The notes under the pieces are model-generated. The model saw nothing but the letters and a program-made list of their open reading frames with translations. It had not been told where the DNA came from and did not search any database. Of a DNA stretch of 29,452 nt, positions 1 to 29,452 are shown piece after piece (within the stretch, counting starts at the first letter, position 1; the number at the start of each line of letters is the position of its first letter). Where the stretch lies: positions 1-29,452 of IMG/VR virus record IMGVR_UViG_3300020308_000006. One strand, written 5' to 3'. The translations under genes were made by a program, and so were the position numbers. Source of the DNA: a virus (lineage: Duplodnaviria > Caudoviricetes).

Positions 1-114
1 ACCGATGACTGTGTTATGGCAGAATGGTTTTTGGAACATAATTTAGAGAAAATCTATGTTCCGACTATAGTTAATAACCAACAGTGGCGTCCATCGTGGG
101 TCACTAGTGCATAG
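1..114 (+). CDS. terL: Terminase large subunit, C-terminal fragment (gene starts before the window)
   Basis: Frame 1 reads TDDCVMAEWFLEHNLEKIYVPTIVNNQQWRPSWVTSA*. DDxVMA is the typical last acidic motif of the terminase RNase H-like nuclease domain, and it lies directly upstream of the portal. Not in the ORF track. Confidence 0.8.
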   Translation, partial: TDDCVMAEWFLEHNLEKIYVPTIVNNQQWRPSWVTSA

Positions 115-134
115 TTGAATGCCGTGAGGTACCC

Positions 135-1895
135 GTGAGATCCACTGACGAGATTATTAGTCTTTATACCACAAGGTCTAATGCCAATGGTAGCGCTAAA
201 GCAAAAATGCGTAACCTTCGAGATTATTATAACGGAGATGTTGTTGTCCCGTTGCCTGAACTTGACACTGACGAAAAATCTGCGGTAGCTAATCTTTTAG
301 CGCAAGGGCTAGATCAAACAGCGATGCGTATTGCGTCAACATCGCCTGACATTTATTGCCCACCTACAGACACAAACACAAAACGTGCTAGAGACAATGC
401 AGCTATTAGACGCAAAGCTATTTTTGGTTGGTGGGAACATTCACGAATGGATCTCCAGTTAGCTAAACGTGCCCGGCAATTAGTTGGGTATGCCACAACG
501 TGTACACAACTTCGTTATAACTACAAAACTGGTTGCCCAGAATGGCATGTGCGTGATCCTTTGACAGCGTATCCGTCAAAACTTTTGGGCGTAGAAGACA
601 TGCGACCACGAGACGTAATTTTTAGTTACGAACGTTCGTTGGGGTGGCTGATGGCTCATTACCCCGAAGTTGGAATTAAATTTAATAACGACGGCAAAAT
701 AAGCGCAGACCATCCAATAGAAATGATTGAATACGTTGATGGCGAAGAACAAGTTCTTATTGCTACAAGATCAGCAGTAACTACTGTTTCTTTTGGTGTG
801 TCAACTACATCAAGTCCTTTTATGGCAGAAGAACTAGAACGTGTCCCTAACCCATTAGGCGAAACACCTGTTGTATTTGCTGAACGTATAAGTCTTGACG
901 GAGCCCAAGGCCAATTCGATGGCATTCTTGGCATGTACCAAATGCAAGCTCGATTAATGGCACTCGAAGTAATTGCTGTGCAAAAAGGCGTATTCCCTGA
1001 TACTTGGCTAGTTGGTCGTCAAGGCGAAACACCGCAGATAGTTAATCCTGCTGATGGGTTAACAGGAGAAGTTGGTGTTATCCGTGGCGGCGAATTGCGT
1101 GATATGCAAACTTCGCCCGGATATATGACTAACCCTGCAATTGACAGGTTAGAACGAGCCCAACGATTAACTGCTGGTATTCCACAAGAGTTTGGTGGCG
1201 AATCAACATCGAACATTCGTACAGGTAGACGAGGCGATGCGGTTTTGTCAGCAACAGTTGATTTTACAATTCAAGAAGCGCAACGCATTATGTCAAGATC
1301 GCTGCAAGAAGAAAACAAAATTGCAGTTACGATGGCAAAAAAATATGCGGGCGGTAAATCACATTCGTTTTACGTCACTACAAAAGGTGCTACAGGGCAA
1401 GTTGATTACAAACCAAACGCAAACTTTGATTCAACACAAAACGTTGTTTCATATTCCCACCCCGGTGCAGATTTAAACAACCTTGTTATTGGCGGTGGGC
1501 AACGTGTTGGCATGGGCACAATGTCCAAACAATCGTTTATGTCGCTTGATCCTTTGGTAGATGACCCAGAGTTTGAACACGACACTGTGGTTGCAGAGCA
1601 ACTAGAACAAGCTCTTTTAAGTTCAGTGCAACAACAAGCTGCTGAAGGAGTTATTCCTCCAGCGGATCTTGCTCGCATTATGGATTTAGTGCGTAGCAAC
1701 AAAATGGATCTTGCTGATGCAGTAAGCAAAGTGCAAAAAGAAGCACAAGAACGACAAGCTGAACAAGTTCCGCCAGATGCTCCTGAAGCTCAACCGGGGT
1801 TAGCTTTACCGGGAATGGGGGCAGAAGCAGGTATAGCCCCACCAGTAGAAGCTGAACAAGGACCATCTATCCAAGACCTTATTGGAGCACTGTAA
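135..1895 (+). CDS. Portal protein (586 aa)
   Basis: Follows terL; GTG start with GAGGT SD; size, early RDYYNG motif, helical composition and Gln/Pro/Glu-rich C-terminal tail fit phage portals. Confidence 0.8.
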   Translation: MRSTDEIISLYTTRSNANGSAKAKMRNLRDYYNGDVVVPLPELDTDEKSAVANLLAQGLDQTAMRIASTSPDIYCPPTDTNTKRARDNAAIRRKAIFGWWEHSRMDLQLAKRARQLVGYATTCTQLRYNYKTGCPEWHVRDPLTAYPSKLLGVEDMRPRDVIFSYERSLGWLMAHYPEVGIKFNNDGKISADHPIEMIEYVDGEEQVLIATRSAVTTVSFGVSTTSSPFMAEELERVPNPLGETPVVFAERISLDGAQGQFDGILGMYQMQARLMALEVIAVQKGVFPDTWLVGRQGETPQIVNPADGLTGEVGVIRGGELRDMQTSPGYMTNPAIDRLERAQRLTAGIPQEFGGESTSNIRTGRRGDAVLSATVDFTIQEAQRIMSRSLQEENKIAVTMAKKYAGGKSHSFYVTTKGATGQVDYKPNANFDSTQNVVSYSHPGADLNNLVIGGGQRVGMGTMSKQSFMSLDPLVDDPEFEHDTVVAEQLEQALLSSVQQQAAEGVIPPADLARIMDLVRSNKMDLADAVSKVQKEAQERQAEQVPPDAPEAQPGLALPGMGAEAGIAPPVEAEQGPSIQDLIGAL

Positions 1896-2290
1896 TGCCA
1901 CGTAAAGGCAAGGGATCTAAAACCCAAGCTATTCAAACAGCCAAAGATCAAACGTACGGGTCTGCTAAACAACAAGAAATGGCACAAGAAGTTGCGCCAC
2001 TTCCACAAAATGTAGCAGGTATGGGAGAACCAACAGCGTTGCCTCCTAGCAGAGTAATGCCCGGTAGCGCAGGTGATTTGTTTAGAACTACAGATCGTCC
2101 AATGGAACCTTCGTCAGCTATGCCATCGCAAATAAGAGAACCAAAACTTACTCCTGAACGTTCTCAATTGTTGTTCCAAACTATGCCGTTACTGCAAGCA
2201 ACAGCAAATAATCCTTACGCTAACCCAGACATGCAACAAACTGTTTTGCAAATGGAAACGTTTTTACCAACACGATTTGATGCGTCGTGA
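1895..2290 (+). CDS. Hypothetical protein (131 aa), basic N-terminus, Pro/Gln/Met-rich; possibly virion-associated
   Basis: TAATG overlap with the portal stop and GTGA overlap with the next gene; N-terminus MPRKGKGSK. Confidence 0.7.
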   Translation: MPRKGKGSKTQAIQTAKDQTYGSAKQQEMAQEVAPLPQNVAGMGEPTALPPSRVMPGSAGDLFRTTDRPMEPSSAMPSQIREPKLTPERSQLLFQTMPLLQATANNPYANPDMQQTVLQMETFLPTRFDAS

Positions 2291-5200
2291 GTTTTACCGG
2301 TCGGCTTTACAACATTTTTAGAGCGCCTGTTGATTTTGGTGCGCAAGCTGCTGATCTTTTTGTTGACACTATTCGACTAGCTGACGATGAAGAATTCAGT
2401 GTTTTCGAAGCGTTTAACGAATCGTGGAAAGACAACATACTAGGAAAAATGAGCGCATCTAATCAAGGTGTCGCTGGGCGTTCAGTAATAGGTTCTTTCT
2501 TTGGCCCGGATACTGGTATTGGTGCAGCAGTCGGGGCAATCCCTGAAAGTATAAGAGAAGAACCAGCCGCTGTTTGGAACCTAACAATGGACGGTTTCAA
2601 TTACGCAATTAAAAACTTTGTTGACCGGCCTATCGGCACAATGGTCACAATGGCAAGCCTTAACCCGTTTGAGGCTAGAGACCCTGTAACTGGTATGCGT
2701 ACAGGTCGTGGGTTTAACACCAAAATTTTTGATTATGGCACATGGCAAAATGCTTGGGAACTAACAAACGACAGAAGCGCTGGTCAAGCAATCATGCTGT
2801 TTTCTGGTCATGTAGATATTTTAAATCCAACTTCTGTAGAAGAATTTAAACAAACACCTAAGTACCAGTTTGTTTCCGGCATTTTTGATGCTGGCATTAA
2901 CGTTGTTGGAGACCCAGCTTATGCGGGCATTAAAATTAGCAGAACTGCATTTAATATTAATAGAGCTAAAAAAGCTCGTCTTGATCCAGACAATGTAGGT
3001 AAAGATTTATTTCCTGAAAAACAACTTGAATATATAGATATTGATGGGTCAGGTAACCCAGTTCCTGTTTACAGAGTTCAACCCGGGTTATTGCCAAATG
3101 AAAGCATGGGGCCTTTTTACGAACAAGTACGTCCACCTGTAAGAAATCAACCAATTATTGTTCGCACACCTACAAGAGAACCAATTCGTATTGGTGGACA
3201 AAAACTGCATGAAAAAATTCAACAGTTTGAAGGGAAGTATCCTTACCTTGAAACGTTGTTAGGCGGCAGTGTTTTAGACATGCTTACTATTGGCGGTGGC
3301 AAAGTCGTAGGCAGCACACGCTCTGTTGATTCTTTGTTGTTTGAAAAATTTGATTACCAACCTGCGTGGATGGACAATATCCCAGAACCACGAGATATTT
3401 TTGATGCAGCAACAGTGCCTATCACTAAAGAGTTGCAGCAAATTGTTATTAATGAAACAAATAACTTAGCTCTTTATGGCATAAGACCTTCTGCAACCTA
3501 TTTGCAAACAGGTGATCTCGGAGCAGCCCCACAGTTTGGACCTGATTTAAACAATGGAGGCTTAGTCCCTGCAATAGAAATTGCTAGTCGCAGCAATGTT
3601 CTTGGCGAAACAAGTCCAATATTTGACACTGATGCTTCGATAACAGAATTTCTCGAAAGAGAAGGTGCTGCTGATCCTAGTGATCCTTTCCCAGTTTCTT
3701 TAGCTGAAGGCGATGTCACCCCGGTTACAGACGAAGTACGTGTTAACTATCAAGCATACAAAGCTGCGTATGACACTTACGACTTAGACGTTTTAGCTCT
3801 ATTAAATCGTGACGAAATTGTTAATGAAGTAACTGCTGGGTTAAGAGGATACGGCGTCAATCTTGATTTTAATTTTAAAGATGATGTTTACCGTCAAGCA
3901 AAACGTGACTTTGAAGCAGCGATATATAGAAACGAACTTCCTTACGATACAAACGTTGATTTTAATGTTGAAGCTGCTATAGCCCGAATTAATGGTGAAT
4001 TAGTAGAAGCAGCAGATGCGTACAAACGACAATTTGACAACGAAATATATAGGCCTGACAACGTAGATACAGACCCTGAAGAGTTCCGAAGAGCCGAAGC
4101 AGAATTAGAATTAGCAGAAGATGGTTTATACGCTATTGCTGAACAACGGTTGCAATTAGAACTTTATGCAGCACATATTGATACTGTTTTTGGGCCATTA
4201 GAAAAAGTTAAAAACAGTCTTCAAACAATGAAGAAAGTTCCAAGCACAGGCTTAGATCAGTTTTACGGCACTGGGCTTTGGAATATAAATAGAAACAACG
4301 CTGCCCAAGAAATTATAGCTTTACGTATTTTTCAAAAAATGCCACAGTGGGGTCCAGCGTTTAAACATATGACGCCTGAAGAACGATGGCAATTGTCAAA
4401 AGTTTATGCAACATTAGCTAACGCTGCACCTGTAGATAGTTCTGCTTGGTTGCCGTTCCACAACTTTATTCGTTATGTAAATGGCAACGTTGCTGTAAAA
4501 GAAGCAATGCACGCACAGTTAAAAGAAATGTCGCATCTTTGGAGTTTGTTGCGACGTGTGCCGGGCCCAATAAAAGATCAATACAACAGATTCCCTGACG
4601 AATTTGATTATGACTGGCGTACAAGTTTAGGAGAAATGGATGAAACGCCGGGGCCAATGGCTGAGTTCCCAGCAATACTTGAACGCCCTACATCTTTACA
4701 CTGGCATTTTTCAGAACTAGGTCGTGTAAGAAAAGAAATAGCGTCATTTGATGCTCACAGAAAAAACATGGGACAAGCAATGGGGGAGATGGCCGCAGAT
4801 GATGCGTTCCAGCAAGGACGTGCAGCGTCTCTTGAACCTACTGCGATTCCTGACGAAATAAATCGTTTAGACAAAATTCACGTTGACCACATTATTGATG
4901 TGTTGCTTCAAAAAGAAAAAGCGCACGCTATTTTTATACAGCATTACTTGTTTAGCCCACAAGCTTTAGAAGATATGAGTATCCAAGCAGCGCAATTAGA
5001 ATTGCGAGAAGCATTAGATGCAACTGGCGTTTTAGATGAAGCTATGTACGCAGATGTTGCACCTGAAGATTTAGCTGGAGCTTCAGAAGCGTTACTTGAC
5101 TACGAACAACGGCGTCGTTCTTGGGACGATCCAACAAAAGAAGGCATTGAAAAGTTTAGGACAATGCCTATTAAACCGTTGAACTTGGATGCAGCAGAAA

Positions 5201-8200
5201 TCATTTTAGGTCGATCAGGAGATTCAGAACTTGCTGAATTATTTGATCGTTTACACGAAATGCAAAATTTTCCGTGGCAAGCAGTGCTAGCTGATAACGA
5301 AGGTACTTACAAAAATTTAATGCAAGATGTGTATTCGTTACTTCCAGCGAATCACGATCTTTACAACCCTGAATTAATTGTTAGAGGGACTAGCGACATA
5401 CCTGCTGCTGGTGAATTAAATCCGTTAGTCGATCAACAAGAAAACATGAATCGGCTTCGGAACCATGAAATTATTTCTCCACGGGAAATGCATGAAGCAG
5501 CGATAGATAATCTTTTTCAAACTATTGATTTAGAAATTCCTAGAACAATTGATGGGTTTGATTCAATTCTTAAACCTACGACCAAAGCAGGTCTTGCAGC
5601 ACGAACCTTTTTTGAAAAATCTGGTTTATACGCTGGGTTTACAAATTCACGTGCTTACAAACTGTTTAGTGAAAAAGTTTTAGAAGGCATTATTGATGTC
5701 AATAATAAAAACCAAGTAGTTACAGAACTAGAAAAGTTCTTCCGTGATTTAGAAAGAATTAACGTTTCTAAAATAATGCAAAAGCATCATGGCAGAGCAA
5801 CCATGTTAGAAAGCGGTGAACCACTTTCGTTGCTTGACGTAGCGTTAATGAGTTATCGTTCTAATCTTCCAACATGGGAAGGCATAAGTTTAGATAATCG
5901 ACCAACAGATAAAGGCACGTCGCAACTTTGGGCGGACCAAACGTTGATTGATTTAGTTGATACACCGCCTGAACGGTTAGGTCCTAAACTTGACAGGTTA
6001 ATTAACGGCGTACTTACTGGGTTTGTTGAATCAATAGTTCCTGACAAAAAATTTGACGGGCTCACTTGGACAGGACCAGACGTTCGTTCTAATTTGATAA
6101 CTATTCTTCGAGGCGAACTTTCAGCAGTTAAAAAAATGCTTGAAGAAAGCGCCGACGCTACAGGTAAAAAATACGGCAACGTTGATTTCACAGACGTTAT
6201 TGGGACCAACGAGTTAGGCGAAACTGTTTTTGTTCGCAAACCTATTGCTCCTAGTCAAGTTAGACAAACAGTAATTATGCCACGTATAGATAGGTGGAAA
6301 GATTTAGAACGAGCGTTAATGGGTGATTTCAAATCTATAGAAATTGCCGGGAAACAAATGCAAATAGGTCTTACTCCTGCTCGTGCTACTTTGCGTAACC
6401 TTTTAATGGAAACTCAAAGTACGTGGAAAACAATTAACTTGCTTACACCACGTTGGCAAATGGTTGTAAATATTGATTCGCAACTTCGTTTACAAGCAGC
6501 GCTTGAAACATCATTAGGGGTAGCAAGAATTGGGCCTGCATTTAATACTTTGCAAGCTAGGTGGCTACGCAATGACGGTGTAGACATTCAAGCTATTGTT
6601 CAAAACGAATTGTTTGAAGAACTAGGCGGGTTTGAGCGAATCACCGAAACTCAAAATTCAATGGCTGACATTCAAAGCGAACCTGATCTTCTCGAATTTG
6701 ATCAAGCTGAATATTTTGACAACGTTAAACGCCCTTCGTACGCACGTTTGTTAGAAGAAGAAGCAATTCTTCAACGGCGTAACTTTATTGAAATGGTTGA
6801 CCTTTATTTAGACGATGGTCAAGACATTGTAGAATTTGTAACTGGTGTAATAGAAAAAGAATACGCACGACGGCAAACTAAACGACTTGGCACAGCTACA
6901 GCACTAGGTCTTTATTTTACTGGTCCTGTTGGAGCAGCCGCAGCAGCAGGTGCTTACACTGCTCATAGCCGTACAAGCATAGCTAACGCTGCTCGACGAA
7001 TGGTTGCTGAATCATACGGTATTGCCGCACGTAACGCTGCTTGGGTTTCTTTAAGAGAAGCTGAAGCTGCTGACATGTTTAATTGGTTGGCAGAAAACTA
7101 TCCGGGTCGTTACCAAACAATTAGCGATGACTTATTCGGAGTAGAATCTTTAGATCAACTTATGGAAGAGCCTCAACGCTTTTTCCCTGCCGATAACTTT
7201 TTAGGTACAGCTAACACAACTGAATCTAAAATGTATGCTGCGTTGCTAGCAGAAAAAAATGTATTAGAAGGCGACGATGTAGCCAGTTATATCAATGACC
7301 GTATTTATGAAGAGGTTATTGACCCTTACACAGATGCAGCAAACTTAGGAACTTACACTGCTGTTATACCTGTAAGCCAAATTACAACCGCTGATTTTTA
7401 TAGGAATGCATCAGCAGGCACTCGCAAAATTATTGATGCTCGCATAAACGAATTAAAACGTACTTTAAGTGCACGTGAACAAACTGATATTTTGCGTAGA
7501 TCACAAGAAGGTATTCCTGATTATGCTTTAGAAGGAATCGAAAATTTAGAAGATTTCCTTGGAGACGCTGATCCTATTCTTGCAGAATTAGCGAACATAG
7601 TAAATACGCCAGAGCTAGTACAAAATTTTGAAGTAATAGGAATTGAAAATTTCTATAGTCGTCCGTTAGATGAATTCCCATTTGGTGGTTTAGATGTTCC
7701 ACCAGCAAGTCAAGTTGATTTCTTATCTTCCGAAAAAGCTACTGATTTAATTGGTGAACATTTTACGCTTTTAGATTTAGCAGCAGAAGCTAATCAAGCT
7801 TTTAAAGACCGCAGACGAGCAGCAGAGTTAATTTCTAACAACGTTGAAGCTGTATCTGATTACGATAAAACAGTTGTACAAGGTTTCCAGACAGAGTTTC
7901 CTCACACAGCACAAACGTTTGAACGTGCTGCACAAATTTTAACTGAAGGTGGATTTAGTACAACGCAAATAGGTTCAACTCGGATTGATAGTGCGTTTGG
8001 CAATATACCTTCACAGCAAGAAATTAATCGACGCAATATTTCTGCGAACAACACCGCCCGTATTCAAATACAAGGCGCTAACCATATTCAACGTAGAAAA
8101 GAAAAATTCCAAGGATCTCACCAATACGACTTTATGAATCGTGTTGAACGAGACAGCTTTGTAGCTGCTTACAATGATTTTGCTGACCGTATTTTGTCTG

Positions 8201-10887
8201 CCAAAGGACCAGAAGGTGTAACTGCTGATCGTGATTTTTGGCGGCAATTTATTCGTACACCAAACGCAAATCTTACTGATGCAGAAATTCTGCAATGGTT
8301 ACGCACCGACGGTAGACAAGTAATAGAAAATTGGGTACCTAGAGATCAAACACCAGAAGAGTTAACTAACTTAGTGTTTAAAGCTCGTTACGAATCAATG
8401 AGCCAAGTACCAGCTATTTTGCCGGGGTTTGAAGCTGTTGTTGAAAAATTTCAAGCAGGCACAACAATCACGTGGCAAGCTGACATTGTTCCTGCTTTAG
8501 ATAAACTACAAAAGTTAAGTGATTCTACTTGGGATCAAATTTTAAAAGCGTTTATAGACGACAACGAATTACGTCAAATAGGAGTATCTAGTGGTATCCC
8601 AGCTTTTGACGAAATAACTGGTGTACCTCTATGGGATTCTGCGTTAACAATGTGGGATTCTTTTCGAGATGGCAAAGTATTACGTTGGATTGATGCCACT
8701 GGAAATCTTGACATTGATTTAACGGTAGACCCTGTTCTTCGACGTTTAATGATTGCTTCTTACGAAAGCGCTGCTGAATCTATAATTACGAATACCGGGC
8801 AGTTATCGTTTGACCAAAGAATGACAGCAATGACTGTCGCTAAACGTCGTGACATTGTTGAACAGATTCGTTTATTAGGTGAACGCAATATCAAGTTTGT
8901 AGAAGAAGTTGAAGACGTTGCGTTTCTCAGGTCAGCTTCGCCAGCGTCTATTAAAAACAGTCGCCCGTTACCGGGCGAAGAAGGCTTACGTGATTTTGGA
9001 AGAACTGTAACTGATTCTCAGTTCTTAGATTCAAAACAAACTGCGACTATTTGGGAACGCATAAAACAAAAAATAACTCAACCACTAGAAAACTTAGGCG
9101 AAGTTGAAAGCAGTATGTCACGAGGCGTAATGTACGATGCGCTTTATACAGCAGATGTTATTCGTCGTTTACAACCTTTTAAAGTAGGTGACGCATACCA
9201 CATTTCAGATAAACGTATGTATCAGTTACAAGAAAAAGCACGCAAATGGGCTCGGGTTGAAACAAATAATCAACTTTACGATTTAGCGTCACGTACACGA
9301 ATTGAAGAAATGCTTTGGCTTGTTGCACCTTTCTTTGGCGCATGGCAAGAAGTTCTTGGACGATGGTTTAGTTTGGCGTACGAAAATCCTGTGTTCGTAG
9401 CACGAGGGTTACGACCTTTTGCGCTTCTATCTGGTGAAGACGAAAACGGTCAATCAATTGCAACTTTCCAATTACCAAACATAATCGGTGCAAAAACTGA
9501 AACAGATTGGATTCCGTTTGTCGAATCAGTGGATTGGTTTGGCGATTTAAGCATTCTTTCTGAAATGCCAATGGACTTAAAACTAGGGTCTGGTTCATTT
9601 ATCGCTGCGTTACCGGGAGTGAGCCCTGCTATTACTGTTGGCGCTGGAGAAGCAATCCTTGCGGTACCGTCGTTAGATAAAACTTTAGGGTGGTTAATTC
9701 CTTACGGAATAGCTGAAGGCGACAACACATTTACACGCATATTGTCAAGTTTGTTGCCAGCGTGGACTAAAAATATTGCTCGCAAAGGTTTACTTAACAA
9801 GCTTTATTTAGATGATGACCGTCGCAAAGCTACTGCTGCACGAGTTTTGATTGACATGATGGTTCAATACAACGAGCAAGGCATTGTGCTTCCGACAACT
9901 GGGCAAGCGTTAAAAGATTTTAATGCTGAAGCAAAACGTCGTACTGAAATGATTTATGGCATACGGTCATTGCGTAACTTGGCAGTACCAACGTCAGCGT
10001 TGCAACAGTCGCCTTATTATCCAGTTATTAAAGAGTACTGGAAAGTTCTTGAAGAACATGGGCCAGAAATAGCTGATGCGTACATACTAGAAAATCATTT
10101 TGATATGTGGCCGGCTACTGCCCGTACTCAACTTACGATAGAAGCAATTGCAGGCACACGCCAAGGTCACGAAAATTATGAACTGCATAAACAAGACGCA
10201 ACAGAGTACCAAGAAATAGCTTCGTGGATTATTGGGCAGGTTGGGCCAGAAGAAGTTAAATGGGAATACAACCGGAATATTCGTCGCCTTGAAACTCTTG
10301 AAGGACGTGTAAGACCTTTAACTTTAGGCGAACAATTTGAAGATGCGACTGCTACACAAGGTTGGCGAGAGTGGAAAGATTTCCGTATAAAACTTTATGC
10401 TGATTTAGCGCAACGTAAAAAAGCTGGTTTGTCTGGAGCTATTTCTTCTCATTACGATTTAGTACAAAAACGGCGATCTTTTATTCATAATCTTGGTCAA
10501 CAATTCCCAGCGTGGCATGAAGAGTTTTACAGCACTAATGATCCTTTAAAGGTGCAAAGAACTTTAGCTGGGTTCCGTCATGTTGTTAAAGATCCTGCAT
10601 ATGCAAAACGACTTGATGTTGTGCAAATAGGACAATTTTTAGATTTGCATGATGGTATTGCTAGAGATTTAGAAATGCGTGCTAAAAGTTTTAATAGTTC
10701 TAGATGGGAACGCCTTAGTTATAAAGGCAATGAAGATTTGCGAGTTAGATGGGAACTAGGTATCGCAAAATTATTGTTGCAACCAGACTTTGGAAATGTC
10801 TATGACAGGTTCTTTAGTAATATAGAAACAGTTTCTGTTGGAAATAGCCCGTTGCGTGAACCAGCAACACTTGGGAGCGCAAGATAA
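2287..10887 (+). CDS. Very large putative internal virion / DNA ejection protein (2866 aa)
   Basis: Uninterrupted 8.6-kb ORF in the structural operon; acidic and helical; hydrophobic Gly/Ala segment near aa 1535-1557; no tape-measure-like repeats or recognisable polymerase motifs. Function inferred from size and synteny. Confidence 0.65.
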   Translation: MSFTGRLYNIFRAPVDFGAQAADLFVDTIRLADDEEFSVFEAFNESWKDNILGKMSASNQGVAGRSVIGSFFGPDTGIGAAVGAIPESIREEPAAVWNLTMDGFNYAIKNFVDRPIGTMVTMASLNPFEARDPVTGMRTGRGFNTKIFDYGTWQNAWELTNDRSAGQAIMLFSGHVDILNPTSVEEFKQTPKYQFVSGIFDAGINVVGDPAYAGIKISRTAFNINRAKKARLDPDNVGKDLFPEKQLEYIDIDGSGNPVPVYRVQPGLLPNESMGPFYEQVRPPVRNQPIIVRTPTREPIRIGGQKLHEKIQQFEGKYPYLETLLGGSVLDMLTIGGGKVVGSTRSVDSLLFEKFDYQPAWMDNIPEPRDIFDAATVPITKELQQIVINETNNLALYGIRPSATYLQTGDLGAAPQFGPDLNNGGLVPAIEIASRSNVLGETSPIFDTDASITEFLEREGAADPSDPFPVSLAEGDVTPVTDEVRVNYQAYKAAYDTYDLDVLALLNRDEIVNEVTAGLRGYGVNLDFNFKDDVYRQAKRDFEAAIYRNELPYDTNVDFNVEAAIARINGELVEAADAYKRQFDNEIYRPDNVDTDPEEFRRAEAELELAEDGLYAIAEQRLQLELYAAHIDTVFGPLEKVKNSLQTMKKVPSTGLDQFYGTGLWNINRNNAAQEIIALRIFQKMPQWGPAFKHMTPEERWQLSKVYATLANAAPVDSSAWLPFHNFIRYVNGNVAVKEAMHAQLKEMSHLWSLLRRVPGPIKDQYNRFPDEFDYDWRTSLGEMDETPGPMAEFPAILERPTSLHWHFSELGRVRKEIASFDAHRKNMGQAMGEMAADDAFQQGRAASLEPTAIPDEINRLDKIHVDHIIDVLLQKEKAHAIFIQHYLFSPQALEDMSIQAAQLELREALDATGVLDEAMYADVAPEDLAGASEALLDYEQRRRSWDDPTKEGIEKFRTMPIKPLNLDAAEIILGRSGDSELAELFDRLHEMQNFPWQAVLADNEGTYKNLMQDVYSLLPANHDLYNPELIVRGTSDIPAAGELNPLVDQQENMNRLRNHEIISPREMHEAAIDNLFQTIDLEIPRTIDGFDSILKPTTKAGLAARTFFEKSGLYAGFTNSRAYKLFSEKVLEGIIDVNNKNQVVTELEKFFRDLERINVSKIMQKHHGRATMLESGEPLSLLDVALMSYRSNLPTWEGISLDNRPTDKGTSQLWADQTLIDLVDTPPERLGPKLDRLINGVLTGFVESIVPDKKFDGLTWTGPDVRSNLITILRGELSAVKKMLEESADATGKKYGNVDFTDVIGTNELGETVFVRKPIAPSQVRQTVIMPRIDRWKDLERALMGDFKSIEIAGKQMQIGLTPARATLRNLLMETQSTWKTINLLTPRWQMVVNIDSQLRLQAALETSLGVARIGPAFNTLQARWLRNDGVDIQAIVQNELFEELGGFERITETQNSMADIQSEPDLLEFDQAEYFDNVKRPSYARLLEEEAILQRRNFIEMVDLYLDDGQDIVEFVTGVIEKEYARRQTKRLGTATALGLYFTGPVGAAAAAGAYTAHSRTSIANAARRMVAESYGIAARNAAWVSLREAEAADMFNWLAENYPGRYQTISDDLFGVESLDQLMEEPQRFFPADNFLGTANTTESKMYAALLAEKNVLEGDDVASYINDRIYEEVIDPYTDAANLGTYTAVIPVSQITTADFYRNASAGTRKIIDARINELKRTLSAREQTDILRRSQEGIPDYALEGIENLEDFLGDADPILAELANIVNTPELVQNFEVIGIENFYSRPLDEFPFGGLDVPPASQVDFLSSEKATDLIGEHFTLLDLAAEANQAFKDRRRAAELISNNVEAVSDYDKTVVQGFQTEFPHTAQTFERAAQILTEGGFSTTQIGSTRIDSAFGNIPSQQEINRRNISANNTARIQIQGANHIQRRKEKFQGSHQYDFMNRVERDSFVAAYNDFADRILSAKGPEGVTADRDFWRQFIRTPNANLTDAEILQWLRTDGRQVIENWVPRDQTPEELTNLVFKARYESMSQVPAILPGFEAVVEKFQAGTTITWQADIVPALDKLQKLSDSTWDQILKAFIDDNELRQIGVSSGIPAFDEITGVPLWDSALTMWDSFRDGKVLRWIDATGNLDIDLTVDPVLRRLMIASYESAAESIITNTGQLSFDQRMTAMTVAKRRDIVEQIRLLGERNIKFVEEVEDVAFLRSASPASIKNSRPLPGEEGLRDFGRTVTDSQFLDSKQTATIWERIKQKITQPLENLGEVESSMSRGVMYDALYTADVIRRLQPFKVGDAYHISDKRMYQLQEKARKWARVETNNQLYDLASRTRIEEMLWLVAPFFGAWQEVLGRWFSLAYENPVFVARGLRPFALLSGEDENGQSIATFQLPNIIGAKTETDWIPFVESVDWFGDLSILSEMPMDLKLGSGSFIAALPGVSPAITVGAGEAILAVPSLDKTLGWLIPYGIAEGDNTFTRILSSLLPAWTKNIARKGLLNKLYLDDDRRKATAARVLIDMMVQYNEQGIVLPTTGQALKDFNAEAKRRTEMIYGIRSLRNLAVPTSALQQSPYYPVIKEYWKVLEEHGPEIADAYILENHFDMWPATARTQLTIEAIAGTRQGHENYELHKQDATEYQEIASWIIGQVGPEEVKWEYNRNIRRLETLEGRVRPLTLGEQFEDATATQGWREWKDFRIKLYADLAQRKKAGLSGAISSHYDLVQKRRSFIHNLGQQFPAWHEEFYSTNDPLKVQRTLAGFRHVVKDPAYAKRLDVVQIGQFLDLHDGIARDLEMRAKSFNSSRWERLSYKGNEDLRVRWELGIAKLLLQPDFGNVYDRFFSNIETVSVGNSPLREPATLGSAR

Positions 10888-12233
10888 TGAGTGTTTTAAG
10901 CATAGTTTGGGATGTACTTTCTAACGCAGATGACGTAGCACGAACGATTCTTTTACCTTCGACTAAAGCTTTTATTGATAAAGGAAAAGAGTTAGAAGAA
11001 AAAGGTGCTAACGAAGAAGAAATAAAAACAGCTACAGAAAAATCTGTTAATCAACTTGTTGCAGCTAACGAAGCTGCGCTAATGACACCTGACGAAATTA
11101 TTTTAACTCCTGAAGAAATTGCTGCTGGTAAACGGCGTGAAGAAAAACTTGCTGAATTAGTACTTAACGAAGGTTTTGCAGTAGGCGAACAAGACCCTGA
11201 TCTTTATGGAACAGCTAGTGTAATAACTGATCCGGGGATGTTAGCCGCAGGTCGATTAGCTTACGAAGACACTGCTGTTGAACAACAAGATTGGGCTGCT
11301 GTTACTACAGGGAATATGCCACGGCTTCGTGGTGCTGCTCCTCCTAGAGATACTTTAGGGTTTCAAGATGTCCCTTACGTAGATTACATCGAAGGAAGTT
11401 TGCCTCAACAAAACCCGTTAGTTGTTGGGCGAGGCCTTGGTTGGGAAATAGATGAGTCACGTATTGCTGATGGGCAAAGTTTTATAAGAAGCGTAGAACG
11501 CAACGTTCCGTTTACTGTTCGTGATGCAATGACTTTGTATGATGCCCAAGATCCAAATACTCAAAAGTTAATTGCTCAATCTTTAGCTATTGGCACAGGC
11601 GATAAATCGTTTATGGCAAATGCTTTAGGTGACAATATGTTCCGTGATCCATCAATTATTTACGACCGTGAATCAGTAATGCTCGGATTGTTAGAAATGG
11701 CTAACGAAATTTCTTATAGAGCAGGTTTATCTGGGGGTGGTATGGATGCGTACGAAATGATAAAAACAGAAATTCCTAAACTTCGTGCTGAAGATTTTGC
11801 ACCAGAAGGACCTCGTAATTACGTTCTTTTAAATCCTGTTCAAGCTGGGCTTATGGGTCAAGCAGTTACTCGCACTGGTTTAACGTTAGATTTGTTAAGT
11901 GATGAGCTTTTTGATTTAGCTGCTAACACTGGTGTTGTTAAATTAATATCGCAAACGCATAGTCGTGCATTAGCTAGCGATATATACAGGCGTGTTGTTG
12001 GGCGAGAACCAGATGAAGTTGCTCTTACTTTGTTTGATGAATGGAGCTTAGAAGCTCAACAAAACAACATGGGTGTTTCTAGACAACCAACTGATACAGA
12101 AATGAAATCGTATTTTGGTGAACAAATTATAAAAGAAACTGAAGAAGGCGGAGAGTTCCAAGAAGAGAAACTGTTAATAGATAGCGAAAGCGCAATGGAC
12201 GCCATCTTTAAAGCGTTTGGGAGTAGACGATAA
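10887..12233 (+). CDS. Putative internal virion / ejection protein (448 aa)
   Basis: TAATG-coupled on both sides; acidic and helical; lies between the giant ORF and the scaffold. Confidence 0.5.
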   Translation: MSVLSIVWDVLSNADDVARTILLPSTKAFIDKGKELEEKGANEEEIKTATEKSVNQLVAANEAALMTPDEIILTPEEIAAGKRREEKLAELVLNEGFAVGEQDPDLYGTASVITDPGMLAAGRLAYEDTAVEQQDWAAVTTGNMPRLRGAAPPRDTLGFQDVPYVDYIEGSLPQQNPLVVGRGLGWEIDESRIADGQSFIRSVERNVPFTVRDAMTLYDAQDPNTQKLIAQSLAIGTGDKSFMANALGDNMFRDPSIIYDRESVMLGLLEMANEISYRAGLSGGGMDAYEMIKTEIPKLRAEDFAPEGPRNYVLLNPVQAGLMGQAVTRTGLTLDLLSDELFDLAANTGVVKLISQTHSRALASDIYRRVVGREPDEVALTLFDEWSLEAQQNNMGVSRQPTDTEMKSYFGEQIIKETEEGGEFQEEKLLIDSESAMDAIFKAFGSRR

Positions 12234-13204
12234 TGGTTATTGAACCTATTCCAGAAGAAAAAGATCAAGCAACACTTGATTATGAAGCGTTGTTACGTGG
12301 TTTTAATTGGTTGTTAAGCCGTCAAGATATGGAAATTGATGGGCGCCATGTTTTTGAAATCATTCAACAGGATGGAAAAGCGCAAGGGTTTGTTTCCCAA
12401 GATCAATACGACAGGTGGGTTGAATCCTTAATACAACAAACTCCTTACTACAAAAATTTTGGTAAAGGTAAATTTGGTAAAGACGCTCAATGGAATGATG
12501 GGGAAACAGGAAGTGGTTGGTCAGGTCGTAGACGTGCGCTTGTTAAAACACAAGAACAATTAATTCGTGACGAGTTATTAAATCTTGGGTTGGAATGGTC
12601 TGACGGCGAAATACTTGCAGCGGCAAAATATGCTTGGGAACAAGACATGGGCGAAGCAGAAATTCGCCGGTATCTTGCAACTGATATTAAAACTCCAATA
12701 TCTTTTGGAGAGGATGTTGAAGGTGGCACTACACAAGCTGATCTTCGTACAACGATTCTTGGTATTTACGATAATTATCTTATTGATCCTGATGACAACG
12801 TAATTAACGAATGGGCTCGGCGTGCTTATATTGGCAACGAACAAGAGCAATTAGATTTGTTGCGTTCGTTATTAGGCGAACAAGCAGAAGATTTGTACCC
12901 TGCTGTAGCGGAACGTATACGTGCAGGACGTAGCCCGTTAGACATTTTGGGTTCTTATGGCAGCGTTTTTTACAGCATTATGGGTTACCAACCTCAATGG
13001 AAAAATGAACACCGTAAATTAGCGCTTGATATTTTAAGCGGTGATCAAAAAGACGATGGCGCTTATACCCCGTTAACTGCTAATAGTTTTGCGTACCGGG
13101 TAAGAACGTCAGAAGAAGCAGATTACAACCCTAATATTTTTAATGAAACAATGTCTTTTGTAAATCAAATAGGTTCTTTAATGGGCCAAACCACAAGGAT
13201 TTAA
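12233..13204 (+). CDS. Putative internal virion / ejection protein (323 aa)
   Basis: TAATG-coupled; helical and acidic; same block. Confidence 0.5.
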   Translation: MVIEPIPEEKDQATLDYEALLRGFNWLLSRQDMEIDGRHVFEIIQQDGKAQGFVSQDQYDRWVESLIQQTPYYKNFGKGKFGKDAQWNDGETGSGWSGRRRALVKTQEQLIRDELLNLGLEWSDGEILAAAKYAWEQDMGEAEIRRYLATDIKTPISFGEDVEGGTTQADLRTTILGIYDNYLIDPDDNVINEWARRAYIGNEQEQLDLLRSLLGEQAEDLYPAVAERIRAGRSPLDILGSYGSVFYSIMGYQPQWKNEHRKLALDILSGDQKDDGAYTPLTANSFAYRVRTSEEADYNPNIFNETMSFVNQIGSLMGQTTRI

Positions 13205-13205
13205 A

Positions 13206-14492
13206 ATGGTTGAAGTAGATCTCAACGCCTTGCACGCAAAAGGTCAGCAGATGTTACGCCAGTACCAAGCTAACCAGTTCACTACAGGTGCTTTAGAGTC
13301 AATGGCTTTTGATAACACTACTGCCCCTACTCCAAATACAGGGATGAATCAATATAATTTAGATGAAGCTATTCGTAGAATGAGCCAAGAAGCTCTTAAA
13401 GATTACGACATGCGTAGCGGTTTCCCAGTTGCTCCAGTTGTTCCAACTGTTCCTGTTCCTAGTGGTCCTAGCAACCCCGAGAACGATTTTTTTATTGACA
13501 TACCGGACGGAGATCTAGTTCCACCTAACCCACAGTCGCCACGAAACCCTAACGACTCACAACGTGATGAATATTTAGAATACATGAAAGAAAAAGGAAT
13601 GCGTAGCGCTGAAGGAGCGATGCGTGGATTCTTTGGTCAATTCTTTGGAGCAGAAGCTGGTAGTGCATTAGCTCAATGGGCAATAAGCCAAATAGCTTTA
13701 GGGTACGACGCTGACACAATCATTATGCAAATGCGATTTGGTAGTTCTACTGTTGCAACAACAGATGCAATGTACGTGCCAAAAGAAATTAGAGATCTTT
13801 ACGACAAACGTTTTCCTGCAATGGCATTGCGTGATGAAAATGATGCACCGTTAAGTGAAGCTCAATACGTGCAACAAGAAAGCGGCCTTCGAGCAATTAT
13901 AGATAAAACTGGTTTAGGAGCCTACGTCACTGCACAAGAAGCTTTAGGCAAAGACCCGATAACTACGTTAATAGCTAACAATGTATCGGTAGCAGAATTC
14001 GCAGGGCGTGCAGAAGAAGCTGAAGATATGTACTACAACTCAAACCCTGAAACTGTAGCTATGTTAAAACGAGATTATAAGTGGGATAAAGCAGATTTTA
14101 TGGCAGCAATGGTTGACCCTACGTTTATGGCAACCTCGTCTTTAGCTGAAGCTAAACGTGCGTATAACGCATCAAAACTTACTGGCATGTCACAAAGAGT
14201 TTTAGGAACTACCTCGTTTAATAAAGATTTAAGTAGAAGTCTTTTAAATCAAAACGTTCAAGAACGTGAAGTAGCTGCACAATTAGGGCAATTTGCAGGT
14301 TTAGCAGGTAGCACAATTAGCTCTGACGCTATGACAGGTACTGAACTTGGTGAAGGTATATGGGGATCAGGTGAAGCTAGAGCAGATTTACGTCGTGAAA
14401 ATGAAAAACGACGCAGCCAATTTAGTGGGACTACTGGCAGCATGATTAATGCTGCTGGCAATACTTCACTTGGTTCTGTTTACACTACCTAA
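13206..14492 (+). CDS. Putative internal virion / ejection protein (428 aa)
   Basis: AAGGA SD at 13195-13199; Pro-rich linker, then a helical region (YDKRFPAM..LSEAQY..NNVSVAEF); Gly/Ser-rich C-terminus. Confidence 0.5.
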   Translation: MVEVDLNALHAKGQQMLRQYQANQFTTGALESMAFDNTTAPTPNTGMNQYNLDEAIRRMSQEALKDYDMRSGFPVAPVVPTVPVPSGPSNPENDFFIDIPDGDLVPPNPQSPRNPNDSQRDEYLEYMKEKGMRSAEGAMRGFFGQFFGAEAGSALAQWAISQIALGYDADTIIMQMRFGSSTVATTDAMYVPKEIRDLYDKRFPAMALRDENDAPLSEAQYVQQESGLRAIIDKTGLGAYVTAQEALGKDPITTLIANNVSVAEFAGRAEEAEDMYYNSNPETVAMLKRDYKWDKADFMAAMVDPTFMATSSLAEAKRAYNASKLTGMSQRVLGTTSFNKDLSRSLLNQNVQEREVAAQLGQFAGLAGSTISSDAMTGTELGEGIWGSGEARADLRRENEKRRSQFSGTTGSMINAAGNTSLGSVYTT

Positions 14493-14494
14493 AT

Positions 14495-14523
14495 TTGCAT
14501 TCACCTTTCGTATACTTTATAAT
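14495..14523 (+). promoter_or_regulatory. Sigma70/SigA-type promoter for the scaffold-capsid genes
   Basis: TTGCAT (14495-14500), 17-bp spacer, perfect TATAAT (14518-14523), in the largest + strand intergenic gap. Confidence 0.75.
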
Positions 14524-14527
14524 TTGT

Positions 14528-14612
14528 TTGTTGGCCCCAAACGGGTGAGCTAACAACCCTTCCATCTGAGGTTCCACCGCTGAAGATGTGCTACAGGATA
14601 GGTGAGTGACAT
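14528..14612 (+). promoter_or_regulatory. Structured 5' leader of the scaffold gene (two stems, kink-turn-like element, SD AGGTGA)
   Basis: Stem 1: TTGTTGGC-CCC-aaac-GGG-tga-GCTAACAA (14528-14556). Stem 2: CATCT-GA-GGT-tcc-ACC-gct-GA-AGATG (14563-14588). SD at 14600-14605. Confidence 0.55.
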
Positions 14613-15089
14613 ATGACAGACATTGACTCCACTCAAAATAGTGACAATGCTGGCAGTACTGAATCTGAGCCAAATTTTCGTCGTAAATACGAAAAAACTA
14701 TTGAGGCAGAGAGAGCGAGAGCCGACGCTGCTGAAGCAGAAAACAAAATTTTAATGCGGGATAAAACGTTTAGATCAGCAGGACTTGATCCTGATGATGC
14801 TCGTGTAAAATATTTTGTTAAAGGCTACGAAGGCGACCTTGATGTTGACGCAATCCGTATGGAAGCTGAAGCTGCTGGGTTTTTAAATGTGGCAACACAA
14901 CCTTCAAGCCAACCTAATGCAATAATGCCTGATGTTTTACGAACAGAAGAACGCATTCAAGCGGCAGGTGAAGGCGGAGATCCAGTTGTCCCACCCGATT
15001 TTTCTCAGAGATTAGCAGCAACTACTTCGGAAGAAGAAGTGCGGCAGTTAATGGAATCTCAGGGAGTAATGTGGAACGCTAGCGTTTGA
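14613..15089 (+). CDS. Capsid scaffolding protein (158 aa)
   Basis: Immediately upstream of the major capsid gene; acidic N-terminus, coiled-coil segment (EAERARADAAEAENK), short C-terminal helix. Confidence 0.7.
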   Translation: MTDIDSTQNSDNAGSTESEPNFRRKYEKTIEAERARADAAEAENKILMRDKTFRSAGLDPDDARVKYFVKGYEGDLDVDAIRMEAEAAGFLNVATQPSSQPNAIMPDVLRTEERIQAAGEGGDPVVPPDFSQRLAATTSEEEVRQLMESQGVMWNASV

Positions 15090-15098
15090 TTTTATTTT

Positions 15099-15130
15099 GA
15101 GGAGTCCTTACCTATAAGGATTAAGTTGCA
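15099..15130 (+). promoter_or_regulatory. Capsid gene ribosome-binding region with an internal hairpin
   Basis: GAGG (15099-15102), then an 8-bp hairpin AGTCCTTA-ccta-TAAGGATT (15103-15122) containing AAGGA, then 8 nt to the ATG. Confidence 0.5.
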
Positions 15131-16087
15131 ATGGCAACCCCCTCAGTAACAACTTCAACTCTGGACGATCAGGTACAGGCTGCGTTCGATCAGGTTGCGT
15201 ATTTCGCTTTGCGTTCGCAACCATTGTTCGAAATGGTCGCTGACGTTCGTTCGACAGCACAGAGCCACAACGGTTCTAGTGTTAAATTTACTTTCCTAGC
15301 CGATCTTGGGCAGGCCACTACAGCGCTTACGGAAAACGCTGATGTGACAGCACAGGCATTGACTGACAGCCAAATAAACGTAGCTCTTGCAGAGTACGGT
15401 AATGCGGTTATCACCAGTGCCAAGCTGCGTGGAACATCATTCCTTAACGTAGACGCTGATGCAGCCAACATTGTTGGTTACAACATGGCTGACTCAATGG
15501 ATAAAATTGTGTCTGATGTTGCCAATGGCAGCACCGACGCCAATCAAATTATCCATTCGGGCCAAACAAGCCGTGGCGCAATCACAGCTACTGATAACTA
15601 CACTGCTGCGTTAGGCAGGCAAGCCGTAGCTAAGTTGCGGACTGCTAACGCTCCCGGTTGGGAAAACGGCAACTATATGGCAATTATTCACCCTGATGTT
15701 TCTTACGATCTTCGTGGAGATACAGCGGTGACTGACGTTGTTAACTACCAGTTGTACCAAGAAGGAGGCCCAATTCGTGCAGGTTCGATTGGTACTTTCA
15801 ATGGCATCGAATACATTGAGAACCCACGTGCCGGTTTAATCGCCGACGGTGGTTCCGGTAACGTCGATGTTTACCAAACCCTTATCTGTGGCCGTCAAGC
15901 GCTTGCAAAAGCGCATTCACGTGCCCCCGGATTTGGCGCTGACCCAAGCATTGTTGTTGGTCCTGTGACTGACACCCTGCGTCGGTTCAATCCAATTGGC
16001 TGGTACCACCTAGTCGGATACGGCATCTTCCGTGAAGCATGCATGGTCCGTGTGGAAGCAGCATCAACAATCGGAGCTAACTCCTAG
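15131..16087 (+). CDS. Major capsid protein (HK97 fold, N4-gp56-like family), 318 aa
   Basis: Motifs LAEYGNAV, IIHPDVSYDLR, GSIGTFNGIEYIE, DTLRRFNPIGWY; more C-ending codons than neighbours, as expected for high expression; double TAG TAG stop. Confidence 0.9.
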   Translation: MATPSVTTSTLDDQVQAAFDQVAYFALRSQPLFEMVADVRSTAQSHNGSSVKFTFLADLGQATTALTENADVTAQALTDSQINVALAEYGNAVITSAKLRGTSFLNVDADAANIVGYNMADSMDKIVSDVANGSTDANQIIHSGQTSRGAITATDNYTAALGRQAVAKLRTANAPGWENGNYMAIIHPDVSYDLRGDTAVTDVVNYQLYQEGGPIRAGSIGTFNGIEYIENPRAGLIADGGSGNVDVYQTLICGRQALAKAHSRAPGFGADPSIVVGPVTDTLRRFNPIGWYHLVGYGIFREACMVRVEAASTIGANS

Positions 16088-16105
16088 TAGTTAGTTTTAG
16101 AGATC

Positions 16106-16146
16106 GCAGAGGGGTCGGGTTTTCCCCCTTTCCCCGGCCTCTCTGC
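16106..16146 (+). terminator. 14-bp hairpin after the capsid gene with a pyrimidine (anti-SD-like) loop; probable terminator or 3' stabiliser
   Basis: GCAGAGGGGTCGGG / CCCGGCCTCTCTGC (two G-U pairs that form on the + strand); loop TTTTCCCCCTTTC; followed by TCTTCTCT rather than a clean U-tract. Confidence 0.7.
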
Positions 16147-16153
16147 TCTTCTC

Positions 16154-16162
16154 TGCTATCAT
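16154..16162 (+). promoter_or_regulatory. Extended -10 element positioned for a leaderless transcript
   Basis: TGcTATCAT ends 7 nt before the ATG at 16170; no SD upstream of that ATG. Confidence 0.55.
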
Positions 16163-16169
16163 TTCAATC

Positions 16170-16271
16170 ATGCCTACAGTTAACGGAAAAAAGTACGCCT
16201 ATACCGCTAAAGGTAAAAAGGCTGCTGCTGCTGCAAGAAAGAAAAAAAAGAATGCAAAAACCAAGCGGTGA
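16170..16271 (+). CDS. Small highly basic protein (33 aa)
   Basis: MPTVNGKKYAYTAKGKKAAAAARKKKKNAKTKR*; below the ORF-track cut-off; resembles the MPxVxGKKxxYTxKG basic peptides often seen near capsid genes of aquatic phages. Confidence 0.75.
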   Translation: MPTVNGKKYAYTAKGKKAAAAARKKKKNAKTKR

Positions 16272-16323
16272 CGTAACGATTAGGCCAAAGCCAATCCAAG
16301 GAACGAGTAGCACCAATGGCTAG
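16252..16323 (+). CDS. Micro-ORF (23 aa) resembling one repeat unit of the 352-aa structural protein
   Basis: MQKPSGDVTIRPKPIQGTSSTNG*; bridges the gap between the 33-aa and 154-aa genes, overlapping both (ATGGCTAG 8-nt overlap downstream). Confidence 0.45.
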   Translation: MQKPSGDVTIRPKPIQGTSSTNG

Positions 16324-16780
16324 TGGACTTTTTTGCGAAACGTTTGAGGCCGCATTAAAAAATGACCTCAATTTAGATTTCGATAATGACACGTTTAAAT
16401 GTTTGTTGACAACTGCGTCATTTAATCCGACTGCTTCGGATTATGAAACTATGTCAACAATGAACGATATAACTAACGAGTTACCAGCAGGTGGTAATTA
16501 CTCAACTGGTGGCGAAACGTTGACCAGTGTTACGTTTACTAGTTCTTCGGATGGCACAGGAACATTAAAGTTTGATGCTGCCGATACTGAATGGGCTGCT
16601 TCAACGTTGTCTGGTGTAGCAAGAGCAGTTGTTTACGATGACACGCTTTACGCCAGCACAGGCACAAACAAATGTCTTATTGCTTGCATAGATTTTGGGG
16701 GAGCTTTTAGTACAACGTCCGGCACATTCAAAATCCAATGGAATACTGCCGGTATTTTCACTCTTGATCTGGTTCCATAG
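16316..16780 (+). CDS. Beta-rich virion structural protein (154 aa), fibre-associated family
   Basis: Pattern DxDNDTFKxxL..NE..GxNYxxGG.TL..FDAAD..W..AVVY..LIAxIDFG..GTFxIQWNxxGIF is a widespread phage structural family found beside fibre genes. Confidence 0.65.
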   Translation: MASGLFCETFEAALKNDLNLDFDNDTFKCLLTTASFNPTASDYETMSTMNDITNELPAGGNYSTGGETLTSVTFTSSSDGTGTLKFDAADTEWAASTLSGVARAVVYDDTLYASTGTNKCLIACIDFGGAFSTTSGTFKIQWNTAGIFTLDLVP

Positions 16781-16789
16781 GAGTTATAA

Positions 16790-17452
16790 ATGCCTTCATC
16801 AAATTACCCAACTTCGTTAGATACAACTTCAACGCAAGTAACTCCGGGTTCTACTACTGACTTAGATGCGTCAGGTTTTGAACACGATCAGGTGCACGGT
16901 GCTGCTTCTACGGCTTTAATTGCTTTAGAAACAAAACTTGGTATTAGTGCTTCGCCTGCTGCTTCAGCATCAACGAACGCTTTGCTTACGCATACTGGTA
17001 CAGGTACGACAGCGTGGTCTACTACGTTGACGAGCCCAACTATTGCTGGTGCAACTCTGTCTGGTGCTGTTGTTGGTGCAGATCAGCTTATGTCTGCGGT
17101 TATCCATAAGGATTACTCCGAAACGGTGTACGCCGGTGGGAGCACAAGCACCGCAGTTACTCTTGACGAAACTAACGGCAATACCCAAACGTGGACAATG
17201 AGTGGCAACTGTACTTTTACAATGCCTTCGGGTGCTGGTTTGCAGCCCGGTACTGCGTTGACACTAATTCTTACGCAAGATGGTACGGGTTCTCGTACTG
17301 GTGCGTTTACTAGTGTCAAGTGGGCTGGTGGTACTGCTCCAACGTTGACAACTACTGCTACTACTGGTGCAGATATTCTTTGTTTTGTCACATTTAACGG
17401 CGGTAGCTCACCAGTTTGGTATGGGTTTGTAGCTGGTCAAGACTTCCAGTAA
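16790..17452 (+). CDS. Short fibre / fibre adaptor protein (220 aa)
   Basis: N-terminal NYPTSLD...H...ALIALETKLG attachment/coiled-coil segment; C-terminal TLILTQDGTGSRT..VKWAGGTAPTLTT..DIL domain typical of phage fibre ends; GGAG SD. Confidence 0.7.
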   Translation: MPSSNYPTSLDTTSTQVTPGSTTDLDASGFEHDQVHGAASTALIALETKLGISASPAASASTNALLTHTGTGTTAWSTTLTSPTIAGATLSGAVVGADQLMSAVIHKDYSETVYAGGSTSTAVTLDETNGNTQTWTMSGNCTFTMPSGAGLQPGTALTLILTQDGTGSRTGAFTSVKWAGGTAPTLTTTATTGADILCFVTFNGGSSPVWYGFVAGQDFQ

Positions 17453-17461
17453 GGATTACTA

Positions 17462-18076
17462 ATGCCTCTAGGCGCATTTAAAACAGCTTTGTTGGGTGCT
17501 GCCGGAAGCGGCGGCGGCGGCAAGGGTTGGGAAACTCTTGGCACCGCTGATTATGGTGGTCAAACGAGTGTCAATTTTACGGGTATTGACCCAACTAAGT
17601 ATTCGATATTGCGTGTAGTTTTTTGGGAACCGGGAAATACTTCCGCTGGCGGAGCCAACCCAATAATGCAAGTCCAGCCGATAAACACCAATAATTATCG
17701 TAATAACTGGGGGTATGAGAACGTAAAAAATGGTTCTCGGTATGTGTACGATGATCGTGAAACAACTTACGCAGAAATGTGGCGGGCAATCGGTGCTGGT
17801 GATTCTTCCAACGTAGGATATGGACAAAGTTTTGTTGCGTATTTTACGACTGGGCCAAGAGATTCTCAAACTAGTCGCCAAGTTTGGCGTTCTATGCACA
17901 ACTGGTGGGGAAACGGCAACAACCCAGCTATAGACAATGCTTGGGGAGGTAACTCCTCATATAATTATGGTACTCCCAACACTGAAGGTACCACTAACCT
18001 TTATTTCACTGTAACTAGTAGCTGGAGTCGTCCGACTAACGCAGTTATTAGTCTTTACGGATTGGCTCAACCATAA
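17462..18076 (+). CDS. Putative receptor-binding tip protein, paralog 1 (204 aa)
   Basis: MPLGAFK leader plus Gly linker, then a SVNFTGI..YSILRV ... ISLYG beta-domain shared with the next two genes; Asn/Trp/Tyr-rich. Confidence 0.55.
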   Translation: MPLGAFKTALLGAAGSGGGGKGWETLGTADYGGQTSVNFTGIDPTKYSILRVVFWEPGNTSAGGANPIMQVQPINTNNYRNNWGYENVKNGSRYVYDDRETTYAEMWRAIGAGDSSNVGYGQSFVAYFTTGPRDSQTSRQVWRSMHNWWGNGNNPAIDNAWGGNSSYNYGTPNTEGTTNLYFTVTSSWSRPTNAVISLYGLAQP

Positions 18077-18633
18077 TGGAAGCTGTAGCCCAAATCGTTG
18101 TTGACGATACTACAACAGGTTCTGTTTCGTTTACCAGTCTGCCTCAAACTTATTCGTCTTTGCATATTGAGGGTATGGCTGCATCGACTAATACTGGCAC
18201 GGACGTTGAGTTTTATGCGACGTTTAATAACATAACAACAGCGTCTTATGATTATCAGTTCCGTCGGGTTACAAGAACTAATGGTTCACATACCGACTAT
18301 TACACATGGAATAGCAGTTCATCCAGTCCTTTGCTTGCTCGGATACCCGGTACTCAAAGTGGGGCAGCAGGGGCTTCCAATGTTATGGCGTTAATGCAAA
18401 TGAATTTAACTCAATACCGTTCTACTGATAATGGATCACCAATGATCGAAGTACGGGCATGGACTACTGTGGACTCCAGCGGTGGTATTACCAGATGGTT
18501 TGAAAACAGTATGGGCATGACGACCATAGATACCGGTATGAACTCGACAGCTATCACTACGTTGACATTGTCAACAGTAAGTTATTTTAAAGAAGGTTCG
18601 GTGTTTACATTGTATGGAAGACCAGATTCCTAA
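18076..18633 (+). CDS. Putative receptor-binding tip protein, paralog 2 (185 aa)
   Basis: SVSFTSLPQTYSSLHI ... TAITTLTL..FKEGSVFTLYG; TAATG-coupled. Confidence 0.55.
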   Translation: MEAVAQIVVDDTTTGSVSFTSLPQTYSSLHIEGMAASTNTGTDVEFYATFNNITTASYDYQFRRVTRTNGSHTDYYTWNSSSSSPLLARIPGTQSGAAGASNVMALMQMNLTQYRSTDNGSPMIEVRAWTTVDSSGGITRWFENSMGMTTIDTGMNSTAITTLTLSTVSYFKEGSVFTLYGRPDS

Positions 18634-19187
18634 TGGCTAACGAACTTCTTGGAATTGCAAAAGCCGACGGTAGCGCTATTACTTTAACTGTTTCTAGTAT
18701 CCCTCAAACGCACAAAGATTTAGAAATCTTTTTTACAGGAACTATAAATTATACCGGTAGCACTTTTTATACCGATGATTTCTATGTGAACACTGTGGAT
18801 ACTAACGCTAATTATGATATCCAGCGGATTGCTTGGTATAACGCAGGGGGCTCTTACACGAATAATGCTGTTGCCTCAGGTCACGGTTATAGCAACGCAG
18901 CAAATTATTGTCCATCTATGGGGATTACTGATACCGGGCAAGGTGGAGGAAACGGTAATTGGATGACAGTTTATTTACCTGAATACACTGATACTTCTGG
19001 TTATCAACAAATACTTTATGAGTGTGGCGGAATAAAAAATTCTAATGCTTGGGCAGCAAGCTGGGGAACTGCTTACAAATATGGTGAAACTGCTGCTACA
19101 ACAAGTGTTTCTGTAAAGAACTCTGGTAATCATATTTATCAAGCAGGCAGTTCTTTGCTTGTTTATGGAATAGATAGGACTGTATAA
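18633..19187 (+). CDS. Putative receptor-binding tip protein, paralog 3 (184 aa)
   Basis: TLTVSSIPQTHKDLEI ... AATTSVSV..YQAGSSLLVYG; TAATG-coupled. Confidence 0.55.
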   Translation: MANELLGIAKADGSAITLTVSSIPQTHKDLEIFFTGTINYTGSTFYTDDFYVNTVDTNANYDIQRIAWYNAGGSYTNNAVASGHGYSNAANYCPSMGITDTGQGGGNGNWMTVYLPEYTDTSGYQQILYECGGIKNSNAWAASWGTAYKYGETAATTSVSVKNSGNHIYQAGSSLLVYGIDRTV

Positions 19188-19188
19188 A

Positions 19189-19410
19189 ATGAAAGTTATC
19201 GAGTTTGATTGTTTAACTCAAACCCAAACTGTACGGGATATGACAGCAGTAGAAATTGTTGAATCTGACGCTCTTGCTGTTCAGGCAGCAGAGCGTAAAG
19301 CCGAAGAAGAAGCTGCTGCTGAAAAAGCTGCTGCGGATAAAGCGTCAGGTAATCAGAAACTTAAAGATCTTGGTTTAACTGACGACGAAATCGCTGCGCT
19401 TACTAGTTAA
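19189..19410 (+). CDS. Small helical fibre-associated / assembly protein (73 aa)
   Basis: RDMTAVEI...Ala/Glu helix...KLKDLGLTDDEIAAL, a pattern that commonly follows fibre tip genes; AGGA SD. Confidence 0.55.
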   Translation: MKVIEFDCLTQTQTVRDMTAVEIVESDALAVQAAERKAEEEAAAEKAAADKASGNQKLKDLGLTDDEIAALTS

Positions 19411-19418
19411 GGATTGTT

Positions 19419-20966
19419 ATGCCGTTAGGAGCTTTTAAAGTAGCGTTGTTTGGCGCAGGTTCTGGTTCGTCTGACACATTTATTGCTGAAGTACATGCAA
19501 ATACCGCAGAATCATACTCTGCTGATAGCCGTACTATTGCTGGTTTAGCAGTTGATGGTTCAGACAATGTTTATTTGGCTGGGTATACGAACAGTAATAC
19601 TACAGGCGGTTATGAAACTTGGTTCATCAAAACTGATGCACTTTTTTCTGACTTCACGATTGACAGAGTTTCTAACACTAGCGCTACGGAACAAGGTAAC
19701 TGGTATTGCCAAGATTTGTATAACACCAGAACAGCAGGAAGTTCAACTGATCAAATTTGGTGGGGTGGACAAGTACCAAACGTAAGTCCTGAAATACCTC
19801 GATGGTGTGCCACAATGAAATCGGATTTGAGTGAAGAAACCGATACCTTTGGTGGCTTTATGTGGTATTACAACACATGGCCTTTTGATGCAAGTGGCAA
19901 CTATACCGGCGCTCCAGATCAAGGTGTCATTGTTTCTAGTGATTCCAACTTTGTTGCAGGTTCATCTAACCTTCAAGAAAATAAACAAAGTTATCAAAGA
20001 GCTACGTTTCAAACTGTATTTTCAAAAAGCAGTACTGAATACGCAATTAGTTACGGTAAAAGCTATACACCGGGATGGTTTCAAACTAGTTGGCCGACTG
20101 GGGTTTGGTTCAGAGCTACTGGTGATACAACTTCCGAATGGACTGCCCAAGATTTCTATTTTGGGACACAAATTTCTAGCTATGGCAGTAACGGGTGTCA
20201 ACTTTACAGACGTTATGGCGGCGGTCACGGCTCAGAAGATAGCCATAATTACTACCCGAGCACAGGAACTATTAATGGGAGATTTGATGTAACTGGTAGA
20301 GGAGATTACCTTTACTTGCAATGCCAAAACCTTGGTGATAGTTCAACTCATTTATGTAAAATTAATGAGTTTGGTACGTCTAGTGGCGATATTGTTTGGT
20401 CACGAGAAACATATAGAAGTGGTCAAAATGGTCAACAGGGGTACCACACAAAACCAATAATTGATTCAAACGACAATGTTTGGCAAACCCATACTTATCA
20501 ATACGCTGAAGGTTCCGTAAACCGAATGGGAACAATATTGTATAGGTACAACAGCAGCGGCACACTTGATCGTTGTTACGATTTACGGCAAGCGACAGAT
20601 ATTACTGAAGCTAACAACTACATCTTTCCTACACAGCTAGGCTTAAATTCCACTGAAGAAATAATTTACATGGCGTTTGGTGCTTACGCAGATGGCACAA
20701 CAAACAGTGGCGCTTATGTAATGGCAGTCAAAACAGATGGTTCCACGACGGGTACTGCAACTCTTGGTACTGGGTCTGGCCCTGCTGTAGAAGATACGAC
20801 GTGGGTTCTAACTTCAGATACATCGTACGCTGTAAGCTCAACTTCGGATTGGACTAAGGCTTCTACAAGCGGTGTTTCTTGGGGAACTATTACACCGAAT
20901 CAATTCCAAAGCATAACTGCGACAACAACAGCTAAAACAGGCGAAATCACGTTAGGCGCTTTCTGA
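19419..20966 (+). CDS. Putative receptor-binding beta-propeller protein (515 aa)
   Basis: MPLGAFK leader; blade-like motifs LAVDGSDNVYLAG, IIDSNDNVW, LYRYNSSGTL, SGDIVWSR; Ser/Thr/Tyr/Trp-rich. Confidence 0.6.
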   Translation: MPLGAFKVALFGAGSGSSDTFIAEVHANTAESYSADSRTIAGLAVDGSDNVYLAGYTNSNTTGGYETWFIKTDALFSDFTIDRVSNTSATEQGNWYCQDLYNTRTAGSSTDQIWWGGQVPNVSPEIPRWCATMKSDLSEETDTFGGFMWYYNTWPFDASGNYTGAPDQGVIVSSDSNFVAGSSNLQENKQSYQRATFQTVFSKSSTEYAISYGKSYTPGWFQTSWPTGVWFRATGDTTSEWTAQDFYFGTQISSYGSNGCQLYRRYGGGHGSEDSHNYYPSTGTINGRFDVTGRGDYLYLQCQNLGDSSTHLCKINEFGTSSGDIVWSRETYRSGQNGQQGYHTKPIIDSNDNVWQTHTYQYAEGSVNRMGTILYRYNSSGTLDRCYDLRQATDITEANNYIFPTQLGLNSTEEIIYMAFGAYADGTTNSGAYVMAVKTDGSTTGTATLGTGSGPAVEDTTWVLTSDTSYAVSSTSDWTKASTSGVSWGTITPNQFQSITATTTAKTGEITLGAF

Positions 20967-21274
20967 TGTTGAACATTGTTTACATGGACACAGATGGCAA
21001 TTACCCACGACATTCAGGGGATATTCAAGCTGCTCATCCAGATTGGAATGTAGGAGATCCTTTACCAGCCGAGTGGCGTGCTGTCGAAGTTGACGATTGC
21101 CCCGAAACTGTTGTGACTTATCCTGAAGATGCGTCTGACGAAAACCCTTTGCCTCCCTTGACTTACCAAAAGTTAGTTCGAGAAGCCCCTGTTTATAACG
21201 CTGAATTAGATAAATGGACGCAAGGCTGGAGTGTAGAAACTCTTGATTGGGACACATTAGATGAAACTGATTGA
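20966..21274 (+). CDS. Putative fibre assembly chaperone-like protein (102 aa)
   Basis: TGATG-coupled to the propeller gene; acidic; YPRH.GD..PDW..GDPLP.EW and P....WTQGWSV pattern seen after fibre genes. Confidence 0.5.
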   Translation: MLNIVYMDTDGNYPRHSGDIQAAHPDWNVGDPLPAEWRAVEVDDCPETVVTYPEDASDENPLPPLTYQKLVREAPVYNAELDKWTQGWSVETLDWDTLDETD

Positions 21275-22073
21275 TGCCCCCGGCAAAGTTAACACTGGAC
21301 GACCACTCAAACCGTTCGGAATAGTTGTTCACCACACTGCTTCAAACCGTAACGCAGACCCAGACAACGTAATCGCAATGTGTGTACGAGGAGTCAACAA
21401 AGTCCCCGGACCTTTGTACAACTACATCATCAAACGTGATGGCACCATTGTTAAGTTAACTGCTGAGAACGTGAAAGCTAACCACGCTGGACGAGGGTTA
21501 CAAGCTGTGTTGACACGGATGCAGCAGAATAACCCTGTTACTGGTGACGCTACAAGCCCCGGTAAAATTAGCGCTAACTCTCGTTTAATAGGTGTTTCTC
21601 TTATTAATGACGGGTTAGGGGAAGACATACCCGAGACTCAGATGGACGCACTTGTAGAGTTGTGCGCTTTTCTGTGTGACGGGCATAACTGGAACCCTGA
21701 CTGTGCTGTGATAGGTCACAAAGAATGGACTTCACGCAAAGTAGATCCTTCGTTTTCAATGAGTGAACTACGAGGAATGATCCAGCGACGCATGGTAACT
21801 AGCAGTCCTGTAATGACTTTGCCTAAAGAACCAGAAGATGGACTTGTTCCGTTCCCCGGAACACTCCGTAAGGGCTCACGTAGCCAAGCAGTTGTTCATG
21901 TTCAACGAGTAGTGGGAGCTTTAGCCGACGGAATATTTGGGCGTGGTACACTCGCCAAAGTAAAACAATGGCAACGGGTTAAAGGACTTGTTGCAGATGG
22001 CATCGTTGGTCCAAAGACTTGGGCGGCTATGCAGATACGGAGACAAGAAGTTGTTCAACCAGCGTTTTATTAA
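21261..22073 (+). CDS. Endolysin: N-acetylmuramoyl-L-alanine amidase (Amidase_2) with a C-terminal peptidoglycan-binding domain
   Basis: IVVHHTAS, ANHAG, VIGHKEW..RKVDP zinc-amidase motifs; LRKGSR..V..VQ..ADGIFG..T..V..WQ..GLVADGIVGPKTW is PG_binding_1-like. Confidence 0.92.
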   Translation: MKLIDAPGKVNTGRPLKPFGIVVHHTASNRNADPDNVIAMCVRGVNKVPGPLYNYIIKRDGTIVKLTAENVKANHAGRGLQAVLTRMQQNNPVTGDATSPGKISANSRLIGVSLINDGLGEDIPETQMDALVELCAFLCDGHNWNPDCAVIGHKEWTSRKVDPSFSMSELRGMIQRRMVTSSPVMTLPKEPEDGLVPFPGTLRKGSRSQAVVHVQRVVGALADGIFGRGTLAKVKQWQRVKGLVADGIVGPKTWAAMQIRRQEVVQPAFY

Positions 22074-22254
22074 AGATACTTTAGAACGTGCTGTCGCTAC
22101 TTTCGCTCAGGCGTGGGTAGCTGCTATGGCAGTTCCCGGTCCAGATTGGATGGACTCATTGAAAGTTGCAGGGGTTGCAGCCCTTGTTGCTATGGGTAAA
22201 GCTGTTGCTGCTCGAAAAGTGGGAGATCCTGAAACAGCCTCAGTTACTAGCTAG
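22051..22254 (+). CDS. Holin, r1t-like family (67 aa from a TTG start)
   Basis: FIKDTLERAVATFAQAWVA...DW..SL.VAGVAALVAMGK with two hydrophobic segments; GGAG at 22039-22042, 8 nt before the in-frame TTG at 22051; overlaps the endolysin end by 23 nt. Confidence 0.85.
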   Translation: MFNQRFIKDTLERAVATFAQAWVAAMAVPGPDWMDSLKVAGVAALVAMGKAVAARKVGDPETASVTS

Positions 22255-22271
22255 AAAGATGAGGCTGTCCG

Positions 22272-23330
22272 GTGCCGTCCCCTGCTGTCAATCCGTACAA
22301 CAAAGATGAGATTGAATACCAAGAGCCGGGGTTCGACTACGCCCCAAAATATCCGGGCACTTACGACTATAACGAAAGTGGCATTCAATATAGAGAAGCC
22401 AACTTTCCTTACCAGAAACGTGATGCAACTGTATTTGCTAGCACGGTTGCGTGTTCAGCAGATTTAGCGCCTACGTTTGTATACGTTTATACACCTAAAC
22501 GTCCGGGCGGCGTAGCGTATAGGTCAGGTTATGACTACAACAAGACCGGGTTCGATTACAACGAACGTGACACCTCGGTATCCGACAACCGTGTCTTGGT
22601 GGATTACAGCCAGTCGGGTGTTAGTTATTCTCAGTCTGCCGATGTTGGTCATACTGTGGCGGCGATTGCGACGCCACCCACAATCGGTGTTACGACGACG
22701 TTTTCGGCAAGCCCGTCGGTCCCGGCAACGGTTACTCTTGGATCAGCAATTGAGTGTCCAGTTGTAATTATTCCGGGGGTTGAAGCACAAACAATTGTTG
22801 TTGATGGTGGCACTACAGTACCAGCAGCTATACCTGATGTTACTTCTGAAGCGATCGTTCTTCCCGACGAAGTTGCGGCAGCAGCTACTGTTGGTGATAC
22901 TGTCACTCTTTACATTACGGTTGACGCTGCACAAGATGACTCGCTTGAAAGAACTGCGACAATACCAGCAGTTACACCAAGCAGTAATTACACAGCATTG
23001 CCAGACGCTATCGCTGCTACAAGTTCAATATCTGTTGTCACTATGTACCAGTTAGTTGTAATACCTACTGAAAATATTGTGCCTTCTGTTGGTCGAAGAG
23101 AAGACGCTTCACCTGCTGCGTATGCTTTAATGCGTCACTATAGTCCCGGCGCTAGAGGAGATAATATATTTATTATCAATGGGACTACTGTTCAAAGTTA
23201 TTTACCTGCTGATTGGGGCACAGTCACACGGTGGATATACGGCGGACACGAAAGCCCAAAAGATTTAACAACAGAAGAAGAATCCGTTTTACTTGCAGCG
23301 GGTTATTCATTCAGAGTAGGACCAGAATAA
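22272..23330 (+). CDS. Virion structural protein with Tyr-periodic motifs and ~21-aa beta-strand repeats (352 aa)
   Basis: GTG start with GAGG SD; Y-x6-Y-x6-Y motifs in aa 9-119; imperfect repeats in aa 131-257; C-terminal YGGH..T.EE..L.AAGY domain. Confidence 0.6.
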   Translation: MPSPAVNPYNKDEIEYQEPGFDYAPKYPGTYDYNESGIQYREANFPYQKRDATVFASTVACSADLAPTFVYVYTPKRPGGVAYRSGYDYNKTGFDYNERDTSVSDNRVLVDYSQSGVSYSQSADVGHTVAAIATPPTIGVTTTFSASPSVPATVTLGSAIECPVVIIPGVEAQTIVVDGGTTVPAAIPDVTSEAIVLPDEVAAAATVGDTVTLYITVDAAQDDSLERTATIPAVTPSSNYTALPDAIAATSSISVVTMYQLVVIPTENIVPSVGRREDASPAAYALMRHYSPGARGDNIFIINGTTVQSYLPADWGTVTRWIYGGHESPKDLTTEEESVLLAAGYSFRVGPE

Positions 23331-23740
23331 TGCCAATTTATAGTTACCGTTGTCTCGATTGTGGGTTGTCACATGACATTCGTCATGGTTTTAACGAAAC
23401 CTACGACGGGGTTTGCGAAGGATGTTCGGGGGTAGTTCGTAAATACTTCGGTACTGTGCATGTTTCTGCTTCTGCTACCCCTACAAGAGGTGTGCATGAT
23501 GGAAAAACGATCGATTGGGCTGGGAGTAAAGTTAAAGAAAGAGCCAAAGAAAAAGATATGGACGCCTATAAACGACTCAGATCTGAAGGTTTTCAGCCCC
23601 GTGCTATTGACGGGTCTGCCAACCTTGAAACACGTGCTGGGTCATCCTACGAAATCGAGTCGGGGTATCTTCTTCAAGGGGAAAAGTCGGAAAAGAAACG
23701 TAAAGAACGTGCCCTTAATGACCTTCTTGGGAGTCCCTAA
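23330..23740 (+). CDS. FmdB-family zinc-ribbon protein (136 aa)
   Basis: The true start is likely the TAATG-coupled ATG at 23330: MPIYSYRCLDCG...CEGCSG matches the MPxYxYxCxxCG...CxxC FmdB/Zn-ribbon_8 pattern. Confidence 0.8.
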   Translation: MPIYSYRCLDCGLSHDIRHGFNETYDGVCEGCSGVVRKYFGTVHVSASATPTRGVHDGKTIDWAGSKVKERAKEKDMDAYKRLRSEGFQPRAIDGSANLETRAGSSYEIESGYLLQGEKSEKKRKERALNDLLGSP

Positions 23741-24636
23741 TGACCGTTCAAAAATGGATTGACGAGACAAGAGACATGCTGCTTTCTGGGTATGTCGAAG
23801 AACTACTTCAGTTAGCTTCCGATGCTTCCTCTTCAGCAACATCTGTTTTTGTTACTGGTGCAGACAACTCGGGCATTGTAGCTGGTGTTGTTATTGAAAT
23901 AGATTTAGAAGCAATGTATGTGACCAGTGTTACTGGTACACAAGTAAATGTTATTAGAGGGTACGGTAATTCAGATCCAGCAGGACATACGGCTGGAGAT
24001 GTTGTAAGAACCTCACCTAAGTTTCCTGCATACAGAATTTTTGACGCTTTAAACGATGAACTACGTGATTTGTCTTCACCAGACAACGGTATTTTTCAAA
24101 TGAAAAGCTTACAAAGCATTACATACAATGCGGCTAAACAAGGCTATGACTTAACTGGATTAACAAACGAAGAAGTCCAATCAATTTATTCGATTACTTA
24201 TGCTGATCCAGTAGTAGTAGAAGCAAGAGAACCTGCTATACGCAAATGGGATTTAAAACGAGACAGAGCCACTAGTTCTTTCGCTAGTGGGATGGCTCTT
24301 GTTTTATATCAAGATGCATTTCCCGGTAAAAAATTAAACATTAGTTATAAATCGCCTTTAACAGCAATCACTGCAACATCTAATGCAAAATCAACTACTG
24401 GTTTACAAAACACTGCATTTGATTTGCCACCATTAGGCGCAGCGTTAGCCTTAATGAGCACTACTCCTATTAGACGTGAGTTTATTGACGCACAAGGAAG
24501 TCACCGACGAGCAGAAGAGGTACCACCCGGTGCGATCTCAGCTTCAATGCGAGATCTTAGATTGCGTAAAGAAATGCGAGTAGCTTCAGAAGCCGCACGG
24601 CTTGCAGCTATGTACCCTCAACACTACAAAAGCTAA
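23740..24636 (+). CDS. Head-tail adaptor / tail tubular protein A-like (298 aa)
   Basis: Helical N- and C-termini around beta domains (RGYGNS.PAGHTAGDVV insert); directly precedes the nozzle-like gene. Inferred from synteny. Confidence 0.55.
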   Translation: MTVQKWIDETRDMLLSGYVEELLQLASDASSSATSVFVTGADNSGIVAGVVIEIDLEAMYVTSVTGTQVNVIRGYGNSDPAGHTAGDVVRTSPKFPAYRIFDALNDELRDLSSPDNGIFQMKSLQSITYNAAKQGYDLTGLTNEEVQSIYSITYADPVVVEAREPAIRKWDLKRDRATSSFASGMALVLYQDAFPGKKLNISYKSPLTAITATSNAKSTTGLQNTAFDLPPLGAALALMSTTPIRREFIDAQGSHRRAEEVPPGAISASMRDLRLRKEMRVASEAARLAAMYPQHYKS

Positions 24637-24638
24637 CA

Positions 24639-26552
24639 ATGGCTTTTAACTCCGAGTATCTTCCCGTCGAATTAAACGGTGTGTCATATGCAGTAGACAC
24701 ATCTAACTACAGACGTACAACAATACCTGTTGCCCGTCAACAACGAGACAACAGTCGTGAGCCCGGAGAAAATACGCTTGACACTACTGGCGCATGGGTA
24801 CGCTCACAAACTGACTGGTCATACGGAGCAGGCCAACTTTATATTGACAACGAAGACTCAGATAGACGACGCTTTTATTCATCAGATGGCATTGACATAT
24901 GGACTAAAGGTCAAATCACGTTGCTGCCTATCACTGAGGATGCAGCATCTAGCCAAACATTCGGCACAGAAAACTTAATAGTAAAACGATTTATTAATAG
25001 CACGTCAGGCGCAGAATATATTTACGTTGCTTCAGACGGTGAAGTCTTTTATAGCGCCGACAACGGAGCTAATTGGTCAACGTTTAGTGTAACAAACAAC
25101 ATTACGAGTCTTACATCCGACGGAACATCTGTTTATATAGGTCGAGATACCACTAACACACCACAAAAAGTACCAATAGATAGTACTTCTGCAAGCGCAT
25201 ACGGCACAGAAACACCAGACTTACTTGCAGTAGTAGCCGGTCGAATGATTGGCGCACAAAACAACAGCATTTATGAACTAGATGCAGCAGGTGCTAAAGC
25301 GTCATCATCACTTGACTACTCACTACCGTTTTCATCGAGCACATGGGTATCGATAACAGCAGCAGCTAACGGAATTTATGCTGCTGCAAACACTGACAAC
25401 ACTGGATCGATTTACTACGTCGGTGTAAATAATGCTGACGGCACGTTACGCACACCAACAATCGCTGGTTCATTACCAAGAAATGAAACAATAAACGAAA
25501 TAGTTTCTTATGCTGGGCTCTTAGGGATAGGCACAAGCAAAGGTTTCCGCTTAGGTTTAATTAACCAACAATCATCTGGCATAACAATAGGTCCATGCAT
25601 AGACACAGGCGGTGAAGCGTTTGCGTTAGAAGCAGACGGCCAATACATGTGGTGGGGTTGCGACAACGCTCAAACTTACCGTGCAAATTTAGCTTTGTTT
25701 ACAGATACTTTAGTGCCAGCGTACGCAGCCGATTTAAAAATGGCAGGCACAATCGTAGCAAGCGACAAAGTTGTAGGACTAGCACGGTTAAGTAATTCAA
25801 AATTGTTTTTAGGTGTCAACAAAACATCTGGTGCAAGCAAACTATTTAGAGAAAGTTTGACAGGAGAGAAGTTAACAACTGGTTCTTTAATCGCAGGGGA
25901 ATGCACATGGTCAACAGTTGTGCCTAAGTTGTTACGTTCAGGGACAATTGACCTTGACCGTTCACAATACGAACGAGCTAAAACAGCATACCGAACAACA
26001 ACTGGGTATACAGCTTCAACTCCTTACACATTAGGTGCACCAACTACTGAAGCTGCTGGCAAGATACGTTTGAAAGCAGTAAACAGTAGCAACACAGCAG
26101 TATACATACCTAGCTCAACGGGTTCATTGGATACTGGTGAACCACAGACGTTTACTTTTCCTTCTGATGAACTAACTGCTATTTCTTATGATTTAACTGT
26201 CGAAATAGATCGTTCATCTACTAACAGTGCAGTATCACCTATATGCCATGACTGGCAATTAACTGCTGTCGCTGTCCCTAAACGCATAGACGAAATAGTT
26301 TTGCCAATAGTTTTGCGGCAAGAAATTAAAACAGCACGAGGCTCAGGCAAAAACCAACGACTAGATGCTAAAGAAACATTTGATTCTCTTCGAGCAGACA
26401 TGGATTCAGGTTTATCTATGACTTACAAAGAAGGAGATCGCACCGACACAGTAACAATCGAACGTTTAGAAATGCAATCTGAACGGTTATCCGACGATGG
26501 TGGCTGGTGGGAAGGTACTCTTTTAGTAAGACTTTTAACAGTCCCAAGCTAG
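24639..26552 (+). CDS. Tail nozzle / tail tubular protein B-like beta-propeller protein (637 aa)
   Basis: W.RSQTDWSYGAGQ..D...RF..S.GIDIW.KGQITLL N-terminus followed by repeated beta blades; size and position fit a podovirus nozzle. Confidence 0.6.
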   Translation: MAFNSEYLPVELNGVSYAVDTSNYRRTTIPVARQQRDNSREPGENTLDTTGAWVRSQTDWSYGAGQLYIDNEDSDRRRFYSSDGIDIWTKGQITLLPITEDAASSQTFGTENLIVKRFINSTSGAEYIYVASDGEVFYSADNGANWSTFSVTNNITSLTSDGTSVYIGRDTTNTPQKVPIDSTSASAYGTETPDLLAVVAGRMIGAQNNSIYELDAAGAKASSSLDYSLPFSSSTWVSITAAANGIYAAANTDNTGSIYYVGVNNADGTLRTPTIAGSLPRNETINEIVSYAGLLGIGTSKGFRLGLINQQSSGITIGPCIDTGGEAFALEADGQYMWWGCDNAQTYRANLALFTDTLVPAYAADLKMAGTIVASDKVVGLARLSNSKLFLGVNKTSGASKLFRESLTGEKLTTGSLIAGECTWSTVVPKLLRSGTIDLDRSQYERAKTAYRTTTGYTASTPYTLGAPTTEAAGKIRLKAVNSSNTAVYIPSSTGSLDTGEPQTFTFPSDELTAISYDLTVEIDRSSTNSAVSPICHDWQLTAVAVPKRIDEIVLPIVLRQEIKTARGSGKNQRLDAKETFDSLRADMDSGLSMTYKEGDRTDTVTIERLEMQSERLSDDGGWWEGTLLVRLLTVPS

Positions 26553-26559
26553 GGGAACC

Positions 26560-27315
26560 GTGGCTAAAACTCTATTTTTTGATATAGAAACAGCACCGAA
26601 CCTTAGCTATGTGTGGGGTCAATGGCAACAAGATGTCATCGAGCACGCCAGAGAGTGGTACATCATATGTTTCTCATACAAATGGGAACACGAAAAGAAA
26701 ACACACGTTGTATCTTTAGACGACTTTGATCTCTACAACGAAGATCCTGAAAACGATTTCGATGTTGTTTACAAACTCTGGCAATTATTAGACGAAGCAG
26801 ACATAGTGATAGGCCATAACTCAGACGCATTCGATATTAAAAAAGCCAACGCACGTTTTGTTTACCACAACTTTGGACCAACTGGTCCCTATCAAACGGT
26901 TGACACATTAAAAATTGCACGTAAACATTTTAAATTTAACAGCAACAGACTCGGACATCTCGGGGAACACCTTGGACTCGGGGGAAAAGAAACCACAGGA
27001 GGATTTCAGACATGGGCAGGTTGTATGAAGGGTGAAGCTAAAGCGTGGGGGACAATGAAGAAGTATGCCAAACAAGACGTAGATCTGTTGGTAGATGTTT
27101 ACGAACGGTTGCGTCCGTGGATGACAAACCATCCAAACAGAAATGTAATTGATTCAACTTCTCGTCATTGTCCTACATGTGGCAGCGACAGGTTACAAAA
27201 ACGTGGGGTTCGATGTACCCGGACGATGAGTTATCAAACATATCAATGTCAACGCTGTCGTTCTTATTGTAGAGAAAGACTAACTAATAGCTCTGCACGT
27301 CCTGAAGTGGTTTAA
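26560..27315 (+). CDS. DEDD-type 3'-5' exonuclease (RNase H-like, RNase_H_2/YprB-like) with C-terminal zinc ribbon
   Basis: ExoI DIETAP, ExoII GHNSDAFD, ExoIII YAKQDV; CPTCGS...YQCQRC; GTG start with AGGGG SD. Confidence 0.85.
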   Translation: MAKTLFFDIETAPNLSYVWGQWQQDVIEHAREWYIICFSYKWEHEKKTHVVSLDDFDLYNEDPENDFDVVYKLWQLLDEADIVIGHNSDAFDIKKANARFVYHNFGPTGPYQTVDTLKIARKHFKFNSNRLGHLGEHLGLGGKETTGGFQTWAGCMKGEAKAWGTMKKYAKQDVDLLVDVYERLRPWMTNHPNRNVIDSTSRHCPTCGSDRLQKRGVRCTRTMSYQTYQCQRCRSYCRERLTNSSARPEVV

Positions 27316-27479
27316 TCAAAGTTGTAATTGCGAGGCAAAATATATTCAGGCTCTATTAGCCAAGCCTCATACCTTGCTTTACATTTTTTGCAACGACAAC
27401 CATTAAGTAAATACGTAGCTATGAAACCATGCGTTTTAAAATCTGACTTTTTCCAAGGAGGAAAGTCAGAGATATGCAT
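27312..27479 (-). CDS. Small zinc-binding protein (55 aa, HG..Y..GCRC..C motif)
   Basis: MHISDFPPWKKSDFKTHGFIATYLLNGCRCKKCKARYEAWLIEPEYILPRNYNFD*; TAATG-coupled to the upstream gene; not in the ORF track. Confidence 0.75.
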   Translation of the reverse strand: MHISDFPPWKKSDFKTHGFIATYLLNGCRCKKCKARYEAWLIEPEYILPRNYNFD

Positions 27480-27649
27480 TAGTAATCTTCAGGGTTAGAC
27501 GCTTCGTCCTTAAAAATATTAGCCATACGTAAAGCTTCTTCTTTAGTGCGATACCACTCACGCATGTGACTGTCACAAATTACTGCGTAACCGGGAACAC
27601 TGAGCCCTGCGCCTATTCGTGCTACTAGCTTTTGTACTTTAACATCCAT
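27479..27649 (-). CDS. Hypothetical protein (56 aa)
   Basis: Start moved to the ATG at 27649 (MDVKVQKL...), which has a GGAG SD; the longer track ORF runs through a hairpin and a promoter. Confidence 0.65.
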   Translation of the reverse strand: MDVKVQKLVARIGAGLSVPGYAVICDSHMREWYRTKEEALRMANIFKDEASNPEDY

Positions 27650-27677
27650 CGCTTTTCTCCAATCACGATGCCACTTT

Positions 27678-27686
27678 ATTTTACCA
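27678..27686 (-). promoter_or_regulatory. Extended -10 promoter element
   Basis: The minus strand reads TGgTAAAAT about 30 nt upstream of the 27649 start and just downstream of a strong hairpin. Confidence 0.55.
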
Positions 27687-27709
27687 CGTATAGTGAGTTT
27701 GATGATGGA

Positions 27710-27755
27710 TGGAGCGCCTTGGAGAGAAAGGAGAGTAAAACTCCAAGGCACTCCA
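27710..27755 (-). terminator. 15-bp hairpin with an anti-SD-like loop; probable terminator or 3' stabiliser
   Basis: Minus strand TGGAGTGCCTTGGAG-ttttactctcctttct-CTCCAAGGCGCTCCA; the one non-Watson-Crick position is a U-G pair only on the minus strand; begins 2 nt after the stop of the 128-aa gene; no U-tract. Confidence 0.7.
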
Positions 27756-27757
27756 GC

Positions 27758-28144
27758 CTATTTCAAATCTTCTCGTAGACTACGGAGTCGCTTAGTGTTT
27801 TCCTCAATCGACAGCGATTCTTTTTTGTTTAACTCTAAAGCTTTCTGAGTACTAATAATACTTGCAACGTTACTATGGGTTGCAGCTTCCTTGTCCGTCT
27901 CTTGTATGCGCTTCAGTGCTGTCTCAAAGCCTGCTGCACTAAAGCTCCATGTAACATGCAGAGCCCTATAGCATTCTTCTAACGACCAGCCAGCAGCATG
28001 AGCAGTCTCAACAACATGCCGAATCTTCATTGGCTTTGCACCGAACGGTTTCTTATCTAAGTTTTTCCACCAAAAGTTCAGCATCTCAGCAACTGTTTTA
28101 AACTTCGGTATTTGTGGGACATTCAACGCTGTCACTGTGCCCAT
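27758..28144 (-). CDS. Hypothetical helical protein (128 aa), possibly replication-related
   Basis: AAGGAGAG SD at 28150-28157; lies in the recombination/replication module; no clear catalytic motif. Confidence 0.6.
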   Translation of the reverse strand: MGTVTALNVPQIPKFKTVAEMLNFWWKNLDKKPFGAKPMKIRHVVETAHAAGWSLEECYRALHVTWSFSAAGFETALKRIQETDKEAATHSNVASIISTQKALELNKKESLSIEENTKRLRSLREDLK

Positions 28145-28484
28145 TCATTCTCTCCTTAATTAGCTGCGCAAACGTATGCATTTCCATAACAACATACGCT
28201 GCACCTGTTCCATAGTTACGTCGCTTAACTAATGCTGCACCAAATGTAGCGTCAGCATTTACACGTTCTTGCTCTGTCTCCTTCATTATTTCAGATAAAG
28301 AAGACAAAGCATCCTTCCTGTTTTTGCATTCAAACACAAATTCAGGAAGGTCGAGACACCGAATATCCCCAATATCTTTAGTTCCCATAAGCGGAAGTCT
28401 CATAAACTCTCGCTTTGTGTAGCTCTGAAGATACCTGACACACTCGGTTTCCCAAGCAGTCCCCTTCTGTTTAGCTTTACTCAT
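28098..28484 (-). CDS. Holliday junction resolvase (Hjc-like PD-(D/E)xK nuclease)
   Basis: MSKAKQKGTAWE..V..L, DIGDI and VFECKN motifs; next to SSB and the annealase. Confidence 0.85.
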   Translation of the reverse strand: MSKAKQKGTAWETECVRYLQSYTKREFMRLPLMGTKDIGDIRCLDLPEFVFECKNRKDALSSLSEIMKETEQERVNADATFGAALVKRRNYGTGAAYVVMEMHTFAQLIKERMNGHSDSVECPTNTEV

Positions 28485-28759
28485 ATGTTCCCGATGTCAG
28501 GAGGAATTGTTTCCTCAGTTTCTTCCATGTAATCAAGATACTCAGTCATAGCTTGTTGAAATATAAAAGACATAGCTTGCATCATTTGGTTATTAGAATC
28601 CATGTTCCCACTAGCAGGGTGCTTTTCAAAAGCTTCAATAATTCTAAGTGCCTGCATTTCAACACGAGATTGAAAATCTTTAGGCACAACAAATGTCATT
28701 GTTGTAATACTGTCTGCCAGTATCGGAATGATAAAGCTGTACTGTCCTTCATTGTCCAT
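28481..28759 (-). CDS. Hypothetical protein (92 aa)
   Basis: TAATG-coupled to ssb and ATGA overlap with the resolvase; acidic. Confidence 0.65.
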   Translation of the reverse strand: MDNEGQYSFIIPILADSITTMTFVVPKDFQSRVEMQALRIIEAFEKHPASGNMDSNNQMMQAMSFIFQQAMTEYLDYMEETEETIPPDIGNI

Positions 28760-29154
28760 TAGAAAGGCTCCGTGTCATCCGCAAAAGCTGCTTGCACAGT
28801 GTTAACTGCGCCCTGATCTCTTACATTATCACTTGCGTTCCCCTTAGGATGCCAGCGATATGAGGGCCCACCTTCGTCTGCATATAGACACAGTTTGCTA
28901 CGTTTTTCACCTTCTTTAGTTTCCCAATTGTCTTGTTTCATGCGACCAGTAAACATCACACGAGAACCTTTAGACAGTTCTGAAATGCGTTCAGCAAGAT
29001 CACCAAAACATTTGACATCAAACCAATGGGTCTCTTTAGAATCGTCACGACCTGTAGTTACAGCCACAGGCACAGTGACAAACGCATTACCTGCTTGCGA
29101 GTAACGCAACGTCAAATCAGAACCAACGTTACCTGCAATAGAAATATTACTCAT
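28759..29154 (-). CDS. ssb: Single-stranded DNA-binding protein (131 aa)
   Basis: ISIAGNVGSD..LRY, WFDVKCFGDLAE, KGSRV..GRMKQ..WE..GEKRS OB-fold motifs; ADEGGPSYRW resembles actinobacterial SSBs; acidic DDTEPF tail; start moved to the ATG at 29154 with a GAGG SD. Confidence 0.93.
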   Translation of the reverse strand: MSNISIAGNVGSDLTLRYSQAGNAFVTVPVAVTTGRDDSKETHWFDVKCFGDLAERISELSKGSRVMFTGRMKQDNWETKEGEKRSKLCLYADEGGPSYRWHPKGNASDNVRDQGAVNTVQAAFADDTEPF

Positions 29155-29452
29155 TACTTTCTTCCTCTCTCTTTTCAAGAATGTCAGCGAGAACATAGTT
29201 CCCGTCATGCTTATGCCAAAGATGTAGACCTAAGCCCAACCTCATAGCACATCGTTTAATACCGTCAGACGCACAAGCTTTTAACCGTGCACCATCCGTC
29301 TTCCAATTGTTTGGATTCTCACACTCACCAACCTCTTGAATCGAGGTAGTTCGTCCATCAATCTCAACAGTAAGAGTGCAGAGGCAACCAGTGAGAGTAC
29401 CATCAGCATCCCTAACAAGAGTATCAATAGCAAAATCATACGGACCTACAAT
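29147..29452 (-). CDS. Sak/Rad52-like single-strand annealing protein, C-terminal part (runs off the window)
   Basis: Open frame reading ...TGCLCTLTVEIDGRTTSIQEVG...LKACASDGIKRCAMRLGLGLHLW...EEESNE*; KxxxSDxxKRxAxxxGxGxxLW is the Rad52/Sak signature; overlaps the ssb start by 8 nt. Not in the ORF track. Confidence 0.85.
   Translation of the reverse strand: MVGPYDFAIDTLVRDADGTLTGCLCTLTVEIDGRTTSIQEVGECENPNNWKTDGARLKACASDGIKRCAMRLGLGLHLWHKHDGNYVLADILEKREEESNE

Follow-up and report, generated by a model that had tools for sequence, protein, structure and literature searches.

A conserved phage micro-gene encodes a peptide resembling a rope-type strand and may supply a temporary partner for a probable chain-like fibre subunit

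Results

Organisation of the locus

The window, i.e., the whole stretch of 29,452 nt analysed here, covers a tailed-phage structural region with a major capsid protein (15131..16087, plus strand), an amidase endolysin and many unnamed ORFs. The capsid gene is followed by a 33-aa Lys-rich ORF conserved in close relatives (16170..16271, +), a 23-aa ORF (16252..16323, +) and a 154-aa gene (16316..16780, +), each overlapping the next. The unannotated ORF that the original prediction had placed across the start of the 154-aa gene is present: it begins within the Lys-rich ORF, its stop lies 8 nt into the 154-aa gene (ATGGCTAG), and its product, with the core D-V-T-I-R-P-K-P-I-Q-G-T, resembles a rope-type strand in a single free copy. 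The 8-nt overlap was not counted as evidence, because the M-A-S start of the 154-aa protein forces it. A 352-aa protein with a Tyr-rich N-terminus, strand repeats and a C-terminal part matching phrog_23524 is encoded 5.9 kb downstream (22272..23330, +). The 154-aa protein is hereafter termed the bead and the 352-aa protein, its likely partner, the rope; Pfam gave no match for peptide, bead or rope.

Other features of the region were recorded alongside. The stretch that separates the capsid gene from the Lys-rich ORF holds a GC-rich inverted repeat (about 16100-16155), which is similar in close relatives and may be a terminator or a processing hairpin. A short Lys-rich ORF also precedes the small companion gene of CRP-901/902 described below (L312:1894-2028), and such an ORF lies directly before the bead gene in most loci that have no companion. 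Elsewhere in the window, a 2,866-aa ORF with no Pfam match (2287-10887) probably encodes an internal virion protein, three consecutive ORFs of 184-204 aa and similar make-up (17462-19187) have no match in Pfam or PHROG, and the ORFs at 17462 and 19419 share nearly identical first 13 residues.

Conservation and coding signal of the micro-gene

For the relatives of the 154-aa protein, 84 loci were fetched; the truncated L039 and L073 were dropped, giving 83 loci including the window, many of them close relatives of one another. A conserved overlapping micro-ORF had been anticipated upstream of the bead homologues, and the core motif was found in the same frame, ending at the bead start, in 73 of the 83. 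Among the ten motif misses, L072 and L054 (contig end) carry the peptide on inspection and L009 encodes a longer variant; at the other seven (L078-L084) no peptide core adjoins the bead gene, and in five of these a rope homologue is present. The peptide is kept where the neighbouring protein falls to 49-55% identity, with an acidic version in L074 and L075, and between lineages the start codons change while the core stays.

The 23-aa ORF is a real protein-coding gene. Over 46 distinct cores its frame gave a pN/pS of 0.18 and no stops (0/46), as compared to 2.1 and 1.9, with stops in 46/46 and 30/46, for the other two plus frames of the same cores; choosing the cores by motif lowers pN somewhat, and all motif misses are individually accounted for. 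A sequence AAGGA stands 14 nt before the bead start and the exact 23-aa sequence is missing among the called genes of the protein collection searched, as might be expected if the conserved stretch were a ribosome-binding or RNA element serving the bead gene. Such a non-coding element is highly improbable in view of the pN/pS value and of the variation of the core, which falls mostly at third codon positions (entropy 1.4 vs. 0.33 and 0.33). A frameshift joining peptide and bead was ruled out, because the bases before the bead start differ between loci.

The bead and its predicted fold

The 154-aa protein matches phrog_644 (function unknown) and belongs to a family of 7,464 clusters at 50% identity (E up to 0.001), represented among cultured phages by MiniFlayer, phiCbK, CRP-901/902 and many actinophages. 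When the bead was searched by sequence against solved structures nothing matched, and its AlphaFold model had no Foldseek match at E up to 0.001; the best rows, at E 0.009 and 0.25, were Bxb1 gp31 and GP4 fibre I, respectively. Structural comparison with VIA placed a T4-like baseplate chain on top (9f4a_AY, Z 12.7) and aligned the bead with Bxb1 gp31 (Z 9.9, rmsd 2.2, 100 aligned) and with the GP4 fibre I chain 8jou_a (Z 8.8, rmsd 2.9, 119 aligned). At the sequence level the link to gp31 is weak (hhalign probability 0.6%), and PF23140 (GP4 gp80) was weakly matched by 4 of 79 bead homologues, with a best E of 0.003. Judged by its model, the 154-aa protein has a chain-like-fibre subunit fold and groups with proteins whose binding partner is an extended strand; support for its place among subunits that measure about 140-170 aa and adopt the fold of GP4 gp80 is structural and moderate. 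Phage tail and fibre proteins provide the best fold matches, and no pilin or usher-type chains are among the matches listed.

The bead likely acts as a dimer. Tandem two-domain bead proteins make up 23 of the best 147 new family representatives, which is what a dimeric bead would predict, and the 9D93 entry of the Bxb1 tail holds six gp31 chains per three gp30 chains, consistent with dimers. A trimeric bead, guessed from the neck fibre of phage A-1(L), was dropped given the dimers of solved chain-like fibres (PMC13730344).

The original prediction had regarded the 154-aa protein as an incomplete beta-sandwich in need of a donor strand; the model lends this no support as it stands, the monomer being predicted well folded on its own (pLDDT 93, pTM 0.89). 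The window bead and its close homologues begin directly at the conserved domain and have no N-terminal donor extension. Some bead homologues (P0163, P0180, P0262, and P0268) carry N-terminal leaders of 45-86 aa that end in P-[IVF]-A-G-G before the usual start, an ending present in 4 of 12 bead leaders, and ends of this type may be cleavage sites. The N-terminus of P0268 is a fused companion-like sequence, identical at 18 of 34 positions to the companion of locus L197 (E 3e-10), and the P0180 leader holds, by eye, a similar strand.

Several cultured phages offered further observations on the family. In phiCbK, a phage with a head filament (PMC12796354), gp75 is a bead homologue and gp72 resembles, by eye, a second small fibre subunit, both encoded directly after the capsid genes (L086, coordinates 3864-4256 and 6932-7348 for gp72 and gp75). 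ORF007 of KPP25 (L225:10168-10683; 171 aa) equals A1002 gp41 in length and has an N-terminal hairpin loosely resembling, by eye, the long companions. Upstream of its annotated start, the frame of Bxb1 gp31 (L143:5533-5934) stays open for another 27 codons, back to an ATT that follows an AGGAG, and this stretch resembles the N-terminus of the family; gp31 may be about 133 rather than 106 aa long.

The rope and its repeats

The 352-aa protein contains about 6-7 strand repeats by eye, of which four are strong by profile (22422..22469, score 23.7; 22659..22706, 19.8; 22848..22895, 15.9; 22986..23033, 20.0; all +). In this protein and its homologues the repeat takes the form V-T-V-T-P-A-x-I-A-A-T. 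With an iterated profile, 105 loci yielded repeat proteins, the spacing being mostly 20, 22 or 24 residues, and the tandem sites of about 20 aa expected of a rope are found in the 352-aa protein and its homologues. Cultured bead-carrying phages have lineage-specific repeat proteins nearby; in GMA1 the rope pattern matched no repeats. By analogy with solved fibres, we infer that the 154-aa bead and the 352-aa rope form a bead-on-rope fibre.

Part of P0121, a natural fusion of rope-like repeats and bead, was modelled by AlphaFold as one chain and discarded, the repeats being at pLDDT 45-64 and undocked; the model would be uninformative if two bead copies are required to form the site.

Likeness of the peptide to the rope repeats

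The peptide had been proposed to align in register with three repeats of the 352-aa protein. All three occur there, about 6.3-6.7 kb away from the micro-gene and in the proposed register, and the likeness of the peptide to them is real but modest. Against the repeat profile the window peptide scored 0.2 bits, where true repeats reach about 22, ranking sixth of 502 short ORFs (shuffle p 0.006), and on the five alternating positions alone it ranked third of 507. It retains the alternating V, I, P, I and G, with polar or charged residues between them: R, K, P and Q stand where the ropes have T and A, a substitution that would fit a soluble, weaker-binding peptide. Raw scores gave the window peptide no preference for its own rope (7/37), the preference being seen in shuffle-normalised scores only. 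The stronger support for its identity as a free repeat is the comparative evidence across lineages rather than the match of the window peptide alone.

Companions in other lineages

Four more lineages likewise have small companion genes, among them unannotated examples in the cultured phages CRP-901 and CRP-902. A second clade has, in 40 of 43 loci (25 in the model), a companion of 40-70 aa that ends in D-V-x-V-H-V-P-x-L-x-I and usually lies directly upstream of the bead. In 15/15 and 31/33 distinct registers, residues 9 and 11 match the rope of the own clade, being I plus a small residue in one clade and L plus a large one in the other, as counted with a neutral register.

In CRP-902, a rope pattern written beforehand led to an ORF absent from the annotation, at a distance of 6.9 kb from the bead gene, that ranked first of 125 short ORFs (12.7 vs. 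0.0), and its CRP-901 counterpart ranked first of 144. The companion core of this type has a pN/pS of 0.28. Across 82 CRP-type loci, 15 of 6,069 short ORFs scored at least 8, 12 of them companions, two fragments of ropes and one an antisense ORF; with enough flank, 10 of 23 loci had a scored companion match, and 12 when the motif search was included. The co-translation of peptide and bead that had been envisaged is not general, the two genes lying 6.9 kb apart in CRP-901/902.

The companion of L210 and its own rope both contain A-D-G-M-T-A, and MiniFlayer gp7 (68 aa; second of 286 short ORFs) shares P-M-x-G with gp8. The best shuffle-normalised score was obtained with the rope of the own lineage in 5/5 rows (z 3.3, 1.4, 5.3, 2.8, and 3.0), a matching that stands for five lineages rather than hundreds of independent cases; the preference is weak in the second clade (z 1.4), raw scores reveal none in the first two clades, and the MiniFlayer and L210 rows are partly circular because their rope patterns were written after the companions were known.

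Two genomic arrangements were noted besides. In L185 (969-1662) and L171 an ORF resembling, by eye, an HNH endonuclease separates companion and bead, and the companion is kept. In MiniFlayer (L085:5186-9997) a bead, the companion of 68 aa and a repeat protein of 1,376 aa are encoded consecutively as gp6-gp8, and this set is a candidate for the fibre with which the satellite grips the neck of its helper phage (PMC10690885).

A profile of the long companions fails to recover the 23-aa peptides (best E 23), so that common ancestry of the two is unproven and they may be separately derived; the long companions had no usable match in Atlas and PHROG. No companion was seen in Gibbles, Guey18, Onyinye and GodonK within the 8-25 kb fetched of each, nor by eye in GP4 within its fetched region of 8-25 kb. 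The companion is an accessory rather than an obligatory component.

These comparisons bear on whether the small protein has another job altogether, its repeat likeness being a generic pattern of beta-strand plus proline and its docking, described below, a modelling artefact. The weak absolute profile score of the window peptide fits that explanation, as does the Lys-rich ORF that precedes the companion in the window clade as well as in CRP-901/902; models, moreover, can set any strand in such a groove, and one control reached 0.37. Yet lineage-specific matches such as T-G-V in the CRP phages and A-D-G-M-T-A in L210 speak against it, a companion-like sequence occurs fused to a bead, and the link to the Lys-rich ORF is broken in both directions, the peptide occurring without it in L074 and L075 and the ORF occurring without the peptide. 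An unrelated job is in our judgement decidedly unlikely.

Predicted complex of bead dimer and peptide

Two copies of the bead folded together with the peptide, using alignments, gave a score of 0.85, the best of three controls reaching 0.37. Of solved complexes, 116 of 157 attained the mark, as did 2 of 215 mismatched pairs; these figures apply to the present job only roughly. Resemblance to solved chain-like fibres may lie behind the score, which is a measure of neither affinity nor exchange. The runs share at least 94% of contacts, with a partner pLDDT of at least 72. The modelled peptide chain included seven extra upstream in-frame residues, none of them in the reported interface, which spans peptide residues 5-23. 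The conserved V and I of the peptide contact bead residues 138-141, its P residues 140-142 and its later I residues 147-149; this contact stretch (138-149) includes invariant columns. Largely identical residues of both bead copies touch the peptide, which suggests a single site per dimer, located on its axis, and hence competition with the rope.

The expected docking of the peptide on the 154-aa protein is thereby predicted, the site being a groove that lies between two bead copies. It is probable that the peptide binds the groove of the rope.

Discussion

Chain-like fibres have been described in podophages, with gp40/gp41 dimers on the A1002 nozzle-rope protein gp39, gp80 dimers on a separate rope in GP4, and a similar fibre in VP1 (PMC13730344). 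In these fibres gp80-like proteins are arranged as dimers in series on the rope by beta-sheet augmentation, five of them in GP4 and 11 in A1002, where they occupy a rope segment consisting mainly of residues 243-468 (PMC13730344). The published segment corresponds arithmetically to about 20 aa per dimer, as compared to the spacing of mostly 20, 22 and 24 found here. The window phage resembles them, as known from sequence and models, in a small beta-rich subunit of gp80 fold and an extended partner with sites of about 20 aa. The bead-and-rope arrangement has precedents in solved phages, and the new element is the free single repeat: the window phage encodes a free single-site peptide, unlike A1002, GP4 and VP1 as far as their fibres are described in the available source. 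The main text of that source, in the portion available, mentions no such peptide, and the words "chaperone", "groove" and "repeat" do not appear in it (PMC13730344). The statement that no peptide of this kind has been described for phage fibres agrees with the literature covered, in which none was found and which leaves aside the primary Bxb1, GP4 and VP1 papers and supplements.

The bead also shares its fold with gp31 of the Bxb1 tail wing arm (PDB 9D93, Z 9.9; PMC12646305), but among Bxb1 gp26-gp34, unlike in the window phage, no rope-like repeats were seen by eye. The neck fibre of A-1(L) is likewise a beaded accessory fibre, modelled as trimers arranged head to tail with no rope (PMC10966104).

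The window phage thus finds its closest counterpart in the known chain-like fibres of GP4 and A1002, and not in the chaperone-usher pili with which the original prediction had drawn its parallel.

In chaperone-usher pili, a donor strand holds the groove until it is replaced by the strand of the final partner. The likeness consists in the proposal that a strand of one chain holds a groove until a final replacement. The differences are several: the groove is here predicted between two folded subunits, the final donor would be a separate repeat protein and the placeholder a bare peptide instead of a folded chaperone, and the candidate strand is encoded by separate genes, not by an N-terminal extension of the next subunit. 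Among the 29 ORFs of the window Pfam gave no chaperone or usher match.

Given an observed gene under selection, a repeat protein and lineage-matched companions, together with a predicted bead fold and peptide-dimer complex, the role that we favour, at a probability of about 0.5, is that of a temporary accessory placeholder, which occupies the groove of the bead dimer and is later displaced by the repeats of the 352-aa rope. The 23-aa peptide would fill the groove of newly made bead dimers and could keep them soluble and free from misloading; the rope, more hydrophobic and multivalent, would displace it on binding, and each bead dimer would finally hold one rope repeat in the groove previously shared with the peptide, as solved relatives suggest. 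A temporary role is supported indirectly by the companion-like leader of P0268, by the strand in P0180, by the P-[IVF]-A-G-G ends, and by A1002 gp41, which lacks its first approximately 30 residues, suggested to be cleaved (PMC13730344). The patchy presence of the companion and the folding of the bead alone in silico count against it.

The same predicted complex would also fit a permanent mini-rope or cap, with the peptide staying in the virion on bead dimers located off the rope, such as the end bead or beads on the capsid. The gene immediately follows that of the capsid protein in the window clade and sits within the head region of CRP-901/902, and MiniFlayer gp7, with its 68 aa, is big enough to anchor elsewhere. 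However, the 23-aa form has almost nothing beyond its groove-binding part, and outside the core the length and charge of the peptide vary freely, and we regard a permanent cap as unlikely. The peptide might otherwise work as a buffer or brake, taking up surplus bead dimers or limiting rope loading, the dimers so bound not being passed on. Competition, as implied by the single predicted site per dimer, would be in line with this, and a tuning factor could well be patchy in its presence and loosely linked; nonetheless, since the gene overlaps the bead start in the window clade, peptide and bead are probably made at about 1:1, by which a brake would block most beads unless exchange occurs, and we hold this role to be rather more unlikely.

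The placeholder reading may extend beyond the window clade. In its wider form, which we put forward a little more tentatively, several unrelated phage lineages encode a mostly unannotated, free rope-repeat micro-protein, which would act in trans as a donor-strand placeholder, i.e., a peptide-only chaperone that co-evolves with the rope, occurs also in fusion with the bead, as its N-terminal leader, and is exchanged at threading.

Chain-like fibres have been solved as finished structures only. A free single-site peptide offers a direct handle on how the dimers are loaded on the rope, and as an assembly chaperone it would be very small; the cultured phages CRP-901, CRP-902 and MiniFlayer make the placeholder idea testable. 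A small pair of dimer and peptide with lineage-specific codes could also find use as a tool for assembling proteins. With 7,464 clusters the bead family is large, and its companions, including those of CRP-901 and CRP-902, have often been missed by annotation.

Follow-up and report, generated by a model that had tools for sequence, protein, structure and literature searches.

The minus-strand hairpin at positions 27710 to 27755 of the window (the whole stretch of DNA analysed here, which is a complete virus record of 29,452 bases) is a real conserved element of RNA type, and its loop core, UCUCCUU, complements AAGGAGA, the principal ribosome-binding site (RBS) of early genes in this phage family. 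We lean towards the reading that the hairpin is an antisense loop at the 3' end of an mRNA, where it would damp the phage's own early translation. The computed basis for this reading comprises the fold, the conservation with compensatory changes, the strand bias, the complementarity to early RBSs, the scarcity of such sites on the late strand, and a second matching pair of loop and RBS in cultured Streptomyces BF phages.

The plus strand of the window carries late-type genes (a major capsid gene, an endolysin of amidase/peptidoglycan-binding type and an exonuclease), and the minus strand, entering from the right, carries early-type genes encoding an Erf-like protein, SSB and a RusA-like resolvase; the labels early and late were inferred from gene function and strand. 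The features around the hairpin are as follows.

27312-27479, minus strand: 55-aa gene, coupled to the 56-aa gene and following it
27479..27649, minus strand: conserved 56-aa gene, with the SD GGAGA at 27660-27656
27678..27686, minus strand: conserved extended -10-like site TGGTAAAAT, 3' of the hairpin; predicted promoter for the next two genes
27710..27755, minus strand: hairpin, with 5' arm 27755-27741, loop 27740-27725 and 3' arm 27724-27710
27728..27734, minus strand: loop core UCUCCUU, complement of AAGGAGA
27758..28144, minus strand: 128-aa gene, the last gene before the hairpin, with its stop 2 nt before the stem
28098-28484, minus strand: RusA-like resolvase, early strand
28150..28157, minus strand: RBS AAGGAGAG that precedes the 128-aa gene; predicted target closest to the loop (8 bp, -12.3 kcal/mol)
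28481-28759, minus strand: gene with no function assigned, early strand
28759-29154, minus strand: SSB, early strand
29147 to the window end (29452), minus strand: Erf-like annealing protein, early strand

The 128-aa gene had 28 homologues, none with a Pfam match, and no family was assigned to it; a model of its protein (pLDDT 65) gave no fold match at E<=0.001. The look-alikes found for the 56-aa protein were all unnamed. The closest cultured capsids were those of Streptomyces BF phages (37-40% identity), the sequencing runs associated with the record are marine metagenomes, and an actinobacterial host is plausible. When cellular genomes were searched, the sole match was a contig binned in a Dehalococcoidia MAG. 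One relative (L233), with a capsid 79% identical and a hairpin after the capsid gene as described below, lies on a contig binned with a Dehalococcoidia MAG, and the same MAG also contains the early loop motif (G040:C91:24594); the binning of L233 may be an error, because the endolysin suggests a host with a peptidoglycan wall. Elsewhere in the window, an 11-bp hairpin at 27442-27470, within the 55-aa minus-strand gene and near the convergence of both strands' genes, could end plus-strand transcription; a 198-nt gap after the endolysin (22073-22272, plus strand) apparently contains a short hydrophobic ORF that had not been called and may encode a holin; and the only match of a 2866-aa protein (2287-10887, plus strand), a weak one at its C terminus, was to a PHROG family that lacks annotation.

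As the earlier note had described, the minus strand at 27755-27710 folds into a 15-bp stem (one pair being G-U) with a 16-nt loop, UUUUACUCUCCUUUCU, and the stem starts 2 nt past the stop codon of the gene at 27758-28144. The fold had a z-score of -7.3, with 0 of 200 shuffles folding equally well, and the loop was unpaired with a probability of 0.95 when 480 nt were folded. Among 21 long-stem hairpins in the window, this hairpin and another at 16106-16146 were the top two in stability. The 3' flank reads UCCAUCAUC; there is no U-tract, and therefore a 3' end of the message at the hairpin is a prediction. Neither the short loop nor the U-tract of an intrinsic (L-shaped) terminator was found, and a consensus terminator scan made no call. 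A search of Rfam, which the earlier note had proposed, gave no match to the hairpin at gathering score; apart from one tRNA, the same held for the window, 20 motif loci and 8 related loci, and scans by E-value returned just sub-threshold miRNA-type and sRNA matches.

The earlier note had predicted variable stems and conserved loops among relatives, and this pattern was observed. Orthologues were found by the downstream promoter-like site and leader pattern alone, with the loop not used, which yielded 31 viral loci, 20 of them distinct and one identical to the window. UCUCCUU was present in the loop of a long stem in 20 of 20 distinct loci, and likewise in 3 of 3 further loci; the core was unpaired with a probability of at least 0.92 in 17 of the 20, whereas the inner 5' arm showed a mean identity of 51%. 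In 15 of the 20 loci the hairpin is part of a three-way junction, the first helix of which overlaps the stop codon, and the loop of the second hairpin within this junction is variable. The two subtypes were aligned apart because a joint alignment by sequence only had misaligned the stems. For the three-way-junction subtype (16 distinct sequences, including two extra loci beyond the pattern search), 9 of the 11 pairs in the stem that bears the loop had changed on both sides, and 98.9% of cells could pair; 0 of 500 shuffles matched this, a control that is generous because the structure was derived from the same alignment. In the simple subtype to which the window belongs (5 sequences), 5 of 18 pairs had changed on both sides. 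The pyrimidine strand gave the more stable fold in 20 of 20 loci, and the distance from the loop core to the -10 site ranged from 33 to 44 nt; an RNA structure is therefore favoured over a promoter element. The AAGGAGAG site heads the adjacent gene in 15 of 20 loci, and another gene intervenes in 5 of 20.

The loop had been read in the earlier note as an exact copy of the actinobacterial 16S rRNA 3' tail. The identity over 9 nt is real (by chance, 0.21 occurrences of this 9-mer by itself would be expected per window), but 'exact copy' overstated it: the terminal UCU of the match varies among relatives, and UCUCCUU alone is invariant. Nor is the tail specific to Actinobacteria. The tail used here, GAUCACCUCCUUUCU, was read in two Dehalococcoidia loci and may not be that of the host; a class-level table, as far as it was available, gives the CCUCC core also for Actinomycetia and Acidimicrobiia, and gives AAGGAGG(UGA) as the SD of both candidate host groups (PMC10783764). 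All 20 distinct orthologues carry UCUCC, not CCUCC, where the 16S genes read CACCTCCTT. With U in place of the C of 16S and with its last bases variable, the loop is therefore not a copy of the 16S tail. Pairing with AAGGAGA was stronger for the loop than for the 16S tail (-10.5 versus -9.1), whereas pairing with the canonical AAGGAGG was weaker (-9.6 versus -12.0). We suggest that the loop resembles 16S because both RNAs read the same site.

That the loop complements the SD at 28150-28157 was likewise confirmed (SD AAGGAGAG at 28157..28150), and its ability to pair with SD regions was supported. Gene families with AAGGAGA numbered 7 of 23 early and 0 of 27 late (p=0.002), both lists including some doubtful ORFs. 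Before start codons, AGGAGA was counted 67 times and AGGAGG 12 times on 103 kb of early strand, compared with 0 and 0 on 132 kb of late strand. In another 287 kb from the capsid strand, AGGAGA occurred 8 times, and AAGGAGA was counted 0 times in the 16 loci recounted. The view that late genes have weak sites also held in the window, where AAGGAG was found in 0 of 21 late genes, and the claim of about ten coupled junctions compares with nine TAATG/TGATG overlaps, one GTGA and one ATGA. Over 82 early sites, the loop out-paired the 16S tail at 69. Its edge was modest (p=0.04 and p=0.03 in two comparisons), and these p-values overstate independence because the loci are related. Pairing with the 16S tail was also stronger for early RBSs (-8.9 versus -6.8), and part of the early bias is therefore simply stronger SDs. 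Loop swaps among the marine relatives revealed no fine covariation with RBSs (p=0.25 and 0.18, with the loop of L213 mis-registered).

The strongest evidence that a loop follows the RBS of its phage came from the cultured BF phages FlowerPower, Manuel, Kumquat, Treat, Dennebes, Abafar and JXY1. In 7 of 7, a long hairpin follows the last gene of the very-early cassette, with the loop UG(C/U/A)CUCUCUCCC.

L089:38037-38141, minus strand: BF hairpin
L090:38055-38181, minus strand: BF hairpin
L238:3685-3789, minus strand: BF hairpin
L239:4266-4373, minus strand: BF hairpin
L240:4872-4992, minus strand: BF hairpin
L241:7043-7153, minus strand: BF hairpin
L242, near 30343, plus strand: BF hairpin

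The loop sequence CUCUCUCCC matches the BF phages' own early site GGGAGAGAG, not 16S. Among distinct BF RBSs, GGGAGAGA was present at 39 of the 60 that serve very-early genes, compared with 1 of 21 for middle genes and 2 of 54 for late genes. The margin of the BF loop over the 16S tail was 4.2 kcal/mol at very-early sites, as against 0.4 at late ones. When the loops were exchanged, the BF loop paired better than the marine loop at 45 of 60 BF sites, and the marine loop paired better than the BF loop at 123 of 148 marine sites. This is one contrast between two clades, and it suggests that the loops follow each phage's RBS. As for the anti-SD decoy proposed in the earlier note, the parts that stand are that the loop is under selection and can pair with SDs; the part that does not is its reference to 16S, as the loop tracks the phage's own early RBS. 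The BF hairpin lies at a different position and would be an analogue of the marine one. FlowerPower has other intergenic hairpins in its very-early region, and these form short loops; a term search showed that the available text of the Abafar paper mentions neither hairpins nor motifs (PMC11536984). In the BF phages a small upstream hairpin competes with the outer stem of the long hairpin; the outer stem ends at the SD of the next gene, and together these two features mean that the arrangement could be a switch. The gene downstream of the BF hairpin has GAAAGGAGG, with no match to the BF loop.

The other very stable hairpin of the window lies behind the capsid gene.

15131-16087, plus strand: major capsid gene, late-type
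16106..16146, plus strand: second long-loop hairpin, loop UUUUCCCCCUUUC, 18 nt past the major capsid stop
16154-16162, plus strand: extended -10-like site TGCTATCAT, 7 nt before a predicted leaderless ORF
16170-16271, plus strand: predicted leaderless 33-aa Lys/Ala-rich ORF, absent from the 50-aa ORF list

Its layout is like that of the early hairpin, and its loop is different. Of 80 capsid loci, 77 had this loop together with the downstream TGCTA, and the other 3 end too early. The leaderless start lies 5-9 nt past the -10 hexamer, at 7 nt in 38 of 46 distinct sequences, and one contig from an RNA library (15312-16209) spans the hairpin. Among the contigs listed for 6 sequencing runs, none covers 27710-27755, a result that speaks neither for nor against transcription of the early hairpin. 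With early RBSs this loop was a worse fit than the 16S tail (mean -7.3 versus -9.4). It does contain a 7-nt complement of GAAAGGG, a sequence present at 23 starts on the early strand and at one site on the late strand, the latter recurring in 11 loci. In a separate observation, a 60-kb record (G010) holds two different hairpins of the post-capsid type (L157:13576 and L159:12739), pointing to either a chimeric assembly or duplication of the module.

Hairpins with loops of the CCUCCUUUC type are widespread in phages. In 24 of 32 sequence clusters, a long hairpin presented the CCUCCUUUC pattern with two flanking pairs, compared with 3 of 17 clusters for a scrambled core of the same composition. 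In 25 unrelated phage records with the pattern, AAGGAGG was not dominant (53, versus 66 AAGGAGA; the marine family had 6 versus 51), which is no more than a shift towards AAGGAGG and tells against the antisense reading; the comparison is weak and confounded by GC content, 5 of the 25 having failed the loop-display test and one resembling an SD of the opposite strand. Two recurring multi-hairpin elements with CCUCCUUUC loops were also encountered, one in L093, L095, L105, L117, L120, L125 and L153 near 401, and the second in L106, L118, L121, L129, L135 and L149 near 401; no Rfam match was obtained in the representatives scanned. In L131 and L154 (401-470, plus strand), the loop is complementary to an SD just 20-45 nt downstream, an arrangement that suggests a local pseudoknot or switch.

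In the mechanism that we propose, the early message would end at the hairpin stem, whether terminated there or trimmed to it, and the loop would stay open and pair over 7-8 bp with AAGGAGA(G) sites. It could act in cis, or in trans through a stable 3' fragment that accumulates, working without a chaperone as 6C RNA does. By competing with the 30S subunit, the loop would repress early translation and so help the early-to-late change; expression of the downstream genes would begin anew at the promoter predicted for them, and those late genes whose starts are weak or coupled would be spared. Against this antisense reading stands the shortness of the predicted duplex between loop and RBS, which is just 7-8 bp and would form inside a closed loop. 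We judge it unlikely, if worth keeping in view, that the hairpin is instead a terminator lacking a U-tail or a 3'-end barrier that shields the downstream promoter, with a pyrimidine loop bound by a host or phage protein and its RBS complementarity incidental. Such a role would suit the position of both window hairpins, directly after a stop codon and shortly before a conserved extended -10 site, and the spread of UUU-C(n)-UUUC loops over many unrelated phages (the 24 of 32 clusters above). The post-capsid loop is equally conserved and fits early RBSs poorly, and therefore protein binding stays alive as an explanation. It is opposed by the rarity with which the scrambled core was loop-displayed, by the short loops of FlowerPower's other very-early intergenic hairpins, and by the BF loop, whose sequence has shifted along with that of the BF early RBS.

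A 16S-tail mimic serving as a general decoy on SD-led host mRNAs, from which phage genes with coupled, leaderless or weak-SD starts would escape, appears improbable. The 9 shared nt speak for it, as do the true CCUCCUUUC loops of other phages and the late genes of the window, whose sites are weak (mean -6.5) and nine of which are stop-start overlapped; the loop moreover still pairs with AAGGAGG (-9.6) and AAGGAGGUGA (-13.7), U-G wobble permitting this. On these two sites, however, it is out-paired by the 16S tail (-12.0 and -17.9, respectively), and they are of the kind that the class-level table, in its available part, assigns to both candidate host groups (PMC10783764). Every one of the 20 orthologues has U, not C, opposite the second G pair of GGAGG, the terminal UCU is variable, and nothing in the analysis points to a decoy directed at the host. 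We consider quite improbable a local cis switch, in which the loop would hide the SD (GGAGA) of the 56-aa gene when transcription reads through, or a double-stranded DNA operator in either orientation. The downstream SD is conserved, the predicted promoter would yield transcripts without the hairpin, and the BF outer stem ends at the SD of the next gene, all of which would accord with such a role; but loop and downstream SD form just 5 contiguous pairs, the loop is unchanged in two relatives whose downstream SD is GGAGU, and in the BF phages the GAAAGGAGG of the downstream gene mismatches the loop. The variable spacing of 33-44 nt between core and -10 site and a G-U bias that points to RNA tell against an operator. 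An ordinary terminator with a neutral loop sequence would be in keeping with a strong stem 2 nt past a stop codon; it is largely refuted by an invariant core (20 of 20) on a stem of 51% identity, and the consensus scan does not call the hairpin a terminator, so that this explanation is very improbable.

The antisense reading can be compared with several known systems. The cuckoo sRNAs of Alphaproteobacteria are host-encoded and consist of repeated CCUCCUCCC-loop modules, with anti-SD-like sequence in hairpin loops. The phage element resembles them in displaying such a sequence in a hairpin loop, and it was rejected as a member on account of its single UCUCCUU loop, the lack of repeated CCUCCUCCC loops and the lack of an Rfam match. 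The sequence UCCUU is presumably a MazF site; the nuclease-decoy idea based on it was unsupported in the available text of the one review searched. A closer parallel is the 3'-UTR of icaR mRNA in Staphylococcus aureus, in which, according to the text available, a pyrimidine motif pairs with the SD region and blocks initiation; icaR is one chromosomal gene with one cis target, and cleavage by RNase III was shown experimentally (PMC3868564). The phage loop similarly lies past a stop codon and complements the SD of the same message, over 8 bp with 28157-28150. Unlike icaR, the phage element has a covarying stem and complements a whole class of early RBSs, a relationship predicted from the sequence. 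The 6C sRNA of high-GC Gram-positive bacteria was described, in the available part of its source, as pairing with many mRNAs through pyrimidine loops and without an RNA chaperone (PMC6486639). Pairing of a pyrimidine loop with many mRNAs is what is proposed here, and the host group may be the same; the difference is that 6C is a host sRNA with several C-rich loops, whereas the phage element is a 3'-end element with one UCUCCUU loop. The 6C model of Rfam gave no gathering-score match in the window or in 8 related loci and was not among the 8 weak matches. Membership in 6C was rejected, as the hairpin has one U/C loop in place of several C-rich loops.

The start-associated sequences (SAS) of cluster K mycobacteriophages and cluster EF Microbacterium phages were also considered. 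In the available text of papers from 2011, 2020 and 2024, SAS is an extended, standardised RBS of non-structural genes only, a 13-bp motif of which K1 phages have one copy in reverse; the authors allowed for an RNA or a protein as its partner, stated that its role was unknown, and described no antisense hairpin (PMC3203893, PMC7302621, PMC11373665). A term search of the available text of PMC12699233 gave no mention of antisense or hairpins. Like SAS, the motifs described here overlap RBSs and are confined to non-structural genes (7 of 23 versus 0 of 27 families in the marine group, 39 of 60 versus 2 of 54 sites in BF phages), but the marine motif is looser and 7-8 nt in length, versus 13 bp. 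In Anaya and Angelica, the sole reversed SAS lies in a predicted 10-nt loop, with z just +0.3 and -1.6; the Anaya anti-SAS hairpin was lost in a wider fold, and the same loose test also placed 24 of 62 forward SAS sites in loops. No anti-SAS loop was found in Pixie and TM4. The reversed SAS of Anaya and Angelica (L243:31871 and L244 near 30635, plus strand) is situated in a stretch free of genes that follows a hairpin of terminator-like form, and upstream there is a long conserved hairpin, common to Pixie, which is a candidate non-coding RNA. Phage loops antisense to their own early RBSs were not described in the literature searched, which comprised titles and the opening lines of abstracts and included few subscription journals.

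On balance, we favour regarding the hairpin as a phage variant of loop-mediated SD masking, a mechanism known from host RNAs, and the proposed 16S mimic is more aptly described as mirroring the early RBS of the phage itself. More tentatively, many phages might combine a standardised, slightly non-canonical early RBS with its mirror in an mRNA 3'-end hairpin loop, forming an RNA-only, one-to-many early-to-late switch; this might explain the SAS of actinobacteriophages, and the capsid-linked loop of the marine phages may cover GAAAGGG early sites late in infection. If this is true, one conserved loop set against a shared early site would constitute a protein-free timer of the infection cycle, and the matching pair of loop and RBS in cultured Streptomyces phages makes the SAS question open to simple mutant tests.
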